Assembly (NCBI GenBank): GCA_964634595.1
Contig: CAZWKU010000001.1
Span: forward strand, 3,688-67,687
Direction of reading: 5' to 3'
DNA from: an uncultured Candidatus Saccharibacteria bacterium
GTDB lineage: Bacteria > Patescibacteriota > Minisyncoccia > Phycocordibacterales > Phycocordibacteraceae
Length of the DNA: 64,000 nt
Part shown: piece after piece, positions 1-64,000 of the stretch
How positions within the stretch are numbered: the stretch's first letter is position 1
Layout of the letters: each line of letters begins with the position of its first letter
The notes under the pieces: generated by a model
Told to the model about the DNA's origin: nothing
The model's input: the letters and a program-made list of their open reading frames with translations, nothing else
Databases searched by the model: none
Position numbers and translations under genes: made by a program

Positions 1-261
1 AGTGATCTGCCTAATGTCATCTACACTGTTGTTTGAGGCCGCGTCTATTTCGTACAGATCTTTTGCCGTGCAACCCACCTCACGCGCAAAGATGCGCGCA
101 AGCGATGTCTTGCCGAGCCCCCGGCTCCCAGCAAAAAGGTAGGCGTGCCCGATTTTCTTACTCTGAATAGCCTCCTCAAGCGGAGCAACCACCTGCTCCT
201 GCCCCATCACCTCTCCGAATTTTTGCGGGCGATATGCGCGATAGAGTGACTGCTCGGCCAT
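1..261 (-). CDS. dnaX: DNA polymerase III subunit gamma/tau, N-terminal fragment (continues beyond window start)
   Basis: Minus-strand translation from ATG at 261 gives MAEQSLYRAYRPQKFGEVMGQEQVV...HAYLFAGSRGLGKTSLARIFAREVGC, a clamp-loader AAA+ N-terminus with P-loop. The frame is open to position 1. Confidence 0.8.
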   Translation of the reverse strand, partial: MAEQSLYRAYRPQKFGEVMGQEQVVAPLEEAIQSKKIGHAYLFAGSRGLGKTSLARIFAREVGCTAKDLYEIDAASNNSVDDIRQIT

Positions 262-280
262 ACGAGACAGTATATAGGCG

Positions 281-1261
281 CTAGGCTCTAGGCACTAGCG
301 ACTCAAGTTCGGCTGCGCTTTCGGCCGCCATCAGCTTGGCACGGAGCTCTGCAGCGCCATCGAAACCTGTAACAAACGCTTTGATGTGTTTTTTAAGTAT
401 GGCAAATGATTTGGCTGGCGAGAGTTTTTCAAATGCATACGCGAGCTCTACGAGCGCGGCGAGTTTTTCTACAGTCTCTCGACTCTGCTCAGGATTATTT
501 TCGCTTCGCGCAAATAACCACGGGTTGCCGAAAATAGCGCGACCAAGCATCACTCCATCGCAACCCGTCTCTGCCACCCTAGCTTCTGCATCGGCTAAAT
601 CTTTTACATCACCGTTGCCTATCAAAAGCACGCTTGGATTAATTTTGTTTCTAATCTGTACCGCCTTTTGCATAAGCTCCCAGTGTGCGGGTACTGAGGA
701 CATTTCCTTGCGTGTACGCAGATGCAGCGTTATTGCCGCGGGCTCTGCTAAGAGAAGCTTCGGGAGCCACTCCTCAAGTACCTCGGTGTTGTAACCGATG
801 CGCGTTTTTACCGAGACCGGGAGCGTGGTCGCCGCTTGCGCGGCCCTAATTATCTCTACTGCAATCTCAGGGGTCTTAATAAGCGCCGCACCCGCCTTTT
901 GCTTTTCAATACTTCGGTCAGGGCACCCCATATTAATGTCGACACCATCGAAACCAAGCCCGTCCGCGAGCTTTGCGGCGTACGCGATCATCTCGGGTTT
1001 ACTCGAAAAAAACTGCGCAACCATCGGCCGCTCGGCCTCGCTGAACTGCAAATCACGCATCAAGGGATTCTCTATATTGAGGACTTTCTGAATCTCACGC
1101 AGGTGATACAGCCCGTCAGCCGAGACAAACTCTGTCCAGGTTACATCTGGCTTGCCATACTTAGCGATAAGCGCTCGGTACGCAGGGTCGGTCACGTCAG
1201 CCATCGGTGCCAGCACAAAAAAGGGTCTCGGCAACGCATCCCAAAACGAATTTTGCTTCAT
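281..1261 (-). CDS. tRNA-dihydrouridine synthase (Dus family)
   Basis: 326 aa. Contains LAPMADVTD, a GCP motif and the TIM-barrel flavoenzyme pattern typical of DusB-like proteins. Confidence 0.85.
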   Translation of the reverse strand: MKQNSFWDALPRPFFVLAPMADVTDPAYRALIAKYGKPDVTWTEFVSADGLYHLREIQKVLNIENPLMRDLQFSEAERPMVAQFFSSKPEMIAYAAKLADGLGFDGVDINMGCPDRSIEKQKAGAALIKTPEIAVEIIRAAQAATTLPVSVKTRIGYNTEVLEEWLPKLLLAEPAAITLHLRTRKEMSSVPAHWELMQKAVQIRNKINPSVLLIGNGDVKDLADAEARVAETGCDGVMLGRAIFGNPWLFARSENNPEQSRETVEKLAALVELAYAFEKLSPAKSFAILKKHIKAFVTGFDGAAELRAKLMAAESAAELESLVPRA

Positions 1262-2142
1262 ACTGTTGACTGCTGACTGTCTACTGTTTTCTTTTTTAAA
1301 TACACCTTGCCCGGGAAGCGCAAGTCAATATAGTCGAGTGCACCGCTTGAAAGATCGAGTTCACTTTTCGCTGAAATGAGATCAGCAAAAGCCGCAACTT
1401 CGCTACCCACCACATAGGTCACGCGTGTCCCGCTCGCAAGTATCAGATCAGCTTCGTCATCACGAAAAATAAGCTTTGTCACCGATGAGCCAAGCTCACC
1501 CACACGACGGGCGAAGTCAAACGCATCTGGGAGCGCCTCTGCGTGCTTAAGCGTAGCGCGCAGTGCGACCTCCCCACTCACCAGCGGGTCGTACACAGCA
1601 AATGAGTTCAATGTTGGGCTCGTTGACGCGGCCAGAGCAAAAATAAAACCCTCTGCATCAATGAAATAGCACTCCCCCTGCTCGGCACTTTCTGTACCAC
1701 CACACCACGTGGCGACCGCAGTGCGCCCATGCGTCTCGATAGCAATACTCGTGAGATTTATGCGACGCACGGAGACCGCCTGCACCCGAGCGTCGTGTGC
1801 AGCAAGTGCACGGCGTATTGCCCCAATGGGGAGAAAGAGTATCGAATCACGCGGGATAAGCCACGCATACGAACCGGTGAGAGCCGATGCGACCAGCGCT
1901 TCATGTTCAGTGTTCGCGGGCACTACCACAGTATGGGCAACGCGCACCGAGGGTTGCCAGGTAGCCCATACCCCCACCGCAAGTAGCACAATCGCGAGAA
2001 TGCTAAGAAGGATACTGAGTCGCTTGCGCGATCGGCGGCGGCGCTCCTTCAGTCGCCCCGTCTCACTCTCACTCACCCGGCGCTCTGATAACTTCTTTCC
2101 CCACATACTGAACCAAAGCCTCAGGCACACGAATCGAACCAT
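1258..2142 (-). CDS. ftsQ: cell division protein FtsQ/DivIB-like (POTRA domain). True start is probably the internal M near 2106.
   Basis: Has a basic N-terminus, one TM helix, then a POTRA-like segment (VRVAHTVVVPANTEHEALV...IRRALAAHDARVQAVSVRRINLTSIAIETHGRTAVATW). The longest ORF overlaps the serS stop. Confidence 0.55.
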   Translation of the reverse strand: MVRFVCLRLWFSMWGKKLSERRVSESETGRLKERRRRSRKRLSILLSILAIVLLAVGVWATWQPSVRVAHTVVVPANTEHEALVASALTGSYAWLIPRDSILFLPIGAIRRALAAHDARVQAVSVRRINLTSIAIETHGRTAVATWCGGTESAEQGECYFIDAEGFIFALAASTSPTLNSFAVYDPLVSGEVALRATLKHAEALPDAFDFARRVGELGSSVTKLIFRDDEADLILASGTRVTYVVGSEVAAFADLISAKSELDLSSGALDYIDLRFPGKVYLKKKTVDSQQSTV

Positions 2143-3352
2143 CAGGTTGCTGGTAATTCTCTACCAAAACCGCAAGAAAACGTGGCGTTGCAAGCGCGGT
2201 GTTATTAAGGGAGTGTGCAAACTTTAAGCTGCCGTCGGCGTCGCGATAGCGGATATTGAGGCGACGGGTCTGAAAATCGTGAAAATATGATGAGGAGTGT
2301 GTCTCGCGATAGCGATTTTCTGAAGGCATCCAGCACTCGATGTCATACTTCTTAACCTGGCCAAGCCCTAGGTCACCCCCGCAATTTACGACCACGTGGT
2401 AGGGGATCTTCAGAGCCTGAATTGCTTCTTCGGCATTTTGAGTAAGCTCTTCGTGGTGCTTCACACTTGCCTCATGTGAGGCTTCGCACAAAATGACCTG
2501 TTCAAATTTGTAAAACTCGTGCACACGCACCAACCCCTTGGTGTCTTTGCCGTGCGCCCCTGCCTCGCGCCTGAAACAGGGTGAAAAGGAGAAATATTTT
2601 ATCGGGAATTGCTTAGCGTCGACAACTTCGTCCATGTAGTAACCCATCGTGGCAACCTCGGCTGTGCCCGCGAGGTATTCATCATCCTGCGTCTTGTAGA
2701 GATCCTCTTCACTTTGAGGCAAATAGCCCGTGCCCATAAACGACTCGCGACGCACCAGCGAGGGCACGATCATGGGCGAAAAGCCCCCTTTTTTTGTGAA
2801 GTGATCAGAGAGAAAGTGCCAGAGCGCATACGAGAGGAGAGCGCCATCATTTTTTAAAAAGTACCCGCGAAATCCTGCCACCTTCGCTCCTCTATCAAAG
2901 TCAGCCATGTCGAGTTTTACCATGAGCTCTGCATGACTCTTGGGCTTCACGACTGGGGAGCCGTCGACTGACGGGCTACCCCACGTGCGCACCTCCATAT
3001 TTTCAGCGTCTGAATCACCCTCAGGCACTGACATATCCGGGATATTAGGCACCATGAGCATGAGCTCTCGCCATTCGTCCATTACTTTTTTAAGCTCTGC
3101 TTCGGTCTCGCCCATACCCGCCTTCAAGTGCTGCATTGCCTCAATAAGCTTTTCGCGCTCAGCGTCTCTCGCACGACTAATCTCTCCCGAAGCGCGATTT
3201 TGCTCAGCGCGTTTACCATCGAGCTCGCGACGTAACGCAAGGCGGCGATCGTCGACCGCAAGCAAACGATCAATATCTACAGTGATATGCTTTTTAACTG
3301 CCCCTGCTTTGACCAGGTCAGCGTTCTCTTTAATAAAATGAATATCAAGCAT
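2069..3352 (-). CDS. serS: seryl-tRNA synthetase
   Basis: 427 aa. Starts MLDIHFIKEN, has an N-terminal coiled-coil arm and class II catalytic motifs. Confidence 0.9.
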   Translation of the reverse strand: MLDIHFIKENADLVKAGAVKKHITVDIDRLLAVDDRRLALRRELDGKRAEQNRASGEISRARDAEREKLIEAMQHLKAGMGETEAELKKVMDEWRELMLMVPNIPDMSVPEGDSDAENMEVRTWGSPSVDGSPVVKPKSHAELMVKLDMADFDRGAKVAGFRGYFLKNDGALLSYALWHFLSDHFTKKGGFSPMIVPSLVRRESFMGTGYLPQSEEDLYKTQDDEYLAGTAEVATMGYYMDEVVDAKQFPIKYFSFSPCFRREAGAHGKDTKGLVRVHEFYKFEQVILCEASHEASVKHHEELTQNAEEAIQALKIPYHVVVNCGGDLGLGQVKKYDIECWMPSENRYRETHSSSYFHDFQTRRLNIRYRDADGSLKFAHSLNNTALATPRFLAVLVENYQQPDGSIRVPEALVQYVGKEVIRAPGE

Positions 3353-3413
3353 AAAATAGTCAGTGGTGCACCAGCATCAGTAGGCAGGAAATGCCATTGT
3401 AAGATAGTACCAT

Positions 3414-4268
3414 ATGGAGATGCAAACACTGCTTCGCGAGGACTTCCCCGGTGGGCTAGGGGAGCTACCACAGCCACCTGAAAAGCTCTGGCTCATGGGC
3501 ACACTCCCACCTGCGGGCACTAAATACCTAGCCGTTGTAGGCTCACGTGCGATGACGCGCTATGGACAAGAGGTGTGTCAAAAACTAATCGCCGGTCTTG
3601 CCGGCTACCCTATTTCTATAGTTTCAGGTCTCGCTCTTGGGGTAGATACCTGCGCGCATAAAGCGGCACTTGCAACGGGGCTCCACACGATCGCCTTCCC
3701 GGGTTCGGGAGTCGATGAGACGGTGCTTTACCCGCGCTCTAACCGCTCCTTCTCACAAGAGCTCCTCAAGGCTGGCGGCGCGCTTATTTCTGAATACGAG
3801 CCGAAGACGGCCTCACGGGTGCATTTTTTTCCCGAGCGTAATCGCCTCATGGTGGGTATTGCAGATGCGGTCCTCGTGATTGAAGCAGGAGAGAAGTCAG
3901 GCACCCTGATCACCGCACGACTCGCCAGTGAATACAGTAAAGAGTTGCTTTGTGTCCCCCACCGCATTGGCGACCCGCACGCGTTTGGGCCACACCTCTT
4001 TATCCGCCTTGGCGCCGCGCTGGTCTCAGAACCCATACATATACTTGAGGCACTCAAGATCGCGCCGCGTGGCGAAGCCGCGCGTCTTGAAGCTCCCAAA
4101 CTCGAGGGCGTCGAGAAAGATGTCTGGGATATCTTGCAAGCGCCCAAAACACGTGACGAGATCGTCCGCGAGGCCGAAGCAGAGCCCGGTGCGGTGCTTA
4201 CTGCACTCATTGCTCTCGAGCTGCGCGGCATCGCACGCGAGGAGTTCGGCTCCTGGCGCCGCATTTGA
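3414..4268 (+). CDS. dprA: DNA processing protein DprA (Smf)
   Basis: Contains LAVVGSRAMTRYG and SGLALGVDTCAHKAAL, a Rossmann-like DprA core. Confidence 0.85.
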   Translation: MEMQTLLREDFPGGLGELPQPPEKLWLMGTLPPAGTKYLAVVGSRAMTRYGQEVCQKLIAGLAGYPISIVSGLALGVDTCAHKAALATGLHTIAFPGSGVDETVLYPRSNRSFSQELLKAGGALISEYEPKTASRVHFFPERNRLMVGIADAVLVIEAGEKSGTLITARLASEYSKELLCVPHRIGDPHAFGPHLFIRLGAALVSEPIHILEALKIAPRGEAARLEAPKLEGVEKDVWDILQAPKTRDEIVREAEAEPGAVLTALIALELRGIAREEFGSWRRI

Positions 4269-4308
4269 CGAGCGTCGCAATTACCGAGTATAGTTAGTCA
4301 GGTGAACT

Positions 4309-4968
4309 TTGGAGGCAGTAGTGAAAAAGAAAGCAGAGAAAGCCCGTGCTCTCGGTGAGCGCGTCTATATTGTTGGTGACAATTTTGAAATTAGACCCGC
4401 CTTTGTAGCTGAAATCTTGTGCAATGGGGACACTTGTTCTTATCGACTACTGGGCAACAACTGTCTTGTAGAGAACGGCATACATTTCTTCAGCTTTGAC
4501 TCTGCGCGAGCAGAAGCGCACCGTCAACTCGCAGAAATGAAAAGTGACGTACTGAGGAGGCTTGCAGAACTTGAAGAAAAAGAGAGGGAACTGCAAGCCC
4601 TCCTGTCAATACCTCAAGACTCCGATCTCCCGACTGGCTATTCAGTTCCGAAAAAATACCGGGTACCAGGTGACTATGTATATACCGTAGTAACCCCTCC
4701 GACAGAGTCCATCTACAGTGAAAACACTAAACCCTACCCCTACTTTGTGCTTGAATGCAAGATTGAACGCGTCCGTCTTCAGCCAACGAGCGCTGGCGAC
4801 GTTCTCTACTTGACCGACGCTCACTACAATGTAAATACGCGTCTATTGTTCGACACTGTCGCAGAAGCAACGGCCGAGGCAGTACGCATCTTTGCTGAAG
4901 AGACAAGGGGCACCATTGCTCATAACAAGGTGCCCGAGGTCTCACGAAAAGGCCGAATGGTTCTGTGA
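4309..4968 (+). CDS. hypothetical protein
   Basis: 219 aa ORF. A GGAGG RBS at 4311-4315 sits before the GTG at 4321, so the start is TTG 4309 or GTG 4321. No recognisable domain. Confidence 0.5.
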   Translation: MEAVVKKKAEKARALGERVYIVGDNFEIRPAFVAEILCNGDTCSYRLLGNNCLVENGIHFFSFDSARAEAHRQLAEMKSDVLRRLAELEEKERELQALLSIPQDSDLPTGYSVPKKYRVPGDYVYTVVTPPTESIYSENTKPYPYFVLECKIERVRLQPTSAGDVLYLTDAHYNVNTRLLFDTVAEATAEAVRIFAEETRGTIAHNKVPEVSRKGRMVL

Positions 4969-4985
4969 TATCTCACGCGAGAAAA

Positions 4986-5010
4986 GGAGCCCTCACGGGC
5001 TCCTTTGTTT
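4986..5010 (+). terminator. rho-independent terminator
   Basis: Stem GGAGCCC, loop tcac, stem GGGCTCC, followed by TTTGTTT. Confidence 0.6.
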
Positions 5011-5113
5011 AGGTGTAAACCAATTCTCTCACCGCACCACGCTCTGGCTCGCGATATAGCATGTAGTTGGCGCCGCATATAATACTATGGTATAATAGTA
5101 ATGGAACGCAGGT

Positions 5114-5398
5114 ATGGAGGCGTCTATGAGTGCGCAACCTTTGCTTACCCCGTGGATTGCCTATGCGCATTGGCGGGGGTGGAGCGATAGAACTCCGTAT
5201 GAAAAATACACCCCTCTTGTCTTAGTGCTTTCTGCATTGGTATTCATCCTGCCCATCTTTCTGGGGATACTACTGGTGCTTCGGTACCCGGTACTCTCAG
5301 ACTTCATGTTGTCTCTGTTTCTCTACATGTTCTGGGTTCGAATTATCGATTTCGTCCTGTATTGCGCTCTGCGCATACACGAACCCCCCGAATCGTAA
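5114..5398 (+). CDS. small membrane protein (2 predicted TM helices), hypothetical
   Basis: 94 aa with two hydrophobic helices, followed by a terminator hairpin. Confidence 0.45.
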   Translation: MEASMSAQPLLTPWIAYAHWRGWSDRTPYEKYTPLVLVLSALVFILPIFLGILLVLRYPVLSDFMLSLFLYMFWVRIIDFVLYCALRIHEPPES

Positions 5399-5408
5399 AT
5401 GAGTACAT

Positions 5409-5443
5409 CGCCCGCGAGGACACCTCGCGGGCGAATTCTGTTT
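5409..5443 (+). terminator. rho-independent terminator
   Basis: Stem CGCCCGCGAGG, loop aca, stem CCTCGCGGGCG, then aattctgttt. Confidence 0.55.
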
Positions 5444-5545
5444 GCACATTTTCACTTTACCTTACGGTATCCTATAGACGATACTAAGGTAAATTAATGC
5501 TTCGTGCAGTCGGCTGTGTTGACATTTATATAGTGCTCGCGGTAA

Positions 5546-7942
5546 GTGTTAGTGGTGGCAAAGAAATTACTTATCGTCGAGTCTCCCACCAAGGCGCGCA
5601 CTATCGGGCTCTATCTGGGCAAGGAGTACGAGGTACTCGCCTCAGTAGGGCACGTGCGCGACCTCCCGAAGAGCAACAAAGACGCCGTCGCTATAGACGA
5701 TGGCTTTACCCCGCGCTATGTAGTCTCCCCTGAAAAACGCGAGGTGATAGAAAAGATTAAGCGCGCAACCGAGAGAGCGAGCGAGGTCTATCTCGCAACC
5801 GACCCCGACCGCGAAGGCGAGGCAATTGCCTGGCATATTAAGGAGGTTGCAGGGCTCAAAAAACCCAAACGGGTCGTCTTTCACGAGATAACTAAGGCAG
5901 CTATTGTAGAAGCGCTTGCTCACCCCCGTGCAATTGACGAAAACTTACGTCGCGCCCAGGAGGCACGGCGAGTACTTGATCGCATCGTAGGATACGACCT
6001 CTCCGGCTTAATTTGGAAGAAGGTCCGCTATGGCCTCTCGGCCGGCCGCGTGCAATCGCCAGCACTGCGCATCCTTGCTGAGCGTGAGCGCGAAATTAAA
6101 GCGTTTGTGCCTGTGGCCTACCACGTCCTTACCGCCGAGCTTACCGCGAAAGGCGAGTCGTTTAGTGCTACCTGCATCGAGCAACCTAAGACCCAGGCTG
6201 AGGCTGATGCGATAGTGGCACAAGGCCGCGCGGCGTCGTGGAGCGTAGGCGACATGAGCGAAAAGTCTGAAGAGCGCTCGCCCCGCCCACCCTTTACTAC
6301 CTCTACCCTCCAGCAATCAGCCTCGACGCGACTTGGGTTTGCCCCCTCGCGCGCTATGCGCGCCGCGCAAAAGCTCTACGAGGCCGGCCATATCACCTAC
6401 ATGCGCACCGACTCGGTGCATCTCTCGACTGAAGCGACAGCAAAGATGTGCTCGGTACTTGAGCAACAGTTTGGCAAAGACTATGTGCAATCGCGCGTGT
6501 ATAAAACCAAGAGTAAAAATGCGCAAGAGGCACATGAAGCGATACGCCCCACCGACCCAGGGCGAGCTAGCGCGGGTGCGACGCCAGACGAAGAGCGAGT
6601 CTATGAGCTCATTCGTACTCGCGCACTTGCCTCACAAATGGCGAGCGCCAAGGTACTGCGCACCACACTCACCGCAAAGGCGGGAGTCGACATACCTTTT
6701 TTCACGACCACGGGCTCACGGATCATGTTTGCAGGCTGGCTGGCGCTTGATACCCGCGCACGGGGCGAAGATGTTGAGCTCCCCAAGCTCGCTACCGGAG
6801 ACACACTCACGCTCCTCTCGCTCGCGGGCGAGGAGAAGCACACTGAGCCGCCTAACCGCTACACTGAAGCGGGGCTCATCAAAGAGCTTGAGAAGCGCGG
6901 CATCGGGCGCCCGTCGACCTACGCCTCTATTATGAAAACCATCCAAGATCGTGGGTATGTTGAGCGACAGGCGCGCACCCTCCTCCCGACCGCGACCGGC
7001 ATGGTCGTTTCAGGCTGGCTCGAGGAAAATTTTGCAGACTATATTAGCGACACTTTTACTGCGGAGATGGAGAACGAGCTTGACGAGATCGCACGAGGAG
7101 AGCGCGAGTATGAAAAAACTATGATCGACTTTTATGGACCCTTTGTAAAGGCTGTGAGAGCAAAGGAGAAACTCCCTAAAGCAACCAGCTTGGGCGATAC
7201 TCCAAAAGAGTTTCCCTGCCCACTGTGTGAGAGCCCTATGGAGTTTAAACTCGGTCGTGGCGGTGTCTTTATGAGCTGTAAGCGCTACCCTGAGTGCAAG
7301 GGCGCGCGCCGTGAAGACGGCGATGCACTAAAGGACGACGAGCCGATAGGTACTCATCCCCAAACGGGAGCACCTATTTATATTCGTACCGGGCGTTTTG
7401 GCCCCTATGTTGAGATGCCACTTGAGTCAAGCGATAGTAGCCCAGCACCAATACCAAGTGGGGAGAAGCCGAAAAAGAAAAGCAAGGGACGACCGAAGTC
7501 GGCCGCGAAGCGCGCTTCGATACCGCAGGGCAAGGACCCATCGACCGTGACACTTGAGGATGCTCTCAAATACCTCGCACTCCCGCGTGAACTTGGGATA
7601 CACTCTTCAACCGGCAAACCCGTGGTTGCCTCGGTAGGGCGCTTTGGCCCCTACGTTGGGCACGACGGCGACTTTCGCTCTATCAAAGCAAATACCGGCA
7701 AAGACCCCTACACCATCACACTCGATGAGGCACTCGTCCTACTTACAGAGCCGAAGCGGCCGCCAAAGGGCGTCGAGATACTCCGTGAAATTGGGCCCCA
7801 CCCCAAAACAAAGAAACCGATCACACTGTATAAATCGAAAAGTGGGACCTTTCTTAAAAAAGGATTGCGTCGCATCTACCTACCCGAGAGCACGCCGGCA
7901 GAGGCGTTTACTCCCGAGCAAGCCGCCGAGCTCCTGAAATGA
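5546..7942 (+). CDS. topA: DNA topoisomerase I
   Basis: TOPRIM N-terminus (LLIVESPTKARTIG...GHVRDLPKS), a zinc ribbon (CPLCESPMEFKLGRGGVFMSCKRYPEC) and three C-terminal GRFGPYV repeats with a lysine-rich tail. Confidence 0.95.
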   Translation: MLVVAKKLLIVESPTKARTIGLYLGKEYEVLASVGHVRDLPKSNKDAVAIDDGFTPRYVVSPEKREVIEKIKRATERASEVYLATDPDREGEAIAWHIKEVAGLKKPKRVVFHEITKAAIVEALAHPRAIDENLRRAQEARRVLDRIVGYDLSGLIWKKVRYGLSAGRVQSPALRILAEREREIKAFVPVAYHVLTAELTAKGESFSATCIEQPKTQAEADAIVAQGRAASWSVGDMSEKSEERSPRPPFTTSTLQQSASTRLGFAPSRAMRAAQKLYEAGHITYMRTDSVHLSTEATAKMCSVLEQQFGKDYVQSRVYKTKSKNAQEAHEAIRPTDPGRASAGATPDEERVYELIRTRALASQMASAKVLRTTLTAKAGVDIPFFTTTGSRIMFAGWLALDTRARGEDVELPKLATGDTLTLLSLAGEEKHTEPPNRYTEAGLIKELEKRGIGRPSTYASIMKTIQDRGYVERQARTLLPTATGMVVSGWLEENFADYISDTFTAEMENELDEIARGEREYEKTMIDFYGPFVKAVRAKEKLPKATSLGDTPKEFPCPLCESPMEFKLGRGGVFMSCKRYPECKGARREDGDALKDDEPIGTHPQTGAPIYIRTGRFGPYVEMPLESSDSSPAPIPSGEKPKKKSKGRPKSAAKRASIPQGKDPSTVTLEDALKYLALPRELGIHSSTGKPVVASVGRFGPYVGHDGDFRSIKANTGKDPYTITLDEALVLLTEPKRPPKGVEILREIGPHPKTKKPITLYKSKSGTFLKKGLRRIYLPESTPAEAFTPEQAAELLK

Positions 7943-7975
7943 AACACCGCGAGCATCCGCTCGCGGTGTTTTTTA
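7943..7975 (+). terminator. rho-independent terminator after topA
   Basis: Stem AACACCGCGAGC, loop atcc, stem GCTCGCGGTGTT, then TTTTT. Confidence 0.7.
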
Positions 7976-7984
7976 CGAAACACC

Positions 7985-8182
7985 CTACCAACCGAGACTG
8001 TTCACCGCCCGCAGTGTCTCACACTCTTCGGAAGATTTAGTCGTGACTATCATGCCGTCCCGTACCATTACACAGGGAGCACTCACTAGCGCACAACACA
8101 CTATACACACTTCTTTCGCAGGAGGAATTGGCTTGGCAGAGTGCCGAACACGAGAAGAGAGAAACGCGACCACAATACCCAT
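7985..8182 (-). CDS. small Cys-rich membrane protein, hypothetical (start trimmed to the RBS-supported ATG)
   Basis: AAGAGGAGG sits 6 nt before the ATG of MGIVVAFLSS...CIVCCALVSAPC. About 65 aa. Confidence 0.4.
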   Translation of the reverse strand: MGIVVAFLSSRVRHSAKPIPPAKEVCIVCCALVSAPCVMVRDGMIVTTKSSEECETLRAVNSLGW

Positions 8183-8294
8183 GACGTGCCTCCTCTTATT
8201 CATTACAATTTCCCACAACTATAATGCTCTACATTGGCACTGACGTCAAGTTTGTACCTTAACGCGTGCACGCGTTGTGCCTCCGAATATGAAA

Positions 8295-8330
8295 GCCACC
8301 TAAATCCTTTTTAGATTCAGGTGGCTTTTG
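8295..8330. terminator. intergenic hairpin (GCCACCTaAATC...GATTcAGGTGGC) followed by TTTT
   Basis: Imperfect 12-bp stem between two small minus-strand genes. The U-run follows on the plus strand. Confidence 0.35.
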
Positions 8331-8340
8331 AAGATCAGGC

Positions 8341-8541
8341 CTAGGCGGCACGCGCCCTCCTTGCGTCATTCCGCATGGCAGTGCATTGCATGGGATTGTC
8401 ATTTATCCACCCCAGAATCCCATGCTTGACCATAATCTTCCTGTCTTTCTTAGAGACCTCACATGGTCTATCGACCATTTGCCCACACGCCGTGCAGTAG
8501 ATGAGCACCACGTCCTGCTTACCAACGTTCATGTTACCCAT
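8341..8541 (-). CDS. small Cys-containing protein (possible zinc-ribbon), hypothetical
   Basis: 66 aa. AAGGGAGA RBS sits 6 nt before the ATG. Cysteines are spaced YCTACG...C...C. Confidence 0.45.
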   Translation of the reverse strand: MGNMNVGKQDVVLIYCTACGQMVDRPCEVSKKDRKIMVKHGILGWINDNPMQCTAMRNDARRARAA

Positions 8542-8587
8542 TGTAGTCTCCCTTGCTGATCTGCCAGAGTACAGTATACTCTAATTC

Positions 8588-10192
8588 ATGACACCCGTCA
8601 AGGACATCCTTGGGGATATGCAAAGCGCTCTTGAGAGTGATAGAGCGCTCGTTGAAAAAGCGTACGTATTTGCAAGCAAAGCGCATGAGGGGCACGTGCG
8701 GTATTCAGGTGAGCCTTACTTCATTCACCCCGCGGCCGTGGCAAAAATCCTGGCTGAAATGGGCATGGACGCAACCACTATTATCGCAGGGCTCCTCCAC
8801 GACGCTGTTGAAGATGCACGCACTACGGCCGAGACGGTTGAACGAGAGTTTGGCAAAGAGGTACTCTTTTTGGTTGAGGGAGTAACCAAGCTCGGCAAAC
8901 ACAAGTATCGTGGCGCTGAGCGCCATGCAGAGTCTTTACGGCGCCTCCTAGTTGCGACCGCATCTGATATTCGCGTACTTATCGTGAAGCTCGCCGATCG
9001 TTACCACAATATGACGACGCTCAAGTACGTACCTGAAGCAAAGCGTCGCCGCATTGCGCTTGAAACAATAGAGATCTACGCACCCATAGCCGACCGCCTC
9101 GGGATGGGAAAACTGAAGCGCGAACTTGAGGATCTTGCTTTCCCCTTCATTGACCCCGATGCCTACGCGCACACTATAGAGGTCCGTAAGCTCGCAACCA
9201 AAGAGACCGAGCCCGGGCTTGCAAAAGTCCAGAAAGAGCTCCGTCATGAACTTGCAAAAAAAAGTGTACGCGATTTTAAGACCGATCTTCGTATCAAGGG
9301 ACTCTGGAGTCTACACCAGAAGCTCCTGCGCAAACACGACGATATAACTAAGATCCACGATATCGCCGCGTTGCGTATCATCGTACCCACCATAGACGAC
9401 TGCTACAGTGCGCTTGGGGTCGTACACGCCTTGTATAAACCGCTCCCGGGCGAATTTAAAGATTACATCGCGTTTGAAAAGCCAAATGGCTACCGCTCAC
9501 TCCATACCACCGTACTCACCAAAGATGCAGGCGTTGTCGAGATACAAATACGTACTGAAGAGATGCATCGCGATGCACAGTACGGTATCGCCTCACACAT
9601 GAGCTACAAACAGCTTGGCAAGGAGGCACCGCGAAACTACTTCTCTGCCCTCTCCTTTACCTGGGTGCGTGGTCTGATACCCTCTCTGCTTAATTTTCGC
9701 CGTAAATCAGAGCCGGGAGTAACCGTATCTGCCCCTACAGCCGCAAAACACGCCCCACCACCTACGTGGCTGGCTGAGCTGGCTGAGGCGCACACCGATA
9801 TCGCGAGCTCAAAAGAGTTTGTCGACGGGCTTAAAGAGGATTTCTTTTCACATCGCGTGTTTCTGTTTACCCCGAAGGGCGACGTGGTCGACCTGCCACA
9901 CGATGCCACCCCTATCGATTTTGCCTATGCTATTCACAGCGATCTGGGCAACCATATGCAGGGCGCTAAGGTAAACGGCAAGCTGGTCTCTTTTGATACT
10001 CCGCTCGGGAATGGTGACGTGGTCGAGATTATGCGTCGCGATTCAGCACGCCCATCGCCCAAGTGGCTTGACGCCGCAAAAACCACTATGGCACGCAAAT
10101 ATATTCGCAGTGCACTCGGGCTCGCCGAACAAGAAAAAGTGCGCGGGCTTGATTCTACAGGGGTGCGTAAAGCTAAACCACGAAATTCTTAA
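8588..10192 (+). CDS. relA: bifunctional (p)ppGpp synthetase/hydrolase Rel/SpoT homolog (short form with HD, synthetase and TGS domains)
   Basis: HD motif HDAVED, RelA/SpoT synthetase block, and a TGS domain (GDVVDLPHDATPIDFAYAIHSDLGNHMQGAKVNGK). 534 aa with no ACT domain. Confidence 0.9.
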   Translation: MTPVKDILGDMQSALESDRALVEKAYVFASKAHEGHVRYSGEPYFIHPAAVAKILAEMGMDATTIIAGLLHDAVEDARTTAETVEREFGKEVLFLVEGVTKLGKHKYRGAERHAESLRRLLVATASDIRVLIVKLADRYHNMTTLKYVPEAKRRRIALETIEIYAPIADRLGMGKLKRELEDLAFPFIDPDAYAHTIEVRKLATKETEPGLAKVQKELRHELAKKSVRDFKTDLRIKGLWSLHQKLLRKHDDITKIHDIAALRIIVPTIDDCYSALGVVHALYKPLPGEFKDYIAFEKPNGYRSLHTTVLTKDAGVVEIQIRTEEMHRDAQYGIASHMSYKQLGKEAPRNYFSALSFTWVRGLIPSLLNFRRKSEPGVTVSAPTAAKHAPPPTWLAELAEAHTDIASSKEFVDGLKEDFFSHRVFLFTPKGDVVDLPHDATPIDFAYAIHSDLGNHMQGAKVNGKLVSFDTPLGNGDVVEIMRRDSARPSPKWLDAAKTTMARKYIRSALGLAEQEKVRGLDSTGVRKAKPRNS

Positions 10193-11171
10193 CCGAGTAC
10201 AGGTCGTCACCCTCAGGTGCCGCTGGTTTCGAATCGACGTGCGTCGTATTGGGGAAGACGGGTGGCGGCACCTCGGTAGTGTTTGGGCTGTTACCGCCAA
10301 GGTAAACTTGGGGCGACTCACTTGCCTGCTCGAGAGCCTCGCGCGCGGCGAGCGAAGACACGAGCACTGACAGATCTTCGGGCGAAAAGAAGTCGATCAT
10401 CAACCGACCACCCTGCTCATTTGCCTCGATAATGACGCGCGTGCCAAGTGTCTCGGTCAATGTTTTTTCTATTTCGCTCATTTCGGGGCTTTTACGGTGA
10501 TGCTTGCGCACACGATCTTGGGCGATAGATCGAGCTATCTGTTCGGCAGCACGCACCGTCATCTTTTTAAGCACAATTTCTCTAAAGAGCGTCTCCCGCT
10601 GTTCGGGCTTTTCATTAAGCGCTAAGAGAGCGCGCGCGTGACCCTCGGTCACCTCTTTATCAACAATCGCCTGTTGCATATACTCAGGCAAGGAGAGTAG
10701 TCGCACACTGTTTGAGACAAACTCACGGCTCTTCCCTATCTTTGCCGCCACTTGCGCGTGGGTGAGACCAAACTCCTTGATAAGTTGTTCGAGCGCTTTG
10801 GCGCGATCGACTGCATTTAGGTCTTCACGCTGCAAATTTTCAATAATCGCGAGCTCGAGCTTGGTGAGATTGTTCTCGCCTTGGCGAATAACTGCCGGTA
10901 TAGCCTGCAGGCCAATTAATTTGCACGCGCGGAGCCTTCGTTCACCCGAGATCAGCTCGTACTCACTCCCCAGACCCCCGTCTGGCTTTTGCACGTCACT
11001 ACGGGTCACTACGATGGGCTGCAAGACGCCGTACTGGCGTATCGACTCACCCAAGGCGCGCAATTTATCATTATCGAACTCGCGCCGTGGCTGGTAGGGG
11101 TTTGGCTTAATCTTGTCGACCTCGATCCAAAAAATCGAGTCGTATTTGGTGGGTACATACGTATCGCTCAT
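10173..11171 (-). CDS. parB: chromosome partitioning protein ParB/Spo0J
   Basis: ParB box (LQPIVV...ISGERRLRACKL) and an HTH. Confidence 0.9.
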   Translation of the reverse strand: MSDTYVPTKYDSIFWIEVDKIKPNPYQPRREFDNDKLRALGESIRQYGVLQPIVVTRSDVQKPDGGLGSEYELISGERRLRACKLIGLQAIPAVIRQGENNLTKLELAIIENLQREDLNAVDRAKALEQLIKEFGLTHAQVAAKIGKSREFVSNSVRLLSLPEYMQQAIVDKEVTEGHARALLALNEKPEQRETLFREIVLKKMTVRAAEQIARSIAQDRVRKHHRKSPEMSEIEKTLTETLGTRVIIEANEQGGRLMIDFFSPEDLSVLVSSLAAREALEQASESPQVYLGGNSPNTTEVPPPVFPNTTHVDSKPAAPEGDDLYSVKNFVV

Positions 11172-11390
11172 GAAAAATATATTACCACGTGTCAGGGAGA
11201 GACATGGTCACGCATAAACACTGCTGTGTTTTGCGCGACCCCGGCTCGGCATCGCTTTGCGATATGCCTGCGCTATTCAAGTCTCTCACGCACCATGCGC
11301 AGGCATGGTGCTCCCCGGCACAGCGTTCACTTTGCTCACGTCTGTGCCGGGGGAGTTCGTCTTCGAAAGAACTTTATACAGACGCACTAG

Positions 11391-11473
11391 GACAGATACA
11401 GAATCGAAATGGTCAGAATTTTCCCGCGCGGCGGCTACCGCCGCGTAGAGGGGATGCGCCGTGCCAGAGACTT
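11391..11473. repeat. left arm of long inverted repeat (83-bp core, outer end GACAGATACAGAATCG)
   Basis: Reverse complement of 13478-13560 with 4 mismatches. Degenerate similarity continues inward to about 11555. Confidence 0.85.
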
Positions 11474-11644
11474 TAGTTCGAGAATACAAACCCAAACCCA
11501 AAGATTTTTTGAAGAAAAGAGAAGCGAATTTTTTGGCGGGGAGAGAGGGGAATACCTGAAGCCCGTAGTGTGCTTGCCCCACCCTCCGTGCGCGCACCAG
11601 CCCCTTCGCCGAGCTTTGGTTCTCGTCGAAGCTCCCTAAAATTT

Positions 11645-12181
11645 CTATCCTCTCTTTTTCCGACTGCCGTTACCTGCCTTTCTTTGGGCTTTCATTTGAG
11701 CGAGTATATTATCTCGTCGAATATCGGCGACATAATCAATTTCTGTTAAGGACGGGATACGGAAGCTCATCACCGTGCAATCATTGCGACTGGTGATCAC
11801 AAAGTCGCCGAGCGTGATGATGTCCATGCCGATAAGCACATCAATCGGGGAGTCGTCCCCCAAATTTCCTTCCGTTACCACTACATTCTGAACCATTACG
11901 TTGCTCGGCAGGGCGACGTTGACGAGATAGGTATCTTTGATGTCGCTACCATTTGCCGTGTTCACTTTCTTTTTGCCCGTGGGTTTCAAACCGAGATGGG
12001 CAACCACTTTAGGAGTGATGACCGAGCCGGTTGCGCCGGTATCCCAAATGCCCTTGAATGTCCCAATGACGAGATCTTTCTGATCTCGTATATCGCCTAA
12101 AAACGGCATGCAAATACCGACTTCACTTTGTAGAACGAGTAATTTCCCATTCTGGCCTCGTATTGTTAAGGCACTCGGCAT
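11645..12181 (-). CDS. retropepsin-like (clan AA) aspartic protease, module copy 1
   Basis: 178 aa. Active-site block KGIWDTGATGSVIT and a downstream hydrophobic-Gly motif (VLIGMDIITLGDFVI), typical of single-domain retropepsin-like proteases. Confidence 0.65.
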   Translation of the reverse strand: MPSALTIRGQNGKLLVLQSEVGICMPFLGDIRDQKDLVIGTFKGIWDTGATGSVITPKVVAHLGLKPTGKKKVNTANGSDIKDTYLVNVALPSNVMVQNVVVTEGNLGDDSPIDVLIGMDIITLGDFVITSRNDCTVMSFRIPSLTEIDYVADIRRDNILAQMKAQRKAGNGSRKKRG

Positions 12182-12190
12182 AGAAGGAAA

Positions 12191-12436
12191 TTAGATAGAC
12201 ACTCGAGAATAGAATGTCTGGGTGTAGTTTTCTGCTCCGGGCTCGACGCGCTGAATAAGGAATGTACCGAGCTCGTTATCTTTCTGCGCCCCCTCGTATG
12301 CCTCAATCTCTGAATCGTATGAGCCGATGACTTGCTGATTTTTTATCACCACAAATTTCCCTTCGTATTTCGCAACGAGTTCTTTTTGATGTGTGGTGTA
12401 GTATTCGAACTCCTTTGTGAGGGGGTCAGAAGCCAT
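12191..12436 (-). CDS. small partner protein of the aspartic-protease module (copy 1), hypothetical
   Basis: 81 aa, 10 nt upstream of and co-oriented with the protease. Homologous to 45809-46012 (KFVVIKNQQVIGSYD...TFLIQRVEPGAENY vs KWVALSKDNKKVIAYD...TFMKVPASDVY). Confidence 0.5.
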   Translation of the reverse strand: MASDPLTKEFEYYTTHQKELVAKYEGKFVVIKNQQVIGSYDSEIEAYEGAQKDNELGTFLIQRVEPGAENYTQTFYSRVSI

Positions 12437-12522
12437 ATACAGGTAACTATATCATAGTGGGTATTAGAGAACCACACGCGCCATAGTCGGGCTGTATACT
12501 GTCGTTATGCGATATTTTCTCT

Positions 12523-13480
12523 ATGCGCGCAAAAGCGCGACAAGGGCATTTCCCCGGCACTGCGCCATTTGGGTATTTGAATAATCCAGCGACTAAAACT
12601 ATCGTGGTTGATCGCAAAAAAGCTCCTATCGTTAAAGCCGCCTTCGAGCTCTACTCTAAAAACGATTCGACCTTAGACGACATCTCTCAATTTCTTTTTA
12701 ACGGCGGCGTCAAAAGCTATGGCGGCTTTGCTCTCCATAAAAACCGCATCAAGTTCGTTCTCGCCAATCCATTTTATTATGGGCAGTTTTTGTATGGTGG
12801 TGAATTGTATGAAGGAAAGCATTTGCCACTCATCACCAAGGCTTTGTTCGATAAAGTGCAAAAGGTGATGCTTGAGCGAAGCCATCCGCAAGTCTTTAAA
12901 GTACAACCTCAAGCATTTTGCGGCCTCATGTTTTGTGGAGAGTGCGGTTTTATGATTACCGCCGAGAAACAAAAAGGGCATGTGTACTATCGCTGTACCA
13001 AAAAAGCGGCGCTTCGCTGTTCACAACGCTATACCCGTGAAGAACAACTCGCCGCCGATTTTTCCGACCTCATTAGTATGTTTGTCCTGTCCGAGAAATG
13101 GGCACGAGATTTTGAGCATCGTATGAAAATTGATAGTCGCGAGTCCGGTCGGACGACTGCCGAGGCAGTCGCAAGGTTCAGGAGTGAGATAGTGGAGATA
13201 GGCCAGAAGCTCGATCGTCTTATGGATCTCTATATTTCGCAGGATATTGAGCGCGACTTGTATTTGGCAAAACGTCGCGCGCTTATGTCCGACAAGCGGA
13301 CGAAGGAGGAGCAAATCTTGAGTTTGGAGAAGAACAGCTCTGCATGGCTCGAACCGATGTCCAGGTGGATAAATGAGGCAGAAAATCTAGCCCAAATACA
13401 AAATGCCCCCTCTCTCCCCGCCAAAAAATCCGCCCTTCAAAAAATCTTCGGCTCGAACCTGAAACTCCAAAACCAAAAAG
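12523..13480 (+). pseudogene. large serine recombinase remnant with the N-terminal resolvase catalytic domain missing
   Basis: Begins inside the alpha-E linker (RAKARQGHFPGTAPFGY), then the recombinase domain, a zinc ribbon (CGECG...YYRC...C) and a coiled coil. Only 86 bp lie upstream before the divergent gene, so there is no room for a catalytic domain. The listed ORF reads on through the repeat and tRNA by chance. Confidence 0.85.
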
Positions 13481-13560
13481 TCTCTGGCACGGCGCATCCA
13501 CTCTACGCGGCGGTAGCCGCCGCGCGGGAAAATCCCGACCATCTCGATTCTGTATCTGTC
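13478..13560. repeat. right arm of long inverted repeat, abutting the 3' end of tRNA-Leu(CAA)
   Basis: 95% identical (79/83) to the reverse complement of 11391-11473. Contains the hairpins CGCGGCGG-tag-CCGCCGCG and CGGGA-aaa-TCCCG. Confidence 0.85.
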
Positions 13561-13561
13561 G

Positions 13562-13645
13562 TGGTGCCGGGGGAGAGACTTGAACTCTCAAGACTTGCGT
13601 CGGTGGGTTTTGAATCCACTGCGTTTACCATTTCGCCACCCCGGC
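13562..13645 (-). tRNA. tRNA-Leu (anticodon CAA), class II
   Basis: Minus-strand sequence GCCGGGGTGGCGAAATGGTAAACGCAGTGGATTCAAAACCCAC...GAGAGTTCAAGTCTCTCCCCCGGCACCA. Anticodon loop UUCAAAA, long variable arm, T-arm GAGAG/TTCAAGT/CTCTC. Confidence 0.8.
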
Positions 13646-13732
13646 AATATGCATATCCTACGCCAAAAACGGCTTTTTGAGAATTGTGTGAGCCGTGCTA
13701 CCTTGCACCCAGATCGAACAAGGAGAACTGTT

Positions 13733-14458
13733 GTGCTCACAAGAGAAAAAGTGATTCTTGCCCTTGACCACCCGACCCTAGACGAAGCACTTGCTTGTGC
13801 GAGGCTGTGCGCTAACTATGTGTACGGCTTTAAGCTTGAGCGCCTTCTGCTGTGTCGAGAGGGCCCGCGCGAAGCGATCCGAGCAGTAAAAGAAATTGGT
13901 GGGCACGTTGTGTTTGCGGACGCAAAAATACACACTATCCCGGACACTGCTGCGGCCATGGTCGTCAAGCTTGCAGGGTACGGTGCGGACATAATCAGCG
14001 CCCACGCCTCAGGTGGCGAGGCAATGCTTACAGCCTGCGTAAGCGCGTATGCGTCTATACCCCTCACGAAAACTGGTGGCATTGTGCCTATCACGCTATT
14101 GACCTCGATAGGGGCAGATGAATGCTACCGCATCTACCTGAGAGATAGGCCGAGAAACGTGGTCTTGCAATTCGCACAGCTGGCTGATCAAGTAGGGGCA
14201 TATGGCGTAGTTTGTTCCGGAGAAGAACTACTTGATCTTAAGGACAGATTCTTGGGTCAAAAACGGCTTGTTACCGGATTACGCTCACCAGGAGAACCTT
14301 CTCGTGATCAAATCCGTGTCGCAACCCCAGCACAGGCACTGACAAAAGGTGCTGACCTATTAATCATCGGGCGACAAATCACCACAAAAGGAGATCCGAG
14401 GTCTGCAATGACCGCACTCAACGACCAGCTCGAGCAAGCTCTTTCTACGCCCGGGTAG
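13733..14458 (+). CDS. pyrF: orotidine 5'-phosphate decarboxylase
   Basis: Contains ILALD and FADAKIHTIPDT (DxKxxDIPxT signature). AGGAGA RBS sits 6 nt before GTG 13733. The longer listed ORF starts at 13580, inside the tRNA. Confidence 0.8.
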   Translation: MLTREKVILALDHPTLDEALACARLCANYVYGFKLERLLLCREGPREAIRAVKEIGGHVVFADAKIHTIPDTAAAMVVKLAGYGADIISAHASGGEAMLTACVSAYASIPLTKTGGIVPITLLTSIGADECYRIYLRDRPRNVVLQFAQLADQVGAYGVVCSGEELLDLKDRFLGQKRLVTGLRSPGEPSRDQIRVATPAQALTKGADLLIIGRQITTKGDPRSAMTALNDQLEQALSTPG

Positions 14459-14597
14459 CACAGCGATATCGTAAATTCGCAATGCTTTTTACGACCCCTC
14501 CGGCATCTGACCAAAGATGCATGAGGGGTTTTCTCTTTCTCCCCTGCCATGGTACGCTCTGCGCGGACAATCGTATCTTTTCTAAGGGAGATGACAC

Positions 14598-15323
14598 ATG
14601 TACACAGATCCTAACTGGGAAGAAAAATTCAAACGAATAGGGGCTTTTTGGCGGCACTCTGGGGATCCTTGCAGGCCGTATGCCCTGCTCACGAACAGCC
14701 TCATAACCGACAGCTTCTTTAACGCAGATCGTGTGTTTTCTAATCCGCAAGTGACCGAGCAGGCGATCGGTCATCTTATACACCACCCCACCTATCGTCA
14801 CATCCTCGAAGCGACACTCATGAAGCAGGCGCCGCAACCCGTGCGCGGGACCACAATGAGTGATCCCATACCGTCATATCAAGAGAATGGCCCGCTTCGC
14901 CCAACACGAATCATCGGCATTGCCTACGGCGGGATTATCCCTGCGTATTCAGCGGCACATCACGCCGGTGCCGCGTGCGGCTATGCTACGAAAAGGCCAG
15001 ACGACACTCTCTCACTTGGCCGGTGCGAGATTGCCGAGCGCGACAGCATTGTCATTATCGAAGACACTATCTCGACTGGGGGCACTGTCCGCAAGCTACG
15101 CGTGGCTATAGAGCAAGGGTATCCAAACACGCGTATCGTTAAGTGCGTGCTCACGCTGTGCAATCGCTCAGGGTCAACTAACTTTGACGACTTCGAAATC
15201 GTGGCGCTCTTCTCTCCACTGTACCGTACCTGGAAACGCGGGAAAAACCCGTTCACCAAAGATGGGCAGGAGCATGTGGAGCCGGTGCATCCAAAGCCAC
15301 ACTGGGATGAATTTGTGAACTAG
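14598..15323 (+). CDS. type I phosphoribosyltransferase, probably orotate PRTase (PyrE-like)
   Basis: PRPP-binding motif VIIEDTISTGGTV. Lies adjacent to pyrF. AAGGGAGA RBS. Confidence 0.55.
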   Translation: MYTDPNWEEKFKRIGAFWRHSGDPCRPYALLTNSLITDSFFNADRVFSNPQVTEQAIGHLIHHPTYRHILEATLMKQAPQPVRGTTMSDPIPSYQENGPLRPTRIIGIAYGGIIPAYSAAHHAGAACGYATKRPDDTLSLGRCEIAERDSIVIIEDTISTGGTVRKLRVAIEQGYPNTRIVKCVLTLCNRSGSTNFDDFEIVALFSPLYRTWKRGKNPFTKDGQEHVEPVHPKPHWDEFVN

Positions 15324-15363
15324 CGGCTATACTTAGCAAGACCGGCGCGAAAGCGCCGGTTCT

Positions 15364-16023
15364 TTATATTTTGCCAACAAGATCGAGGCCAGGCTCCAAG
15401 GTCTCGTTGCCCTCCTCCCAGCTTGCGGGGCATACCTGCCCCTTGTGAGTCTCGACATATTGCGCGGCTTTAAGTTTGCGAAGCGTTTCTGCCCCTTTAC
15501 GACCCATTGAGTTGTCATTGATCTCCATAGCCCGCAGAACACCCTGCGGATCGATAATGAAGGTACCGCGCATCGCGAGCCCCTCATCGACAGTCAATTG
15601 GGGCTCACCACCCTCGATAAGCACCCCAAAGGCGTAGGAGAGCTTGCCCGAGGGGTCAGCCGCCATCGGGTAGGTGACCTGTTTGATTGCCGGAGAGGTG
15701 TCGTGCCACGCCTTGTGCACTTCGACGGTGTCGGTTGAGACAGAAATTACCTCCGCCCCGAGTTCCTGGAATTTCGGATAGAGCTTTGCTATCTCCTCAA
15801 GTTCGGTCGGGCACACGAAGGTAAAGTCAGCAGGGTAAAATATGAGTACCACCCATTTGCCACGAAGCGAAGAGAGCGAGAGCGTGTGACGCTCATCTTT
15901 GTGGTATACCTCAAACTCAAAATCAGGCACGGTCTCACCTACCTTGATCGAACAGGTATAATCACGTACGTGATCATGAAATTGTCCGCAGTGTTCGCAG
16001 TAGTTGCTTTTGGTTTCTTTCAT
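15364..16023 (-). CDS. peroxiredoxin (AhpC/TSA family) with an N-terminal CxxC...C extension
   Basis: FYPADFTFVCPTE, GTFIIDP and a C-terminal CPASW. Has an about 25-aa N-terminal extension, CEHCGQFHDHVRDYTC. Confidence 0.85.
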   Translation of the reverse strand: MKETKSNYCEHCGQFHDHVRDYTCSIKVGETVPDFEFEVYHKDERHTLSLSSLRGKWVVLIFYPADFTFVCPTELEEIAKLYPKFQELGAEVISVSTDTVEVHKAWHDTSPAIKQVTYPMAADPSGKLSYAFGVLIEGGEPQLTVDEGLAMRGTFIIDPQGVLRAMEINDNSMGRKGAETLRKLKAAQYVETHKGQVCPASWEEGNETLEPGLDLVGKI

Positions 16024-16108
16024 GGCTTAGACATTAGTGTTGTTAGGCTCTAGCGTGAACATCATAGCAAATTGCGCTTTTAAACTAAAGCTTATAGCCT
16101 AGTGTCTA

Positions 16109-16939
16109 ATGACTATCCTCTGCATCATAGGTCCTACCGCCTCAGGCAAATCTGCTCGAGCAGTAGAGAGTGCCCTCGCACAAGGTGGGGAGGTAATATC
16201 GGTAGATTCGCGACAAGTGTATCGCACCCTCGATATTGGGACTGAAAAGATTTCTCATGAAGAAGCGAGGGGAGTGCCCCACCACCTTATCGATATACGC
16301 GACCCTGAAGAGTCGTACTCTGCAGGCGACTTTGTGGCTGACGCAACCCGCCTTATTGGTGAGATACATGCGCGGGGCAAGCTCCCCATTCTCGTAGGCG
16401 GCACGCATTTTTATTTCGACGCACTCATCAATGGGCTCCCTGCGTCAGTACCACCCAATCCTGCTCTCCGTAGAGAACTTGCTGCAGTTCCATATATGGA
16501 GCTGTATGAAATGGTGAAAAAAAAAGACCCGCGCCGTGCTAAAGAGCTCGACCCCAACAATCGCCGTCGCCTTGTCCGCGCGCTTGAGATCATCGACGCG
16601 CTCGGCACCGTACCCACGAGAGTTGCGCATAAAAAAATCATCGACCCAGAAATGGAGATCACGTGGGTGGCAGTGAACCCCCCACCAGCAGAGCTGAAGC
16701 AACGTATTGAGGCGCGCCTCAAGGCCGCGCTCGCGCGCGGCCTTGTTGAGGAGGTGCGCCGCGTGCAAGAGCGCGTGGGAGAGGCGCGCCTCAGAGAGTT
16801 TGGGCTTGAGTATAAGGTGGTCGGAGAGCATCTACGGGGCGAGCGCGCCGAAGCATCGCTCCTCCCCGCCCTCTCTGCAAAACTGTGGCAGTATGCCCGC
16901 AATCAAAAAGCATGGCTTAAAAAACTCACCTCGCCCTGA
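16109..16939 (+). CDS. miaA: tRNA dimethylallyltransferase
   Basis: GPTASGKS P-loop and DSRQVYRTLDIGTEK. Confidence 0.9.
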   Translation: MTILCIIGPTASGKSARAVESALAQGGEVISVDSRQVYRTLDIGTEKISHEEARGVPHHLIDIRDPEESYSAGDFVADATRLIGEIHARGKLPILVGGTHFYFDALINGLPASVPPNPALRRELAAVPYMELYEMVKKKDPRRAKELDPNNRRRLVRALEIIDALGTVPTRVAHKKIIDPEMEITWVAVNPPPAELKQRIEARLKAALARGLVEEVRRVQERVGEARLREFGLEYKVVGEHLRGERAEASLLPALSAKLWQYARNQKAWLKKLTSP

Positions 16940-17951
16940 TATTTTCGCAATCACGTGTTACGAGCACATCCCAGTGCGTACTCTCACGCACCCACACATT
17001 ACCGCATCCGTCTTCGTATGAAGGCCCGCCCCCGTCACCTGCGCGCTGTCCGGCATACTTTAACTGCCCAGAGTCATATATTTTACCAACGGGAGGCGTA
17101 CGGCAGGGCCCTCCGCAGGCAAAAGTGTCTAGTTGTGGCGTGTCAGCAAGATCAATCTTGTAGCCGCTCGCGTGACTCTGCGCGCCCGAAGCGTGCCCGA
17201 GTTCAGAGCCGCCTGTAATCATAGTCGCAGAGCAAAAAGTCCCGCATGCTAAGCGTATTTTTTTTGCGTACGAGATAGTGGCAGGTTGCAAACCGCCCAC
17301 ATCAGTACAGCCACCCGGTACACTTTGATAGGGGGTGTCGGGGGGGCACCATGATTTATTTACCAATACCCCAGTCGAGCCCAAATTAGAGCGTACACTA
17401 TTTTCAAGCGCCTGCTTTTGAGCGGCCGTGGTACCTGACGGGGGCTTTGGTGTGGTGGTGGTAGTGATAGGCGGTGCATTCGAGATAGGTGGCCGTGGTG
17501 TAGGCAAGATCTTGGGGAGACACACGTTCGCACCGCCTGAAGTAATTATTTCGTACCATTGTGTGCCGAAACCCTTTGCGCTTGGATCATAGAAAACCGC
17601 CATAACCGCCCCCACAATAACCCAGCCCGACAACGCTACAACCAACCCGATGACGAGATTCATGAGCATCTCTTTTGCCTTTGACTTGCCCGATGGGCTG
17701 ATGGGGTTAAAAACGAGCAAGAAGCCCGCATAGGCTATCACCAGGGGCGCGATAAAAAAGATCAGGATGCTAAGCCCAAAGAGAATAAGGTTATTGATGA
17801 CAAGGAGCACAGCACCCCACCCAAGTGCATTCACTCCATCGCTACACTCTGGGACGATGGGGCCAAAAAAAGGTATCGATTTAGCGCTGGCAACAAGGGG
17901 GAGGACAAATACCAAAATAGCTACCGCCGTGGTGCGAACACGATGAGACAT
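16926..17951 (-). CDS. pilin-like two-TM domain fused to a Pro/Thr-rich linker and a Cys-rich extracellular C-terminal domain
   Basis: The N-terminal 130 aa share the conserved block of the 33561-35962 array (KAKEMLMNLVIGLVVALSGWVIVGAV vs EKGRNLMLWGLIGFFVMVSVWGLV). Then PTPRPPISNAPPITTTTTPKPPSGTT, then a Cys-rich domain. Confidence 0.5.
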   Translation of the reverse strand: MSHRVRTTAVAILVFVLPLVASAKSIPFFGPIVPECSDGVNALGWGAVLLVINNLILFGLSILIFFIAPLVIAYAGFLLVFNPISPSGKSKAKEMLMNLVIGLVVALSGWVIVGAVMAVFYDPSAKGFGTQWYEIITSGGANVCLPKILPTPRPPISNAPPITTTTTPKPPSGTTAAQKQALENSVRSNLGSTGVLVNKSWCPPDTPYQSVPGGCTDVGGLQPATISYAKKIRLACGTFCSATMITGGSELGHASGAQSHASGYKIDLADTPQLDTFACGGPCRTPPVGKIYDSGQLKYAGQRAGDGGGPSYEDGCGNVWVRESTHWDVLVTRDCENIRAR

Positions 17952-17997
17952 AGCTTGTATTGTAGCACCTAGAAATCTCTGCTATCGTTTAACCCAC

Positions 17998-18068
17998 GGG
18001 TCCATCGTATAGTGGTAGTACAGCGGTCTCCAAAACCGCTAGCGTAGGTCCGATTCCTACTGGACCCG
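17998..18068 (+). tRNA. tRNA-Trp (anticodon CCA)
   Basis: GGGTCCA acceptor, anticodon stem GCGGT/ACCGC with loop CUCCAAA, T-arm GTAGG/TCCGATT/CCTAC. Confidence 0.85.
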
Positions 18069-18070
18069 CA

Positions 18071-18226
18071 CTACTTTTTCGCCTCTTTGAAAAGCACGCG
18101 CTTGCGGAGCGTGGGGTCAAACTTTTTTAGCTCAATCTTACGCTCGACACCCTTGCGATTTTTGCGGCTCCAATAAACGTATCCCGACTTCGTCGATTTG
18201 AGTTTTATGAGATTATCCTGCGACAT
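18071..18226 (-). CDS. rpmG: 50S ribosomal protein L33 (below the ORF-track size cutoff)
   Basis: Minus-strand translation MSQDNLIKLKSTKSGYVYWSRKNRKGVERKIELKKFDPTLRKRVLFKEAKK (51 aa). Confidence 0.8.
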   Translation of the reverse strand: MSQDNLIKLKSTKSGYVYWSRKNRKGVERKIELKKFDPTLRKRVLFKEAKK

Positions 18227-18255
18227 GTAGAGCGAATCTACCAGAGATCGAGCCG

Positions 18256-20952
18256 TTACGCAACCAAGGCTTCGGCGGCCCGAGCGCGAGTCGGGCGTTT
18301 TCGCACTTCAAAGTGTGGTTTGCCTCCCTTGATAGACACCGTTACTACGGTGCCCTCTATCACCCCTTGGGTGATCATGAGTGAGGCAAGTGGCGTCAGT
18401 ATTTGATCTTGTATCGCGCGGCGCAGGGGGCGCGCGCCATACTGCGGGCTATACCCCTTTTCAGCTAGCCAGGCACGCACCTCAGGCAAAATCGCGAGCG
18501 CTATACGCTTCAAGGAGAGACGCTGTACCACCTCCTCGACCTGCTTCTCGACAATGACGGCAAGCGCCTCTTTCGAGAGCACATTGAAAACAATTATGTC
18601 GTCGAGGCGATTCAAGAACTCGGGTCTGAAATGGTCTTTTAGAGCGCCCATAACCCGCTCCTTAGTCTCCTCATAGCGCGTCGCATCAGTCGAGTTTGCC
18701 TTACCAAAACCGATGTGCGCGAGACGATCCATAAACTCACTCCCGATATTCGAGGTCAAAATGACGATTGTATTCTTGAAATTTACCTTGCGACCTTTGC
18801 TGTCTGAAAGGTGCCCACTATCAAGCACTTGGAGTAAGATGTTGAAAACTTCGGGGTGAGCCTTCTCTATCTCGTCAAAAAGGAGCACCGAATACGGGCG
18901 GTGTCTTATTTTTTCAGTTAGAGATCCTGCCTCTTCGTGCCCCACATAGCCGGGCGGTGCGCCTATCAGCTTTGCTACCGAGTGTTTCTCCATAAACTCA
19001 CTCATGTCAACTCGCACCAGCGCATCAGGGTCGTTAAACATAAACTCTGCAAGTTTGCGCGAGAGCTCTGTTTTGCCTACGCCCGTCGGCCCAAGAAAAA
19101 GAAAAGATCCTATCGGCCGGTTGGGGTCGCTTATACCAACGCGCGAGCGCTTCACTGCGTCTGCGACTTTTTTTACAGCATCATCTTGACCGATGATAGC
19201 CCCGCGCAGGGCCTCCTCCATGCGCGCGAGCTTTGCCGCCTCTTCTTCAAGCATGCGCGCAACCGGGATACCTGTCCACCGAGCGACTACCGCCGCAATA
19301 TCTTGCTCGGTTACCTCCTCATTTAAAATGCGCCGTGATTTTTGTAGGGTCTTCAGTCGCTTTAATTTGGTCTCGAGATCTCGCTGTAGAGACGGTATCT
19401 TGCCGTACCGAATCTCAGCTGCGGTACCAAGATCTGCCGCATTCTCGGCTTGTTCAGCCGCAACCTTAAGTTTGTCGAGCTCGGCTTTAGCGCTACGAAT
19501 ACCGCCAAGCACGTCCTTCTCATTTTTCCACTTCAGCTCAAGTTCGGTAGTCATCTCCTTAAGATCTGCGACTTCGTCATCGATAGCCTTGATTCGCTCT
19601 TTTATCTCCTTGGCACCCACGGCCGACACTCCACCGAGCATTGCCTCTTCGTCTTTCTTAAGCGCCTGCTTCTCTATTTCAAGGCGACGGATCTTGCGAT
19701 CAGTTTCTTCTAGAAGCGGTGGCTTGTTCTCAAGTGCAATACGAAGCCCTGACGCGGCCTCGTCTATAAGGTCAATAGCCTTGTCGGGGAGATACCGGTC
19801 GCTGATGTAACGTGAAGATAGCTCTACCGCAGAAACAAGAGCCCCATCGGTAATGCGCACGCCGTGAAATAGCTCGTACTTATCGCGAAGCCCGCGCATA
19901 ATGGCAGTTGCATCTTCAATTGACGGCTCATTGACGTGCACGGGCTGAAAGCGACGGGTGAGCGCTGAGTCTTTTTCAATATATTTTTGATACTCCTTGA
20001 GTGTCGTCGCGCCGATCATACGGAGCTCGCCACGCGAGAGTGCTGGCTTCAACATATTTGAGGCGTCCATCGCACCTTCAGCGGCGCCTGCACCTACAAG
20101 CGTGTGAAGCTCGTCAACAAAAAGAATGACCTTACCCTCAGAGCGCTCCACCTCTTTCATGACGGTTTTGAGACGCTCCTCGAACTCGCCGCGATACTTG
20201 GTGCCTGCAATAAGTAGCCCCAAATCAAGCGAGAGGAGCTCCTTGCCCCGCAGAGACTCAGGAACATCATTTGTCGCTATACGGCCTGCGAGCCCCTCAG
20301 CAAGCGCTGTCTTGCCCGTGCCTGGCTCGCCAATGAGTACCGGGTTATTTTTAGTGCGACGCGAGAGGATCTGTATTACCCGATTTATCTCTTGATCGCG
20401 ACCAATAACAGGATCGAGCTTATTTTCAGCTGCAAGTTTAGTGAGATTACGCGCATACTTGGGGAGCGCACGAAAACGCTTCGGCTCAATACTCGCTCCC
20501 TGCTTCGTTGCCTTAAGCTCTTTTAGGACCACGAGCGCCGCATCACGTACAATACGAAAACGCGAAAGAATCTCGGCTGCTGGCCCTGGGTGCTCGAGAA
20601 CCGCAAGAAACAGGTGCTCGGTCCCCACAAACACATCGTTCATTCGTGCCGCAACCTTGGCCGAAGACTCAAGCGCTTGTGCAAGCTCAGGGGTGAGATA
20701 GATCTGGTACGAAGGAGAGAGCACACTTGCAGACTCTGGCGCCTCAAGTGACTCAAGAATCGATTCAGCAAAATGCACCGTATCGATCTCCATCCGATCA
20801 AGCATAGAAAAGATGAGAGACTCCTCTTGGGTAACAAGCGCAGCAAGAAGATGCAGCGGAGAAACATGATTTTGACCGCGCTCTATCGCGAGCTCGTGCG
20901 CTCTTCGCACTGCCTCTTTTGCCTTGCTCGTGAAGTTTTGAAATGGCGGCAT
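18256..20952 (-). CDS. clpB: ATP-dependent chaperone ClpB
   Basis: 898 aa with an N-domain, two AAA+ modules (two GxxGxGKT P-loops) and a long coiled-coil middle domain. Confidence 0.9.
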
Positions 20953-20953
20953 A

Positions 20954-21706
20954 TTATGTGGCTGGTGTAGCAGGGCTTGTGGTGGCAGAGAGAAGCTCGC
21001 GCACCACGTCGCTACTTACAAATATGCCAGCGACGCCACTTGAAATGCCGATAAGGTTGCCCGAAAGATCGACGGCAGAGACTCCGGGCGGGAGAAGCGG
21101 TAATGAGGTATGCACCGTAGTTTCAACTACCCTTGAGACAATGCCGGTAACGCCACCCTCTCGAGCGATACCGAGTGCGGTCTGCCCGATCTTAAGATCT
21201 TTAGCGCCAAGCAGGGTGAGCGTCGGGCTTGCGGGGAGCACTGCAGTGTCAGAGAATCGGTAAACCAGAAGCGTGTCGCTTTGTTGCGCCAGCGAAGCAG
21301 GCTCGAATGTGCCGCCCGCAAAGCCGACTATAATCTCTTTGGGGAGCCCAAGACCAGTCGTGGTAATTACTGCCTTAGCCTTTGGGAGGAGGGTACCGAG
21401 TGCCATCGACGTGCTGGTGCCGAGCTTAGAGTCGTAGAGAGAGACCGTGCGCGCCGCATCGGCCGCAAACGCGGCCGTAATAAGGTCTTCAACGGACGGC
21501 TTTGGCGCTTGTACCACTGCCGCTGGTGCCACCTGGGTCACGGTCTCGACCGTGTGCTCGACCACTTTGTTGATAGTCTGTGTTACCACGGGAGGCGCTG
21601 TGTCGAGTAGGGATACGGTCAAAATACCCGTTGCGACGGCGGTAACAAAATTGACTAAAATCGTGAGCAAGAGGAGCTGCGATTTGGTGAGTTCTTCAAT
21701 ATCCAT
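20954..21706 (-). CDS. membrane-anchored hypothetical protein
   Basis: 250 aa with an N-terminal TM helix and a Thr/Val-rich extracellular region. Confidence 0.4.
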
Positions 21707-21710
21707 CTAT

Positions 21711-22949
21711 TTAATAATGGGACTTTGGCTGTGTATTGTCAAGAAAGGCCACCTCACGAACAAGTGCGCTTGCAAGACGTGTCAACAATGACTCTGCTAC
21801 CCCAGGCCCCCACGAGATACGGAGGGTGCTGAGCGCGCGTGCCCGATCTCTAGTGAGCGCAAATACTGCTCTGGAGCCGAGAGGCTCCTCTCCTGGTTTA
21901 AGGTCGGTCTCACAGGCGCTTCTGGTTGAGACGGCAAATCCTGCGGCATCAAGAAGCATGACCAAGTAGTCGGTGTCACGCCCAGAAAGAGAGAGATTAA
22001 GGATATGCGGCGATGACTCACGGCCCTCATTTACATACAGAGCCTTTATACCCGAAAGTTGGCGCAGCAAGTGCGTGCGGGCCGCCGCCGCTTGCGCGCT
22101 AAACTGCTCGCGCCCCTTCGAGGCTTCACTCAGCGCTATCGCAAAAGCGCTCGCAAGCCCTGGCGCTGGGGTACCTGAACGCAGCCCACGTTCTTGCCCT
22201 CCCCCGAGCATAATCGGCCGCAGAGAGGTGGTGTGCGGTGCGACAAGGAGCCCGATACCGCGGATACCGCCCACTTTTTGTGCATCGAGCGTCAGAAGGT
22301 CAGCCCCAAAGTGTGCCCTGGTCACTTTTTGAGTGAACGGCGCCTGCGACGCGTCTACGTGCAGAAGCACGTTCGCGCTCGGGATGCCGTCCTCGGCTCG
22401 CTCGGACACGGGCCCCACTCGCCTGTGGGCGGCATCCCGAGCGCTCTGTACGAGCTTCGCTACCTCGCGCGTGTTCCAGAGCGTGCCTGTCTCGCCGCAC
22501 ACTGCCTCAAGCGTTATAAGTACGGTCGAAGGGCGCAACATCTTACCCAGTGTCTCAATATCAATCGCCCCATCCTTAATCGGTATTTGTTCTACCAGTA
22601 CGCCCTCAAGTGAACGCACTGATTCGACAATAGAAGCGTGCGCAGACGGGAGATAGAGGACGTGCGACCCGGGGGTAACCAGCCCGCGTATCGCAAGATT
22701 GTTGGCCTCAGTCGCGCCCGATGTAAAAATAATATCGTCGCTCTTGCATTCAAGCAGTCGGGCGATTGCAACACGTGCTTTTTCTAGTACCTCACGGGCG
22801 GCCCGCCCTTCGGCGTGCGGCGAGGCCGGATTACCCCAGACATGCGCCGCTTCGCGGTAAGCGCACAGAGCCGCCCTCGACACGGGAGCCGCACTTGCGT
22901 AGTCAAGATAAACTCGATTATTCCGCCACCACATAGAGCATGCTTTCAC
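21711..22949 (-). CDS. cysteine desulfurase (class V aminotransferase, IscS/NifS-like)
   Basis: Contains YLDYASAAP and FTSGATEANN. The start is probably an internal M near 22934. Confidence 0.85.
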   Translation of the reverse strand: MKACSMWWRNNRVYLDYASAAPVSRAALCAYREAAHVWGNPASPHAEGRAAREVLEKARVAIARLLECKSDDIIFTSGATEANNLAIRGLVTPGSHVLYLPSAHASIVESVRSLEGVLVEQIPIKDGAIDIETLGKMLRPSTVLITLEAVCGETGTLWNTREVAKLVQSARDAAHRRVGPVSERAEDGIPSANVLLHVDASQAPFTQKVTRAHFGADLLTLDAQKVGGIRGIGLLVAPHTTSLRPIMLGGGQERGLRSGTPAPGLASAFAIALSEASKGREQFSAQAAAARTHLLRQLSGIKALYVNEGRESSPHILNLSLSGRDTDYLVMLLDAAGFAVSTRSACETDLKPGEEPLGSRAVFALTRDRARALSTLRISWGPGVAESLLTRLASALVREVAFLDNTQPKSHY

Positions 22950-22996
22950 TCTAGCATATTGCGCGCATTAGATTTTTGTGATGAAATAGAGGCACT

Positions 22997-24457
22997 ATGG
23001 CGCAGAGCTCTCGAGCGCCCGTCATTGCGGTGATGGGCCATATAGATCATGGCAAATCATCACTCCTTGACTATGTCCGCAAAACAAACGTGGTCGCGAG
23101 CGAGGCAGGTGGCATCACACAACATGTTGCCGCCTACATCGCCGAGCATGCAGGCCGCTCTATTACCTTTCTCGATACCCCGGGGCACGAGGCGTTTAAG
23201 GCACTGCGCGCCCGCGGCGCACAGGCAGCTGATATTGCAATATTAGTGGTCGCCGCAGATGAGGGCGTGATGCCGCAGACACTCGACGCTCTTGCGGCGA
23301 TTAAAGAAGCAAAGATACCTTTTGTCGTAGCACTTACTAAAATAGACAAACACAATGCTGATATCGACCGTGCCAAAACATCGCTCCTCGAGCACGAGGT
23401 CTTTCTTGAGGGGCTGGGTGGTGAGGTGCCCTATGCTCCCCTCTCCTCAAAGACGGGCGAGGGCGTGCCTGAGCTCCTTGATCTCGTGCTCCTTGCGGCT
23501 GACCTCTTAAGCCTTTCAGCCGATCCCCACCTACCGGCAGAGGGTTTCGTGCTTGAGTCAAGTCAAGACCCCAAGCGTGGAGCCTCAGCAACGTTGGTTA
23601 TAAAAAATGGCTCCCTACTGACCGGTACCTTTGTGTGTGCAGGAGACGCCTATGCACCGGTGCGCTTTATCGAAGACTTTCGTGGTGCGCGCGTGAAAAG
23701 CGCTGGACCGTCAGAGCCGGTGGTGGTCTCAGGTTTTTCTAAGCTCCCGGCGGCAGGCACACCCTTTAGCGTACTCAAGACTAAAAAAGAGGCTGAAGCC
23801 GAGGCAACTCAAGCAGTAGCCGCGCGCATCATGGCACCCACCCCAACCGAAGGAATGGCTCTCTTGCCACTCGTCATAAAGGCTGATGTTGCTGGTTCGG
23901 TCGACGCGATCCTTCATGAGCTTGCAAAGATCGCACACGAGCGTGCAGAGATTAAAGTGATACATTCGGGCGTTGGATCTGTATCTGAAGGTGATGTAAA
24001 AGCCGCAAGCGCCGCAGGAGGGAGCGTTATAGCCTTTCATGTTGGGACTGACGAGCCAGCCCGAGAGCTTGCACTTCGCAATGGTGTCGCTATTCATACC
24101 TTTACCATTATTTATGAGCTCTCAGAGCATATTGCAAAGGGGTTAGCACTGTGCGCGCCCAAGCTCGCGCTTGAGCGCGAGCTTGGGCGCGCGCTGGTCC
24201 TCAAAGTATTTTCAGTAAGCGGCAAAAAACAGGTAGTCGGTATGCGTCATGTCAGCGGCACGCTCACCACAAACGCACGCATCAAGATCATGCGGCACGA
24301 CACTGAGTACGCTCGCGGCAAAATAGTTAACCTGCAACAGGCTAAGGTAGATACTAAGGAGATAAAAACTGAGGGAGACTTTGGTGCTGAACTAGAGCTT
24401 CGCGAGCCACTTACCTACAACGACACGGTAGTAGCGTTTATCCCCGATATCGCATGA
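22997..24457 (+). CDS. infB: translation initiation factor IF-2 (short form)
   Basis: VIAVMGHIDHGKSSLLD and DTPGHEAF G-domain, then beta-barrel domains. 486 aa. Confidence 0.9.
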   Translation: MAQSSRAPVIAVMGHIDHGKSSLLDYVRKTNVVASEAGGITQHVAAYIAEHAGRSITFLDTPGHEAFKALRARGAQAADIAILVVAADEGVMPQTLDALAAIKEAKIPFVVALTKIDKHNADIDRAKTSLLEHEVFLEGLGGEVPYAPLSSKTGEGVPELLDLVLLAADLLSLSADPHLPAEGFVLESSQDPKRGASATLVIKNGSLLTGTFVCAGDAYAPVRFIEDFRGARVKSAGPSEPVVVSGFSKLPAAGTPFSVLKTKKEAEAEATQAVAARIMAPTPTEGMALLPLVIKADVAGSVDAILHELAKIAHERAEIKVIHSGVGSVSEGDVKAASAAGGSVIAFHVGTDEPARELALRNGVAIHTFTIIYELSEHIAKGLALCAPKLALERELGRALVLKVFSVSGKKQVVGMRHVSGTLTTNARIKIMRHDTEYARGKIVNLQQAKVDTKEIKTEGDFGAELELREPLTYNDTVVAFIPDIA

Positions 24458-24798
24458 ACCCCGAAAGAACCCGAACCTCACGACACAGCGCGCGCTCTAC
24501 CGAGCTTATTACTCGCGAAGCTGCGGCATTTATCGCTCGCGAATCAGGTGGCCAGTCGCTTATCACGGTGACCCGAGTGATCCTCGACAAACATGGTGAT
24601 CGCGCTCATATCTTGGTAAGCGTCTTCCCCACCGAGGCTGGGCGAAGCGCGGTTGCGTTTCTCTCGCGCCTTGGGGGTGAGTTTCGCACCCATTTAGCAA
24701 CCCACGCCAAGCTCCACCCACTCCCCATTGTTGATTTTGCGCTTGACGGAGGAGAACAGAACCGCCAGCACTTAGACGAATTCACTAAAAAATTGTAA
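24454..24798 (+). CDS. rbfA: ribosome-binding factor A
   Basis: 114 aa gene overlapping the infB stop (the conserved infB-rbfA order). KH-like pattern. Confidence 0.6.
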   Translation: MNPERTRTSRHSARSTELITREAAAFIARESGGQSLITVTRVILDKHGDRAHILVSVFPTEAGRSAVAFLSRLGGEFRTHLATHAKLHPLPIVDFALDGGEQNRQHLDEFTKKL

Positions 24799-24829
24799 TG
24801 TGTAGTGGCTTGCCGCAAGCAAGCAATAC

Positions 24830-24901
24830 GGCCTGGTGGTGAAGTGGTAACACTGGAGTCTGCAAAACTCCCATGCGCGGGTTCAATTCCCGCCCAGGCC
24901 T
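24830..24901 (+). tRNA. tRNA-Cys (anticodon GCA)
   Basis: GGCCTGG acceptor, anticodon stem GGAGT/ACTCC with loop CUGCAAA, T-arm GCGGG/TTCAATT/CCCGC. Confidence 0.85.
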
Positions 24902-24995
24902 CAAGCACGCAAGGTATGCTCTGCGGGATTTGAAAGCCGCAGCGCGACGGCGCGAGGCGGGGCCGCGCAAATTTCTAGCAAGAAATTATGTGTGG

Positions 24996-25014
24996 CCAAT
25001 TCCCGCCCAGGCCT
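24996..25014 (+). repeat. 19-bp direct repeat of the tRNA-Cys 3' end (att-like duplication)
   Basis: caattcccgcccaggcctc occurs at 24885-24903 (T-arm 3' half plus acceptor) and again at 24996-25014. Confidence 0.7.
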
Positions 25015-25040
25015 CTCTTGGCGTGCTATACTTGCGTGCA

Positions 25041-25310
25041 ATGATTTCAGATACCGACATCACTAAGCTTAAAAAAGTCTTTGCGACCAAGGGCGAACTT
25101 GCCGCTGTTAAGGACGAGCTGGGAGATGTGAAAATAGAGCTCGGCGAGGTGCATGACAAGGTGGACATCATTATGAATAAGATTGATGCTCTTGCTGGTT
25201 CTATCCAAGAATTGCGCATTGAAAATACGGCAGGCTCGGTAACCTTAGCCCGCCACACTCGCCAAATTGAAGCTCTTTCAAAAGGCACGGGTGTTAAAAT
25301 TCCTCAGTAA
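25041..25310 (+). CDS. small coiled-coil protein, hypothetical
   Basis: 90 aa from MISDTDITKLKK. The longer listed ORF (24873) begins inside tRNA-Cys, so it is trimmed. Confidence 0.4.
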   Translation: MISDTDITKLKKVFATKGELAAVKDELGDVKIELGEVHDKVDIIMNKIDALAGSIQELRIENTAGSVTLARHTRQIEALSKGTGVKIPQ

Positions 25311-25313
25311 AAT

Positions 25314-25405
25314 GCCAGGGTGATGGAATGGTAGACATAGAGGACTTAAAATCCTCCGAGGTCCTTAAAAGCCTCATGTGAGTTCGAGTCTCACCCCTGG
25401 TACCA
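25314..25405 (+). tRNA. tRNA-Leu (anticodon TAA), class II, CCA encoded
   Basis: GCCAGGG acceptor, anticodon stem GAGGA/TCCTC with loop CUUAAAA, long variable arm, T-arm GTGAG/TTCGAGT/CTCAC, ACCA end. Confidence 0.8.
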
Positions 25406-25414
25406 CACCAATTT

Positions 25415-25639
25415 ATGTTTTATGTCTATCTGTTAAAAAGCTTACGGGACGGTAATGCCTACATCGGCTCAACAGATAACTTACGGCGCCGATTAGCCGA
25501 GCATCAAAAAGGTCTAGTTGTCTCAACAAAACCGCGCAGGCCATTCTTTAAGAATCTGAAAGTAAAGTCGGACGTTGTCGGTAGTTTTTTGAAAGACCGC
25601 TCAAACTGCGGGGCGCACGAATACTGCATCGCTATTTAA
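25415..25639 (+). CDS. GIY-YIG nuclease domain protein (stand-alone)
   Basis: YVYLLKS...GNAYIGSTDNLRRRLAEH matches the GIY-YIG core. 74 aa. Confidence 0.6.
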   Translation: MFYVYLLKSLRDGNAYIGSTDNLRRRLAEHQKGLVVSTKPRRPFFKNLKVKSDVVGSFLKDRSNCGAHEYCIAI

Positions 25640-26130
25640 GACCTACCATGAATTCCCCGATAGTATTAAACGGACCAATTTCTCTTCCCTCTTCTACTTC
25701 GCGTAGCGCAGTTTGAAGACCATGAGGTAGTTTTTTGGTACTTTTTACGCGCGGCATAACGCTCTGTCGCATTTGTGACTTTAGTGTGCGCACTTCCCGT
25801 TCAAGGGCAACAAGTCACTGTACGATCGCTGTATTACTCATGGGAATAATATACCATATGATGGAAAATATGGATTCTATGCGCCACTTCGTCTAAACAA
25901 CAGCTTCTTCCCATCCTTCTTTTTCGCGGGGGGTATGCCTGAAATGCATTTGGAGCGGCTGGGCGAGGGATTTTGTGTAAAAAATTAGCTGAAAACAGCC
26001 AATAAATATGGCCTATTTGAGAGACCGCCGCTAGCTTGACTTTTAGGCTCGGCCATGCTACAGTTGCAGACAAGGTCTGACATCGGGTTAGATCATGGCC
26101 CTAGCGAGCCAACTCACAGGAGAAATCGCG

Positions 26131-26523
26131 ATGAAAAAGATCAGTCTGTTCTTTGATAGTTATGTTCGTGAGCAAATGGATGCATCTCAATCGTTCGGGG
26201 TTGAAAATCCCGGCCTTTTGAAGGCTATAACATTCCCAAGCGAACTCATTCGAATCGTTCTTCAAGGCGGTTTGAGTGATGATTTCGCAAGGAAATATTG
26301 TGAAAATGAGTGGGAAGTATTCGGCTTTGCACAACCGAGATTTATGAGGATTCAGAAAGCTGTGCTTGAAGCATATCGCATTGAGAGTACGTTATTTCTC
26401 CTTGCAAAGCCGAGTGTATGTATTGAGATGAGGCTTTACCGCAAGGGAGAAAAGAAACCTTTCAATGGATTTGATTTCTACTTGAATCTTAAAAATGGCG
26501 AGTTGATTACTTCTGTAACATAG
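26131..26523 (+). CDS. hypothetical protein (orphan gene A with duplicated leader)
   Basis: AGGAG RBS 9 nt before ATG 26131. The longest ORF (26095) starts inside the duplicated leader. Confidence 0.45.
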   Translation: MKKISLFFDSYVREQMDASQSFGVENPGLLKAITFPSELIRIVLQGGLSDDFARKYCENEWEVFGFAQPRFMRIQKAVLEAYRIESTLFLLAKPSVCIEMRLYRKGEKKPFNGFDFYLNLKNGELITSVT

Positions 26524-26532
26524 CTCACGGAC

Positions 26533-26597
26533 GCCCGAATGTAGATACATTCGGGCTCCCATCAAAGATTTCGATACATCGAAGCTTTTGATGGGAG
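26533..26597 (+). terminator. two consecutive stem-loops downstream of gene A
   Basis: GCCCGAATGTA-gat-ACATTCGGGC, then CTCCCATCAAAG...CTTTTGATGGGAG. Confidence 0.35.
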
Positions 26598-26670
26598 CAA
26601 TCCCACGAATTGGCATTCTGCCGTTCGCCGTGGCCCTAGCGAGCCAACCTGCAATGAGGAGGAAATCGCG

Positions 26671-26913
26671 ATGACGATGGAATATATGGGACTGGTCTGG
26701 TACGTCAGCGAGATGGGTATGATGGTAGACCAGTTCACCGGCACCATCCGTGAATCGGAGAAAGAGGCTTTGGCTGATGCCGAGGCACTCAAATCCAGTC
26801 TTCTCGCAGAATGGTCCCGGTGTGGAGTAACCGACGGTCTATCCGTCAACTCCATATCTGTTGAATCAGTAAAAAGAGAAAAGCCTATAGGTGAAGATAA
26901 CGAGACGGACTAA
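26671..26913 (+). CDS. hypothetical acidic protein (orphan gene B with duplicated leader)
   Basis: 80 aa. GAGGAGG RBS. The preceding 35 nt are near-identical to the leader of gene A. Confidence 0.45.
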   Translation: MTMEYMGLVWYVSEMGMMVDQFTGTIRESEKEALADAEALKSSLLAEWSRCGVTDGLSVNSISVESVKREKPIGEDNETD

Positions 26914-26932
26914 TAACCCTGCTCGCAATTTA

Positions 26933-26970
26933 GCCGGCACTTGGAGAAATCCTTGTGCCGGTTTTGTTTT
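26933..26970 (+). terminator. rho-independent terminator
   Basis: Stem GCCGGCAC, 14-nt loop, stem GTGCCGGT, then TTTTGTTTT. Confidence 0.6.
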
Positions 26971-27000
26971 GGGGTATCAGGTTCGAACCAAATACCTACA

Positions 27001-28239
27001 CTAGAACTGATCTGTCGATTGTGGAGGATTTGATGGGGGCTGCGGCGGAGCAGGAGGAGTAGGCTGTGATGGAGCAAAAGTCATCTTCGGGATTTTTGGT
27101 TTCAGCATAAGCCCGAAGAGCGTGATTAGTACGAGAGCGGCGAAGCCCATGCCAGCCCAAGGTAGCCAGGGATACATTTCTGTAAGACGACTTTCTCCCG
27201 GATCGCACACGTCACCAATGCCATCGCCATCAGTATCTGTCTGATTTCGATTCGGGTCTTCCGGACAGTTGTCGCGGTCGTTTATGAGGCCATCGCGATC
27301 AAAGTCGTCGCAGGCGTCTCCCCTGCCATTTGTATCTACATCTCTCTGGTCATCATTTGGTACAGAAACACAGTTATCAAGAGTATCTGGGATGCTGTCA
27401 GTGTCGGTGTCGGCGGGTTTAAAAGCCGGATTTTCGACCAGACGAGCTGATTCGAGTCGCAAGATATCGACTGTGCCAGCAAGATTGCCCGACTCCCCTA
27501 CGGGTGGGCGGACGTATCGGTCGGGATCGAGGTACAGACGGTAGCTCTCTTCTGGTTTGGCCAAGAAACGCACTGCGCTCGCGCTCGCGACCGTCGCGTT
27601 TTCCTGACGTAGCTTTATTTCTGTGATGCGCAATGGTTGTCCGTAGGTAAGGCTAAACGTCCACGTCTTTGAAGTAGTCTTTGGGAAGAGGATGTCCGCA
27701 CTCGTGGGGCGCGTCGCCGCCAACACTATCACTCCGCCGTCTTTGCGAATGGTAACGGACGTCGGGAGTGCGACATTTGCGTCGAGAAGAAGGGTGAGGG
27801 ACGAGCTCGTCACTGGGCTCACGCCCGTCAGCACTATTTCTACCTTACCCTGCCCTGTTTCTGGAAGCGAGAACTCGCGGAAAGTGAGCACATTATTGTC
27901 GAGTAGGGCCGAGAGGCTTGATGCTGCACTGCCTACTTGCGATACGGTTTGTGCAGAAAGCGCAATCTCGTTTTTAATACGTTCAGAAATGAACAGCGTC
28001 GGCTCAAATCCCCCGGTCGCAACATCGATGAGCGCGACATCAGTACGATTTAGTTCTATCCCCGTAAGCGGTACCTCAACCACGGTAGGGACTTTAATTG
28101 GAAACGTGCCAAGTTCAACGTAACTCTGAAAGACCGACGCAACATCCGTAGGTGGTGGCGTTGGGGGAGTAGCCGCTGCAAATGATGGAGCGGCAAAAAG
28201 AAGGCTCGCAAAAACACCGGTTACAAGGAAATTACGCAT
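27001..28239 (-). CDS. secreted/anchored protein with thrombospondin type-3 (calcium-binding) repeats and a C-terminal TM anchor
   Basis: Signal peptide [26 protein letters not shown]3 repeats [49 protein letters not shown]-terminal hydrophobic helix and a Pro-rich tail. Trimmed from 28365 to avoid overlap with the upstream gene. Confidence 0.6.
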
Positions 28240-29977
28240 GGTCTCTTGTTCTTTCTTCAATAATACGGGGCTCGCTTCGCTTACCCAAAAACGCCGTACC
28301 AATAAGGAGCGCGCCGATGAGGAAGAAGGTGATGATACGCCCTGTGAGCTCCATCTTCCAAACATCGACCATTAACAGCCGTGCGACTACTATCCCCAAG
28401 AGGATACCTCCGTAGAGGAGGAGGCCTCGCTTTTCTTGCGTGCGACCCATGAAATAGGTAGTAATACCTATCACGGTATACACCACAAGTGCAATCATGG
28501 TAGCCAGGTCGTCGTTGGTGAGACCAGCATGGAGCGAGAGCCAGAGAAGTATGTATGCGTAGGCTGAACCGGCAACGAGAAGCAGAGCATTACCCGATCG
28601 GTCTTCAGAGTTTCCTGACGACTGTTTTACAAAGTAGCTCCCCAGAACAAGGAGCGCGACCGCAAGCACCGCGAGAACGAAAAATTCATCGTGAACAACC
28701 CCCTGCCTCCATGCAGGCGACGCAATGCTCTCAAACGACAGCACACCAGGGATAATAAAAAGAGCGCACAGTCGCCGTGCGATTCTTGTATCTTGGAGAA
28801 GCGCGCTCGCGATAAGTGGCAGCACCGCACTCTCGAGCGTTAAGGCAATGATCAGTGCCGACCCCTGAAGCTCGAACGCAGTGGCTGCCCCCAAGAACAC
28901 CACGCCAATACCCGAATACACAAAGAATGGCTCACGACGGCCCGTGGCCTGACAAAGCACAAACGCTCCTACCACAAATATAAGCATCCATGCAGCAACA
29001 CTAAGACTCTGCCACTCGGGTGATACGCCGTAGAGGATCCACGTAAGTAGAAAAGCGCCGTTCCCTGCTGCCGTAAGGAGGTCGGCGCTGTAAGAATTGT
29101 CCTTGAGCTTCATCAGGCTCACGGTGTTGGTGACAAAGAAGATTGCGGCAAAGGCGTAGGCAAACAGGAGCACCGTATCGCGATCAGCGCTGTTAAAGAG
29201 GTACGGGAGAGAGTAAAACGCGACCAGGATAAGCGCTGCAAAAGTAATATCTTTCATCCCGCTTACTGCAACTACCCACACCGCACCGAGCACCACTACC
29301 ATGAGGTACGCGAAGAGCAAAACAGTGTCAGACGTTCGGTCATCAACAAGAAAGGGAGCGATACCTGCGAGCACTAAGCTCGCAAGTGCAAGCGCACGAC
29401 TCTTGTAGAGAGCCGCGGCGGCGGCAACAAAGACGGTACTCAAGAACATGACACCGAGCGCCGATGCTGGTGTAAAAAAATCATACAGCGTGCGAGCGGC
29501 AAACAGAGTAAGGAGGATAGTGGTTGAACCCACCACCAAGAAGATTCCACCCTGGTGAATGCGCGTGCGAATACGCCACCACCCAAGGCCGATAAAGAGC
29601 ACACCCCCCGCAATGCCAAGGAGGATGCGCCCTTGCTCTCCTATCCAATTGTTTAAAAACGCATACGTGGTCAACCAGCCAAAACCGATAAGCAAGAGGA
29701 GCGCGCCAAGTTTCATCAGCCAATCCTCAGCAAGCCAAGCAAAAAAGGCGTTTGGCGCTGGTGCCGTCGTTTCAGTATCTACTACGCTTTCTTGAAGTCC
29801 GCTCTGTCTGGGAGCATGGGTCTCGTCAAGAGAAGTGGCGCTGGCAGTAACTGGAGCAACACTCGCCTGCCCTGGCCTACTCTGCAGGTTTTTAAGTTGT
29901 CGCTCAAGCGCATTTACCCTGCTGTGCACATGCACAAGTACCGCCACAAAGATGACTAAAAGCAAGGTGAAGATCAT
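28232..29977 (-). CDS. polytopic membrane protein, DUF2339-like
   Basis: 581 aa with an N-terminal helix/coiled coil followed by more than 12 TM helices. Confidence 0.5.
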
Positions 29978-30017
29978 ATCCCCTATTATGCCACAAAGTG
30001 CCGTGTATAATCCTCAC

Positions 30018-30851
30018 ATGCAAGAACCAGTGTGTTTTATTGGGGGTATGATAGTGCCCCTGCAGGAGGCGCGAGTGGGCGTTTACGATCTAGGGCTTTT
30101 GCGCGCCTTTGGCATTTATGAGGGCATTACCGCCATTAAGGGCGAGCCTTTTCATTTTCATGATCACTTCGCGCGCTTTGAACGCTCTGCAAAAGCGCTT
30201 GGGCTCACCCTCCCCTTTACTGAAGACGAGGCACTGCACGCAACACGCGAGATAGTAAAAAAGAATGCGGGAGAGGCACGCGCAACGGTACGGATGATAC
30301 TCACCGGGGGCGCGGCCGAGAGCGGCATTGTGCATGTGCCCGGGCGCGAGACTTTTTATATTTTGGCTGAAGTTGCAGAGCAATTCTCAAAGAAAATATA
30401 TGAGGAGGGCGGTTCACTCATTACGACCGAGCACCAACGCGCTCTGCCCGAATACAAGACCATTGATTACATCACCGCCGTGATGCTCCAACCACAACGT
30501 AAAGCGGCGGGTGCGGTCGATATGTTGTATGTCTCAAAGAGTGAAGTGCTTGAGTGCGGCGGGAGCAATATCTTTATTGTGAAAGGGAGTGAGCTCATAA
30601 CACCAAGTGAGGGCGTCTTGCACGGGATAACCCGCAAGGTCGTACTCGACCTTGCGGGTAACTCGTATCCAGTGCATGAGCGTCACGTCACTCTCGATGA
30701 ACTGCTCGGTGCTGATGAAGTTTTTATGACCGGCTCGTTTAAAGATATTGTGCCTATAGTGAAAATAGGTGATGCGCAAATTAGCACAGGCACCATAGGC
30801 CCCATCACCCGCGACCTTATGGCGCAGTTTAAGAAATACGCAGGTTTGTGA
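30018..30851 (+). CDS. class IV aminotransferase (branched-chain/D-amino-acid aminotransferase family)
   Basis: EVFMTGSFKDIVPIV and fold-type IV PLP pattern. Extended -10 TGTATAAT at 30003-30010 ends 7 nt upstream of ATG 30018 (possibly leaderless). Alternative start 29988. Confidence 0.7.
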   Translation: MQEPVCFIGGMIVPLQEARVGVYDLGLLRAFGIYEGITAIKGEPFHFHDHFARFERSAKALGLTLPFTEDEALHATREIVKKNAGEARATVRMILTGGAAESGIVHVPGRETFYILAEVAEQFSKKIYEEGGSLITTEHQRALPEYKTIDYITAVMLQPQRKAAGAVDMLYVSKSEVLECGGSNIFIVKGSELITPSEGVLHGITRKVVLDLAGNSYPVHERHVTLDELLGADEVFMTGSFKDIVPIVKIGDAQISTGTIGPITRDLMAQFKKYAGL

Positions 30852-30865
30852 TATAAAAAGCATAC

Positions 30866-30938
30866 GCGCCTATAGCTCAGTTGGTAGAGCAGCTCCCTCT
30901 TAAGGAGACGGTCCCTGGTTCGAGCCCAGGTAGGCGCA
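30866..30938 (+). tRNA. tRNA-Lys (anticodon CTT)
   Basis: GCGCCTA acceptor, D-arm TAGCTCAGTTGGTAGAGC, anticodon loop CUCUUAA, T-arm CCTGG/TTCGAGC/CCAGG. Confidence 0.75.
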
Positions 30939-31007
30939 CTCGCGAGGCGAGGATGTTTTGATGGTGACGGTAACATTAACGAATCAATCCACCCCGAAAG
31001 CAACCAC

Positions 31008-31250
31008 GTGCAGCTAAAAGTGCGTTTCTCCTCAGCCAGTCATGATTTCTTAGTATGGTTATTGAAACAAATTAAATGTTCATACGGTGTCAGCGGTGGT
31101 TCAATATATACTCACAAACGCAAATCGGTGGGTACCCTTAGCTTCGGGAAAGAGGATTCTATAAAGATCCTCCGTGCAATGTATCGAACTAATGACGAGC
31201 ATTTTCTGAAAAGAAAGTATAGAATAACTAGACGCTATCTGGGCGGGTAG
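31008..31250 (+). pseudogene. LAGLIDADG-type homing endonuclease fragment (single half-domain)
   Basis: 80 aa. HDFLVWLLKQIKCSYGVSGGSIY...TLSFGKEDSIKILRAMY resembles one LAGLIDADG half with the G-G-S-I-Y block. Too short for an active enzyme. The stop lies inside the next tRNA. Confidence 0.4.
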
Positions 31251-31322
31251 CCGAATTGGTATAGGCGCATGGCTTAGGACCATGTCCCGCAAGGGGTGGA
31301 GGTTCAAGTCCTCTCCCGCCCA
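31241..31322 (+). tRNA. tRNA-Leu (anticodon TAG), class II
   Basis: GGGCGGG acceptor, anticodon stem CATGG/CCATG with loop CUUAGGA, long variable arm, T-arm GGAGG/TTCAAGT/CCTCT. Confidence 0.85.
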
Positions 31323-31352
31323 CAAAAGCGAGCAAATACGGCATTTTTTACG

Positions 31353-31388
31353 GGCATATTGACAAATATGCCGTTTTGTGTATATAAT
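31353..31388 (+). promoter_or_regulatory. sigma-70-like promoter (TTGACA...TATAAT) with a perfect palindrome (GGCATATT-gaca-AATATGCC) overlapping the -35
   Basis: TTGACA at 31359-31364 and TATAAT at 31383-31388 (18-nt spacer, or 16 to TATATA). An 8-bp inverted repeat flanks the -35. Confidence 0.5.
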
Positions 31389-31441
31389 ATATACAGATTG
31401 CCCTTTGGCATCAACATACTCTCACACTAACGGAGGTACGG

Positions 31442-32755
31442 ATGACCACTACTACTGCCGCTACTCCTGCCACCTCTCCTGATCTCACCTGGAGAGAAGC
31501 AGTTAGGCAAGAATTAGAAGAAGAGACACTTCAACTTGAAAAGGAGCATAGCGACCTCGAAAATGAAATTGAGAAAAAAGCCGGGGATGACCCGACCTTT
31601 ACCCCTCCAGATCCTTCTTACTACTGGCTCGTGGTGAAGGTGTATGTTGTGCTTCAAGCTATCCTGCTTGTACTCGACATATTTTTTCTCAGCAAAGTCA
31701 CTGTCACAGCCGGGCTCCCGATTAACCTTGGGATGCTCATGCTCCTTCTGCAAGTCTGGCATGCATATGAATCAGTTACCTCAATCGGTGTCAACGAACT
31801 TGCAGGCTTTAGCCTTATGGGGCGACCATTGTTTGAACCAACAAATGGTCTCTACCTCGTCCCATGGGGACTCGTAGAAGTCTTAAGGGCAAGTAGAAAC
31901 TATAAGGATGTGCGCTTCCCAGGCCCGCCAGACAAGATCTTTAGGATTAGTGCAGAACAACAGAAAACACGTCCGGAAGGCGACAAGCCCCCTGATGGTA
32001 TGGTGCGACCGATTTTTGTAGTTACTGGCGAACCGCGTTTCAGCAAGGCAGACAAAGCCTTGCAAGCTGAACGGAATCCTCTTGATCGACAACTGCCAGT
32101 TGAGGTCTCTTACTTCTTACGCTTCCGTGTAAACCAGAAATATGGCGGTATCTTCCGCGTCGCACGAAATCTTTCTGTCTCTACAAACCCAAAGGATATC
32201 GAGGAAGCGATTAAGGACCTCATGCAAGAGCAGTCCGAGCGCGATATCAAAAGTGTCCTGACTCGGCAAACTGCCGCCACAATCACTGAGAACTGGTCAC
32301 TTGTCAACGAAGTATTTGCATGGAAAGCCAAGATCGCTGCCTTGCGCCTTGGTGTAGAAGTGGATACTGGTGGTTTGGATGACCTGAACCCAAGTCATGA
32401 GACTAATGTGACTATTGCTGAACTAGCCCGATCTGAGTTCAAGAAAGCGGCAACTATCACCGCCGCTGAAGCCGAGAAGCAAAAGCTTGTCCTTCATGGA
32501 GAGGGTGCGGCGAAAGCCGAACAGTCTCGCCTTGAAAGCATGGCCGCCGGATATAAAAAGATCCGTGATGATCTTGGTATTGATGGTAATGCGGTTATTG
32601 CTTCAGAAACGGCAAAAGAAGCTCTCCAAAAAGCGAACACTATCGTTGTCGGTACCGCGGGCGTCCAAGACCTTTTTGGACTCGTAGCTGCCGGCAAGCA
32701 AGTTCTGGGGAATAATCCTGGTGAATCCAAGACTAACGAAAGGAAAACATCATGA
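31442..32755 (+). CDS. SPFH/band-7 (flotillin/stomatin-like) protein
   Basis: N-terminal TM, SPFH-like core (FRISAEQQ...IFVVTGEPRF...VEVSYFLRFRVNQ), then an Ala/Glu/Lys-rich helical tail. Confidence 0.5.
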   Translation: MTTTTAATPATSPDLTWREAVRQELEEETLQLEKEHSDLENEIEKKAGDDPTFTPPDPSYYWLVVKVYVVLQAILLVLDIFFLSKVTVTAGLPINLGMLMLLLQVWHAYESVTSIGVNELAGFSLMGRPLFEPTNGLYLVPWGLVEVLRASRNYKDVRFPGPPDKIFRISAEQQKTRPEGDKPPDGMVRPIFVVTGEPRFSKADKALQAERNPLDRQLPVEVSYFLRFRVNQKYGGIFRVARNLSVSTNPKDIEEAIKDLMQEQSERDIKSVLTRQTAATITENWSLVNEVFAWKAKIAALRLGVEVDTGGLDDLNPSHETNVTIAELARSEFKKAATITAAEAEKQKLVLHGEGAAKAEQSRLESMAAGYKKIRDDLGIDGNAVIASETAKEALQKANTIVVGTAGVQDLFGLVAAGKQVLGNNPGESKTNERKTS

Positions 32756-33504
32756 CACTTGATCTCTCCCCGGGATCGACTGGGGCGATTCTTATATTCG
32801 CTCTGCTTTTGGGGATTATGGCGTGGAGGAGACGAAATGCCGGTACACAACAGAGCTTTAACCTCGGCAGTCTTGCAGGGGTGACTGGTAACCCAGATGC
32901 AAAAAAATGGGGTCTTGTCGCTCTGCTCGCTATCGCGTTGCCAGTCGTACTATATGCACTCGTGGCTTCGTTTCAGGATGGAGCCCCAAGCCCATTATCG
33001 GCATCGCGTGTGTGGATTACGATAGAGAAGGCGGCTCCGCTTATCACCTTTGTGGCTGTCACTGTATGGGCCTTCTCGAGTGCGTTTGGACCATGGAAGC
33101 AACCTATCCGCGATGGGATTCTGCTCTTCACGATTGTTCTGTGGGGTATTATCTCGGTTCTCACCCTTCTTGAAATAGGAGAGAAGCAGATCGCGGAGTG
33201 GAGTCAGCCTCCACGGCAGGTTGCCACAAGCGTGGTGCGAACCACCTGCACAGTCTTCAGGGAGGCGAGGCAGGTGTGCAAGTATGGCCCGCAGGGTATG
33301 TGGGTTCGAGTCACCACACACCCACAAAACTACTACCCTCGTTGGACCAGGGCGCCGAAGCAGTACCAAGACCTCAATGGAAGGATAAAGTCTTGGAACC
33401 CAGAGCTGAAAGACTACGCGACAGCGATATTCTTTCAAGCGCCACCCGAACTAGAGGATGAAGTCACTCTATGGCTCTCACCCTTTACAACGGGGGATGA
33501 ATGA
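32752..33504 (+). CDS. membrane protein, possible NfeD-like partner of the SPFH protein
   Basis: ATGA start/stop overlap with the SPFH gene. About 4 TM helices plus a soluble C-terminal domain. Confidence 0.35.
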   Translation: MTLDLSPGSTGAILIFALLLGIMAWRRRNAGTQQSFNLGSLAGVTGNPDAKKWGLVALLAIALPVVLYALVASFQDGAPSPLSASRVWITIEKAAPLITFVAVTVWAFSSAFGPWKQPIRDGILLFTIVLWGIISVLTLLEIGEKQIAEWSQPPRQVATSVVRTTCTVFREARQVCKYGPQGMWVRVTTHPQNYYPRWTRAPKQYQDLNGRIKSWNPELKDYATAIFFQAPPELEDEVTLWLSPFTTGDE

Positions 33505-33517
33505 TCTTTCAAACACT

Positions 33518-33557
33518 GAACCGCATCGCGCTACGCGCGATGCGGTTCTTTTTTTTA
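33518..33557 (+). terminator. rho-independent terminator
   Basis: Stem GAACCGCATCGCG, loop ctacg, stem CGCGATGCGGTTC, then TTTTTTTTT. Confidence 0.75.
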
Positions 33558-33560
33558 TCT

Positions 33561-33839
33561 TTAAAAAAGCCCGGTGATTCTTTGCACTGACGGCACATCA
33601 TTGAAGGTGCTGGTCACGAGATCGAGTATCCCGTATACCCCGAAAATAATACCGAGCCCGATAAGCCCCCACATAATAGCCTCACGCCCCTCCTTACGCG
33701 CCGTCCCGTCCTCTGCATGCATTATAAATTTAACCACTCCCCAGATAAAGAGTACGAAGGCAACCGCCGCAAGGAGAAGGAGTACCGGGTTAACGATCTC
33801 AGTGACGACCTTTTTCAAAAAGGCGTCTAGGGCAGACAT
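33561..33839 (-). CDS. small two-TM pilin-like membrane protein (array member 6)
   Basis: 92 aa with the conserved block NPVLLLLAAVAFVLFIWG...KEGREAIMWGLIGLGIIFGVYGIL. Confidence 0.5.
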   Translation of the reverse strand: MSALDAFLKKVVTEIVNPVLLLLAAVAFVLFIWGVVKFIMHAEDGTARKEGREAIMWGLIGLGIIFGVYGILDLVTSTFNDVPSVQRITGLF

Positions 33840-33841
33840 GG

Positions 33842-34207
33842 TTAGGTGCCAATGCCGCCAGTTACCGGATACTCTAACGGGCTTTCATCAAGTGGTACCG
33901 TATTCTTGATGATGTTCACGAGCCCCCAGACCGACACCATGACGAAAAATCCTATCAAGCCCCAGAGCATAAGATTACGACCCTTCTCTTTAACCTCATC
34001 ATTTGCGTAGCCCACGATAAAGGTCTGAAAGGCGCCCCACACAAAGACGATAAACGCGATAGCGAAGAGAACAGGTACCACTACATCATTGATGGTGTTG
34101 ATGATGAGACTACCGACCTCGCCGAGGTTGCTAACGACCGTTTGTGCCGAGGCAACAAGCGGGAAGGTCAAGAGGAGTCCGGCACCGATGGTAAGGGCTT
34201 TTTTCAT
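33842..34207 (-). CDS. small two-TM pilin-like membrane protein (array member 5)
   Basis: 121 aa. Signal peptide, then VVPVLFAIAFIVFVWG...EKGRNLMLWGLIGFFVMVSVWGLV. Confidence 0.5.
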   Translation of the reverse strand: MKKALTIGAGLLLTFPLVASAQTVVSNLGEVGSLIINTINDVVVPVLFAIAFIVFVWGAFQTFIVGYANDEVKEKGRNLMLWGLIGFFVMVSVWGLVNIIKNTVPLDESPLEYPVTGGIGT

Positions 34208-34277
34208 AATATGTATAAGTAATAACTAGAGTAATGATAGTCTGCCGCTAGATAAAGGCAATGAGCTCGTGTGGATA

Positions 34278-34814
34278 TCAGAGCTTCGGGTACGGCAAGG
34301 TGGAGTCAGATCTGGGGCCAACGCCTACATTCAAGAGCTCAACCCCCACATTTACTAGCCCCCAAAGTGAAAAGATAATAACGAAACCAATGACCCCATA
34401 GAGGACGAACTGCTTCCCCTCTTCGTGGTTTTTGTCGCTATCTCCCCCCTTGATAAAGTAGTTGTAGACTCCCCACAAAAATACAATAAAGGCAACAGCC
34501 GTGAGTAAGGGGACAAGGATATCGTTAATAAAGAACTTGATGTCGTTTGCGAAGCCTGCAAGGCGGGAGGTATTCAGCACGCCACCTCCCCCGCCACCAC
34601 CTGGCGCCTGACCTGTGCCTGTACTAGTCCCACGCACACAGGTGCCAGCCTTGCTCCCCTGCGGAAATTGAGTGTCGCAAGCCTCACCTGCAAGTGCCGA
34701 GCAGTCAGAAGCAGTATTGCACCCGGCTCCAACCGTAGCACTAGCAGTAGCGGGCAGCGCACTGACCCCTATCGAGCATGCAAAGAGAAGTGCAAAGAGC
34801 AAGAGTTTGCTCAT
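34278..34814 (-). CDS. pilin-like membrane protein with a Cys/Gly-rich N-terminal extracellular region (array member 4)
   Basis: Start MSKLLLF (trimmed from 34937). CNTASDCSALAGEACD...GGGGGGG, then LVPLLTAVAFIVFLWG...EEGKQFVLYGVIGFVIIFSLWGLV. Confidence 0.5.
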   Translation of the reverse strand: MSKLLLFALLFACSIGVSALPATASATVGAGCNTASDCSALAGEACDTQFPQGSKAGTCVRGTSTGTGQAPGGGGGGGVLNTSRLAGFANDIKFFINDILVPLLTAVAFIVFLWGVYNYFIKGGDSDKNHEEGKQFVLYGVIGFVIIFSLWGLVNVGVELLNVGVGPRSDSTLPYPKL

Positions 34815-34822
34815 AGTAGCTA

Positions 34823-35272
34823 TCAGATAGAGGCTGGGTACGGCGGACGCCCAATGCCCGCGAGGCCGAAGGTGTTTGCCACCACGAACACCAAACCCCA
34901 CACCGAAAGCATCACCACAAACCCGACAATCCCCCAAAGTATTAGCTGGTGAGCATTTGCCACCTCCTCTTCACCTCGCTTAAAGATGTAAGCGCGAAAG
35001 ACCCCCCACAAAAAGACAATGAAGGCTACCGCAAAGACGAGCGGCACTAAAACAAAATTGATCAACCAGATAAATTGACCGGCTACAACGCAGATCGTAT
35101 TAGTGCCGCATCCAAGCGTAAACGAGCCGATGCCTCCAACGCCAGAGCCCGACCCGATGCCAAAAAACCAACCGCCAGAGCCTACCCCGCCGACCACACT
35201 GGTCTGTGCCGCGGCAAGAACGGGAGTAAGAAAACTAAGTGTTGAGATTGTGATGCGGGTAAATATGTTCAT
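34823..35272 (-). CDS. pilin-like membrane protein with a Gly-rich N-terminal region (array member 3)
   Basis: 149 aa. Signal peptide, Gly-rich stretch, then LVPLVFAVAFIVFLWG...HQLILWGIVGFVVMLSVWGLV. Confidence 0.5.
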   Translation of the reverse strand: MNIFTRITISTLSFLTPVLAAAQTSVVGGVGSGGWFFGIGSGSGVGGIGSFTLGCGTNTICVVAGQFIWLINFVLVPLVFAVAFIVFLWGVFRAYIFKRGEEEVANAHQLILWGIVGFVVMLSVWGLVFVVANTFGLAGIGRPPYPASI

Positions 35273-35279
35273 GGCTCTA

Positions 35280-35534
35280 TTATGCAGGAGCCAGCCCCAG
35301 CGTGTCTAGGAGGATATACACTAACCCCCACACCGAGAACATAACAACCATCCCAAGAATACCCCAGAGCACAAACTCCCTCCCGTGGCGTCGGCCTTCG
35401 TCAGTGCCTGCTTCAATAAAAAAGAACCGTACTATCCCATACACTATGTATGCGAAGGCAAGCGCAATAATCGCTGGTATGACAAGCGTGTTTATAGCAC
35501 CCACGAGGCTCTCAATAAAAGTACGAAAGGTCAT
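35280..35534 (-). CDS. small two-TM pilin-like membrane protein (array member 2, start trimmed)
   Basis: VIPAIIALAFAYIVYG...RHGREFVLWGILGMVVMFSVWGLV. The longest ORF (to 35624) would overlap member 1. Confidence 0.45.
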   Translation of the reverse strand: MTFRTFIESLVGAINTLVIPAIIALAFAYIVYGIVRFFFIEAGTDEGRRHGREFVLWGILGMVVMFSVWGLVYILLDTLGLAPA

Positions 35535-35962
35535 GAGCCAACACTCAAAGCCTGCACGGTGGCCTCTATCCCAAGAGCAATGGCTTTCGAGCCAAGCAAG
35601 ACAAGTGCCCCGATAAGAGTCCACAGGAGTGCCTGTCGGGCCTCGGCTATTTTGTTCGGCTCATGAGAGTGGAGGACAAAGAGGTAGCCTATATATACCA
35701 CCATAAATACAATCGCTACCGAGCCAATGCGTATCACGAAATCAAGGATCTTGTTGAGGAGGTTCAAGATACAGGTCTGTACTGGAGTGCCCGTAGGGCA
35801 ACCACCCTGCAAAGGGTTTATGAGTTGTGTGCTTGGCGGTGGCATAAGATTGCCCGGCAATGAGCTTGGTGGTGGGACGAGCTGTGCAAACGCAGGGGTA
35901 ACGATAAAGAAAGAGAGAAGGACGACCGCTGACACTGTTTGTAGTATTTGCAAGCGTTTCAT
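35531..35962 (-). CDS. pilin-like membrane protein (array member 1, most divergent)
   Basis: 143 aa. Signal peptide, Pro-rich segment, then VAIVFMVVYIGYLFV...ARQALLWTLIGALVLLG. Confidence 0.4.
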   Translation of the reverse strand: MKRLQILQTVSAVVLLSFFIVTPAFAQLVPPPSSLPGNLMPPPSTQLINPLQGGCPTGTPVQTCILNLLNKILDFVIRIGSVAIVFMVVYIGYLFVLHSHEPNKIAEARQALLWTLIGALVLLGSKAIALGIEATVQALSVGS

Positions 35963-37263
35963 CGCGCAAAGAGGGCCGTGAGCGCACTCTCGGCAAGTGC
36001 CACTGCCCTAGTGATAGAGAGCCTGCCAGAGTTCACGTCGTTAATCATAGCGCTAAAGACGCTGTCGGTCTCTGCGGGCCCTGGGGACAGCCACCCGCGC
36101 GTGAAGAGCGCCGAATCGTAGGCAATAGCACTTACCGCATCAGAGGGGCGGTGCGCGAGAGCTCCGCGCACCGCAGGCGCGCGGAGCGTGTGGAGCGCCA
36201 GCAGTTGGTTATTCCCCACTTGCGTCAGCGCAACAGCTACTTGAAAGCCCCCTTCGTGGTTCTTTGCGCCCTTGGGGATCATAAACGCATAGAGGTGACC
36301 GTAGGTGGCCTTGGTTCCCCTTTCACTATATTGCGGCAATACGGCAACATCGAAATCAAGATTAGGGTTAGCCTCGCGCAGGTGACCGACCTCTGAGGCA
36401 TAGCCCAGATAAAATGCGAGATCTCCCTGCAAAAAGCGCTCTTGGGACCCTTCAAGCCCGGCATTCCACGAGTAGAGACTCTTCGAGGGATCAGCAAATT
36501 GGGTATAGAAGCGTACCACTGCCTCAGCCGGCGGGATACCGCTTTCAGCACGAGTGCCAAGATCAGCTCTCGGCTGACCAGTACTCACAATAACCGAGAG
36601 AGGCGCGCCCAACTGCATGAACAATGAGGAGAGAATCCCTCGAGCGTTCTGCACATTTGCATAGGTCCCAAACGCAACGAGACTCTTGTCGATGCCACCC
36701 GAAGGCGTGCGAGTCACTACGGCGTTTATATGACCTGAAAGCTCATCCCAGGTGAGGGGCGGTCGAACGATACCCGCCGAAGAGAGCATGGTGCGGTTGT
36801 AAAAAAGAACAAGCGGGTCGATGAGAATAGGGAGACCGAGCGACCCTGAGCCGTCGGGGAGTAAAAATATCTCACCTCCTGCGGTAAAAGCATCTTTAAA
36901 AGTCCGCTCGCTGACCCTTTCAACAGAAATCGAACGTACGTACGGCGCAAGGGCAGAGAGGTGCTCGTGAGAGGCAAGTACGAGATCAGGTGGCGTCCCC
37001 TGCGCAATAGCCGCGACTAACTCTTGGGGTAGTTGATTTGGCTCAAAATCTACATAGGTGACATTACCAAACGTCTGATCTGCTCTCCGCAAATTCTCGA
37101 GTGCCGCGTGCACCCCCTTTTCAGGTATTGAACCCCAAATCAGAACCGAGCCTACCCCCGCTGTACCCCCCTCAGGCCTGTAAAACGAAAAGACGGCCAC
37201 ACCAATGATTCCCGCGAGTGCGCATACTCCAAGCACTATCCCCTGAAACAGCGTTATCTTCAT
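35959..37263 (-). CDS. membrane-anchored extracellular solute-binding-protein-like protein
   Basis: 434 aa with an N-terminal TM helix and a periplasmic-binding-protein-like alpha/beta pattern. Overlaps both neighbours by 4 nt. Confidence 0.4.
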   Translation of the reverse strand: MKITLFQGIVLGVCALAGIIGVAVFSFYRPEGGTAGVGSVLIWGSIPEKGVHAALENLRRADQTFGNVTYVDFEPNQLPQELVAAIAQGTPPDLVLASHEHLSALAPYVRSISVERVSERTFKDAFTAGGEIFLLPDGSGSLGLPILIDPLVLFYNRTMLSSAGIVRPPLTWDELSGHINAVVTRTPSGGIDKSLVAFGTYANVQNARGILSSLFMQLGAPLSVIVSTGQPRADLGTRAESGIPPAEAVVRFYTQFADPSKSLYSWNAGLEGSQERFLQGDLAFYLGYASEVGHLREANPNLDFDVAVLPQYSERGTKATYGHLYAFMIPKGAKNHEGGFQVAVALTQVGNNQLLALHTLRAPAVRGALAHRPSDAVSAIAYDSALFTRGWLSPGPAETDSVFSAMINDVNSGRLSITRAVALAESALTALFAR

Positions 37264-37796
37264 ATGGTTGGTGTAGTAAATACTAGTGCATAGTGGTGCG
37301 GCCCGCCACGAAAATTCTTAACCTTCACAAATCCCGCGCCAATAAAAAGCTCCTCGGCCTCGCGCTCTCCCACCACCGCATCTGCCTTGGGGCCCATGCC
37401 GCCATAGGAGCCCGCCCAATCAACCACAAGAAGCTTTGCTCCCGGCTTTAAGATTCGCCGAATCTCGGCAATGAGCCCTGCGCGGTGCTCAACCTGAAAA
37501 AGGGCATTGGCGAGGATAGCTGCATCCATAGAATGGTCGCGTAACCCTGTCCCACCAGCCTTTTCAATATCGCCCCACACCGGCTCGATAGTGCCTCGAT
37601 GGTGCTTGTGCACACTCTCCTTAATATGCCTGAGCATGTCTTGTCGTACCTCGACCGCGTAGACCTTGCCTTCAGGCCCAACGACCGCAGCGGCCGCATG
37701 CGCATAGTGCCCAGCCCCAGAGCCAAGATCAGCGACCTTCATCCCGTCGCTAAGCGCCATCTGGAGAACATTCTCTCGAGGTTGTGAGAAATGCAT
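37260..37796 (-). CDS. class I SAM-dependent methyltransferase
   Basis: Motif I VADLGSGAGHYAHAAA, motif post-I LLVVDW. First gene of the operon that contains the pilin-like array. Confidence 0.7.
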   Translation of the reverse strand: MHFSQPRENVLQMALSDGMKVADLGSGAGHYAHAAAAVVGPEGKVYAVEVRQDMLRHIKESVHKHHRGTIEPVWGDIEKAGGTGLRDHSMDAAILANALFQVEHRAGLIAEIRRILKPGAKLLVVDWAGSYGGMGPKADAVVGEREAEELFIGAGFVKVKNFRGGPHHYALVFTTPTI

Positions 37797-37828
37797 TACT
37801 ATAAAAATAGCATCTTTAGCAGAGAGTT

Positions 37829-38557
37829 TTGTATACTACACACATGCCGATCTATTGTGAGACACCCGCGCTGGTTGCCAGCTTTGCCGTCGAGCCTATC
37901 AACACATGGAGCAACCTCTTTATCATTGCCGTCGGGCTCCTTGCGATAACCATAGTTGCACGGCGCCCAGGGCGGCCGCATGGGCGGTCGCTCTGGATAC
38001 TTGCTATCCTCCTCACCATAACGGGCGTAGGGTCATTTCTCTGGCACGGGTGGCGAGAGCCAGGCTTCCTTATCCTCGACGCGGTGCCTGGGGCACTCTT
38101 CCTTTTTATCGCGGCATATCTGTGGATGCGGCGTTTTTATTCGCGAACCGTTGCCCTTGTAGGCGTCATCGCCTTTGCGCTTCTTGAGGCACTCTCCGCC
38201 GCCTACGGCGCTGACGCACTCTCACACCAGTACGCCGTCGTGAGCATGGCACCCGTGCTCGCGCTCACCAGCGCTTGGCTTATCGCGCGAACCTACGGTG
38301 AGTCGTTGCGCGCCGCGGCACTTGGCGGTGGCGCACTCGCACTCGCACTTGCCGCAATTTATTTTCGCTCTATTGACCTTTCGGTGTGCGAGACCTTCGC
38401 GATAGGGACGCATTTCATCTGGCACCTACTCCTCTCGCTCTCTGCCCTTTTCACTATTTTGAGCCTTATAGTCATTGACTACTCACGCTACTTTTCAGCA
38501 CGTTCAAAAATCCGCATGGATGTCCACCACCAACCCCCACGACGCAACTCGCGCTGA
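37829..38557 (+). CDS. ceramidase-family (CREST-type) integral membrane hydrolase-like protein
   Basis: Seven predicted TM helices. N-terminal EPINTWSNL matches the alkaline ceramidase signature. Confidence 0.45.
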   Translation: MYTTHMPIYCETPALVASFAVEPINTWSNLFIIAVGLLAITIVARRPGRPHGRSLWILAILLTITGVGSFLWHGWREPGFLILDAVPGALFLFIAAYLWMRRFYSRTVALVGVIAFALLEALSAAYGADALSHQYAVVSMAPVLALTSAWLIARTYGESLRAAALGGGALALALAAIYFRSIDLSVCETFAIGTHFIWHLLLSLSALFTILSLIVIDYSRYFSARSKIRMDVHHQPPRRNSR

Positions 38558-38637
38558 CATATCCACAGCGGTTTTCTGACCGACAGGCGTACACTTATTT
38601 GTGTGCGGACAGATGTTTGGCACGCGACAGGAGAGAT

Positions 38638-38732
38638 GGGAGGTTGGCAGAGAGGCTTAATGCACTCGTTTTCCAAACGAGCGGGTGACGATTAAAGAAA
38701 CCCCGCAGGTTCGAATCCTGTACCTCCCGCCA
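38638..38732 (+). tRNA. tRNA with a class-II (long variable arm) structure and G73, apparent anticodon UCC. Isotype unresolved.
   Basis: GGGAGGT acceptor pairs perfectly with ACCTCCC, then G, then CCA. 3-bp D-stem GCA/TGC. Anticodon stem CTCGT/ACGAG with loop UUUCCAA. 23-nt variable arm. T-arm GCAGG/TTCGAAT/CCTGT. Confidence 0.6.
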
Positions 38733-38819
38733 CTGAAACTCCTGTCACGTGCCAAGGATCCGTCTCTAAATAACTATCTCTCGCGCAGGCCACTTAGGCT
38801 AGCAAATTGCTGTGGATAG

Positions 38820-41291
38820 TTAAAGGGCTACTAGGGAGGCAATGCTGTCGCCCTCGTAGAGCTTCATGATACGGACGCCCTGGGTGGCGCGGCCGAGCGA
38901 GGGAATTTCGGCGACACTGGTGCGGATTACCTGGCCTTTTTTAGAAACAACTACCAGCTCCTCTTCTTTCAGATCGCCCATGATCACGCGCGCGCCGATA
39001 ATCTCGCCCGTTTTCGCCGTTACCTCGGCGGTCTTAATGCCCGAGCCACCGCGACCCTGTATCTTGTACTCGTCTATCTCGGTGTGCTTGCCGTAGCCCT
39101 TTGCCATCACCACCAAGAGGTGTGCGCTCTTAGCCGCGGCAGCAGGTATAACCTCAGCTGAGACGACCTCGTCGCTCTTTTTTACCATGATCCCGCGTAC
39201 GCCCCCGGCAGTGCGGCCCATCTGGCGCACATCTGACTCGTCAAAGCGTATCGACTGCCCTTTCGAAGTCACGAGTGAGACGCTGTCGCCCTCGGCGGCG
39301 AGATTGGCCGAGACGAGCTTGTCGCCACTCTGAAGATTAATCGCGATGATGCCCGAACGACGCACATCGCTAAATGATTTAGCCGCAACTTTCTTAACCG
39401 TACCATCTCTAGTCACCAAAACCACCGAAAGTGCGTCCCATGCCGCCCCCTTTTGCACGGGCAAAATAGAGGTTACCCGCTCCTCACCTGCGAGCGGCAA
39501 AAAGTTCATGATGCTCTTACCCTTAGTCGCGCGCTTGCCTTCGGGGATGTCATACATCTTTGCTTGGTACACCTTGCCGTAGTCAGTAAAGAAGAGGAGG
39601 TCAGCGTGTGCTGAAGCAACCAAGAAATGCGTCACGATATCTTCTTCTTTCGTTGCCATGTCCACCACACCCACGCCACCGCGCTTTTGGCGACGATACT
39701 CATCGGGGTTCGTGCGCTTTACATACCCACCCTGCGTGAGGACAAGCATTGAGTCTTCATCGGGCACCAAGTCTTCAACCGAAATATTCTTTACCCCGCC
39801 CTTTACGATGCGGGTACGACGGTCATCACCATACTTCTCGCTCACCTCCTTGAGCTCGTCCTTTACCACGCCCAAAATCTTTTTCGCAGATGAGAGAATA
39901 TCGGCGAGTTTCTTAATAATGCCTTGCACCTCGGCGAGCTCGTCTTCGATCTTCTTGCGCTCAAGGCCCGCAAGCTTCGATAGGCGCATCTCGAGGATAG
40001 CGGCAGCCTGCAACTCAGAGAACCTAAACTTCTTTTGGAGCTCGAGAGACGCGGTGGGCACGTCCGCAGCTTTTTTTATTATCGCTATAACCTCATCGAT
40101 ATGGTCGAGCGCCTTTGAGAGCCCGAGGAGGATATGCTCACGCGCCTCAGCTTGCTTTAAGTCAAACTCGGTACGACGCTTCACTACCTCGCGGCGGTGC
40201 GCCACAAAATGCTCGAGCATGCTCTTCAATGAGAGTGTCTGCGGCACCCCATCAACCAGCGCAAGCATGTTGTAGTGAAATGCTGACTCGAGCTCGGTAT
40301 ATTTGTAGATGTTATTTAAAACTGCCTGCGGGTGCGCCGTGCCCTTAAGCTCAACCACGACACGGATATCTGCGGTAGACTCGTCGCGCAAATCGCGAAT
40401 ACCCTCGATCTTTTTTTCGTGCACCAACTCGGCAATTCTCGTAATTAGCTCTGCCTTGTTAACGCGATACGGTATCGAGGTTATAATTATTTTCGACTCC
40501 TTTTTGCCGTCATCAACAATCTCAGCTTCGCCCCGCACGATAACCGGCCCCTTGCCATTGGCATAGGCGTGCTTGATATCTGCCTGATTAAACGCGACCC
40601 CTCCGAGCGGGAAATCTGGACCCTTCACAAACTGCAATAAATCTTCAGTAGCCGCGTCTGGAGTGTCTATTAAATGAATAGTGGCCTCTATCACCTCCCT
40701 GAGATTGTGGGGTGGGATGTTGGTTGCCATACCTACCGCAATCCCCAAGGTGCCATTTAAAAGGAGGTTCGGTACTGCCGCAGGTAACACCCTGGGCTCT
40801 TGCCGTGTCGCATCATAGTTTGGATTCCAGGCGACAGTCTCTTTATCAAGATCCTTGAGGAGATCGTCGGCAAGGCGGCTCATTTTTGCCTCGGTATAGC
40901 GCATCGCGGCAGGCGAGTCACCGTCTACAGAGCCGAAGTTACCTTGCCCTAAGACCAGCGGGTAGCGATATGAAAACTCTTGTGCCATTTTGGTCATTGA
41001 GTCATACACGGCGACATCACCGTGTGGGTGATACTTACCAAGCACGTCGCCCACCACCAGCGCCGACTTACGAAATTTTGCTCCGGGCGCAAGCCCGAGT
41101 TCGCGCATCGCGTAGAGGATGCGACGATGAACGGGCTTCAACCCGTCGCGCACGTCGGGCAGGGCGCGCGACGTTATTACCGACATGGCGTAGTCGAGGT
41201 ACGAGGTGCGCATCTCGCCGACAATCGGCTGAGGGATAACTGACCCTCCGCCTTGCGCGCTCGACGCTTCTTTCTCTACTTTCTTAGCCAT
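38820..41291 (-). CDS. gyrA: DNA gyrase subunit A
   Basis: [29 protein letters not shown] with the active-site Tyr region, plus a C-terminal beta-pinwheel. Confidence 0.95.
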
Positions 41292-41294
41292 TGG

Positions 41295-41645
41295 TTAAAA
41301 AGGGATGACGGTGGGCTCGCTTGGGGCGATCTGCACCTCTCCTATCTTGCCGGAGTCGGTATCGACAATCTTAATTTGCGCCGGCTTTTGTGTGATGCCA
41401 AGTACGGCCGCGGCGGCCGCGACAGGGCTCGGGGCGGTGGGAGATACCACGTCGGCACTTCGACCATCTTGAGCGGCATCGGCAAATGAGCCACCCTTGA
41501 TAGCAAAGGTGCCGTACGCAAGACTCGAGCTAAGCCAGGTAACCGCAACAACTCCGGTAATCCCTGCGGCAAGCACAAAAGTGAGCCGTCGGAGCTCATG
41601 CTCTGGCTTGTCGCGTAGGGCGTCGAGGCGTGAAGAAAGGCTCAT
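41295..41645 (-). CDS. small membrane-anchored hypothetical protein
   Basis: 116 aa with one TM helix. Lies between gyrA and the MBL-fold gene with 3-4 nt gaps. Confidence 0.4.
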   Translation of the reverse strand: MSLSSRLDALRDKPEHELRRLTFVLAAGITGVVAVTWLSSSLAYGTFAIKGGSFADAAQDGRSADVVSPTAPSPVAAAAAVLGITQKPAQIKIVDTDSGKIGEVQIAPSEPTVIPF

Positions 41646-42286
41646 GGCGTTATGACAATAATATCACCGTCTTTGGCAAGTGCATCCTTCTTTTTAAGGG
41701 TGAGTCTTTCTGTCTTCTCCACACTCCCACCCTCCTCTTTTAGAAATGCCTCCAGTGCTTTAGGAGCACCCATGCCACTCCAGTGGATAGGAACAATAAT
41801 GTGCGGCTCAAGCGACACAGCAAGCTCGTGTGCGGATGCAGGAGAGAGCACGCCGTCAGCTGACGGCCCACCTCCTCCCACCGGTACAAAAAGCACATCA
41901 ATATCGTCGAGCGCTTCTCGTGTCTCTTGGGGGAGTTCTTTTTGGGCAAGTGCCCCAAGATGCACCAGGGTCATGTCTTCGAGAGTAACCACGTACACCG
42001 TATTGAGGGTTTCGTTTGAGCCGCGGGTCAAGAAGCCCTGTATCGTAACGCCTCCGCGCTCGTACTCACCAGGGCCAGTAATAGCGAAGGGCTTCTTCTC
42101 TCCATGGGTCGCTTCTTCAAGCCCATTGTAGTTGGCGTGGTTTTGTGAGACGAGCGCGATGTCTGAACCGAACTTAACGGCAGGCAATGAACCTTGTTTT
42201 GAAATAGGATCGAAGACGATCGTCAGGTCTCCCTGGGTCACCTTGATGCACTGCCCGCCGTGGTGGGTTATGACCATATATAGCAA
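41642..42286 (-). CDS. MBL-fold metallo-hydrolase
   Basis: ITHHGGQC and LVSQNHANY, later HxHxDH-like residues (IVPIHWSGMG). 214 aa. Confidence 0.5.
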   Translation of the reverse strand: MLYMVITHHGGQCIKVTQGDLTIVFDPISKQGSLPAVKFGSDIALVSQNHANYNGLEEATHGEKKPFAITGPGEYERGGVTIQGFLTRGSNETLNTVYVVTLEDMTLVHLGALAQKELPQETREALDDIDVLFVPVGGGGPSADGVLSPASAHELAVSLEPHIIVPIHWSGMGAPKALEAFLKEEGGSVEKTERLTLKKKDALAKDGDIIVITP

Positions 42287-42402
42287 TATTCTATCAAAAA
42301 ACTGACTCTTGTGCTACTCTAGCGTACGGAAGTATCGTGTAGGCTTTCCCATCTCCAACAGGCCTATGCGCTATTTCCATGTGCGTAGTACCGTGGCATG
42401 TG

Positions 42403-42453
42403 CCCCAGCAACCTCCGCCCCCTCCCACAATGGTTGCTGGGGTTTCTTTTTTT
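42403..42453 (+). terminator. orphan plus-strand terminator-like hairpin upstream of rpsA
   Basis: Stem CCCCAGCAACC, about 18-nt loop, stem GGTTGCTGGGG, then TTTCTTTTTTT. No annotated plus-strand gene upstream. Confidence 0.45.
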
Positions 42454-42566
42454 ATCGACCTGTAGTAGAGTAATGGATGTTAAGCGAGCGAGAAGTAGGT
42501 TCGGACTAACCCCCCTGAGCGAAAGCAAAGGGCACCCAAACTGAAAATCAAACGCGGTATTTTAGT

Positions 42567-43691
42567 ATGCAAGAAGAGAAAAGAATGTCGCCCCTGCCGG
42601 CGATAGTTATCGACCCGAGCCATCCGATGGCTCTCCTGATAGAGACCCTCCCCACTCCGCCAAAGGCGGGTGATTTGATCGAGGGTACTATCGTCGCGAT
42701 CGCGCGCGGTCGTATTTACGTAGATATCCCCCCGTTTGGTACGGGCCTCATCTACGGCCGTGAATATTTAAATGCTGCCGACATCCTCCGCAAGGCAAAC
42801 ATGGGCGACACCATTACCGCAAAGGTGGTAGAGCTTGCTGGTCGTGAGGGATACATAGAGCTTTCACTTAAAGAAGCGCGCCAGGCAGCAATATGGGGCG
42901 AGGCCGAGCAGGCAATTGTTGCTGGCACCACCTACACGCTCACCGTCGATGAGGCAAACAAGGGCGGGCTGATCCTCTCGTGGCAAGGTATCCAGGGCTT
43001 TCTCCCTGCCTCCCAGCTTACAAAAGAGCACTACCCGCGTATCACTGATGGTGATAAGGACAAGATTCTCGCTGAGCTCGCAAAGTTTGTGGGCCAAGTG
43101 CTTTCGGTACGCATCATCACTGCAGACGCCAAAGAGAGCAAGCTTATCTTTTCTGAACGCACCGGCGCCGACGACGAAAACAAAGCATCACTTATTGATA
43201 AATATCAGGTGGGAGATGTCTTGCCTGGCGAGATAACGGGCGTTGTTGATTTTGGCGTCTTCGTCCGCGTTGAGCCTGGTCTTGAGGGGCTCGTGCATAT
43301 TAGTGAGCTTGACTGGGGGCTTGTTGAAGACCCACGTACTCTGTACAAAGTGGGCGAGGAGGTTAAGGTAAAAATAATTGAGATTAAGGACGACAAGATC
43401 TCGCTCTCTATAAAAGCGCTTAAGGAGAATCCGTGGCACACCGCCGGCGAGCGCTACACCAAGGGGCAAGAGATACCCGGCGTTATTATTAAGTACAACA
43501 AGCACGGCGCGCTGGCCTCTATCGAAGAGGGCGTCGCGGGGCTAGTGCACGTCAGCGAGTTTGTCTCACCGCAAGAACTACGCGACACCCTTGAGCTTGG
43601 CAGGACGTATCCATTTAAAATTACGCTCTTCGAGCCTAAAGAGCAGCGCATGACGCTCTCCTTCTCTGGCCAGAAGAAAAAAAATAGCTAA
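42567..43691 (+). CDS. rpsA: 30S ribosomal protein S1 (four S1 domains)
   Basis: Repeated S1 motifs (GDVLPGEITGVVDFGVFVRV...GLVHISEL). Confidence 0.9.
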   Translation: MQEEKRMSPLPAIVIDPSHPMALLIETLPTPPKAGDLIEGTIVAIARGRIYVDIPPFGTGLIYGREYLNAADILRKANMGDTITAKVVELAGREGYIELSLKEARQAAIWGEAEQAIVAGTTYTLTVDEANKGGLILSWQGIQGFLPASQLTKEHYPRITDGDKDKILAELAKFVGQVLSVRIITADAKESKLIFSERTGADDENKASLIDKYQVGDVLPGEITGVVDFGVFVRVEPGLEGLVHISELDWGLVEDPRTLYKVGEEVKVKIIEIKDDKISLSIKALKENPWHTAGERYTKGQEIPGVIIKYNKHGALASIEEGVAGLVHVSEFVSPQELRDTLELGRTYPFKITLFEPKEQRMTLSFSGQKKKNS

Positions 43692-43702
43692 CGAGGGACA
43701 GG

Positions 43703-44722
43703 TCAAGACTCGAAAATCACCGTCTGATCAGGGAAAAAGTAGGTGCAGGCTGGAACTATAAATAGTACGGTTTTGTCCTTACACTCACCCGACTTTCTGA
43801 CAAAATTTCCGACCTGTTGATCTCCTCCAAAACCCATGAGTCCGGAGAGAAACGTCTGACGTTCTGTAGACGCATTAATACCATATTTCCTGAAGAAGTC
43901 TCGCGTCTCTTCAAAAAGTTTTTCTGTCCCTTTCTCATGCTCTGCTAAGTATTTGGTTTTGAGTCGAGCAATGTCAATCTGTTGTGTTTGAGTGAGAGGA
44001 GGTCTCGACCAGAGAAAATACTCGAGAAAATATCCATGCACAAAGTGTGTCCAATTTTCAGTAGAAAATGCTGCTCGGTACTCATCTGGCGTGCGATAGG
44101 TGGAAACGGGACCACTCCCTATTTGTGACGTTATGGGGAAATGATTAGCAATATATTTCTTAAACTCTGTACTCGCCGTAACCTCTGCCTCTTGCGTCGC
44201 AGTATACTCTTGCGGAGGCAAAAGTTTCATTGCAATAGTAGAGAAGTCTGGCAAAGTAACCCGAGATATTTGGGACACAACGAGTATGAGTCCTACACTA
44301 TAGAGAAGGATCACGACCACCAAAACACCGGCAGGTTTTATAAAGTCTACTAAAGCAAGAGGGCTTCGTACCAGATTGTTTGATTGGAAAAATTGATACC
44401 CTACTAAAAATACTGTCAGTATGCCTGCCCCAGCAAGAGTCCCAGAAATATAGACCGAGTGCAGGGAAAAAATACTGAGAAAACCATAAACAGCAAGTGT
44501 GGATAACAAATCACCGAAAGAAAATGAGCCGTTATAACTTCCTATCGTATATAATCTAATAAACACTCCGCAAACAATAAAAAAGAGAAGTGAGATGAAT
44601 GCCACCAAACGCTTCCGCTCCTGTGGAGCAAAGAAAATCAAGAGCAATGCATAAAGAAACGGCACCGCGAGAATGAGTAGTGGTTTTGCTGTTAAATAGA
44701 GTGTGCTTTCAGTAACAAACAT
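43703..44722 (-). CDS. polytopic membrane protein, hypothetical
   Basis: 339 aa with an N-terminal half of 6-7 TM helices and a soluble C-terminal domain. Confidence 0.4.
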   Translation of the reverse strand: MFVTESTLYLTAKPLLILAVPFLYALLLIFFAPQERKRLVAFISLLFFIVCGVFIRLYTIGSYNGSFSFGDLLSTLAVYGFLSIFSLHSVYISGTLAGAGILTVFLVGYQFFQSNNLVRSPLALVDFIKPAGVLVVVILLYSVGLILVVSQISRVTLPDFSTIAMKLLPPQEYTATQEAEVTASTEFKKYIANHFPITSQIGSGPVSTYRTPDEYRAAFSTENWTHFVHGYFLEYFLWSRPPLTQTQQIDIARLKTKYLAEHEKGTEKLFEETRDFFRKYGINASTERQTFLSGLMGFGGDQQVGNFVRKSGECKDKTVLFIVPACTYFFPDQTVIFES

Positions 44723-44739
44723 AAAATTATGGTAGCATG

Positions 44740-45348
44740 TTATGGGCGGGTGTTGGCGAGTTGTTGGGCTTTTTCAATCCCTTCAGTAGCCCACACACGT
44801 GCGGCTTCGGCCGCGCGCACGATTACTTTTTGCGCGTCTCTCTTTTCAGTCGGCTTCCAGGTACCTATCACGTGCTTTAGTACCTTCTCCTCCCCCTCAA
44901 CTTTCTTTGCTTGGTTCTTTTTGCCCTCGCCGCTAATGCCAATACGGACACGTACAAACGCCTCAGTTTTAATGGCACGCATAATGCTCTCGATACCCTT
45001 GTGTCCGCCACTCCCCCGACTAAACACCATCTTGAGCACCCCAAGCGGCAAATCTAGGTCGTCTTGTATCACTAGCAGGTTCTTTGCTGCCTTCACACTC
45101 TTTACAAATGCACTCACCGCCTTGCCCGAATTGTTCATAAATGTCTCAGGGAGCATGAGCACTACTTTTTCCTTGCCTGCCCTGCCCTCAGCGACAAGCG
45201 CATTCGCTTTTTTATTCAAAGCAAACTCATCAATCTGCCAGCTGGCGGCCTCTTGCTTAGCTAGCAGCAGTACTGCATCGCGACCCGCATTGTGTCGCGT
45301 GCCTTTGTACTCCCCACCCGGGTTCCCCAACCCTACAATAACAAGCAT
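44740..45348 (-). CDS. pth: peptidyl-tRNA hydrolase
   Basis: MLVIVGLGNPGGEYKGTRHNAG. Confidence 0.9.
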   Translation of the reverse strand: MLVIVGLGNPGGEYKGTRHNAGRDAVLLLAKQEAASWQIDEFALNKKANALVAEGRAGKEKVVLMLPETFMNNSGKAVSAFVKSVKAAKNLLVIQDDLDLPLGVLKMVFSRGSGGHKGIESIMRAIKTEAFVRVRIGISGEGKKNQAKKVEGEEKVLKHVIGTWKPTEKRDAQKVIVRAAEAARVWATEGIEKAQQLANTRP

Positions 45349-45360
45349 GAAGAGAGTATA

Positions 45361-45798
45361 TCAGGCAAGCGAGAGATAGAAAGATTTTTTATGTCTCTCA
45401 AACCTAACATTAAAATTGAGAAAGAAGTCCTGCTGACCCAATATGATATCGAAATTTTTATGCAGATCTTGAATAAAGAGGGTTGAAAAGGTAAATACTT
45501 TATCGAATTCTTCAAACTGCAGATTTACCGGAGCAAGAAACCCTTCTTTCGGATATTCATCAATGCCCACAAGACGCCCCCTAGGTCGACCTTCGGTACT
45601 AACCTCCAGCAATTCTGCAATCGCCATATCCATAACAGTCACTTCAGTACCAGAATCAACCAGCGCTTTAAAACGGCGCGATTTTGTGTTGCTGCTCACC
45701 GCAACATCGATGAGCGGTCTGTAGCAGAAATCTAAAACACCCGCACGCACCTTGGATTGCACCGTATACGCATACCGTTTCTCTTCGTTATCGGTCAT
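45361..45798 (-). CDS. retropepsin-like (clan AA) aspartic protease, module copy 2
   Basis: FKALVDSGTEVTVM (D-S-G-T active-site block) and a later DIILGQQDFFLNF hydrophobic-Gly motif. 145 aa. Confidence 0.6.
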   Translation of the reverse strand: MTDNEEKRYAYTVQSKVRAGVLDFCYRPLIDVAVSSNTKSRRFKALVDSGTEVTVMDMAIAELLEVSTEGRPRGRLVGIDEYPKEGFLAPVNLQFEEFDKVFTFSTLFIQDLHKNFDIILGQQDFFLNFNVRFERHKKSFYLSLA

Positions 45799-45808
45799 GA
45801 CTGAGATT

Positions 45809-46012
45809 TCAGAATGTCAAATACACATCGGATGCGGGAACTTTCATGAAGGTGACATTTTGTCCCTGTACTTTTCTATCGAGCGCCAGCAAATTAGCAT
45901 CATAGGCAATGACTTTCTTGTTGTCTTTTGAGAGCGCAACCCATTTCTGCTCATGCTCTTTGTTCAGGACCTTACTTAAATCTATTGTGTTAAGCATAGG
46001 CCTATCATACAC
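45809..46012 (-). CDS. small partner protein of the aspartic-protease module (copy 2), hypothetical
   Basis: 67 aa, 10 nt upstream of the protease. Homologous to 12191-12436. Confidence 0.5.
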   Translation of the reverse strand: MYDRPMLNTIDLSKVLNKEHEQKWVALSKDNKKVIAYDANLLALDRKVQGQNVTFMKVPASDVYLTF

Positions 46013-46100
46013 CTAATTTGGATGGGCTATTTACAGGTCGCGGCCGCTTCTTTGGCTTAAAAACTTGCGTGTAGTTGTGGGCGAGATACAATAGCGGGCA

Positions 46101-46703
46101 ATGCAACGCTTGCCAGGTGGATTCGTGAAAGACCTTTTCACCCTGGCACTCCTTATTGTTCTCGTAGTCTTGCCTCTGCGACTGTTTGTCATCTCTCCCT
46201 TTGTGGTTGATGGCGAATCCATGCATCCCACATTTCAACACCTTGATTACCTGATCATTGACGAGATCTCGTATCGCTTTAAAGCGCCGGTACGGGGCGA
46301 CGTCATAGTCTTTCGCTATCCACTGAACCCTTCAACTTTTTACATCAAGCGCATTATAGGCCTCCCAGGCGAGACCGTCTCGATTACTCGCGGCAAAGTG
46401 AGTGTCAAAGGCCCCACGGGCACTACTGAGACGCTTACCGAGCCGTACGTCGCGACTGAAGACGCAACCTACACTAAAATCGTCGTGCTTGGCAGCGATG
46501 AATATTTCGTCATGGGCGACAACCGCCCTAATAGCTCTGATTCGCGCCGCTGGGGTGCCCTACCGCGAGAAAATATTGTGGGTAGGGCGCTTGTCCGACT
46601 TCTCCCCGTCACCAATGCAGGATTTTCACCTGGCGCAGGGGCGCCGATATTGAGCGCGAACCTCCCCTTCCCGGGCAGTGAGGTACTGCAACCAACCCTA
46701 TGA
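46101..46703 (+). CDS. lepB: signal peptidase I
   Basis: GESMHPT (catalytic Ser) and GDNRPNSSDSR. Confidence 0.9.
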   Translation: MQRLPGGFVKDLFTLALLIVLVVLPLRLFVISPFVVDGESMHPTFQHLDYLIIDEISYRFKAPVRGDVIVFRYPLNPSTFYIKRIIGLPGETVSITRGKVSVKGPTGTTETLTEPYVATEDATYTKIVVLGSDEYFVMGDNRPNSSDSRRWGALPRENIVGRALVRLLPVTNAGFSPGAGAPILSANLPFPGSEVLQPTL

Positions 46704-47851
46704 CCGAAACACCCCTGTCAGCTGAAGAAGTGTTGCGTCGTGCGCACGCCGTCGGCGACTACTACGGATTTGTTTCTTTCGCCGCGCTAGCACTTGCTGA
46801 ACGTGACAAGCGCGCAAATGTCCCGAAACAAGATCCGCCCCAACTCTCTGCGCTCGACAAGAATGCTGAGATCGTGGCAAATTTTCTTCGGCAGTGCCGC
46901 GATCTGGGGCTTTTCACTGTCCCTCGCCAACCGCTTTTTGTCTGGCACTCGAATATCGCTCCTGGGCGCCCAGCGCCCAAGGTCGCTCATATTCAATTTC
47001 ATGCTATTGGGAGCGACCGTGCACTTGCTGACGCGGTAGTGATACGCGCAATACGTGCGCTTGCTCACGACCTTACCAAGGGCGAGGTAACCCTGCGCAT
47101 CAATACGCTCGGGGACAAAGAGACTCGGGCGCGCTACATGCGCGAGCTTGGCAACTTCTTCAAAAAGAAAGGTGCGACGCTACCTGAGGATTGTCTTGCG
47201 GTTGCACGTCGCGACGTTTTCGAGGCGGCCGAGCTCGCGCTCGAGAAACGATATGTTGAAGACCTCCCTGCTCCCACCGAATTTCTATCCGATCAGAGTC
47301 GAAAGCGCTTCGAGGATGTGCTCGAGTATCTTGAGACCACTGACACGCCGTATGAACTCTCGGGCACTCTACTTTCACGTGGGGGCGCTTGGTCTGAAAC
47401 CTGTTTTTCATTTGCGACCGCTGACAAAACACTTGCGTGGGGCTCGCGCTATGGCGATCTTGCACGAGCATTTTTCAAGAGCCCGATGCCTTCGACCGGA
47501 GCGGTGCTCTCAATTGAAACAGAGGGTACAAAGATCTCACCGCTGTCGGCACCCAAAAGCCGTACAAAGTTGCAGTTCGCATTTGTGCACATCGGTGAAG
47601 AAGCGAAACGAGAGTCTCTGAAGATAGTAGAGGAGTTGCGCCACGCACGTCTCCCGCTCTGGCAAATTATAGGGCTTGAATCGCTTACTGAACAAATGCT
47701 CCACGTCGAGCGTCTTGCGCCTCCCTACCTTATCGTGATGGGCCGCAAAGAGGCATTGGAGCGCTCGGTAGTGCTTCGCAATCGCACCACGCAAGAAGAC
47801 ATCGTGATCCCACTCCCCAAGCTCTCCGAACGCCTCCGCACCTTTGCCTAA
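46700..47851 (+). CDS. histidyl-tRNA synthetase-like class II aaRS protein with divergent catalytic motifs (HisS or HisZ-like)
   Basis: QFHAIG (motif 2 end), TLRINTLGDKETRARYMRELGNFF (HisRS-specific block), AWGSRYGDL (motif 3-like), and a C-terminal anticodon-binding-like PYLIVMGRKEALERSVVLRNRTTQEDIVIPL. Confidence 0.5.
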   Translation: MTETPLSAEEVLRRAHAVGDYYGFVSFAALALAERDKRANVPKQDPPQLSALDKNAEIVANFLRQCRDLGLFTVPRQPLFVWHSNIAPGRPAPKVAHIQFHAIGSDRALADAVVIRAIRALAHDLTKGEVTLRINTLGDKETRARYMRELGNFFKKKGATLPEDCLAVARRDVFEAAELALEKRYVEDLPAPTEFLSDQSRKRFEDVLEYLETTDTPYELSGTLLSRGGAWSETCFSFATADKTLAWGSRYGDLARAFFKSPMPSTGAVLSIETEGTKISPLSAPKSRTKLQFAFVHIGEEAKRESLKIVEELRHARLPLWQIIGLESLTEQMLHVERLAPPYLIVMGRKEALERSVVLRNRTTQEDIVIPLPKLSERLRTFA

Positions 47852-48064
47852 AAAGCACCGCCCCAAGGATTGCTCCCTAGGGCGGCAGTGTTATTTTGAC
47901 GGCGCATAATGTTTAGCTCGCACGAGTGGCATTAATGCACAAAGCACTGCTTGCGAGATGAGGTCTTCGCGTTTTACCGCATTGTCTGAAAAATAAAACT
48001 GCGCATCTTTTTCATCACCACTCCTGCCTATATTGTTGCTTTTGTGATGCGTGATACATCACCA

Positions 48065-48460
48065 TCAATTACTATTGGCCTGATTGCCAACAATTCTTCT
48101 CGACACGGTTGCTGGGGGATAGGCTCCCAGAAATAAACCGCTTTTCTCGATGAGGGTATTCGAGCCAACGTAGCCCCTAATGCCGTTCTTCTCTGGGTTA
48201 ATGACGAGCACCGCATCAGCCCATTCGATTTTTGAAAAATGGAGCTTGATAGCCTCGGCCTTGCGTTCCCAAACCCACAGATCATCATCTTGAGCAGACT
48301 TACGCTTTGCATAGTACTCAAGTACGGGAAGTTGTTCCCCGTTCTCATTTAATACGTGCAGTGGCGGCATCTTGACTTCATGCCCTAGAGTCTCCAATTG
48401 CGCGCCAGTCGCAATCATATTTGGCATGAAAGCGATACTGCCGCATATAGCAATTTTCAT
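48065..48460 (-). CDS. Rossmann-like protein, possibly nucleoside 2-deoxyribosyltransferase-like
   Basis: Starts MKIAICGSIAF. 131 aa. Weak, architecture-level call. Confidence 0.3.
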   Translation of the reverse strand: MKIAICGSIAFMPNMIATGAQLETLGHEVKMPPLHVLNENGEQLPVLEYYAKRKSAQDDDLWVWERKAEAIKLHFSKIEWADAVLVINPEKNGIRGYVGSNTLIEKSGLFLGAYPPATVSRRIVGNQANSN

Positions 48461-48525
48461 AGTTGTCTACATTGTACATGTGTGCCCGATCACGACCCTA
48501 GCACGATTAAAACCCGTATGGTAGA

Positions 48526-48798
48526 GTGGCGCACATGGATACTACAGCACGGGTTGAGGTACGGCGCGGGAAGAACGAGAGTTCTTCAGCGCTTATTCGC
48601 CGTTTCTCACGCCGCGCACAGGGGCTAGGAGTGGTGCGCGAGATGCGCGATCGCCGCTACTGGGAGCGCAACAAGTCAAAAAACGTGCACCACAAGCGCG
48701 CCCTTATCTCGCTCGCACGCCGCGAGCACTACCATGAGCTGGTGAAGCTCGGCAAGATAGACCCAGCCGCGCGCACCAAGCGAGGCAAAAAGAAGTAG
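48526..48798 (+). CDS. rpsU: 30S ribosomal protein S21
   Basis: VEVRRGKNESSSALIRRFSRR...RYWERNKSKNVHHKRA. Confidence 0.8.
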   Translation: MAHMDTTARVEVRRGKNESSSALIRRFSRRAQGLGVVREMRDRRYWERNKSKNVHHKRALISLARREHYHELVKLGKIDPAARTKRGKKK

Positions 48799-48809
48799 CT
48801 CGGCCAGAG

Positions 48810-49241
48810 ATGCCGCAACCCTACGCGCGCATTGCACGAAAAATACTCCCTCACTGGGAGCTTTCGCTTGCATTTGTGACACCGCGTGCGGCGGCGGCAC
48901 TTAATCGGCGCCTGCGCGGCAAATCGTACACGCCAAATGTACTCTCCTATGTGGTTGGTAAAAGGCATGGGGAGATCATTATTTGCAAGTCAGTCGCTTA
49001 TCAACAGGCCGCCTCTTTCGAGCTTTCAAAGAGAGATTTCCTCGCATTTCTCTTTATCCACGCACTCCTCCATTTGAAGGGAGGGCGTCACGGCACTACA
49101 ATGGAGAGACGCGAACATACGCTCTTGAAAAAGTTTCAGAGCAAAACGCGAATTCTTACCTATGGCTCGACGCATCGCAACCGGCATCGACATCGGCACC
49201 TCACAAATAAAGGTGGTCGTCGTCGAAGAGATCCGCGATAA
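48810..49241 (+). CDS. ybeY: endoribonuclease YbeY (rRNA maturation factor)
   Basis: FIHALLHLKGGRHG resembles the H3xH5xH metal site. The 3' end overlaps ftsA in another frame, so the true stop may be earlier. Confidence 0.65.
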   Translation: MPQPYARIARKILPHWELSLAFVTPRAAAALNRRLRGKSYTPNVLSYVVGKRHGEIIICKSVAYQQAASFELSKRDFLAFLFIHALLHLKGGRHGTTMERREHTLLKKFQSKTRILTYGSTHRNRHRHRHLTNKGGRRRRDPR

Positions 49242-50328
49242 ACGCGAACGCTTTTTGCGTGTGCTTGGCACAGGGCTTGCTGAGTCTCGCGGTCTCCGGC
49301 AAGGATACGTGGTCAATAAGGAGGAGGTGACTGAGGCTATACGCGAAGCGAAACGCCAGGCTGAAGCGGCGTCCCGCGTGCCAATACGAAGCGCCTTTCT
49401 TGCGGTCGGCGGTATATCGATCGATGAAGCGCGCGCAACGGGAGAGACCATCATCGGCCGTGCCGACCAAGTAGTCTCTTCAATTGATATCGAAAAGGCG
49501 GGTGCCGCGGCCCACGAAGCTGCGACACCACATTTTCTTAACCGTCGCGTACTTCACGATATACCGCTTGAGTATCGCCTCGATGGCGCAAAAGTCATGG
49601 GCAACCCAAGCGGCATGAAAGGTGTACGACTTGAGGTTGACTACCTTTTCGTCTCAGTACTTACCCAGCACCTTGAGACACTTATCCACGCGGTCGAGGG
49701 CACGGAGGTAGAAGTGATAGATCAAATGGCCGCGACACTTGCGGGCGCAAACGTGCTCCTTACGAAAGACCAACAGCGCCGCGGATGCTTGCTTGCTAAC
49801 CTTGGAGCCGAGACTACCTCAATAGTTGTCTTCGACGAAGGTGTGCCCGTCTCGATAAAAGTCATACCTATGGGCAGTGCCGACATTACAAACGACATAG
49901 CTCTCGGCCTTAGAATATCTCTTGACGAAGCAGAGCGCGTTAAGACCGGACGCCTGACCGGCGCTATGTATCCGCGCAAAAAAGTTGATGCACTTATTGA
50001 GCGCCGGCTTGAAGATATATGTGAAGTAGTCGAAAAGCATCTGAAGTCGCTTAATCGTCGCGGCCCACTACCTGCAGGAGTGATAATCGCCGGAGGCGGT
50101 GCGGCGCAAAGTGCGATAACTGATATCGTGCGGAGCGCCTTGAAGCTCCCGGCGAGACTTGCAGAATTCCGCCTCACGAACGACCCGAAGTTACGAGATG
50201 CTACCTGGGCAGTAGCCTACGGCCTCGCCCTCTGGGGCCTCACTGGTGAGACTGAGTCACATAAAAACAGCTGGCCGAGTGAGGTGGTGCGTAGCGCTAC
50301 ACAATTTTTCAAACAATTTCTACCCTAG
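49162..50328 (+). CDS. ftsA: cell division protein FtsA
   Basis: Actin-fold motifs GIDIGTSQIKVVV and IIAGGGAAQS. Confidence 0.85.
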   Translation: MARRIATGIDIGTSQIKVVVVEEIRDKRERFLRVLGTGLAESRGLRQGYVVNKEEVTEAIREAKRQAEAASRVPIRSAFLAVGGISIDEARATGETIIGRADQVVSSIDIEKAGAAAHEAATPHFLNRRVLHDIPLEYRLDGAKVMGNPSGMKGVRLEVDYLFVSVLTQHLETLIHAVEGTEVEVIDQMAATLAGANVLLTKDQQRRGCLLANLGAETTSIVVFDEGVPVSIKVIPMGSADITNDIALGLRISLDEAERVKTGRLTGAMYPRKKVDALIERRLEDICEVVEKHLKSLNRRGPLPAGVIIAGGGAAQSAITDIVRSALKLPARLAEFRLTNDPKLRDATWAVAYGLALWGLTGETESHKNSWPSEVVRSATQFFKQFLP

Positions 50329-50404
50329 CCACTGACACGCGTCCGCGTTCTGTCAATCTTTGCATAATCGCCCGCTTTGGTATCATGCGGGCACATCTCT
50401 CCAT

Positions 50405-51625
50405 ATGGCTAAACGTATACAACCCGAGATTGAGACTTTTGCTCGCATCCGCGTTGTAGGTGTCGGTGGGTCAGGTCGCAATGCGGTAAACCATATGGTC
50501 AATTCTAATGTGCGCGGCGTGGAGTTTGTTGCGGTCAACACCGACGCCCAAGACCTCCACGGCTCGCTCGCGAAAAAGAAAATCCATATTGGCAAAAACC
50601 TTACTCGCGGCCTTGGAGCTGGCATGAACCCTGAGGTAGGTCGCCGTGCCGCCGAGGAGACTCGTCAACACATCCAAGAGGCACTCCAGGGGTCTGACCT
50701 GGTCTTTATCACCTGCGGGCTTGGTGGGGGCACGGGGACAGGCGCCGCGCCCATTGTTGCCAAAGTCGCCAAAGAGCTCGGGGCTCTTACGATTGCTGTT
50801 GTCACCAAACCCTTCGCGTTTGAAGGCGCCATGCGCAAAGACATCGCCGAGCGCGGCCTCGCCGAGCTCAAGAAAGAGGTTGATGCGTTCATCGTCATAC
50901 AAAACGACAAGCTCCTCGCAATTTCTGAGCCAGGCACCAGCGCAAAACAAGCATTCGCCCTGTGCGATGAGATACTGCGCCAAGCGGTTGAGGGGGTCTC
51001 TGACATTATCCGCACACCAGGCGACGTCAACACTGACTTCAACGACATTAAGGCCATTATGGAGGATGCCGGCCCAGCCCTCATGGGCATCGGCATCGCC
51101 GAGGGTGAAGAACGTGCAAAAGAGGCCGCAAAGCGCGCCGTCAACTCCCCCCTCCTTGATATATCGATAAATGGTGCGAAGGGCATCCTTTTTGTAGTCG
51201 CCGGCTCCGACGATCTCGGGATTATTGAGATACAGGAGGCGGCTAAAGTAGTGAATGAATCGGTAGATAAAAATGCCAAAATCATTTTCGGCATGATGAA
51301 GGATAGAAAACTCAAGAAGGGGCAGATCCGCATTATCGTCATCGCGACTGGCTTTCCCGAACAGGCAGTGCATGTCGCCCAAGAGCGTTCCCTCTTCTCC
51401 CTCCCTACCGACCGGCGTCAAGAAGAGCGGGGCAAGATCTACAACGAGGTCCTAAAGCGTCCTGAACCAGAGCCCGAGCCGGCTCCCCTCCCCCGAGAGG
51501 TTCGCGCCGAACCTCTCGTCACCGCATTACCCGCAGAGATACGCCCAGAGCCAAAGCCTCCCGTTGAAGACGAAGATGAGGCATGGGGCGCGATACCTGC
51601 ATTTCTCCGACGCCACAGAAAATAA
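50405..51625 (+). CDS. ftsZ: cell division protein FtsZ
   Basis: RIRVVGVGGSGRNAVNHM and tubulin signature GGGTGTGAAP. Start trimmed to MAKRIQPE. Confidence 0.9.
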   Translation: MAKRIQPEIETFARIRVVGVGGSGRNAVNHMVNSNVRGVEFVAVNTDAQDLHGSLAKKKIHIGKNLTRGLGAGMNPEVGRRAAEETRQHIQEALQGSDLVFITCGLGGGTGTGAAPIVAKVAKELGALTIAVVTKPFAFEGAMRKDIAERGLAELKKEVDAFIVIQNDKLLAISEPGTSAKQAFALCDEILRQAVEGVSDIIRTPGDVNTDFNDIKAIMEDAGPALMGIGIAEGEERAKEAAKRAVNSPLLDISINGAKGILFVVAGSDDLGIIEIQEAAKVVNESVDKNAKIIFGMMKDRKLKKGQIRIIVIATGFPEQAVHVAQERSLFSLPTDRRQEERGKIYNEVLKRPEPEPEPAPLPREVRAEPLVTALPAEIRPEPKPPVEDEDEAWGAIPAFLRRHRK

Positions 51626-51716
51626 CCAGGAGTTGAGGCGCTAGGCTTTAGGAAATTAAGCTTTGGCATTATACTGCATCCTACTAGAGCCTAGTGCCTA
51701 GTGCTTAATTTTCTCT

Positions 51717-52640
51717 ATGTACGATCTCATCATTATCGGGGGCGGCCCAGCAGGAGTAGCGGCAGGCGTGTATGCGGCGCGCAAGCGCCTTAAGACAGTA
51801 CTTATCGCTGAAATTATCGGCGGACAAAGTATGGATTCGACCGAAATACAAAATTGGATAGGGACAGAAAAAATATCGGGTTTGGCGCTTGCTAAGAGCT
51901 TCACTAAACATTTAAAAGCATACGCGGGGGATGTAGTAACACTCGCAATCGGTGAACGCGCCACAAAGCTCGAGAAGCTAGGGAGTGATTTCAAAGTGAC
52001 TACCCAAAAGAATCAATATGAGGCGAAGGCAGTACTTATCGCGAGTGGCGGTCATCGTAGAAAGCTTACTATCCCCGGCGCAGTCGAATTTGAGAACAAG
52101 GGCGTCACCTATTGTGCCTCGTGCGATGGCCCTCTCTTTGCCGATCAAGACGTTGCAGTTATCGGGGGTGGCAACGCTGGCTTCGAGACCGCTCAGCAAC
52201 TTCTTGCCTACGCAAAATCAGTCACACTGATACACCGAGGCGAAACTTTTAATAAAGCCGACGCCGCAACCGTCGAGGCAGTGAAGGCGCACCCCAACTT
52301 CATCGCACTCACTAGTAGCGAACCTATCGAGGTCAATGGCGGGCCCTTTGTGGCAGGTGTGGTAGTCAAAAGCACTATTTCAGGCGAGACCCGAGAACTC
52401 CCCGTTACCGGCATTTTTGTCGAGGTCGGAATGCTCCCCAACACAGACTTCGCCGAGGAGGTAGTCACACTTGATGCACATAAGCGCATCGTCGCTGATG
52501 CCAAAAACCAACGCACCTCGGTTGAGGGCATTTGGGCCGCCGGCGACGTTACCGACGAGCTCTACCACCAAAACAACATCGCCGCTGGCGATGGCGTCAA
52601 AGCGCTTGAAGACATCTACTTTTGGCTCAAGAAGCAATGA
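51717..52640 (+). CDS. trxB: thioredoxin-disulfide reductase
   Basis: IIIGGGPAGVAAGVYAAR, redox-active CASCDG, second FAD/NAD(P) motif GGGNAGFE. Confidence 0.85.
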   Translation: MYDLIIIGGGPAGVAAGVYAARKRLKTVLIAEIIGGQSMDSTEIQNWIGTEKISGLALAKSFTKHLKAYAGDVVTLAIGERATKLEKLGSDFKVTTQKNQYEAKAVLIASGGHRRKLTIPGAVEFENKGVTYCASCDGPLFADQDVAVIGGGNAGFETAQQLLAYAKSVTLIHRGETFNKADAATVEAVKAHPNFIALTSSEPIEVNGGPFVAGVVVKSTISGETRELPVTGIFVEVGMLPNTDFAEEVVTLDAHKRIVADAKNQRTSVEGIWAAGDVTDELYHQNNIAAGDGVKALEDIYFWLKKQ

Positions 52641-52975
52641 GCGAGCTATTGAAGAAAAAGTGCGTGCCGTGTGAGGGCGGGACAAAGCCTATGCCGCTTA
52701 CCGATGCCGCGCAGATGCTCACTGACATCCCGGGTTGGGTGCTTGCAGATGAGGGCAAGAGTATCCGCCGCGAGTTTCGCTTCGCCACTTTTATGGATGC
52801 GATGGAGTTCGTAAGCCAAGTCGCTGATATCGCCGAAATAGAGGATCATCACCCCGACATTTATATCTCATATAACCAGGTGCGTCTTCTGCTCTCAACC
52901 CACGCAATACAGGGCCTCTCTGAAAACGACTTTATAGTAGCGGCAAAAATAAACACTCTCCCTACCTCAGACTAA
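52637..52975 (+). CDS. pterin-4a-carbinolamine dehydratase
   Basis: EFRFATFMDAMEFVSQVADIAEIEDHHPD...STHAIQGLSENDF. ATGA overlap with trxB. Confidence 0.7.
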   Translation: MSELLKKKCVPCEGGTKPMPLTDAAQMLTDIPGWVLADEGKSIRREFRFATFMDAMEFVSQVADIAEIEDHHPDIYISYNQVRLLLSTHAIQGLSENDFIVAAKINTLPTSD

Positions 52976-53277
52976 CGAATCACACCACTATAAAAAAGCG
53001 CAGCGATGAGTGCGATGAGACACGCGAACACGCCGAGTGTCTGAAGGAAAAGGTGTACACCCCGCTCGTGTGCGCCCGCAAGAATCAGTTTTAGTGGCTC
53101 AAACAAAAAAACATAGCTCATTGCCGCCGCCGAAAGCGTGAAGAGCGAGAGCATTATAATAGGCACGAACATGGTGGGCCCTTCTATATGATCAGGGTCG
53201 AGAAAAAAGAGAAAGTTAACAATACCGATAATATAGAGTGACGCGGCAAACGCGTTAATGAAAGGGTTTTGGGTCAT
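52972..53277 (-). CDS. small membrane protein, hypothetical
   Basis: 101 aa with three hydrophobic helices. Confidence 0.4.
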   Translation of the reverse strand: MTQNPFINAFAASLYIIGIVNFLFFLDPDHIEGPTMFVPIIMLSLFTLSAAAMSYVFLFEPLKLILAGAHERGVHLFLQTLGVFACLIALIAALFYSGVIR

Positions 53278-53473
53278 ATAGCCAGTATAACTTCTTGCTA
53301 CCGCTTAAAGTCGCATACCCAACGCCACATAAGCCCGCATGTGTTCGGGAGTAAAATATTTGTTACCAAGACTGAAGCCGAAGACAATATTATGTTGTCT
53401 TGAGTCAATCTCCTCTTGTGAGATATTTACGTATGTTGTTGGGTGCATATGCAGTCAAGATTTTGTCTCGCCA

Positions 53474-53545
53474 TGACCCCGACGGGAATCGAACCCGTAT
53501 TTGCGCCTTGAAAGAGCGCTGTCCTAGCCGCTAGACGACGGGGCC
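53474..53545 (-). tRNA. tRNA-Glu (anticodon TTC)
   Basis: Minus-strand sequence GGCCCCGTCGTCTAGCGGCTAGGACAGCGCTCTTTCAAGGCGC...ACGGGTTCGATTCCCGTCGGGGTCA. Confidence 0.85.
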
Positions 53546-53623
53546 GTAAACAAACCTTATCATTTTACCCTCTAAATGCTAGGATGCGAGACATGTGCCT
53601 GCTCCGCAGGCAGAAGATAAAGA

Positions 53624-53710
53624 GGAGAGGTGTCAGAGTGGTCGAATGAACCGGTTTCGAAAACCGGCAGGGGCGAAAGCTCCTCGGGAGTTCGAATCTC
53701 CCCCTCTCCG
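53624..53710 (+). tRNA. tRNA-Ser (anticodon CGA), class II
   Basis: GGAGAGG acceptor, anticodon stem CCGGT/ACCGG with loop UUCGAAA, long variable arm, T-arm GGGAG/TTCGAAT/CTCCC, G73. Confidence 0.85.
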
Positions 53711-53736
53711 CAAGAGCGTGCTACTGGTAGCACTAT

Positions 53737-53809
53737 GCGCGGTTAGCTCAGTTGGTAGAGCATGTCTTTGACGTAGACAGGGTCGGGGGTTCAAGTCCCT
53801 CACCGCGCA
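53737..53809 (+). tRNA. tRNA-Val (anticodon GAC)
   Basis: GCGCGGT acceptor, anticodon stem TGTCT/AGACA with loop UUGACGU, T-arm GGGGG/TTCAAGT/CCCTC. Confidence 0.8.
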
Positions 53810-53877
53810 CAATAAGCATTGCGAACACTTACGCCGCGCACTTTTTATTGAAGGAGATTCGTGTTATAATTAAGGAG

Positions 53878-54648
53878 ATGAAAAAAGAGGGCAAGATATA
53901 TATGTATGGGCGGCACGCCCTGATGGAGGCGGTTTTGCATGCGCCCACTGTTATCCGCAAAGTGTATCTCTCACCCGACAATCGCGACAAAGAGCTGCGC
54001 GATTTGCTCGCAAAAAATACCATCCTAACTGCCGAACTCAAGCAGGGTCAGGGTAATGAGATTGTCGGTAAGGATGCCGCGCACCAGGGCGTTGTTGCCC
54101 TCATTAACCCCTCTCCTCTCCTTAAAAACTTTGAGGTATTTGTGAAGGAGCTCAATGTTACTCCGCAAACAGCGCTCGCAGTACTTGGTGAAGTGCAAGA
54201 CCCGCACAATGTAGGGGCGATTATTCGCAGTGCCGCGGCCTTTGGCTTTGCGGGCGTACTGATACCCGAGCACAACCAGGCTGGCATCACCGGTGCTGTA
54301 ATTAAGGCATCGGCTGGGATGGTCTTTCGCATCCCTCTCGTCAGCATTGGCAATGTAAACCACGCTCTCAAGGTGCTTAAAGATAAAGGTTTTTGGATCT
54401 ACGGCCTTGACGCCAGTGGCAAAAATGAGCTCGGTAAAGAAAAATTCGATGCGCCAGCAACTTTTGTCGTAGGCAATGAAGGCTCGGGGATACGCGAAAA
54501 GACCCTTGGCGCCTGCGATGTCGTGCTCAAGATCCCTATACACGAGCGAACAGAGTCACTAAACGCCGCTGTCTCAGCCGCAGTCGTGATGTACGAATGG
54601 AGCAAGCACCACCCCTCGACTACGCTTGCGGCACGTCCCACCCCATGA
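53878..54648 (+). CDS. rlmB: SpoU/TrmH-family rRNA 2'-O-methyltransferase (RlmB-like)
   Basis: AAGGAGA RBS before ATG 53878. Contains FVVGNEGSGIRE and ESLNAAVSAAVVMYE. Confidence 0.8.
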   Translation: MKKEGKIYMYGRHALMEAVLHAPTVIRKVYLSPDNRDKELRDLLAKNTILTAELKQGQGNEIVGKDAAHQGVVALINPSPLLKNFEVFVKELNVTPQTALAVLGEVQDPHNVGAIIRSAAAFGFAGVLIPEHNQAGITGAVIKASAGMVFRIPLVSIGNVNHALKVLKDKGFWIYGLDASGKNELGKEKFDAPATFVVGNEGSGIREKTLGACDVVLKIPIHERTESLNAAVSAAVVMYEWSKHHPSTTLAARPTP

Positions 54649-55553
54649 AAAACGACCGGCACCTCGTTTCAAAAGGCTGGAGCGACTACGAGCTTATCGA
54701 CAGTGGTGAAAATATGAAGCTCGAACGTTTTGGTCCGCCAGCTGGCGGGGTCGTAGTTGCACGCCCCGAGACCCAGGCACTCTGGGCAAAGGAGAAGCCA
54801 GATATGTGGAGTCTGCCAGCAGGCAGTGCGCACGCAAGCTTTACCTTTGGCGACAAAAAAGGGTCGTGGAAGGTGGAGAGGGCCCTCCCCGACCCCTGGC
54901 ACATAACCCACAAACAGATGGTGCTCGCGCTACGGCTCACGCCCTTTAAACACACGGGCATATTCCCCGAACAGGAGCCGAATTGGCAGTGGATTGTAGA
55001 GCAGGTGCGTGAGCTCAAACAGCCAAAAATATTAAATCTTTTTGGCTATACCGGCGCCGCCTCTATTGCCGGAGCGCTTGCTGGAGCCGAAGTCACCCAC
55101 GTTGACGCCTCAAAGCAGTCGCTCGACTGGGCGCACGAAAACGCTCGCCTCTCAGGCGTTGGCGAGGACAAAGTGCGCTGGATGCTCGACGACGCACTCG
55201 CGTTTGTAAAGCGCGAGGTGCGCAGGGGTGCAACGTACGACGGTATTATCCTCGACCCGCCCGCCTTTGGCCGCGGTGCCAAAAAAGAGGTGTGGAGAAT
55301 TGAAGAGGATCTACCCAAACTTCTCGCCGCACTAAGAGCATTGCTCTCTGATAAGCCGGGTTCATTTTTCTTACTGAGCGGCTACGCCGCAGGCTACGCA
55401 CCACTCTCATTTGTACAAGCCATCGAGAGCGTCTTCTCCTCGACAGAGCTTGGAGCAAGCGGCCTCAATGGAGAGTCAGGCGAATTACGCATTCAAGAAA
55501 CGGGGTCAGAGCGCCAAATCCCTGCAGGCATTTATGTTCGGTTTACCCGATAA
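54645..55553 (+). CDS. class I SAM-dependent RNA methyltransferase (RlmI/RlmK-like)
   Basis: ATGA overlap with rlmB. Motif I LNLFGYTGAASIAGA and IILDPPAFGRG. Confidence 0.6.
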   Translation: MKNDRHLVSKGWSDYELIDSGENMKLERFGPPAGGVVVARPETQALWAKEKPDMWSLPAGSAHASFTFGDKKGSWKVERALPDPWHITHKQMVLALRLTPFKHTGIFPEQEPNWQWIVEQVRELKQPKILNLFGYTGAASIAGALAGAEVTHVDASKQSLDWAHENARLSGVGEDKVRWMLDDALAFVKREVRRGATYDGIILDPPAFGRGAKKEVWRIEEDLPKLLAALRALLSDKPGSFFLLSGYAAGYAPLSFVQAIESVFSSTELGASGLNGESGELRIQETGSERQIPAGIYVRFTR

Positions 55554-55577
55554 TGGTTTCTGAGGTACTATCAAAGC

Positions 55578-56438
55578 ATGAGCCACAAGCAAATCGCGAT
55601 TTTGTACCACGGAGGGTGCCCTGACGGTTTTGGCGGAGCGTATGCCGCCTGGAAGAAATTCGGGGATACAGCTGAATATGTCCCCCTCAAACACGGCCTC
55701 CCTCCACCAAACGATATGGCTGGGAAGACTCTTTATTTTATAGACTTTTGCTACAAAAAAGAGATCATGGATCAGTTCGTCACAGAGGCAGAGTCGGTCA
55801 CGGTACTCGACCACCACCTTGGTGTGCGCGAGGTGACTGAAAGTATGCCGCACTTTGTATTTGACGAGAAACGCTCGGGAGCAACCATAGCCTGGAGGTA
55901 CTTTCACCACGATGCGCCTGTCCCCGTATTACTGCAGTATGTGCAAGATGGCGACCTGTACACCTTTACTCTCCCTGATTCACGCGCCGTGCTTTCATAC
56001 GTCTACGCACAGAAATTTCATTTTGATACATGGGACAAGCTCATGCGTGAGCTTGAAGACGTTCGTACGCGTACCGAGCTTGTCCAGCGCGGGACGATCT
56101 ATGCTGAACACTTCGCAATCCTCGCACAGCAAATCGCAAACAAAGCGGCAATCGTAACGTTTGAAGGATACGAATGCTATTTCGCAAGCGCGGCTGACAT
56201 GTTCTCCTCTGACGTCGGCAATCTGCTTGCAAAACTGAAACCACCACTCGCCCTCGTCGCCAATATGCATGGGGATGTCTTGAATGTGTCGCTCCGAAGC
56301 GACGACTCCGTCGACGTTTCAGCAATTGCACGCAAGTACGGCGGCAATGGCCACCCGCGTGCCTCAGCCTTTCGCATTACGTGGGGCGACCCTCTCCCTT
56401 GGCAAGTGATTAAAGAACATGAGAATCCTCGCCATTGA
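55578..56438 (+). CDS. DHH-family phosphoesterase (NrnA-like)
   Basis: DHH motif VLDHHLG and DHHA1 GGNGHPRASAF. Confidence 0.75.
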   Translation: MSHKQIAILYHGGCPDGFGGAYAAWKKFGDTAEYVPLKHGLPPPNDMAGKTLYFIDFCYKKEIMDQFVTEAESVTVLDHHLGVREVTESMPHFVFDEKRSGATIAWRYFHHDAPVPVLLQYVQDGDLYTFTLPDSRAVLSYVYAQKFHFDTWDKLMRELEDVRTRTELVQRGTIYAEHFAILAQQIANKAAIVTFEGYECYFASAADMFSSDVGNLLAKLKPPLALVANMHGDVLNVSLRSDDSVDVSAIARKYGGNGHPRASAFRITWGDPLPWQVIKEHENPRH

Positions 56439-57576
56439 GACCTCCTGCGATGAGACGGCAGTAGCAATAGTTGACGCTCAAAGAAACGAGGAGGATGCCG
56501 AGTTTCGAGTGCTCGGCAATGCCCTCTTTTCGCAAGTAGAACTCCACCAACCCTACGGCGGTGTCTACCCCACCCTCGCTAAACGCGAGCATATAAAAAA
56601 TCTGCCTATCATGCTCGAGCGGGCTCTTGCGCAAGCGAAGCTTGCAGTAGCTGACGTTGATGTAATTGCCGTAACAGCGGGCCCCGGTCTCGAACCCGCG
56701 CTGTGGACCGGCATTGAGTTTGCGAAGAAACTCGCCGCAGAACACGGGAAGCCACTCGTCGCTGTCAACCACATGGAGGGGCATGTGCTCGCGGCACTCG
56801 CAGAAAAGTCGGCAGTAAACAGTCGGCAGTCGACAGTTTTAGAAATTAAAGAGGTGCAGTTGCCGGTGCTCGCACTTTTGATTTCAGGCGGGCACACTGA
56901 ACTAGTGCTAATGAAAGAGTGGCTAAAGTACGAACTCATCGGCCAGACACTCGACGACGCCGTGGGCGAGGCGTTCGACAAAGTCGCGCGCATGCTCGGC
57001 CTCCCCTACCCCGGTGGCCCTGAAATCTCAAAGCTAGCCGAAGAGAGGCGCCGAGATCATGCTGACCGCAGTCGAGTGGGGACCGTGTCCGAGCGAGACG
57101 AGGACCAGCATGTCGAGACGCCTCTAAAGCTCCCGCGCCCAATGATCAACGACGGCACCTGCAACTTTTCATTTGCAGGACTCAAAACTGCCGTCTTATA
57201 TCTTCTAAAAGACAATGTACTTATAAATGGCCGACCGGCTGAAGATAAGTACACTAGCAAGGAGATGAAAAGTAAAATCGCGCATGAGTTTGAAAATGCA
57301 GTTACAGATGTGCTGTGGAAGAAAACGGCAAAAGCACTCGAGCAAACAGGCGCCCAAACACTCGTGATCGGCGGCGGCGTCTCAGCCAACACACACATCC
57401 GCCGCGTTTTTACTGAAAATATTGCCGAATACTCCGATGTTACGCTCCGCATCCCCACCGCCGCCCTCACCACCGACAACGCCATCATGATAGCCCTCGC
57501 CGGCTACTACCGCGCCCTGCGCGGTGAATTCGCTACTGATATCAAAGCCGACGGTAATTTGTCTCTTGCGCAATAG
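56419..57576 (+). CDS. tsaD: tRNA N6-adenosine threonylcarbamoyltransferase
   Basis: MRILAIETSCDETAVAIVD, then GGVYPTLAKREH, SGGHTEL and VIGGGVSAN. Confidence 0.9.
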   Translation: MRILAIETSCDETAVAIVDAQRNEEDAEFRVLGNALFSQVELHQPYGGVYPTLAKREHIKNLPIMLERALAQAKLAVADVDVIAVTAGPGLEPALWTGIEFAKKLAAEHGKPLVAVNHMEGHVLAALAEKSAVNSRQSTVLEIKEVQLPVLALLISGGHTELVLMKEWLKYELIGQTLDDAVGEAFDKVARMLGLPYPGGPEISKLAEERRRDHADRSRVGTVSERDEDQHVETPLKLPRPMINDGTCNFSFAGLKTAVLYLLKDNVLINGRPAEDKYTSKEMKSKIAHEFENAVTDVLWKKTAKALEQTGAQTLVIGGGVSANTHIRRVFTENIAEYSDVTLRIPTAALTTDNAIMIALAGYYRALRGEFATDIKADGNLSLAQ

Positions 57577-57625
57577 AAAAATGCCGTCCACCTCGATGTG
57601 GACGGCATTCCCTCACAACTTTCAG

Positions 57626-57886
57626 CTAATCTGGTTGATCGTAGAGTTCACCGCAGAGAATATCAGCCAATCGATACCCCCTTCCCATGCTCGGGGTTGT
57701 ATAGAATGCCACTCTGGGAACGCCGTCTCGGATTTCATAACCGATTACCTGCACCCGGCTGTGACGGATCTCGGGCGGCGCTTCTGCCTTAACATCGGCA
57801 ACTGTTCTGGGAGCGAGAATTCGCGCCCAATTTGTACGCCGCGCACTGTCGTCCAACCAGACAATAACAGAATTGCTCATTGTCAT
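57626..57886 (-). CDS. hypothetical small protein
   Basis: 86 aa with a GGGAG RBS. Opposite in orientation to the flanking housekeeping genes. Confidence 0.4.
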   Translation of the reverse strand: MTMSNSVIVWLDDSARRTNWARILAPRTVADVKAEAPPEIRHSRVQVIGYEIRDGVPRVAFYTTPSMGRGYRLADILCGELYDQPD

Positions 57887-57941
57887 TAACTCCCGTTTTT
57901 TCTAAATATATTATATACCTAAATAGGCTCATCTGTCAAGC

Positions 57942-58697
57942 TCACGTGCCCCTCCATTTTTCTGCTTCACGAGAAAAAGTCGCCGCTGGAAAGCTGGTAT
58001 TAGCCTGCGACTCGAGTGGTTGCTCGGGGAGAACGACTCTGAGACGACGACGCTCGGTATCAAGAAAGACTTCGTCAATAGGATTAGTACTTGCGTTTGG
58101 ACCAATGATAACTTCAGCATCAAGACCCGTACTCTCTTTAATAATGTGCTCGAGTTGCGGGATAGTACGGAGATATTGTTCTCGATTTTCAGACGCTCTG
58201 CCAATATCACGCTGTGTATACATACCACCAAAGATAACAACATCGAGAGTGCCTGATTTCGATCTTTGTGCGATTTCGACAAGAGACGCTCTTAAGGCTT
58301 TTTCGAACTCGCTCTGTCGATCATAGTCATGATAGCCCTGCAAAACTTTGCCCGGGTTTTGGTGTGAAAGTAGAGAGATGTTTTTACCTATTGTCTCATC
58401 GAAACCAACAGCAACTACACCGGTACAATTGAAATAATCTTTCGACCACTTATTTTCACTATCAATACGAGAAATTACAAAAGCTCCGTCCTCACCTTTT
58501 TGCTCGTTTCTAGAAGCATATGCCGCCCGCCGAAAATCAACATTTTGAGAATTGCGCCGAGACTCAGTGCGAGTATCCTCAGCCTGCTCCTCGAGAGAGC
58601 TCTCTCCGATTGAAGCAACGATTTTCCCAAGCACCAACTCTTCGTTTTGACCTTCTTTCTCGTGCGATGTCTCTGACTTCGGTATTTTCTCACCCAT
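57942..58697 (-). CDS. hypothetical protein
   Basis: 251 aa with an acidic low-complexity N-terminus and no recognisable motif. Confidence 0.4.
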   Translation of the reverse strand: MGEKIPKSETSHEKEGQNEELVLGKIVASIGESSLEEQAEDTRTESRRNSQNVDFRRAAYASRNEQKGEDGAFVISRIDSENKWSKDYFNCTGVVAVGFDETIGKNISLLSHQNPGKVLQGYHDYDRQSEFEKALRASLVEIAQRSKSGTLDVVIFGGMYTQRDIGRASENREQYLRTIPQLEHIIKESTGLDAEVIIGPNASTNPIDEVFLDTERRRLRVVLPEQPLESQANTSFPAATFSREAEKWRGT

Positions 58698-58732
58698 GAG
58701 GATAATTATATACTACTCTGGTTCGGTCTCAT

Positions 58733-58774
58733 AGAAAAGAAAGACCCGTCCGCCGCATGTAAGCGACGAACGGG
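58733..58774 (-). terminator. rho-independent terminator (minus strand)
   Basis: Minus-strand sequence CCCGTTCGTCGC-ttacat-GCGGCGGACGGG, followed by TCTTTCTTTTCT. Confidence 0.55.
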
Positions 58775-58783
58775 TGTACTGAC

Positions 58784-58939
58784 TTACATTTTCGGCTTCT
58801 TTTCAGCTCGTGCCTTGCGAGACCGATATAGGGAATAAACTGCTCGCGCCTCAGAAACAGTGAACCAAATAGCCCCAACAGCAATCGCCGCAATCATCAC
58901 CAAAAAACCAGGATTGAACCCCCACAATGAGTCAGGCAT
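58784..58939 (-). CDS. small single-TM protein (51 aa, below the ORF-track cutoff)
   Basis: AGGAGGT RBS 5 nt before the ATG. MPDSLWGFNPGFLVMIAAIAVGAIWFTVSEARAVYSLYRSRKARAEKKPKM, followed by a terminator. Confidence 0.45.
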   Translation of the reverse strand: MPDSLWGFNPGFLVMIAAIAVGAIWFTVSEARAVYSLYRSRKARAEKKPKM

Positions 58940-58953
58940 GATACCTCCTACGA

Positions 58954-59466
58954 TTAGAACGCTCCGTCGTCATCGATGTCGAGCCAGATACCTATCAAGC
59001 TCGGCACTGACCAGAAAAAAACAGTGGTCTCCTTGATACACAGAACCGGGACACAGGTGTGGATCCGGTCAGGATCTTCTGGATAGGTGCCCTGAGCTAC
59101 CGATCGCCACAAGAACAGGCACCTTTCCCCGAAGAGAGCCTTGAAGAAGGCTGGGCCTTTCTTTTGTATCTTGCGACCTTCGACCAGGCCGAGACACTCG
59201 GCGAAGCCGCTCGACCCTCTTTGTGCCTTCAGCCCACCATAGGACTTTCTATTGTGGCTGTAATGGTCGAGTGCGCTATGGGGCAGTTCGTGCCATTTTT
59301 CGTGCGAGAGATCGTATTTTGATTCTCCGGCTCCATGAAGATGGGGATATTCAAACCTTGCATCGATAAGCCACTTGGGAAACTGAGATGCATCGTGTGC
59401 ATCAACGGGTAGAGACCGATTGATGCGAATGATTGTATTTGCATAACGCTTTTTGAGAACTAGCAT
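58954..59466 (-). CDS. hypothetical protein (His-rich motifs)
   Basis: 170 aa with HLHGAG...HELPHSALDHYSH. No confident family assignment. Confidence 0.4.
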   Translation of the reverse strand: MLVLKKRYANTIIRINRSLPVDAHDASQFPKWLIDARFEYPHLHGAGESKYDLSHEKWHELPHSALDHYSHNRKSYGGLKAQRGSSGFAECLGLVEGRKIQKKGPAFFKALFGERCLFLWRSVAQGTYPEDPDRIHTCVPVLCIKETTVFFWSVPSLIGIWLDIDDDGAF

Positions 59467-59609
59467 AGTGCACCTCCATGCATTAAGAGCCCCGACTCAA
59501 GGGCTCACAAAAAGGACTCTTGACTAAATAAGAGTGTACCATGTCTAAACCTGTCAGTCAAGATTTTCAGTGGGGCGTCATTTGGACAGATATTTGGTAT
59601 ATTTTGTGG

Positions 59610-61793
59610 ATGCCAGAGAAGTTCCTGAAGCCTTATAATCCCGAGGTAACCGAGGGAGGGATATATAAACAGTGGGAGGAGAGCGGTTTTTTTAACCCTG
59701 ATGCCTTACCTGGCGAGCGAAGCGAGCCGTTTACAATAATCTTGCCGCCCCCAAATGTTACGGGGCGCCTCCACATGGGCCATGCCTTGATGCTCGCGCT
59801 CCAAGATATATTTATTCGCTACAAGCGCATGCGAGGCTACAAAACCCTCTGGCTCCCCGGCACTGACCATGCCGCTATCGCGACACAGTCAGTGGTCGAG
59901 AAGCAAATAAAGAAAGAAGAGGACAAAAGCCGCCACGATCTGGGACGCGAAGAAATGCTGAAGCGTATTGAGAAGTTTGCGAGCGAGAGCCACGACACTA
60001 TTGTAAGCCAGGTAAAAGCCATGGGTGCCTCGCTCGACTGGAGCCGCGAGGCATTTACGCTCGACAAACAACGCTCGAGTGCGGTGCGCAAAGTATTTAA
60101 AGACATGTACGATGCGGGGCTTATTTATAGGGGCAATCGTATTGTGAATTGGGACCCTAAGGGCCAGACCACCATCTCTGACGACGAGATTGTATACGAG
60201 GAGCGCGCGAGCAAGCTCTACACTTTTCGCTACTCAAAAAGCTTCCCTATCCCTGTAGCCACCACCCGCCCCGAGACCAAGGTGGGCGATGTCGCCGTTG
60301 CAGTTAACCCTGAAGACGTGCGATACAAGCAATATATTGGACAGGAGTTTGAGCTCACCTTTTGTGATGCACCCCTAAAAATAAAGGTGGTGGGTGATAC
60401 TGCCGCTGACCCCGCCGTTGGCACGGGTGCCGTTGGCGTCACCCCTGCGCACAGCCACACCGACTGGGAGATCGCCGAGCGTAACTCTCTGCCTAAAGAC
60501 AAGGTGGTCATCAACGAGTTCGCCAAGATGACAGTCGAGGGCCGCTTGAGTGGCAAAAAAACCAATGAGGCACGCGAAATAGTCGTGGAGTGGTTGAGAA
60601 GTGAAGGCTTATTAGAGAAAGAAGAGGGTATTACGCAAAATGTCGCGACTGCAGAACGCACGGGCGGCGTTATAGAGCCATTACCGAAACTGCAGTGGTG
60701 GGTGGCGGTCAATAAGCCGATAGAAAACCGTGGCGGCAAGACGCTCAAAGAGCTCATGCTCGAGCCTGTAAAAAACGGCGAGATCAAAATTATCCCCGAC
60801 TATTTTGATAAAACCTACTACCACTGGATAGAAAACCTGCGTGATTGGTGCATCAGCCGCCAAATCTGGTACGGCCACCGCATCCCCGTGTGGTACCGAA
60901 ACAGTAGGCAGTCGACGGTAGACAGTAGACTGGAAATGCAGGTTGGCGATCCGCCAGCTGACGGAGCCGAGACAGGGTGGGTACAAGACGAAGATACGCT
61001 CGATACGTGGTTCTCTTCAGGTCTTTGGACCTTCTCAACACTCGGGTGGCCCCACTTCGCGCAAAGCGCTACGCGGGGCAAGCCTGGATCAGAAAATGAC
61101 TTCGCCACTTACCACCCGACCGACGTACTCGAAACCGGCCACGACACTCTCTTTTTCTGGGTAGCGCGCATGATACTCATGACTGAATTCGCGCTTGGTA
61201 CGGTGCCATTTAAGACAGTCTACCTGCATGGCCTCGTGCGCGACGCAAAGGGCCAGAAAATGTCGAAGTCGCTCGGTAACGCGCTTGACCCCCTCGACAT
61301 GGTCGCCAAGTTTGGCGCCGATGCTTCGCGGATGGCGCTCGTCGTCGGAAACACCCCCGGTACTGACATGCGTATTAGCGAGGACAAGATAAAGGGCTAC
61401 AAGCACTTTGCGAACAAACTCTGGAACATTGGGCGCTTTGTTCTTGAGAACGCTGGCGACGCTACCGCGTCGCCTGCGGGGCCCGAGTGGGATGAATTTG
61501 AGGCGCTGGCGCTTGATGTGACTAAAGATATCGATGAGTATCGTGCCTATCTTGCCGCAGAGAAGATCTACCACTATGTGTGGCATCGTTTTGCTGACCA
61601 GATTATTGAAGAGTCGAAGCCCATACTGAAAGGGCCTGATGCAGGCGCACGTAAAGCGGTACTCTATGCACTACTCGAAGGTTCACTGAAACTCCTCCAC
61701 CCCTTTATGCCCTTTGTGACTGAAGAGATATGGAGCTCCCTCCCGAGCAAAAAAGGATTGCTGATAATTGAGGCCTGGCCAGTGGTAAAATAG
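59610..61793 (+). CDS. valS: valyl-tRNA synthetase (compact form)
   Basis: PPPNVTGRLHMGHA (HIGH region), KMSKS present, editing-domain-like middle. Start trimmed to the ATG at 59610. Confidence 0.85.
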   Translation: MPEKFLKPYNPEVTEGGIYKQWEESGFFNPDALPGERSEPFTIILPPPNVTGRLHMGHALMLALQDIFIRYKRMRGYKTLWLPGTDHAAIATQSVVEKQIKKEEDKSRHDLGREEMLKRIEKFASESHDTIVSQVKAMGASLDWSREAFTLDKQRSSAVRKVFKDMYDAGLIYRGNRIVNWDPKGQTTISDDEIVYEERASKLYTFRYSKSFPIPVATTRPETKVGDVAVAVNPEDVRYKQYIGQEFELTFCDAPLKIKVVGDTAADPAVGTGAVGVTPAHSHTDWEIAERNSLPKDKVVINEFAKMTVEGRLSGKKTNEAREIVVEWLRSEGLLEKEEGITQNVATAERTGGVIEPLPKLQWWVAVNKPIENRGGKTLKELMLEPVKNGEIKIIPDYFDKTYYHWIENLRDWCISRQIWYGHRIPVWYRNSRQSTVDSRLEMQVGDPPADGAETGWVQDEDTLDTWFSSGLWTFSTLGWPHFAQSATRGKPGSENDFATYHPTDVLETGHDTLFFWVARMILMTEFALGTVPFKTVYLHGLVRDAKGQKMSKSLGNALDPLDMVAKFGADASRMALVVGNTPGTDMRISEDKIKGYKHFANKLWNIGRFVLENAGDATASPAGPEWDEFEALALDVTKDIDEYRAYLAAEKIYHYVWHRFADQIIEESKPILKGPDAGARKAVLYALLEGSLKLLHPFMPFVTEEIWSSLPSKKGLLIIEAWPVVK

Positions 61794-61797
61794 ACAA

Positions 61798-62550
61798 GTG
61801 AATATCACGACTCTCCTGTATGCCTTTTTTGGCGGGCTACTGCCTGCGATCATTTGGCTCTATTTCTTGCTTAAAGAGGACAGTCGTTGCCCCGAGCCGC
61901 GCGTAATGATTTGGCTCTCGGTAATTCTTGGCATGGCGCTTGTCCCCATCGCGCTCTATGCGCAAATATGGAGCTGTCAGGAGCTTGCAAACACCTTTGG
62001 CGTCTGCGGCAATCTCCGGCACGCCACCCTTGAGACACTCGGTATAAAGGTCATCTTCGCATGGGCCGCTATAGAAGAAACGCTGAAGTACCTTGCAGCG
62101 GCGATTTTTATCCTCCCCCGCCGCGCCGTAGACGAGAGCCCAGACTATGTTATCTATATGATCACTATTGCCCTTGGTTTTGCAGCCTTCGAAAACGCGC
62201 TGTACCTTTATGACCCCCTGGTCCGGGGCGATATCACCCAGAGTATCGTAGGCAATAATCTGCGATTCCTCGGAGCAAATCTTTTGCACGTGATCTCCTC
62301 AGCGTGCATTGGTTTTGCCCTTGCATTTTCTTATCGCAAACGCCCTGCACTTCGCGCGCTGTATGCCGCAGGTGGAGTTATCCTCGCTATCGGATTGCAT
62401 ACTGCATTCAATGCGCTTATCATGTTACGAAGCGGTCAGGAGACACTGTTCGCCTTTCTCCTCGTGTGGAGCACCGCCGTCGTGTTTTTCGCATTATTCG
62501 AGATCTTAAAATACTGGAGGTATAGACGCCTTGCCAATAATACTTGCTAA
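61798..62550 (+). CDS. prsW: PrsW-family intramembrane metalloprotease
   Basis: EExxK (AIEETLKY), FxxxE (FAAFEN) and HxxxN (LHTAFN) motifs across TM helices. Confidence 0.7.
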   Translation: MNITTLLYAFFGGLLPAIIWLYFLLKEDSRCPEPRVMIWLSVILGMALVPIALYAQIWSCQELANTFGVCGNLRHATLETLGIKVIFAWAAIEETLKYLAAAIFILPRRAVDESPDYVIYMITIALGFAAFENALYLYDPLVRGDITQSIVGNNLRFLGANLLHVISSACIGFALAFSYRKRPALRALYAAGGVILAIGLHTAFNALIMLRSGQETLFAFLLVWSTAVVFFALFEILKYWRYRRLANNTC

Positions 62551-62555
62551 CTACC

Positions 62556-63044
62556 ATGAAGCGCTCTTTTTTTGATAGACTTTCGGGCACTGTGGCTGTC
62601 GGCGACACGTTCGACGAGTTTGATGAAGCACCCAAGCAGGCCGCCCCAGCGATGCGCGAGCAAAGCAATTCTCGCCCTACAGTGAGACGTCTTGACCCAG
62701 CCCCTCTTTCAAACGAGGGGCAGCTACCTGTTGACGTACATCAGACCTCGTCTGATATCGTGATTCGCGCCTTTGTTGCAGGTGTGCGCCCTGACGAGCT
62801 ATCTATTTCAATAAGCCGCGACATGATAGAGATCGAGGGTTCGCGCATGGAGCGCGAGCAAATCTCTGAAGCTGACCATTTTATCCGGGAGCTCTTTTGG
62901 GGCTCTTTTTCTCGTAAAATACTCCTGCCGCAAGAGGTAGATGTCGATAGCTCGGTAGCGAGCGCTAAAGACGGTCTCCTCACTATTATTTTGCCTAAGC
63001 TCGATAAAGCCCGCCAAACAAAACTCCGCGTTAAAGTCGGATAG
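62556..63044 (+). CDS. small heat-shock protein (Hsp20/alpha-crystallin family)
   Basis: Alpha-crystallin domain pattern (VDVHQTS...IVIRAFVAGV...ELFWGSFSRKILLP...AKDGLLTIILPK). Confidence 0.75.
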   Translation: MKRSFFDRLSGTVAVGDTFDEFDEAPKQAAPAMREQSNSRPTVRRLDPAPLSNEGQLPVDVHQTSSDIVIRAFVAGVRPDELSISISRDMIEIEGSRMEREQISEADHFIRELFWGSFSRKILLPQEVDVDSSVASAKDGLLTIILPKLDKARQTKLRVKVG

Positions 63045-64000
63045 TCTCAAGCTCTCTGTTTTCACCAAACGCAAGTTCGAAGCGCAGGCGCCCCACCAAT
63101 CGCCCATCTACCGTCTTGATGCTTACGCGCCACGAGCCCTCCTCAAGGGCACGCAGGGTTGAGTAGCCCCGATATCCGCCCTCCCTACCACCCGCTATTG
63201 GGTAGGAAACGCGCAGTTTTGTCTGCCAAGAACGCTTCTCACTATCGTAGCGTTGCCACTCGTGCACAATGTCAGTTGATAGCTCTACGGGCGCAAAAAC
63301 CGCCGCAAAGGCAACGAGAGACCCGTGGCGAGGAGCGTGGAGCGTCGGCGGGATACCGAGCGATGTGCGCCAGGTAGGAGCCTCTCGGGTTGCTTGGTAC
63401 CCGCCTGGCACCCTCATGAGACTATGGTACATACCGCCCTCGGCAAGAGCGAGCGGTAGTGGTGGCAAAATATCCATGAAATAGAATGCGTTCATGAGGA
63501 GCAAGATCACCACGGCTGAAAGTCGTATCTGCCATACACTCTTCAAGAAGCGAAATCGACCTGAGCGCTTCAAGAGCCAGACAAAGCATGCAAATACGGC
63601 AAGTGCTACCCCACCACTTAACAAGAATGTCTTTTGCCCAATGGAGTGCGTCAGCAAGGGTACGGCGAAAATGGCGTACGAATACAGTGCAAAAAAATAG
63701 AGCGAAGCATTGAAAACAAGGCGAGCGTGATACCGCCTAAAGAGCTCGTTGCCAAGAAACATGGCCCCCAAAATGAGGAGAAAAGCCCAAGAGCTTGCAA
63801 GTGTTGCGCTCCGTGAGTAAAAGATCAAGAAACCGCTCCAGAGCCCACCAAGTGCAAACTGAATGAGAATGGGGAGTACAGAGTGCCATTTGGGGCGCAG
63901 TGAGCCCTCAGCCGAGTACTCTTCAAGGTAGTGCCATCCGAGAATTGCACCGGCGGCAATGGCAAGGTACGCGATAAAAACGATATGCGTCTCTGCCGCG
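63031..64000 (-). CDS. polytopic membrane protein, hypothetical (5' end beyond the window)
   Basis: The frame stays open upstream of the listed TTG start at 63828, through to position 64000. Multiple TM helices. Confidence 0.5.
   Translation of the reverse strand, partial: AAETHIVFIAYLAIAAGAILGWHYLEEYSAEGSLRPKWHSVLPILIQFALGGLWSGFLIFYSRSATLASSWAFLLILGAMFLGNELFRRYHARLVFNASLYFFALYSYAIFAVPLLTHSIGQKTFLLSGGVALAVFACFVWLLKRSGRFRFLKSVWQIRLSAVVILLLMNAFYFMDILPPLPLALAEGGMYHSLMRVPGGYQATREAPTWRTSLGIPPTLHAPRHGSLVAFAAVFAPVELSTDIVHEWQRYDSEKRSWQTKLRVSYPIAGGREGGYRGYSTLRALEEGSWRVSIKTVDGRLVGRLRFELAFGENRELETIRL

Follow-up and report, generated by a model that had tools for sequence, protein, structure and literature searches.

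A decayed large serine recombinase element beside tRNA-Leu(CAA) in a patescibacterial genome, probably with a second, inverted attP-like site inside it

The stretch of DNA analysed here, 64 kb long and hereafter called the window, contains a cassette bracketed by two long, imperfect inverted repeats (the arms). Between the arms lie a two-gene cargo operon and most of what is left of a large serine recombinase (LSR) gene, and the right arm meets the 3' end of a tRNA-Leu(CAA) gene. The features of the locus are as follows.

11172–11383, plus strand: left module (LM), degenerate; the non-coding spacer from the parB start codon to the left arm
11384–11550, plus strand: left arm (IR-L), a non-functional repeat, in inverted orientation, of the final ~55 LSR codons
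11427–11445, no strand: GC hairpin of the left arm, perfect over 8 bp, CGCGGCGG-CTA-CCGCCGCG
11645–12181, minus strand: retropepsin-like aspartic protease, cargo; 178 aa, intact ORF; Pfam Asp_protease_2, 7e-11
12191–12436, minus strand: DUF5678 small protein, cargo; 81 aa, intact ORF; Pfam DUF5678, 2.9e-6
12507–12536, plus strand: first 10 LSR codons, MRYFLYARKS (catalytic-serine motif), out of frame with the rest; located by alignment with full-length homologues
12523–13680, plus strand: LSR pseudogene remnant, its ORF reading through the tRNA
13407–13567, plus strand: right arm (IR-R), the 3' coding end of the LSR gene, read here as the element-side arm of attR
13506–13524, no strand: GC hairpin of the right arm, perfect over 8 bp
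13562–13645, minus strand: tRNA-Leu(CAA), the integration target; ARAGORN; Rfam tRNA, 56 bits

A first-pass annotation of this DNA had described an 83-nt match between 11391–11473 and the reverse complement of 13478–13560 with 4 mismatches. We recovered this match and found that the ungapped repeat is longer, covering 11384–11474 and 13477–13567 (91 nt, 6 mismatches, 85/91 positions the same). Because it reaches 13567, it takes in GCACTAG on the left and GCACCAC on the right, that is, the CACCA end of the tRNA. The annotation had placed the tRNA correctly, but the gap of 1 nt that it saw between tRNA and right arm disappears: the final 6 nt of the right arm are the GCACCA end of tRNA-Leu(CAA), and the left arm begins with the counterpart, GCACTAG. 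The weaker inward similarity with indels, said to bring each arm to about 165 nt, was borne out by BLAST of arm against arm, which gave a gapped match reaching 11550 and 13407 (162 nt, 80% identity, E = 1e-38); in the outer part the arms are identical at 85 of 100 positions. BLAST within the 64-kb window likewise returned only these two copies. Two hairpins had been proposed for each repeat core. The perfect 8-bp GC hairpin is present in both arms, but the second, short one is whole only in the right arm. Folding z-scores of the arms were modest (−1.5 to −2.7), and the structured RNA suggested for the core found no support in an Rfam scan of the arms and LM, in which the tRNA alone passed and a 6S match scored 19 bits, below threshold. 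Promoter and terminator scans of 11000–13800 gave counts equal to those in shuffled sequence.

The right arm falls within the 3' coding end of the recombinase ORF (12523–13680), as previously noted. This ORF matches PF07508 (Recombinase, 1.4e-12) and PF13408 (zinc ribbon, 3.4e-9), retains the C-terminal tail and is 70–75% identical to homologues of 495–504 aa; window positions 12526–13568 align with 7421–8463 of a related locus, L003. No match to PF00239, the Resolvase catalytic domain, was found by Pfam in the window ORF. The gene had been called decapitated, but its first 10 codons survive at 12507–12536 and it is instead an internal deletion that has taken ~390 nt of the catalytic domain. 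Since PF00239 is missing, MRYFLYARKS is out of frame and full-length relatives possess the domain, we regard the window gene as an LSR pseudogene. The left arm carries frame-disrupting indels, and the minus-strand ORF that spans it (11286–11597) encodes ..KVSGTAHPLYAAVAAARENSDHFDSVSV. The identification of the cargo as a small-protein and aspartic-protease operon held up, with the DUF5678 gene upstream of the protease gene in one operon, and these are the only intact reading frames in the window copy. The protease also matches PDC-M08B, a PADLOC candidate-defence component (8.6e-7), and the DUF5678 protein has no PADLOC match; the pair is a candidate defence or toxin-antitoxin module.

LM ends in the window with ..TTCGAaagaactttatacagacg, homologous to the AAAATAGGTTCGAGC-N17 tRNA-mimic end of the family (compared with L003 and others). 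It holds a 13-bp hairpin at 11311–11356 and 12-mers resembling tRNA-Leu(CAA) at 11276–11287 (plus strand) and 11344–11355 (minus strand), and is too decayed for its parts to be assigned. Two other accounts of LM were considered and set aside. A tRNA-derived direct repeat might have marked the att site of the window, and GTGCCGGGGGAG at 11344–11355 is indeed a genuine 12-mer match to the 3' part of the tRNA; as it lies inside the hairpin of a decayed LM and matches no junction type of intact relatives, we leave it unexplained. LM could also have been a degenerate tRNA with an intron, but relaxed ARAGORN found no tRNA in it, and only a T-loop-like motif and an NNCCA end are imitated.

Among species-representative genomes of Patescibacteria we found at least 582 related LSR genes. 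Full-length homologues (495–564 aa) carry Resolvase (PF00239), Recombinase and Zn_ribbon_recom domains, and, among solved structures, SPbeta SprA/YokA and the A118 integrase come closest. In 56 of 81 examined loci, spread over several CPR lineages, the end of the LSR gene recurs as an inverted copy upstream of the LSR. The right arm nearly always adjoins the 3' end of a minus-strand tRNA gene, of many specificities, and overlaps its last ~5 nt; the C-terminal peptide that it encodes is conserved in full-length homologues, whose ORFs also run into tRNAs. A hairpin recurs at a fixed place, +42, in 39 of 44 family arms, where 29 different sequences form its stem; an inner motif reads GGTTCGAGCC. 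Within 28 of 44 elements the outer ~100 nt of the two arms are at least 99% identical, whereas arms compared with the nearest other element have 44–97 of 100 positions in common.

LM is conserved between elements at different tRNAs. Its end mimics a tRNA 3' end, with the T-loop-like GGTTCNAGC, then ~17 nt, then NNCCA, and in 25 of 29 loci the T-loop-like motif lies 4 bp farther from the core on LM than on the real tRNA. Six loci (L003, L005, L041, L045, L049 and L082) contain an inverted second copy of LM, 95–100% identical over 150–290 nt and 2.5–3.9 kb farther out, so that the layout of these relatives runs from host DNA through the inverted LM copy, a cargo segment (B), LM, the left arm, cargo plus LSR (segment A) and the right arm to the tRNA. 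No second LM copy was found in the window or in about ten relatives with 2.8–6.7 kb of left flank, so the complete two-segment layout is seen in only six or seven loci. The genes of segment B look ordinary, and this segment could in principle be host DNA. Cargo beside the LSR in relatives consists mostly of defence or toxin-antitoxin genes, and element size is ~2–8 kb.

In the same six relatives attL and attR have a short, directly oriented core in common, and exchanging their halves on paper yields attP and attB. The cores common to the three junctions are GTACC, GAGC, CTCCA, TCACCA, TCAC and GTACCA (4–6 nt), and past the far junction comes plausible host DNA, either the next tRNA gene or a terminator. 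As read from the relatives, the junctions fit standard attP × attB integration with a core of 4–6 nt. No second copy of the outer 35 nt of the arm, as a symmetric attP predicts, was detected at the far end of LM, where matches were at noise level, and the bases just outside both arms revealed no consistent target-site duplication in 16 loci. At one host tRNA-Thr locus the element of L030 is opposite in orientation to those of L039, L041 and L048; both orientations are known across different genomes only. Loci L085 and L086 have identical LSRs and an identical 10.6-kb right flank with two different left parts, one of which adjoins a real tRNA-Ala.

Looking for an empty target site, we used the reconstructed L082 attB (tRNA-Arg end, spacer and next tRNA) in a pattern search, which gave 0 matches in metagenome contigs. 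For the window organism the database offers no close relative (best PyrF identity 43%). A viral contig collection contained no free circular form and no phage-borne relative, and plasmid-borne LSR matches were at most 30% identical. A full-text literature search found no description of the architecture, and the elements form what is apparently an undescribed family of small mobile elements widespread in CPR bacteria.

We think it probable that the window holds a dead LSR integrative element at the 3' end of tRNA-Leu(CAA), with a second, inverted attP-like site inside it. As the 3' end of the LSR gene would double as the P' half-site, the tRNA and the right arm together make up attR, with the T-loop and acceptor end of the tRNA as its host-side arm. 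The left arm would be an inverted duplicate of P' beside the tRNA-mimicking LM, so that LM and left arm constitute a second, unrecombined attP-like site, of which the window keeps a remnant. The arms had initially been taken for the termini of a mobile unit. A better reading is that each arm is the element-side half of an attachment site, the two sites being inverted, with one fused to the tRNA and the other intact inside the element, since in relatives conserved element sequence goes on beyond the left arm, with LM and, in at least six loci, also a second cargo segment ending in the inverted LM copy. The broader proposal of a decayed integrative element next to a tRNA is supported, and the idea of a once-invertible segment is reasonable given that such segments occur in both orientations in relatives. 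Of the junctions only attR (right arm and tRNA) is recognisable in the window copy, for which no far-end junction, segment B or second LM copy was found. With an LSR that lacks its catalytic domain, drifted arms and no far-end junction found, the window cassette is a fossil: the ~390-nt deletion together with a frameshift removed the catalytic domain, and the arms drifted afterwards.

In an intact element, a free circle would contain two attP sites, inverted relative to each other, with segment A on one side and segment B on the other. Integration through either site, or flipping of a segment, could produce two orientations at the same tRNA, and an attP that had stayed unused could recombine with another tRNA gene, so that segment A would end up spanning the gap between two real tRNAs. 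The arms would be kept identical by recombination between the repeats. We know of no LSR that recombines attP with attP or attR, so flipping driven by the LSR is a conjecture, to which homologous recombination is an alternative.

Part of the same evidence could suit a transposon-like unit running from arm to arm (LSR with or without cargo), with the arms as terminal inverted repeats, which inserts between facing tRNA-like 3' ends from a circle with a palindromic arm-to-arm joint; on this view LM and segment B either form an entity of their own or were there beforehand as the target. LSR-only units of ~1.85 kb end at the arms in L027, L029, L045, L049, L081 and L082, the arm-to-arm unit sits between two real, convergent tRNAs in L030 and L085, both orientations are found, and many short contigs span exactly the distance from arm to arm. 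We nonetheless consider this account unlikely. LM accompanies elements at different tRNAs, and the inverted repeats are not outermost, because in relatives LM, segment B and the second LM lie farther out than the left arm. Every junction inspected closely is of a canonical type, module to arm, tRNA to arm or module to host, with tRNA to host as an inferred fourth, and among them there was no arm-to-arm or tRNA-to-module joint. Further, the outermost core is a direct repeat, like attL and attR, and no consistent target-site duplication accompanied the unit in the 16 loci. A DNA-inversion switch, in which the LSR primarily flips the bracketed segment and thereby alters expression of cargo or LSR, mobility being secondary, would account for two inverted, near-identical and homogenised sites that bracket a segment in or next to which the recombinase is encoded, and for both orientations at one host locus. 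The LSR ORF, moreover, crosses the core into adjoining sequence, such that the C-terminal tail could be set by whatever the gene reads into. This too strikes us as distinctly improbable: the two orientations come from different genomes and not from one population, flipping spares the genes for cargo and LSR as well as the promoter region that they share and hence offers no obvious on/off logic, and the elements clearly move among tRNAs and lineages. Known serine invertases, besides, are small enzymes that require an enhancer.

It seems to us very improbable that the left arm has no function and lies where it does by accident, as a piece of another recombinase gene left behind by an ancient inverted duplication or tandem insertion. 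The left arm of the window has indels and encodes nothing useful, and some tRNA sites are occupied in tandem or serially (L033 and L041), but an accident sits poorly with an arrangement found in more than half of the loci and in several lineages, with outer arms kept nearly identical to the functional arm despite strong differences among elements, and with an arm joined to a conserved tRNA-mimic module at a recurrent 4-bp offset. An assembly artefact, a fold-back chimera, is the least credible of the accounts and can be almost dismissed. Independent assemblies of the same organism break in or near the right arm, and the left arm comes from one assembly alone; right arm, tRNA and pyrF do appear again in two independent assemblies at 99.9–100% identity. 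The differences between the arms at 6 of 91 positions plus indels, however, are not what a fold-back chimera produces, and dozens of unrelated assemblies, produced by different projects with different assemblers, show the same architecture, which excludes such an artefact as a general explanation. Nor did relatives show a conserved, cargo-less structural element flanking tRNA-Leu, the other outcome that had been raised as fatal to a mobile-element reading.

We agree that the locus does not match canonical IS607, Tn4451 or phage-integrase layouts. Its enzyme belongs to the same class as those of LSR elements and prophages (phiC31, Bxb1, A118 and SPbeta SprA), with which the family shares a short common core, an attachment site next to the integrase gene and junctions compatible with attP × attB giving attL and attR. 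The recognition motif lies farther from the core on the attP-type than on the attB-type arm, as in published LSR half-site spacing. In contrast to those systems, the family is distant in sequence (E = 6e-12 to SprA), targets the 3' ends of many different tRNA genes, and has one attP arm that is tRNA-like and another that is the last ~55 integrase codons. It also retains a second inverted attP-like site within the element, and lacks phage genes and relatives in the viral collection. No directionality factor was recognisable in family elements. Hin, Gin and Pin similarly have a serine recombinase gene beside a segment bracketed by inverted recombination sites, but these are small invertases acting at ~26-bp sites with an enhancer and Fis, whereas the family has an LSR, arms of ~160 nt and an element that moves among tRNAs. 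In Tn4451 and Tn5397 (TnpX/TndX) and in IS607 a serine recombinase moves a small cargo unit via a circular intermediate; the end repeats of these elements are short and imperfect, their target is either a GA dinucleotide or unspecific, they do not target tRNAs, and nothing in them corresponds to arms of 160 nt that overlap the gene for the recombinase. The serine recombinase of IS607 is, in addition, a small one whose domains come in another order. The arms of the family, unlike such repeats, are not element ends. As an analogy only, the yeast 2-micron plasmid and plastid-type inverted repeats also combine two long, concerted inverted repeats with two unique segments in either relative orientation. 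FLP, though, is a tyrosine recombinase and the 2-micron circle a replicating plasmid, whereas no replication function was seen in the family and its two orientations come from different genomes.

Tycheposons of Prochlorococcus are cargo-carrying integrative elements at tRNA genes, with serial occupancy and decayed remnants next to the tRNA; most have tyrosine recombinases, flanking partial-tRNA direct repeats and often replication genes, and an LSR is found in a minority, 27/937 (bioRxiv 10.1101/2020.12.28.424599). The family resembles them in cargo-carrying integration at tRNA sites, serial occupancy and decayed remnants. It differs in that its core is only 4–6 nt, its conspicuous repeats are inverted, it encodes an LSR and no genes for replication were seen in it. 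In place of the full tRNA with a partial-tRNA direct repeat that marks a Tycheposon, we found a tRNA-like module that is an imitation and is inverted.

We tentatively raise a further possibility, which we hold to be well short of even odds: that the second inverted site of these dual-attP elements is no relic, but allows the forward attP × attB reaction to be used twice without an excision factor, rearranging segments, cassettes and chromosomes, with the LSR C-terminus as a state sensor. If true, a first reaction would bring the element into a tRNA site and a second would link it to another tRNA gene; segments could be flipped or relocated, defence cassettes swapped among strains and CPR chromosomes rearranged between tRNA genes. 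Since the attachment arm, with its conserved hairpin, lies inside the LSR coding tail, the C-terminus would then vary with each junction and could sense the state of the element.

Three features would have no precedent among serine integrases: an attachment arm that imitates a tRNA, one that is part of the integrase gene, and a second, inverted site that is conserved. Such enzymes serve widely as genome-engineering tools, and a clade that recognises the universally conserved T-loop and acceptor end of tRNAs could have practical interest. The mobile elements of CPR/Patescibacteria are poorly charted, and this LSR family is abundant. As compact elements that bring single defence or toxin-antitoxin systems to tRNA sites, its members are likely to be a trade route for immunity genes among reduced genomes.

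We found that the inverted repeat recorded in the first-pass annotation is confirmed, 11391-11473 matching the reverse-complemented 13478-13560 at all but 4 of 83 positions. The ungapped repeat spans 91 nt with 6 mismatches (11384-11474 and 13477-13567), and the weaker inward similarity described there corresponds to a gapped match reaching 11550 and 13407 (162 nt, 80% identity, E = 1e-38). It was also right that the window holds no third copy and that tRNA-Leu(CAA) occupies 13562-13645 on the minus strand; seven further ungapped bases, GCACTAG against GCACCAC, span the CACCA end of this tRNA. Of the two hairpins proposed for each arm, a perfect 8-bp GC hairpin is present in both, but the second, short one is intact on the right only. 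The right arm, tRNA and pyrF were recovered in two independent assemblies.

The window carries a decayed member of a family of large serine recombinase (LSR) elements, situated at tRNA-Leu(CAA), in which the arms are the 3′ end of the LSR gene and its inverted copy. Two features of the window's element are:

12523-13680, plus strand: ORF of the LSR remnant, with Recombinase and zinc-ribbon domains and without the catalytic domain
11172-11383: degenerate left module, a tRNA-mimicking non-coding stretch outside the left arm

The right arm codes for ..PSLPAKKSALQKIFGSNLKLQNQKVSGTAHPLYAAVAAAREN.., a tail kept in full-length LSR homologues, whose ORFs also continue into an antisense tRNA (..APRVGFEPT..). 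Because the minus strand of the left arm encodes the same peptide with indels, the left arm is an inverted partial copy of the LSR 3′ end. The recombinase had been called decapitated, and its catalytic domain is indeed gone, but its first ten codons, MRYFLYARKS, persist at 12507 in a different frame; ~390 nt are absent compared with an intact gene of 70% identity. The deletion junction, at 12519-12531, falls in GCGCGCAAAAGCG, which can be read as YARKS or, in the alternative frame, as RAKA(R), a dual reading that suggests the deletion may have been microhomology-mediated.

At least 582 related LSR genes are present in species-representative genomes, nearly all of them metagenome-assembled genomes of Patescibacteria (CPR). 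Loci were fetched for 80 of these, and others were added through exact-protein look-ups. An inverted copy of the last ~160 nt of the LSR lies upstream of the gene in 56/81 loci (65-181 nt, 72-100% identity), at a spacing that ranges from ~150 nt, in LSR-only units of ~1.85 kb, up to ~6 kb. In relatives the right arm adjoins a minus-strand tRNA and shares its last ~5 nt; targets include Gln, Leu, Tyr, Val, Thr, Asn, Glu, Ile, Arg and Phe tRNAs, some with introns. Such introns sit in the anticodon loop of target tRNAs in the right or left flank of the arms (L030, L039, L041, L048, L004, L015 and L009). They measure 180-600 nt and look like group I introns, and ARAGORN overlooks them at its standard settings. 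The window's own tRNA-Leu(TAA) (25314-25420), a target in at least seven other loci, is unoccupied; it ends in ..GGTACCA, and immediately beyond it come CACCAATTT and a GIY-YIG-like ORF (MFYVYLLKS..). Most other tRNA genes of the window do not encode CCA. ARAGORN also calls a tRNA-Gly(TCC) of 95 nt at 38638-38732, unusually long for tRNA-Gly, which may contain an insertion or be a miscall.

The genes that separate the left arm from the LSR lie almost always on the opposite strand and are mostly defence or toxin-antitoxin genes. The cargo of relatives includes:

Drt2 reverse transcriptase, HEPN_AbiU2, AbiEii, DUF4411 with Peptidase_M78
GajB-like helicase, AAA_15/21 ATPases, ResIII with methylase
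GmrSD with HNH, EcoRI methylase, KAP NTPase, DUF3800

The window cargo pairs a DUF5678 protein with a retropepsin-like protease and weakly matches the candidate system PDC-M08B.

Outside the left arm is a conserved non-coding module of ~150-350 nt that terminates in AAAATAGGTTCNAGC-N17-NNCCA and is common to elements at different tRNAs. Its T-loop-like motif lies at -24/-23 from the arm, as against -20/-19 for the T-loop of a real tRNA, a 4-bp offset found in 25/29 loci. Left arm plus module is the reconstructed attP (element attachment site) in relatives. Six loci (L003, L005, L041, L045, L049 and L082) have a second, inverted module copy (module′) 2.5-3.9 kb farther out, with 95-100% identity over 150-290 nt; no second copy was seen within the available flank in about ten relatives or in the window. 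Written in a common sense, the three junctions of these six loci are module-core-arm, module′-core-host and tRNA-core-arm, with cores GTACC, GAGC, CTCCA, TCACCA, TCAC and GTACCA, and plausible host DNA past module′ (the next tRNA gene at 18 nt in L082, a terminator hairpin in L045). This pattern is what would be expected for recombination of attP (module-arm) with attB (tRNA-downstream), the host site, and the internal module-left arm junction is a second, intact, inverted attP-like site. Under this reading the six elements measure 4.5-7.6 kb, with the caveat that the genes of the outer part between the modules (segment B) are ordinary-looking. Many MEGAHIT k141 contigs begin ~139 nt outside the left arm, probably because the module is a repeat, the end of which is a branch point in the assembly graph.

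The window's left module holds two exact 12-mers of the 3′ part of tRNA-Leu(CAA) in opposite orientations (11276-11287, plus; 11344-11355, minus) and, at 11290-11311, a palindrome, GCACCATGC-GCA-GGCATGGTGC, centred on CACCA/TGGTG; recombination at this tRNA in the past may have left these as scars. In L029, a second module end of another subtype (9243-9310) faces the occupied tRNA-Thr on its 5′ side, ~700 nt away, which suggests a neighbouring further element. An arm-like remnant (AAAGATAGGTCAGAATTT) on the host side of the far junction of L041 (~880-925), and a right arm of L033 (4305-4530) that adjoins a partial tRNA-Val 3′ half with the complete tRNA-Val 150 nt beyond, are signs of serial occupancy.

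The coding arms also bear conserved DNA-level features. In 39/44 arms, a perfect hairpin with at least 7 bp is found ~42 nt from the outer end, against 1.3% of trials with shuffled sequence. It has a 7-12 bp stem and a 3-nt loop (window 11427-11445 and 13506-13524; also L048, L057, L063 and L071), and its 29 different stem sequences indicate that it is the structure, rather than the sequence or the encoded peptide, that is kept. A second hairpin, CGCGCGC-TTCG-GCGCGCG, occurs near +80 in many arms. Across 39 LSR 3′ ends the invariant peptide KIFGSNL (window 13444-13464) is nearly always coded AAA ATC TTC GGC TCG AAC CTS, with TCG for serine in 34/39 against a background of 0.16. Through these near-invariant codons the reverse strand bears a third T-loop-like motif, GGTTCGAGCC, ~105-115 nt from the core, which resembles a DNA-level site embedded in the LSR gene. 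In 24/44 left arms, and in left arms only, a conserved insert of 9-11 nt (AAAAATTCA or AGAAATACA) directly after GGTTC interrupts this motif (e.g. L010 3517-3525, L020, L040); elements of the subtype to which the window, L001 and L003 belong carry 8 inserted nt, AAAAGAGA, near +131 instead.

In 28/44 elements the two arms have at least 99% identity over their outer 100 nt, while the nearest different element has only 44-97 of 100 positions in common; between the sister loci L045 and L049 identity is 84%, but within each it is 100%. At an orthologous intron-containing tRNA-Thr locus, the L030 element is opposite in orientation to L039, L041 and L048. L085 shares with L086 and L087 an identical LSR protein and, over 10.6 kb, a right flank of 99.98% identity. 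The left parts of L085 and L086 are nevertheless wholly different: L086 has a module-arm junction and AF_1680 cargo, L085 a real tRNA-Ala adjoining a left arm of another subtype and different cargo. This points to a very recent cassette exchange or rearrangement between tRNA genes. Junctions inspected in detail were only of the canonical four types, with no arm-arm or tRNA-module joint among them.

We infer a free form that would carry two inverted attP sites; integration might proceed through either site, or the segments might flip, and the spare attP site could react with a second tRNA. The free form was not found in a viral contig collection, and no empty target site was recovered (pattern search of metagenome contigs; reconstructed L082 attB), the window organism being without close relatives. 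The earlier proposal is partly right: the element is integrative and decayed, and it belongs to an invertible kind, but its arms are attachment-site halves rather than transposon ends. The nearest solved LSRs are only distant relatives of the element's LSR. Tycheposons (bioRxiv 10.1101/2020.12.28.424599) likewise target tRNAs and carry cargo, but have a different type of recombinase and another repeat structure, and a full-text literature search found no description of the present architecture. The window copy is a fossil, and the architecture of its family appears to be a new variant among serine-integrase elements.

Follow-up and report, generated by a model that had tools for sequence, protein, structure and literature searches.

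A small gene is the almost obligate upstream partner of a common family of retropepsin-like aspartic proteases, being present at 229 of the 231 loci that could be assessed in our co-occurrence analysis. Two such gene pairs lie in the window, by which we mean the whole 64-kb stretch of DNA analysed here, and both are ordinary members of an uncharacterised family. We put at about 0.4 the probability that each of them forms a horizontally mobile, self-contained module of two genes belonging to the toxin-antitoxin or abortive-infection type, in which the protease is the effector and the partner restrains it. This reading derives from a unit that stands by itself, a protease that appears active and cytoplasmic, transfer between lineages, and carriage on integrative elements and prophages. 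The reading that fits the pair best, and one that we infer, is a module resembling toxin-antitoxin or defence systems.

The two products are labelled by NCBI as a "DUF5678 domain-containing protein" and a "retropepsin-like aspartic protease", and both families are uncharacterised. Literature searches for the pair, for DUF5678/PF18929, for PDC-M08 and for toxin-antitoxin or defence systems based on an aspartic protease gave nothing relevant among the papers covered. Both protein families were already in the databases; what is new is the two-gene mobile module with its putative new class of effector.

Two gene pairs in the window

The copy-1 pair, about 0.8 kb in size, lies on the minus strand, and both of its open reading frames were confirmed at the positions that a preliminary description of the sequence had given. 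The partner gene (12436..12191) encodes an 81-aa acidic protein (pI 4.7) that belongs to Pfam family DUF5678 (PF18929), and the protease gene (12181..11645) encodes a 178-aa retropepsin-like aspartic protease. The preliminary description had placed the 81-aa gene 10 nt upstream in the same orientation. The orientation is as described, but direct reading of the sequence gives a spacer of 9 nt (12182..12190, minus strand) from the partner stop codon to the protease start codon; the two genes share one reading frame. Because word-indexed database searches returned 1933 homologues of protease 1 and 341 of partner 1, and because 2511 representatives of the partner family remain at 50% identity, we regard the open reading frames of the module, on sequence grounds, as real genes and not chance ORFs.

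The copy-2 pair is also on the minus strand. Its partner gene (46012..45809) would encode 67 aa from a GTG start, whereas homologues suggest a protein of about 62 aa that starts at an internal ATG (M6). The protease gene (45798..45361), separated from it by 10 nt, encodes a 145-aa retropepsin-like protein of a separate subfamily. Partner 2 is at best a remote relative of DUF5678, which it matches below the cut-off (13.6 bits, E 0.062), one of its homologues reaching E 0.0037. Protease 2 likewise scores below the cut-off for PF13650 (19.1 bits, E 0.0022), and several of its homologues carry that domain. Among the 31 homologues detected in the protease-2 family, D48-S49-G50 is invariant, as is I118-I119-L120-G121 within the motif I-I-L-G-Q-x-D-F-F. 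In each of five genomic contexts examined for protease-2 homologues, a gene of 62-64 aa with 56-63% identity to partner 2 lies directly upstream.

The preliminary description had called this second pair a diverged paralog of the first. The pair and its gene order hold, but a recent paralog it is not. Pairwise comparison of the two copies gave no significant similarity for either gene, and only remote relationships emerged from profile comparison, with hhalign E values of 1.6e-4 for the two protease families and 0.14 for the two partner profiles; on the strength of these values the copies appear to be ancient, separate subfamilies of one architecture. Copy 2 sits between the genes for peptidyl-tRNA hydrolase (pth) and signal peptidase (lepB). 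Beside it, at 46700-47851, is a 383-aa ORF whose sole Pfam match is a C-terminal HGTP anticodon-binding domain and which could be HisZ-like or a degenerate class II tRNA-synthetase paralogue. Just downstream of pth, after copy 2, a 339-aa ORF at 43703-44722 has several hydrophobic segments and no Pfam match.

Copy 1 had further been described as the cargo of a mobile-element remnant, and this is borne out by a deleted large serine recombinase that adjoins the pair and by the inverted repeats that flank the cassette. The recombinase remnant (12523..13680, plus strand) is transcribed divergently from the pair and has the PF07508 Recombinase and PF13408 Zn-ribbon domains, with the PF00239 resolvase domain absent. 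An 88%-identical relative carries a full-length 549-aa recombinase next to the same pair. The window protein aligns to residues 159-538 of that enzyme, and residues from about 30 to 158 are missing. Since the window DNA retains the first 90 bases or so of a recombinase gene of this type, the catalytic domain was lost by internal deletion. Full-length large serine recombinases stand beside the pair in relatives of both subfamilies, including one of the five copy-2-type contexts.

Repeat search and alignment placed the left inverted-repeat arm at 11384..11550 and the right arm at 13407..13567, where it ends at the 3' end of a tRNA-Leu(CAA) gene (13562-13645, minus strand). The arms, about 165 nt long and inverted, bound a cassette of about 2.2 kb, and their 53-nt core occurs only twice in the window. 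In searches of the repeat unit against Rfam and for further repeats, the tRNA was the sole family recognised, and the window holds only two copies of the unit. Inverted arms would be more in keeping with a transposon-like element or an invertible segment than with a classical integrated island. The arms also contain a GC-rich hairpin, GCGGCGG-TAGC-CGCCGC. Elsewhere in the window ARAGORN called a tRNA-Gly(TCC) of 95 nt, unusually long for a glycine tRNA (entry for 38638-38732 and 25314-25405), which may reflect an intron or insertion, or a mis-call.

The protease and its DUF5678 partner

Protease 1 carries both motifs that had been picked out beforehand, IWDTGATGSVI at residues 45-55 and LIGMDIITLGDFVI at residues 116-129. 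The catalytic D47-T-G-A lies within W46-D47-T48-G49-A50, and the second motif reads L116-I117-G118-M119-D120. In an alignment of 31 homologues W46, D47, G49, A50, L116, G118, M119, D120, G125 and D126 are invariant, and T48 and I117 nearly so; of 80 genome loci, all keep WD[TS]GA and 78 keep GMD. The predicted structure has a helix at 119-122, after the second motif, and its fold matches the ApRick, EIAV, RSV and HIV proteases, followed by foamy-virus protease and the protease domain of Ddi1; a sequence-based search of solved structures returned weak foamy-virus and Ddi1 matches only. The assignment as a single-domain retropepsin-like protease is thus upheld by the conservation of both motifs across homologues and by the predicted fold, and neither of the grounds on which it was to be given up, absence of the second motif or of a retropepsin fold, was encountered. 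On the same evidence of intact motifs and matching fold, the enzyme is probably active.

Membership in clan AA families is partial. Protease 1 scores above the cut-off for PF13650 Asp_protease_2 (43.0 bits, cut-off 24.3) and PF13975 gag-asp_proteas (36.2 bits, cut-off 28.2), but falls below it for the NCBIfam models TIGR02281 (clan_AA_DTGA, 19.7 bits against 57.95) and TIGR03698 (clan_AA_DTGF, 19.4 against 57.35). By these scores it is a relative, not a member, of the TIGR02281 and TIGR03698 subfamilies.

Added to the protease core are two paired strands at the N-terminus, a helix towards the C-terminus (150-167) and a tail. Of the 80 genome homologues, 59 have a basic tail and 28 a SEC-C-like Cys motif. 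About one-third of homologues carry the SEC-C-type motif CxCGSGKKYKxC[CH] (Pfam PF02810) within the last 25-40 residues, and most of the others, the window protein included, end in a Lys/Arg-rich tail. The two kinds of tail look interchangeable, which suggests a shared targeting role. Our own reading of the sequence and of the model secondary structure revealed no apparent signal peptide or membrane helix in protease 1, so the protein is probably cytoplasmic.

Partner 1 matches DUF5678 with 27.4 bits (cut-off 23.2), and all 32 of the partner homologues compared with Pfam match this family too. The protein has a small alpha/beta core and a C-terminal tail, NYTQTFYSRVSI, that is conserved and disordered; the AlphaFold2 model has a pLDDT of 72, which drops below 50 in the tail. 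Mean column identity in the partner alignment is 66%, the tail is its most conserved segment, and E9, Q17, K27, K32, E45, K52, Q62, S77 and R78 are invariant polar residues. Partner HMM matches that reach the tail mostly stop within about two residues of the protein C-terminus. The partner is more conserved than the protease (mean pairwise identity 47.6% against 41.1%), and the median pI values make the partner acidic (5.6) and the protease basic (9.1); copy 2 has the opposite charge pattern. No partner-protease fusion was found among the top 150 partner representatives. One representative, of 181 aa (P0272), has the whole partner domain tandemly duplicated within a single polypeptide.

No Pfam DNA-binding family matched any of the 32 partner members, and DNA-binding domains of the HTH, RHH, AbrB or Phd type are absent from the partner. 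A search of its fold against solved structures, antitoxins included, gave no clear relative. Identity with the Phd/YefM antitoxins was considered and rejected, direct sequence comparison giving no match and hhalign against YefM an E value of 0.38.

Linkage and distribution of the module

We scanned three collections with the protease alignment and then sought the partner with an HMM built from partner homologues. The partner lay directly upstream on the same strand at 80 of 80 loci in species-representative genomes and at 70 of 72 assessable metagenome loci. In IMG/VR viral contigs 78 of 80 loci were flagged as having this arrangement, and the other two comprised one locus cut by a contig end and one overlapping pair, giving 79 of 79 assessable. 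Conservation of the small gene beside homologous proteases, on which the preliminary description had staked its case, is therefore close to complete. By heuristic start calls, about three-quarters of the junctions at 80 loci fell between a 14-nt overlap and a 12-nt gap.

Bacterial retropepsin-like proteins had been called rare, which this family contradicts: at least 505 confirmed loci were found in the 185,579 species-representative genomes. The module is also present on 171 IMG/VR viral contigs and at 556 or more metagenome loci. Carriers include Patescibacteria, Bacteroidota, Proteobacteria, Nitrospirota, Chloroflexota, Firmicutes, Spirochaetes and archaea, with Variovorax paradoxus (ISL-79), Tenacibaculum adriaticum (DSM 18961), Tamlana and Aquimarina among the cultured ones, so that the distribution is patchy and crosses domains. 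Neither protein matched the plasmids of PLSDB.

We found no third conserved gene. Neighbour clustering gave nothing common to more than 4 of 80 loci, and 146 immediate neighbours fell into 219 Pfam families, none of which occurred more than three times. Most neighbours in genomes are ordinary genes.

Among deposited phage genomes the full pair occurs only in Leptospira LE1-like phages, whose annotation lists the partner-like gene as hypothetical and omits the protease ORF. In Leptospira phage LbrZ_5399 (KF114879.1, approximately 72855-73406; positions 2366-2917 of our locus L167) the unannotated ORF would encode a 183-aa retropepsin-like protein, and in the sequence ATGA its start codon shares bases with the stop codon of the partner-like gene, which is annotated and encodes 80 aa.

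A search of viral contigs from the partner side yielded 49 loci: 37 with a protease, 3 cut by a contig end and 9 orphan partners. The orphans are on IMG/VR contigs L253, L262, L264, L270, L272, L276, L286, L294 and L298, and protease-like DNA is absent within 1.5 kb of them. Several retain the full tail, YT(Q/E)T(F/Y)HS(R/Q)V. These phage orphans could be counter-defence genes, or could show that the partner has a function of its own; partners without a protease are what would be expected of a phage-borne neutraliser.

Possible functions and known systems

In the toxin-antitoxin or abortive-infection reading the effector would be the downstream gene product, a cytoplasmic, homodimeric retropepsin-like aspartic protease. 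The upstream gene, probably translationally coupled, would supply a small protein that binds and restrains it. The C-terminal tail of the partner, Y-T-Q-T-F-[H/Y]-S-R-V, predicted to be disordered when alone, would bind to the protease in the form of an extended strand, either occupying the active-site cleft in the manner of a pseudo-substrate or mimicking the protease interface strand T-V-M-S-F-R-I-P. If the partner were lost, degraded or displaced, through loss of the element or phage infection, the freed protease would cut cellular or phage proteins, and it may be guided to ribosomes, nucleic acid or a membrane by its C-terminal tail, whether basic or bearing a zinc motif of the SEC-C type. 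Physical binding, inhibition, toxicity and the trigger are the parts of this scheme that we infer.

Read side by side, the partner tail TQTF[HY]SR resembles the C-terminal interface strand of the protease, VMSFRIP. Covariation between the two proteins, calculated as mutual information with APC, shifted with the number of pairs: for 147 the top signals lay between the partner tail and protease residues 101-108, whereas for 183 they involved the partner helix at 43-53. Even the best values exceeded those from shuffled pairings no more than about twofold. Among known aspartic proteases, that of HIV-1 is toxic to Escherichia coli, peptides that mimic its interface strands block its dimerisation, and the disordered inhibitor IA3 folds upon binding yeast proteinase A. 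Also in keeping with the toxin-antitoxin or abortive-infection reading are the acidic partner and basic protease of the family, the orphan partners on phage contigs, the occurrence of two modules in one window, and weak matches of both proteases to untested PADLOC candidates from R-M, BREX or DISARM loci (PDC-M08B and PDC-M52B). Four points count against it: the partner has no DNA-binding domain, it is more conserved than the protease, nearby defence genes show no clear enrichment, and the charges are reversed in copy 2.

The main rival makes the partner a positive factor, that is, a substrate, pro-protein, adaptor or assembly factor that delivers a conserved cellular target or is itself processed, the pair being a device for regulated proteolysis. 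We find this doubtful, although several properties of the partner speak for it. Its conservation exceeds that of the protease, its many invariant polar residues suggest a conserved interaction of its own, and it occurs in orphan form where the protease is missing. Nor does its fold have a clear solved relative, antitoxins included, or its sequence a match to Phd/YefM. The aromatic pair in the tail (F-H or F-Y) resembles retropepsin cleavage sites, as judged from known retroviral ones; a cut in the last five or six residues, however, would free merely a tiny peptide. A conserved third gene or pathway context is lacking, and a module that is patchily distributed, mobile and located in the lysogeny regions of prophages looks more like an accessory or selfish element than like a cellular pathway.

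That position also bears on a second alternative, which overlaps with the toxin-antitoxin or abortive-infection reading: a dedicated anti-phage system, in which the complex senses a phage product and the freed protease kills the cell or destroys phage proteins, stabilisation of a plasmid or element not being its main role. On viral contigs the neighbours of the pair often include a tyrosine integrase (13 loci), a Bro-type antirepressor (12) or a CI/S24-type repressor (8), which places it in the accessory part of the lysogeny region. A role against phages would agree with this setting beside integrase and repressor genes, with the few genome neighbours that are methyltransferases, ResIII helicases or kinase-type defence proteins, and with the possible action of phage-borne orphan partners in counter-defence. 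It would agree, too, with PADLOC matches of protease 1 to PDC-M08B (E 8.6e-7) and of protease 2 to PDC-M52B (E 1.1e-6), models defined by embedding in R-M, BREX or DISARM loci. These matches are weak, however, the PDC systems are candidates whose A components do not match the partner, and most genome neighbours are ordinary, copy 2 itself lying between pth and lepB. PADLOC matches among the neighbours are few, and defence genes show no clear enrichment nearby. We consider a dedicated anti-phage role slightly less likely than a positive factor.

The two remaining readings are very unlikely. The first, a switch for lysogeny or for the mobile element in which the protease cuts the element's repressor and so induces it, as an analogue of ICEBs1 ImmA, would account for the viral pairs that often lie between the CI/S24-type repressor and the tyrosine integrase, the position of immA, and for the serine recombinases that adjoin the pair; yet a repressor or recombinase is absent near the majority of the 80 genome loci, the partner varies far too little from phylum to phylum to depend on repressors that evolve fast and are specific to one element, S24 repressors are self-cleaving and ImmA is a metalloprotease. 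The second, a housekeeping protease like any other, accompanied by a small chaperone and neither selfish nor defensive in its role, would suit the many loci among housekeeping genes, such as copy 2 between peptidyl-tRNA hydrolase and signal peptidase, but not the small fraction of species representatives in which the pair was found, its patchiness across phyla, its presence in phages or its unconserved context.

Returning to the toxin-antitoxin or abortive-infection reading, we hold only tentatively to its fullest form, in which DUF5678 and retropepsin would be the first such family with an aspartic protease effector, spread across bacteria, archaea and temperate phages and neutralised by a C-terminal strand mimic, with the orphan partners of phages acting in counter-defence. 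If this were true, aspartic proteolysis of the retrovirus type would be a new effector chemistry in prokaryotic toxin-antitoxin and defence systems, DUF5678 would have a function, and nature would offer a protein that inhibits retropepsins or mimics one of their strands. The module is also relevant to the role that retropepsin-like domains played in prokaryotes before their use by retroelements. Being compact, and present in Variovorax paradoxus, Tenacibaculum adriaticum and Leptospira phages, it is directly testable.

The PADLOC entries PDC-M08 and PDC-M52 resemble the module in being two-gene cassettes with a retropepsin-like B component. We rejected the partner as their A component, since the A models matched neither of the two window partners and none of 32 partner homologues. 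Both entries are candidates only and are absent from the text of the paper (Payne et al. 2024, bioRxiv 10.1101/2024.01.29.577857). Among other proteases, RimB of the RimABK system has RimA and RimK as operon partners (PMC11957791), and the Rlo enzymes of Pseudomonas aeruginosa are secreted or periplasmic (PMC12239564); neither abstract mentions a DUF5678-type partner, and as far as the abstracts go these proteases differ from the window module in operon partners or in location. In some prophage contigs the protease gene lies between repressor and integrase, as in the ImmR-ImmA-Int arrangement of ICEBs1 and in phage immunity regions, but ImmA is a zinc metalloprotease and most module loci have no repressor or integrase nearby.

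The fold of protease 1 matches that of ApRick/APRc, the retropepsin-like protease of Rickettsia conorii (PDB 5c9b), at 17% identity. Unlike ApRick, protease 1 looks soluble and has the additional N-terminal strand pair, C-terminal helix and basic tail. APRc is membrane-anchored, and we know of no partner gene for it. As a working analogy for the partner we take yeast proteinase A with IA3 (PDB 1dp5) and the HIV interface-strand peptides, in which an unstructured short chain becomes ordered on an aspartic protease and blocks its cleft or its dimerisation. IA3 has no sequence or evolutionary relationship to the partner. It binds as a helix to a two-lobed enzyme of the pepsin type.

To our knowledge there is no toxin-antitoxin family with an aspartic protease effector. 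The module departs from type II toxin-antitoxin systems in that its partner is conserved above the effector and is not an autoregulating DNA-binding antitoxin, as judged from the comparison of 32 members with Pfam, from the fold, from YefM and from the acidity of the protein. In other respects it is much like them, an autonomous mobile unit of two small, adjacent and co-directional genes with a short or overlapping junction and the smaller gene upstream. Like them it lacks conserved neighbours, is patchily distributed across phyla, occurs several times per genome and travels on integrative elements and prophages, and it joins a basic effector to an acidic partner whose C-terminal tail is disordered.

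Follow-up and report, generated by a model that had tools for sequence, protein, structure and literature searches.

The large serine recombinase (LSR) gene described here belongs to a small LSR-borne cassette (about 11384–13567) at the 3′ end of a tRNA-Leu(caa) gene, and has very probably been inactivated by a 401-nt repeat-mediated deletion. All coordinates refer to the window, that is, the whole stretch of 64,000 nt that was analyzed. What seemed to be a domain-precise truncation, inviting functional speculation, is an ordinary out-of-frame deletion, and the ORF called at this position is most likely a pseudogene, best annotated as such. The gene is genuinely truncated, but in an unremarkable way; greater interest attaches to the cassette family and its frozen ends.

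The called ORF encodes 385 aa on the + strand (12523–13680), corresponding to LSR residues from about 141 to the end. It begins with MRAKARQGHFPGTAPFGY and terminates at 13680, not at 13480 as given in the preliminary description; its last ~40 codons are antisense to the tRNA-Leu(caa) gene. Searches with Pfam models identified the recombinase domain (PF07508, aa 32–119, E = 1.4e-12; 12616–12879, + strand) and the zinc ribbon (PF13408, aa 132–182, E = 3.4e-9; 12916–13068, + strand), whereas the resolvase domain (PF00239) was sought in the ORF and not found. A putative coiled coil (about 13075–13390, + strand) comes next and is followed by a family-specific tail. The zinc-ribbon cysteines C133, C138, C141, C158 and C166 are invariant across the family alignment, and the coiled-coil region aligns to family members without gaps. 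The ORF has thus retained the recombinase domain, the zinc ribbon and, judged by alignment, the coiled coil, as had been proposed. Of the features of a functional LSR, it possesses PF07508 and PF13408 with its Cys ligands, and lacks an in-frame N-terminal resolvase domain with the Ser nucleophile.

A protein-database search with the ORF returned 837 homologues. Among the matches listed, nearly all are about 465–650 aa long (mostly ~500–550 aa) and carry PF00239, PF07508 and PF13408; the closest full-length homologue is 73% identical. In the family alignment the ORF starts at residue ~140, at ...TARGL|RAKARQGHFPG, and from there aligns gap-free across the zinc ribbon and the coiled-coil region. 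The PF00239 match of the closest relative (P0002) covers residues 4–147, so that the ORF keeps only the last few residues of this model, corresponding to the end of helix E, precisely where the preliminary description had located its start. The NCBIfam models CcrA, CcrB, CcrC and XisF likewise align to the ORF only from model positions ~139–150 onward, with scores far below their cut-offs. Searching PDB sequences with the ORF by phmmer gave no match, and a profile of the LSR family was required to reach a solved structure, that of the SPbeta LSR SprA (9dxh; match residues 31–462, E = 1.6e-17). No catalytic domain was detected elsewhere in the 64-kb window by tblastn with three full-length relatives.

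The beginning of the native gene is still present. By tblastn and translation, the native start codon and codons 1–10 (MRYFLYARKS, including the catalytic Ser codon) were located at 12507–12536 on the + strand, a segment that matches residues 1–10 or 1–11 of P0002, P0006 and P0013 with 81–90% identity. Their frame is not that of the called ORF, whose start they overlap: the ATG at 12523 consists of native codons 6–7 (TAT GCG) read in another frame. A chance match to the family N-terminus seems unlikely; the two agree at 9 of 10 residues, and a conserved −10 element precedes the segment at the proper spacing. The 86 bp upstream of the called ORF are therefore not simply non-coding as previously assumed, since the native ATG and the first catalytic codons lie there. 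The catalytic domain, which the preliminary description did not expect upstream in any frame, is represented there by these first 10 codons, and tblastn found no whole domain.

The size of the loss can be determined exactly. In all 19 relatives in which both sites were located, the codons for FLYARKS and GLRAKAR are spaced by 405 nt. In the window the two motifs overlap, and the loss is therefore exactly 401 nt. The codon for R141, expected at 12927 (420 nt after the ATG), is found at 12526 (19 nt after it), and the 401-nt loss explains the +1 frame offset of the remaining gene. The deletion junction, read directly from the window sequence, is the 13-mer TGCGCGCAAAAGC (12524–12536, + strand), which reads (Y)ARKS in the native frame and (L)RAKA in the frame of helix E; a stretch of 11–13 nt at this junction fits both peptide alignments. 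Translated from the native start, the gene is a dead end of 25 codons (MRYFLYARKSATRAFPRHCAIWVFE) followed by TAA (12507–12584, + strand), in which MRYFLYARKS is followed by ATRAFPRHCAIWVFE and the stop. The catalytic domain has suffered both a deletion, with 401 nt physically gone, and a frameshift with respect to its own start. The earlier statement that it is "absent, not frameshifted" is thus right as to the absence and wrong as to the frame.

Slippage and microhomology-mediated deletion are classically recognized by an end-point that falls within a short direct repeat. We infer such an event here. The ancestral gene, of about 500 aa, would have contained two copies of a 13-nt sequence, one at codons 6–10 (TAT GCG CGC AAA AGC, reading YARKS) and one at codons 140–144 (YTG CGC GCA AAA GCG, reading LRAKA). 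Slippage or recombination between these copies would have removed 401 nt, corresponding to the whole catalytic domain except for its first 10 codons, and shifted the reading frame of all that follows in the gene. Near-identical half-repeats occur in relatives, at the N-site in L008 and L049 (GCGCGCAAAAGC; individually, TATGCGCGCAAAAGC in L008 and TACGCGCGCAAAAGC in L049) and at the helix-E site in L032 and L057 (TTGCGAGCAAAAGCG), which makes a 13-nt direct repeat in the ancestor plausible. The ancestral pair is deduced rather than observed because the nearest relative is only 73% identical: no relative closer than 73% amino acid identity was found in the protein database searched, and none above 70% among GTDB species representatives, which exclude the window genome.

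Missing DNA flanked by short repeats could also be produced by an assembler collapsing the gene between the two 13-nt repeats. This explanation is extremely unlikely, as a 13-nt repeat is far below the assembly k-mer length. Furthermore, the same locus with an identical junction is present in a second contig (L063), obtained from a different sample with a different assembler. It differs from the window by only 2 SNPs in 9158 nt, at 13468 and 13476, both inside the conserved right block described below and away from the junction. The identical junction in this independent assembly shows that the deletion is no assembly artefact.

The gene order around the deletion is that of a mobile cassette. 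In intact relatives the order runs from a left inverted end through one to three cargo genes, encoded on the strand opposite to the LSR, to the LSR gene itself, whose 3′ end contains the right inverted end, and on to a convergent tRNA gene; the cassettes measure about 2–3.5 kb. In the window, the first cargo gene encodes an 81-aa DUF5678 protein divergent from the LSR (12191–12436, − strand; PF18929, E = 2.9e-6), and the second a 178-aa clan AA aspartyl protease (11645–12181, − strand; PF13650, E = 7e-11) that also matches the PADLOC candidate defence family PDC-M08B (E = 8.6e-7). Immediately after the cargo stop codon comes a conserved backbone segment (11551–11636, − strand), and the boundary between cargo and backbone (..AG|GGAGCTTCG) is sharp in all cassettes. 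This segment contains a hairpin (11604–11631) that is also predicted in the RNA fold, with compensatory variants in L031, L050, L035 and the window. The integration target, tRNA-Leu(caa) (13562–13645, − strand; ARAGORN; Rfam tRNA, 56.3 bits), is convergent with the LSR gene and overlapped by its ORF. The cargo of other cassettes is varied and defence-like: a Drt2 reverse transcriptase in L003 and L039 (E = 1.7e-107), a PD-T7-1/5-like protein in L035, a DUF3800 protein matching PDC-M04A in L002, HTH-SocA/Panacea with a partner in L049, an XRE protein with an ImmA/IrrE-type peptidase in L041, and an AlbA_2 protein in L057.

This layout bears on the suggestion that the DUF5678/protease module truncated the recombinase by inserting into its 5′ end or replacing it. 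The protease operon is indeed divergent and separated from the ORF by only 70–86 bp. However, divergent cargo upstream of the LSR is the standard arrangement in intact relatives, where cargo start and LSR start are 3–45 bp apart, and the position of the DUF5678 gene is the cargo position of these relatives. Moreover, a promoter-like hexamer, the ATG and codons 1–10 are intact between the two genes, the missing DNA is internal to the recombinase gene, and the proposed clean 5′ deletion or replacement did not take place. We thus regard an invasion by the module as exceedingly improbable; judged from gene order, the DUF5678 and protease genes occupy the normal cargo slot of the LSR cassette family. 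With its recombinase inactivated by the internal deletion, a cassette carrying DUF5678 and aspartyl-protease cargo would be unable to excise by itself and would be fixed beside the tRNA gene.

A −10-like hexamer, TATACT (12495–12500, + strand), is located 6 nt before the native ATG. It was not called by a simple two-hexamer promoter scan. A TATAAT-type hexamer occurs 6–7 nt before the LSR ATG in many relatives (L001, L002, L028, L035, L046, L049, L052 and L057), none of which has a Shine-Dalgarno sequence there. A hexamer 6–7 nt before the ATG with no Shine-Dalgarno sequence is a geometry typical of leaderless mRNAs. In the window, transcription probably still begins at about 12507, at this conserved leaderless-type promoter. 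Translation from the 5′ AUG (12507) would stop after 25 codons, and the ATG at 12523, 16 nt inside the presumed leaderless transcript and with no Shine-Dalgarno sequence of its own, would probably not allow useful translation of the 385-codon frame. The leaderless start and the failure to translate this frame are both deduced from sequence.

The remaining codons were compared with 69 full-length homologues. All 385 are free of stops and frameshifts. At positions conserved in at least 90% of the homologues, the remnant shows 6 violations out of 113, and 17 of the 69 homologues have at least as many. At positions conserved in at least 95%, it shows 5 violations out of 83, the artificial M1 being counted among them; the homologues have a median of 1 violation at these positions, and only 2 of 69 reach 5. 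The latter count gives a weak hint of relaxed constraint on the remnant. As the ORF is still open and no outlier at the 90% threshold, either the deletion is recent or some constraint persists. Dating the deletion by counting mismatches of the left terminal arm of the cassette against the right one was tried and abandoned, the window value (7/39) being inside the range found in cassettes with an intact LSR (2–13/39).

Alternatively, a catalytically dead truncated protein, initiated at the AUG at 12523, might bind att sites as a decoy or in the manner of a directionality factor, as speculated in the preliminary description, or act as a lock that keeps related cassettes out of tRNA-Leu. The open 385-codon frame is consistent with this, as are the retention of nearly all invariant family residues and the presence of both terminal arms, the candidate binding sites. 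The ORF is also kept in two strains, but these are too alike (2 SNPs in 9 kb) to inform on its long-term retention. Against such a protein, the ATG arises by chance from the frame at the junction, and the 5′ AUG of the probable leaderless mRNA opens a different frame. No intact paralogue was found in the 64-kb window (tblastn). In addition, the other homologues devoid of the catalytic domain give no sign that an isoform truncated at the N-terminus recurs: P0082 and P0059 prove to be split genes, each preceded directly by an ORF with PF00239. P0019 has an upstream gap of 456 nt. All kinds of deletion occur across the family. In L038, ~16 N-terminal codons are fused to the last ~60 codons of the LSR gene, and L037 and L043 are scars. 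A functional truncated protein is therefore improbable, and the pseudogene interpretation is preferred.

The cassette is bounded by inverted ends. In the window, 11384–11474 pairs with 13477–13567 (91 nt, 93% identity), and the pairing extends to 11550 and 13407. Across the family these ends measure ~165 bp, of which an inner part of ~130 nt is conserved, the right one overlapping the LSR 3′ end. From the inverted repeat and the alignments, four segments can be distinguished in the window: a left terminal arm of P′-type (11384–11420), an inverted copy of 13531–13567 with the core AGTGC at its end; a left inner block (11421–11550), found family-wide, which repeats the LSR 3′ end in inverted, non-coding form; a right inner block (13407–13530), composed of 3′ coding sequence of the LSR that is frozen as DNA; and a right terminal arm of P-type (13531–13567), with the core GGTGC overlapping the tRNA 3′ end. 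An ORF call of 103 aa ("hypothetical protein") that spans the left inverted end is probably spurious.

The attL and attR sites of an LSR should show inverted P-type arms at both ends of the element. The outermost ~36 nt of the cassettes are element-specific, with matching left and right ends within each cassette. The two arms of the window agree at 32 of 39 positions and those of L001 and L002 at 37 of 39, with differences in L001 and L002 only beyond the GGTGC/GGTAC core. Arm sequence varies with the tRNA targeted, Leu-type and Phe-type arms sharing 19–25 of 39 positions. Element-specific inverted half-sites of P-type are present at both ends, and the terminal arms are as expected, by analogy with other LSRs, for the P and P′ half-sites of attR and attL.

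The 91-nt inverted repeat, together with a tblastn match to the last ~60 LSR residues on the minus strand at 11561–11385, could also suggest two head-to-head LSR genes, with 11384–11561 as the remnant of the second one, or a segment inverted by the LSR. We consider both very improbable. All intact cassettes examined possess such an inverted copy on their left side, beyond the cargo in L001, L002 and L003 as well as in the complete metagenome cassettes L035, L039, L041 and L049. The left copies have in common indels that are confined to them and whose lengths are not divisible by 3, and are therefore non-coding; the match at 11385–11561 is the non-coding left inverted end found throughout the family, and not a second LSR gene remnant. 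Finally, the right-type block always faces the tRNA at 22 junctions, and no flipped orientation of the repeat-flanked segment, as expected of an invertase switch, was observed across 35 metagenome loci plus 3 others. The inverted repeat is thus better explained as the two ends of a single cassette.

The inner blocks are conserved to an unusual degree. In pairwise comparison, the right blocks of 12 cassettes are on average 96% identical and 12 left blocks 90%, compared with 80% for the LSR coding DNA adjacent to the right block; left and right blocks of the same cassette are only 69–78% identical. Identity at third codon positions is 0.86–0.97 in the right block versus mostly 0.35–0.65 across the rest of the gene, which suggests that the nucleic acid, DNA or RNA, is itself constrained. 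As the cause of the frozen synonymous sites, a conserved antisense ORF (MRRARDF...) is unlikely; it was rejected for the left copies, where its frame changes between cassettes, whereas the right copies are too nearly identical to be informative. An Rfam search of the window region detected only the tRNA and a sub-threshold 6S match (E = 0.87), and the left regions of 6 relatives gave no match. The left region shows nothing unusual when folded as RNA (z = +0.37), and the right block, on the tRNA-sense strand, folds better than shuffled sequences (z = −3.17).

A scan of metagenome contigs for an exact pattern of the conserved block identified it in 35 contigs, several of them from Hainich groundwater ("Hain") assemblies, with cassettes of 2.2–3.4 kb. 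No viral contig was found to contain the block, and a phage was accordingly dismissed as vector of the cassettes. At all 22 junctions with a tRNA called by ARAGORN, it is the right-type block that lies against the tRNA 3′ end, and in no case the left-type block; the recombinase gene is located at the edge abutting the target in the window and at all 22 junctions of the relatives. The targets are tRNA-Phe(gaa), Leu(taa), Leu(caa), Lys(ctt), Glu(ctc) and Arg(tcg). A tRNA-Cys/tRNA-Leu(taa) pair is unoccupied in the window, and the same pair is occupied in the different genomes of L002, L028, L055 and L058, where the insert begins at the CCA end of the tRNA. By these features the cassette would integrate by site-specific recombination.

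A full-text literature search returned no description of this LSR cassette family, which is apparently undescribed. Our tentative proposal, which we hold at somewhat below even chances, is that these elements form a Patescibacteria-type family of 2–3.5 kb LSR cassettes that put single defence genes at tRNA 3′ ends, and that their ~165-bp ends are functional, either as accessory recombination sites or as regulatory RNA or DNA elements. A further step, in which the catalytically dead remnant would still bind the ends and lock the defence cassette in place, is less likely than the accessory role of the ends alone. If the ends are needed for recombination or its control, they would represent a new requirement for large serine recombinases; to our knowledge, an accessory end requirement of this sort is not known for any LSR. 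They would also provide a natural set of att sites with simple, predictable targets, and could shed light on the way in which Patescibacteria, with their reduced genomes, gain defence genes and fix them. The locus in any case exposes a compact cassette family that targets tRNA 3′ ends, swaps its defence cargo at a sharp boundary and piles up in tandem at the same core.

LSRs include the integrases of phages phiC31, Bxb1, A118 and SPbeta (SprA), the transposases TnpX and TndX, and the Ccr recombinases of SCC elements. Intact members of the family share with them the order resolvase, recombinase domain and zinc ribbon with an embedded coiled coil, from which the window copy departs by its lack of the catalytic domain. 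Compared with SPbeta SprA, the family adds a C-terminal tail of ~90 residues that lies outside the alignment. Known half-sites measure ~25 bp, in contrast to the ~165-bp inverted ends of these cassettes, whose right end is inside the 3′ coding region of the recombinase itself, with ~130 nt frozen at synonymous sites. We know of no LSR described with long inverted ends overlapping its own coding sequence.

SCCmec-type cassettes (CcrAB/CcrC) consist of LSR-mobilised cargo inserted at the 3′ end of rlmH, where composite or tandem arrays form. Both systems thus bring LSR-mobilised cargo to the 3′ end of a conserved housekeeping gene, and the tandem arrays can be compared with those of L002 and L042. 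The present cassettes, however, target tRNA 3′ ends, are 2–3.5 kb long with a single recombinase, and possess long inverted ends instead of short direct and inverted repeats. The window gene itself falls in the same category as the integrase pseudogenes that anchor decayed islands, in which loss of the recombinase fixes the island with its cargo, and nothing essential sets it apart from them.

Tycheposons are likewise small, site-specific elements with variable cargo at tRNA genes, which leave fragmented integrases beside the tRNA (Hackl et al., bioRxiv 10.1101/2020.12.28.424599). They are flanked by direct partial-tRNA repeats, and 910 of 937 elements use tyrosine recombinases, the rest an LSR (bioRxiv 10.1101/2020.12.28.424599). 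Unlike them, the cassettes use an LSR and have long inverted ends with no partial-tRNA direct repeat; they occur in Patescibacteria-type genomes from groundwater metagenomes. Tandem accretion is common to both.

Signs of such accretion are seen at loci of the family. In L042, an LSR of a different type, of which only residues 1–53 are left, lies between its own inverted ends of ~95 nt, and a foldback element is inserted at the GGTGC core. In L002, a perfect inverted pair of 157 nt starting from the GGTAC core flanks a Trypsin_2 cassette beside the LSR cassette. The widely shared sequence beyond the left arm ("L-ext"), of which the window retains no more than about 30 nt, was at first a candidate for a part of the cassette. 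In view of the inverted pair of L002, it more probably represents an inverted end that belongs to an adjacent cassette, accreted at the same tRNA.

Synonymous sites are frozen over approximately 130 nt of the 3′ coding sequence of the large serine recombinase (LSR), at positions 13407–13530 of the window and in the related cassettes L001, L002, L003, L035, L039, L041 and L049. The LSR proteins of these cassettes share only 63–75% identity with that of the window. The opposite end of every cassette carries a diverged inverted copy of this block (11421–11550 in the window). As candidate functions, the frozen block may provide accessory sites for recombination, encode a regulatory RNA or act as a pairing element. 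When the window was compared with L063, a second assembly of the same locus, two differences, and no other, were found in 9158 nt. They lie 8 nt apart (13468 and 13476 in the window, 4946 and 4954 in L063), both within this otherwise ultra-conserved right block, and one of them changes Q316 to E.

On the minus strand, a 103-aa ORF (window 11286–11597) spans the left inverted end and is called as a gene in L063 (2764–3075). This gene call is probably spurious, judging from the sequences of other cassettes, because the frame varies among their left copies. Two strong hairpins (CCCCGGCACAG..CTGTGCCGGGG and CACCATGC..GCATGGTG) are located at 11290–11380, in the stretch that separates the left end from the start of parB. 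In this same interval, just about 30 nt are left of a flank resembling L-ext, the sequence widely shared among relatives beyond the left arm of the cassettes.

At the 5′ end of the LSR gene, a TATAAT-type hexamer is found 6–7 nt 5′ of the LSR ATG in the window (12495–12509) and in L001, L002, L028, L035, L046, L049, L052 and L057, and a Shine-Dalgarno sequence is absent at these LSR starts. This arrangement suggests that leaderless mRNAs are the templates from which recombinases of this family are translated.

Two cassettes that sit at different tRNAs (Phe and Lys), L003 (401–1738) and L039 (4240–5577), have one and the same cargo, a Drt2-type defence reverse transcriptase. This indicates that cargo or backbone has been swapped between cassettes of differing target specificity. 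In L002, a Trypsin_2 cassette without recombinase (2108–4685) directly adjoins the LSR cassette. Perfect inverted repeats of 157 nt, each starting at the GGTAC core, lie on either side of this Trypsin_2 cassette, which may be non-autonomous and mobilised in trans. A nested array adjoins tRNA-Leu(taa) in L042 (1301–2790), where an LSR of a second type, bounded by inverted ends of its own of about 95 nt, retains only residues 1–53, and where the GGTGC core is the exact insertion point of a foldback element whose perfect inverted repeats measure 80 nt.

Decayed forms of the family were also detected: about 16 N-terminal LSR codons joined to the last 60 or so (L038, ∼90–240), a scar of about 150 nt in which the right block is fused to distal flank sequence (L037, 245–380), and a remnant consisting of the last 57 LSR codons and nothing more (L043, 7477–7647).

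The window also carries a tRNA-Leu(taa) (25314–25405), a target of L002-type cassettes that is unoccupied here. After this tRNA gene comes a small ORF (MFYVYLLKSLRDGNAYIGSTDNLRRRLAEHQKG...) whose product resembles, by eye, a GIY-YIG nuclease. Some 500 nt downstream of this region, a 60-nt stretch (25917–25978) shares 77–79% identity with the distal portion of L-ext, the repeat that lies next to cassettes elsewhere.

Follow-up and report, generated by a model that had tools for sequence, protein, structure and literature searches.

The 64-kb stretch of DNA analyzed here, referred to as the window, contains on its reverse strand a genuine gene, whose features are collected in Table 1. The reading frame begins with ATG in the program-made list of open reading frames (ORFs), and its product is identical to protein P0001 in public assemblies. 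A homologue search found 69 homologues of the protein, down to E 3e-71. It is a core chromosomal gene of an ultrasmall bacterium of the Patescibacteria (CPR), the phylum that also holds the VirB2/T4SS_pilin relatives of its N-terminal module. The gene is convergent with miaA (16109..16939), which belongs to the IPPT family in the identical contig, and the 3' ends of the two genes overlap by 14 nucleotides; an overlap with the miaA stop had been noted in the original prediction. A scan for promoters and terminators gave no signal exceeding the shuffle expectation.

The order clpB, rpmG, the fusion gene, miaA, ahpC and parB is kept across relatives that are only 33-46% identical. No virB4, virB6, prgI or other core gene of a type IV secretion system (T4SS) was found in the 64-kb window, and the fusion gene lies outside a T4SS locus both in the window and in eight related loci. 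A hidden T4SS or mobile-element context was considered and rejected, the large ORFs scanned in the window being housekeeping genes. A recombinase fragment 3 kb from the fusion gene is unrelated to that gene. Both the synteny and the lack of T4SS core genes favor the reading that the protein could be a housekeeping autolysin, in which the N-terminal hairpin would be a mere membrane anchor and the enzyme would remodel the wall of its own cell as the cell grows or divides, unconnected to any pilus or secretion system. We regard this reading as somewhat unlikely. The conserved housekeeping neighbourhood is as compatible with a general autolysin as with a T4SS-linked enzyme.

Table 1. Positions in the window of the fusion gene, its parts and motifs, and the pilin-like array with its upstream gene (^ marks the cleavage site).
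Feature	Position	Strand	Description
Whole gene	16926..17951	(-)	341 aa: pilin-like hairpin, Pro/Thr linker, LAS-type peptidase domain (predicted)
Signal peptide, Sec-type, residues 1-23 (..LPLVASA^KSIPFFGP)	17883..17951	(-)	Read from sequence
Mature N-module, residues 24-144	17520..17882	(-)	VirB2/T4SS_pilin-like helical hairpin
Pro/Thr-rich linker LPKILPTPRPPISNAPPITTTTTPKPPSGTT, residues 145-175	17427..17519	(-)	Read from sequence
C-terminal domain, residues 176-341	16929..17426	(-)	8 Cys; predicted LAS (Hedgehog/DD-peptidase, M15-like) zinc-peptidase fold
Motif T246-G-G-S-E250-L-G-H253 ... S-H260-A-S-G263-Y-K265-I-D267	17151..17216	(-)	H-x6-D, proposed metal-ligand pair
Motif E323-S-T-H326-W-D328	16968..16985	(-)	Would hold the catalytic base and the third metal ligand
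Six-gene VirB2/T4SS_pilin-like array	33561..35962	(-)	Paralogous to the N-module
SBP_bac_8 solute-binding-protein-like gene	35959..37263	(-)	Pfam E 7e-17; directly upstream of the array, overlapping

The N-terminal module has the features of a VirB2/TrbC pilin, namely a cleavable signal peptide, two hydrophobic helices and a short basic loop. The A-x-A site and the mature N-terminus IPFFGPI(I/V)P that follows are common to the relatives. Two helices at residues ~46-81 and ~86-120 are separated by the loop NPISPSGKSKAKE and flanked by two conserved outside segments, IPFFGPIVP..C36 and W132..ITSGG..C144; an AF2 model of the module (pLDDT 82.6) likewise has two long helices. The protein is not a small hairpin-only protein, because residues 145-341 comprise the linker and an enzyme-like domain. 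Similar hairpins with a signal peptide and a short basic loop are found in the Patescibacteria VirB2/TrbC pilins (PF18895), whose arrays have been described (PMC12102498, PMC10633639). Compared with these pilins, the fusion protein is longer by ~200 C-terminal residues, which make up the linker and the enzyme-like domain, and it has additional conserved segments on the outside together with a Cys pair; its gene is separate from the array and has no virB4 in its vicinity. The N-module is 45-59% identical among relatives, whereas the array pilins share only ~25% identity with each other (PMC12102498).

The six array genes, encoding 92, 121, ~174, 149, ~85-114 and 143 residues, all match PF18895 (E 1e-5 to 2e-9), and the gene at 35531..35962 is the closest paralogue of the N-module. 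The array starts 15.6 kb from the fusion gene, close to the 16 kb originally given. Pairwise identity between the fusion protein and the array proteins is weak (23-29%; BLASTP E 7e-5 to 0.02). A profile of the N-module, built from 68 relatives only, retrieved all six array proteins from the 621 six-frame ORFs of the window (E 3.6e-11 to 1.6e-4) and nothing beyond them, the next best being at E 0.92. With scores of 17.7-39.7 bits for the array proteins, where none of 1200 composition-matched shuffles exceeded 10.7, this control ruled out a generic resemblance in transmembrane composition. The hairpin is thus homologous to the six VirB2/T4SS_pilin genes of the array. The original prediction had placed the array's conserved block in this part of the protein, and the HMM alignment bears it out, with the block at residues 62-80 and 91-116. 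It had also called the gene a seventh member of the family, which holds for homology; because the protein belongs to a distinct, always-fused subfamily, it should not be taken as merely the seventh copy of an array gene. The fusion protein itself scores 17.4 bits (E 0.0047) against PF18895, under the Pfam gathering threshold of 26.6, which counts against the explanation favored below. It scores 10.7 bits against TrbC (PF04956) and 20.6 bits (E 2.7e-4; cut-off 40) against NF045849. PF18895 is matched by 59 of the 69 relatives, with a best E-value of 1.4e-12. The SBP_bac_8 gene next to the array is tied to the fusion gene only via P0167, a protein found elsewhere in which SBP_bac_8, T4SS_pilin and the C-terminal domain of the type studied here are found on one chain.

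The predicted Pro/Thr linker is present as PTPRPPISNAPPITTTTTPKPP at residues 150-171. Between relatives the linker is variable and unalignable, and it constitutes the point at which C-terminal domains are exchanged. About 10 Cys had been counted for the domain that follows; this number is right for the whole protein (positions 36, 144, 202, 215, 236, 240, 279, 283, 316 and 335), of which 8 are in the domain, with probably four disulfides. The signal peptide, the hairpin topology and the 8 Cys together support the earlier proposal of a separate, disulfide-rich and extracytoplasmic globular domain. Its structural model (pLDDT 89.8) has an alpha/beta fold with a central antiparallel sheet, which places the domain, as modelled, in the LAS/Hedgehog-DD-peptidase fold class. 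Hedgehog is the top structural match, Drosophila Hh is also among the top matches, and VldE is the match of highest identity. A Foldseek search of the PDB gave no significant hit, the top rows being histidine-kinase ATP-binding domains with TM ~0.25 that we deemed noise. At the sequence level, no M15/LAS or other match was found in Pfam, NCBIfam or PHROGs at E<=1, and none for the domain profile among PDB sequences at E<=10; the whole protein gave one chance-level match there (E 2.2, fatty-acid/retinol-binding protein 2w9y). The lack of any matching M15/LAS profile counts against a peptidase. The family is large, with 2541 clusters at 50% identity and 1643 at E<=1e-10; no relative was found in viral contigs. 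As the original prediction suggested might be worth checking, the domain is also encoded alone: about 15 of the best 150 family representatives consist of a signal peptide and the domain (150-200 aa) without a hairpin. Such stand-alone secreted domains would suit an autolysin.

Two motifs (Table 1) hold the conserved residues of the domain. Among 150 representatives with mutual identity <50%, E250, H253, H260, G263, D267 and D328 are invariant (150/150), K265 and H326 are found in 149 and E323 in 148. The mature protein contains only three His, all within this conserved set, and H253 lies seven residues upstream of the first proposed ligand, H260. With hhalign, the motif TGGSE.GH..SH..GYK.DL was placed on the ShhN motif (E 0.021), so that H260-x6-D267 falls on the H-x6-D of Shh, and E323-S-T-H326-W-D328 was aligned with NEGNHLHV of a paralogous C-domain class (E 5e-4). 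The alignments of the domain profile with paralogous LAS-like tails are weak (E 0.068, 5e-4, 0.17 and 0.21) and were used for the motif register only. ExxH is a motif of VanX/VanY and H-x-H a motif of DD-peptidases; the C-terminal motif contains ExxH, but has H-x-D in place of the canonical H-x-H, a replacement that counts against a peptidase. P0016 and P0067 are among the few relatives with H-W-H. H-x6-D is the defining motif of the Hh/DD-peptidases (PMC6027127). From the modelled fold and these motifs we infer a hydrolase, which would bind zinc and act as a peptidase on peptidoglycan.

Hedgehog is mainly a ligand, and Drosophila Hh has lost the metal motif. A mainly ligand protein as the top structural match counts against a peptidase, and the use of the same fold as a ligand lends some plausibility to the original proposal of a tip or surface adhesin, in which the domain would be a non-catalytic binder of host peptidoglycan or another surface ligand on a pilin-like stalk; a Cys-rich extracellular domain on a flexible linker is also what such an adhesin might look like. 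Pseudo-enzymes normally lose catalytic and metal residues, however, whereas the set of H, H-x6-D and E-x2-H-x-D is kept in 148-150 of the 150 representatives. The adhesin proposal also relied on the analogy that a pilin module fused to a globular domain is a minor pilin or adhesin. This applies to type IV pili and does not transfer to a VirB2/TrbC-type secretion pilin. Type IV pilins are marked by a class III signal peptide cut by prepilin peptidase (G^F/M...E5) and by one hydrophobic helix at the N-terminus, and both are absent here; the protein has a Sec-type A-x-A site (..VASA^KS) and two membrane helices, and its profile matches are of the VirB2/TrbC type only. Since, in addition, sister fusions carry on the same N-module bona fide catalytic families such as SLT, CHAP and VanY as interchangeable peptidoglycan hydrolases, we consider an adhesin very improbable.

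The N-module is common to 68 of the 69 homologues, and the C-terminal domain of the type studied here is present in 22 (BLAST) or 23 (tail clustering) of them; the remaining tails are SLT_3, SLT, Lysozyme_like, VanY, CHAP or NlpC/P60. Tail clustering gave at least 8 classes on the N-module, four of which match the Pfam wall-hydrolase families SLT_3, SLT, VanY and CHAP/NlpC-P60, and three more have LAS-like motifs as read by eye. By Pfam, the fusion protein itself has no SLT/lysozyme or CHAP-NlpC/P60 domain, whereas relatives on the same N-module have them. The swaps occupy one chromosomal slot, between clpB-rpmG and miaA, while the N-module stays 45-59% identical across relatives with swapped tails. 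Two enzymes can also be combined: P0165 joins pilin, SLT and the domain type studied here in a single chain, and at locus L015 fusions to a peptidase and to a lysozyme lie in tandem. The C-terminal domain is therefore swapped with recognised wall hydrolases. This pattern speaks against housekeeping remodelling of the cell's own wall. In the N-module subfamily, each of the 68 members detected bears a wall hydrolase, and at least eight kinds occur; free replacement of a peptidase by a glycosidase in one slot would be odd for a single defined housekeeping step. A plain anchor would not need the conservation of IPFFGPIIP, GWG..VINN, IAYAGFL and W..LITSGG..C. The fusion with the array-linked solute-binding protein in P0167 likewise counts against this reading.

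On these grounds we consider it likely that the protein is a membrane-anchored wall peptidase of the LAS type. After cleavage of the Sec signal peptide, the two long hydrophobic helices would enter the membrane as a VirB2/TrbC-type hairpin, with the short Lys-rich loop on the cytoplasmic side and both ends outside, where a C36-C144 disulfide probably holds them together. The ~30-residue Pro/Thr linker would keep the disulfide-rich domain of ~165 residues outside the membrane. This outer domain is probably a divergent zinc metallopeptidase of the LAS family (Hedgehog/DD-peptidase, MEROPS M15-like), with H260, D267 and either H326 or D328 as proposed metal ligands and E323 and H253 as proposed catalytic residues; its likeliest substrate would be the stem peptide or the cross-link in peptidoglycan.

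The bacterial Hh-DD-peptidases and the Hedgehog N-domain, the M15 enzymes VanX, VanY and MepA, the Streptomyces albus DD-peptidase and the phage L-Ala-D-Glu endolysins (M15) have H-x6-D in common with the fusion protein. M15 and Hedgehog proteins also share with it a last strand that bears a His and an acidic side chain; they differ in that the fusion protein matches no Pfam M15 model, has Lys where SxHxxGxAxD has Ala and H-x-D instead of H-x-H, and contains four probable disulfides. VldE (Spr1875) of Streptococcus pneumoniae, whose MT3 domain is a LAS-family L,D-endopeptidase (PDB 9flh), has the ligands H301, D308 and H375; R294 precedes H301 by seven residues (PMC11667670), the place that H253 takes in the fusion protein. 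Both proteins have the H-x6-D pair and a C-terminal His motif, and both are laid out as a targeting module, a long linker and a C-terminal catalytic domain, although the module is a LysM wall-binding domain in VldE and a membrane hairpin here. The similarity to VldE is undetectable by sequence profiles, and the domain studied here is Cys-rich, has H-x-D instead of H-x-H and shows no evident multi-zinc loop. VldE is a septal enzyme with a module-linker-catalytic layout (PMC11667670), which, in the match of highest identity, favors the housekeeping-autolysin reading.

VirB1, PrgK, TraG and CwlT open the wall locally in other systems. The tethered peptidase might do the same for a pilus or the type IV secretion machinery, with the pilin-like module serving as a tether rather than as an adhesin stalk, beside VirB2-like pilins or co-assembled with them. 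A T4SS-linked role taken by itself we hold only tentatively; the absence of virB4 and T4SS core genes from the window and the housekeeping neighbourhood count against it. The combined reading, a tethered peptidoglycan peptidase with a VirB1-like wall-opening job, seems to us moderately probable. The hydrolases PrgK (pCF10), TraG (pIP501) and CwlT (ICEBs1) of monoderm conjugation systems, as well as SEML1_0006/0007 of S. epibionticum, have an N-terminal membrane anchor followed by one or more extracytoplasmic wall-hydrolase domains, similar to the predicted layout here. Glycosidase and peptidase are combined in PrgK, TraG and CwlT (PMC12102498), as they are in P0165 and the L015 pair. The anchor is a plain transmembrane helix in hydrolases of the PrgK/TraG/CwlT type but a VirB2-like hairpin here, the fusion gene lies outside a T4SS operon, and its catalytic domain appears from fold and motifs to be of the LAS type rather than SLT or CHAP. 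The only studied Patescibacteria T4SS, that of S. epibionticum, includes an essential Hedgehog/DD-peptidase-domain protein (SEML1_0007 has such a domain) and an essential lysozyme-like protein, both adjoining virB4 and six PF18895 pilins (PMC10633639 supplement).

The homology of the N-module to VirB2-like pilins also raises the idea that the protein might enter a VirB2-type pilus as a minor subunit, polymerising together with the array pilins, such that the pilus would display a wall-degrading enzyme against the peptidoglycan of the bacterium that hosts the epibiont. Because the C-terminus of VirB2/TraA-type pili is on the outer surface, as in F-pilus structures, a cargo borne on a linker is geometrically possible. 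The exchange of the enzyme between lineages in an orthologous slot, with the N-module staying conserved, is the pattern expected from selection by variable host walls. Furthermore, the type of MT3 domain present in VldE was originally defined from a tape-measure protein of a phage (PMC11667670), and VirB2-like pilin arrays are essential to the epibiotic growth of S. epibionticum (PMC10633639). Against such a pilus, a literature search gave no precedent for a 165-residue cargo on a pilin, and neither the housekeeping context nor any nearby T4SS gene lends support. The array pilins are without the outside segments and the Cys36-Cys144 pair, so that the N-module may have left the polymerising role. 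We consider incorporation into a pilus unlikely. The wider proposition, that VirB2-type pili or their bases in Patescibacteria include carrier pilins bearing interchangeable wall-degrading enzymes on the outward C-terminus, which would make the filament a tool against the host wall, appears to us slightly more doubtful still. If it were true, the cargoes would be a LAS peptidase, a lysozyme/SLT, a CHAP or a VanY-like domain, the slot between rpmG and miaA would be a hot spot matching the enzyme cargo to host wall chemistry, and the apparent absence of VirB1 from most genomes with VirB2-like genes would be accounted for.

In summary, the C-terminal domain, unseen by Pfam, NCBIfam and PHROGs, is due to be described as a new LAS/M15-like family, and labels such as 'pilin' or 'hypothetical protein' on these genes mask a probable enzyme. 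VirB2-like arrays and the T4SS are essential to the epibiotic life of Patescibacteria by a mechanism that is not understood (PMC10633639, PMC12857230), and a survey took the lack of a recognisable VirB1 in most genomes with VirB2-like genes to mean that the putative pilus does not require it (PMC12102498). A conserved pilin subfamily invariably joined to a wall hydrolase would be a specific candidate for the wall-opening function that is missing, and may offer a handle on whether Patescibacteria pili act on the host wall.

The fusion gene, listed as a 341-codon ORF with an ATG start, is real because public assemblies contain an identical protein on an 87.6-kb contig and 69 homologues exist, the closest non-identical one with an E-value of 3e-71. 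Its hairpin block (residues 62–80 and 91–116) and Pro/Thr linker (150–171) were confirmed as originally predicted, as was the overlap with the convergent miaA, which shares 14 nt with the 3' end. The six-gene array of VirB2/T4SS_pilin-like proteins begins 15.6 kb away, close to the predicted 16 kb. About ten Cys residues had been assigned to the C-terminal domain; the full protein has ten (36, 144, 202, 215, 236, 240, 279, 283, 316, and 335), but the C-domain (residues 176–341) holds only eight of them.

All six array genes match PF18895 (T4SS_pilin, E 1e-5 to 2e-9), and array gene 1 additionally matches TrbC/VirB2. The query reached 17.4 bits (E 0.0047) against PF18895, under the 26.6-bit cut-off, and E 2.7e-4 against the NCBIfam pilin-like conjugal transfer model, with 23–29% pairwise identity to the array proteins. 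The homology of its N-module (mature residues 24–144) to the array is nevertheless real, as first proposed, because 59 of the 69 relatives match PF18895 (best 1.4e-12) and an HMM from the N-modules of 68 relatives, array sequences excluded, recovered only the six array proteins among 621 six-frame window ORFs (E 3.6e-11 to 1.6e-4; next 0.92), at 17.7–39.7 bits versus 10.7 for the top of 1200 composition-matched shuffles. The N-module is also a distinct subfamily; the array proteins lack its conserved flanking segments, namely IPFFGPIIP following the cleavage site, a Cys upstream of GWG..VINN, and W..LITSGG..C downstream of helix 2.

The C-domain had no sequence matches in Pfam, NCBIfam, PHROGs, or PDB. 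Its structural matches were the Sonic hedgehog N-domain (scores 6.6 and 6.3), Drosophila Hedgehog (6.1), MepA (5.4), the VldE catalytic domain (5.4; 25% identity), VanX (5.1), the Streptomyces albus DD-peptidase (4.5), and LysB4, VanYB, Ply500, VanXYc, LdcB, and the T5 endolysin (about 3.4–4.2), and the fold is LAS (lysostaphin/D-Ala-D-Ala peptidase/Sonic hedgehog). An exhaustive profile search gathered 2541 clusters at 50% identity, 1643 with E<=1e-10, versus 22 relatives from a word-indexed search with the full-length query and none with the C-domain alone; a negative from the word-indexed search does not equal absence. The best 150 representatives of these clusters show no variation at E250, H253, H260, G263, D267, or D328; 149 of them keep K265, 149 keep H326, and 148 keep E323. 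All three His residues of the mature query lie inside this conserved set. E323-x2-H326 is similar to the ExxH of VanX/VanY, and H326-W-D328 takes the place of the canonical H-x-H. The defining Hedgehog/DD-peptidase motif, H-x6-D, is present as H260-x6-D267 (PMC6027127), and H253 stands seven residues ahead of H260 where VldE has R294 seven ahead of H301 (PMC11667670). TGGSE.GH..SH..GYK.DL aligned by hhalign to a Sonic hedgehog segment (E 0.021), an alignment that serves as a register check only. Taken together, the fold matches and conserved motif residues suggest a divergent LAS-type zinc peptidase, which would bind zinc and be active.

The N-module is common to 68 of the 69 homologues (29–59% identity), the C-domain only to 22–23. 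The tails comprise SLT_3 lysozyme-like (24 members), the query's LAS-like domain (23), VanY-like (7), a second LAS-like type marked by ..AVDL..NHLHV (5), SLT (3), CHAP/NlpC-P60 (3), and two additional types bearing LAS-like motifs, one with two members and one with a single member; Pfam confirmed SLT_3, SLT, Lysozyme_like, Transglycosylas, VanY, CHAP, and NLPC_P60 on them. No bare hairpin was found among the subfamily members and their tails are wall hydrolases; the subfamily is therefore a dedicated peptidoglycan-hydrolase carrier. The tip adhesin of the original prediction is an unlikely alternative; the invariant catalytic set and the enzymes on sister fusions speak against it. The N-module occurs on 106 of the best 150 C-domain representatives, and some 15 of the 150 consist of the secreted domain by itself, which answers whether relatives encode the C-domain alone. 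One protein (P0165) joins pilin, SLT, and the query-type C-domain in a single chain. Another, a 746-aa metagenome protein (P0167), fuses SBP_bac_8, T4SS_pilin, and the LAS-like C-domain, mirroring the solute-binding-like SBP_bac_8 gene directly upstream of the window array, and hints that the three are functionally linked. That gene overlaps the start of the array.

The gene order runs clpB, rpmG, tRNA-Trp, fusion gene, miaA, ahpC, and onward to parB. This housekeeping synteny favours a plain housekeeping autolysin with the hairpin as anchor only, which remains a competing explanation. In related loci, the same slot holds a LAS-type fusion (L001–L003 and L014), an SLT fusion (L016), or two tandem fusions, LAS-like plus SLT_3 in L006 and the query's LAS type plus a lysozyme type in L015, the latter with N-modules 64% identical. 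Cargo is therefore exchanged in situ, and carrier and locus persist. Such swapping favours a further remaining alternative, an "armed pilin" that a pilus would display against the wall of the host. Every relative located in a genome belongs to Patescibacteria, and none were found in viral contigs. The ATG of the gene has no visible Shine-Dalgarno ahead of it and lies 7 nt beyond the end of an extended -10-like TGcTACAAT, so the mRNA may be leaderless; a consensus promoter scan gave no match. Between parB and pyrF, the window carries an insertion relative to L002, L003, L006, and L016; it looks like the remnant of an integrated element.

Features of the window and related loci
Feature	Coordinates	Strand	Remarks
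Fusion gene	16926..17951	-	
miaA	16109..16939		
Upstream region of fusion gene	17952..18069		
tRNA-Trp	17998..18069	+	between rpmG(-) and fusion gene(-)
Pilin array	33561..35962	-	
SBP_bac_8 gene	35959..37263	-	
parB–pyrF insertion	11645..13680		
Retropepsin-like aspartyl protease	11645..12181	-	inside insertion
Large-serine-recombinase fragment	12523..13680	+	Recombinase and Zn-ribbon domain matches; resolvase domain not matched
tRNA-Leu	13562..13645	-	overlapped by recombinase fragment 3' end
145-aa ORF	45361..45798	-	DSGT motif (..ALVDSGTEVTVMD..); judged by sequence, resembles another retropepsin-like aspartyl protease
454-aa protein	27001..28365	-	probable surface protein; thrombospondin type 3 (calcium-binding) repeats, C-terminal membrane helix, Pro-rich tail; gene overlaps start of next row
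DUF2339 membrane protein gene	28232..29977		
Tandem fusions with differing cargo, rpmG–miaA slot	L015 10848..11729	+	
Tandem fusions with differing cargo, rpmG–miaA slot	L006 67..2042	+	
Tse3-like muramidase adjoining fusion gene, rpmG–miaA slot	L014 8237..9130	-	

VirB2-like arrays of 2–11 genes are widespread in Patescibacteria, and most genomes with them are missing a recognisable VirB1 (PMC12102498). For Southlakia epibionticum, both its six-pilin array and its T4SS are essential (PMC10633639). So are two genes adjoining virB4: SEML1_0007, which carries a Hedgehog/DD-peptidase domain, and SEML1_0006, in which a cysteine proteinase domain accompanies two lysozyme-like ones (PMC10633639 supplement). 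Neither virB4 nor any other T4SS core gene was found within the 64-kb window.

An extracytoplasmic peptidoglycan peptidase is the best-supported reading of the fusion protein. We consider an anchored LAS-type wall peptidase quite probable, and a role linked to the T4SS is a tentative proposal. The VirB2-like hairpin would tether the peptidase domain through the flexible linker, and the likely job of the peptidase would be VirB1-like local opening of the wall, associated with the VirB2-like pilins. Pilins, LAS peptidases, and membrane-anchored T4SS hydrolases are already known; we found no description of pilin-hydrolase fusions in the literature. New are a conserved VirB2-like carrier subfamily fused to wall hydrolases in every case, a large, unannotated LAS-like domain family, and the cassette-like exchange of this domain in a single chromosomal slot.
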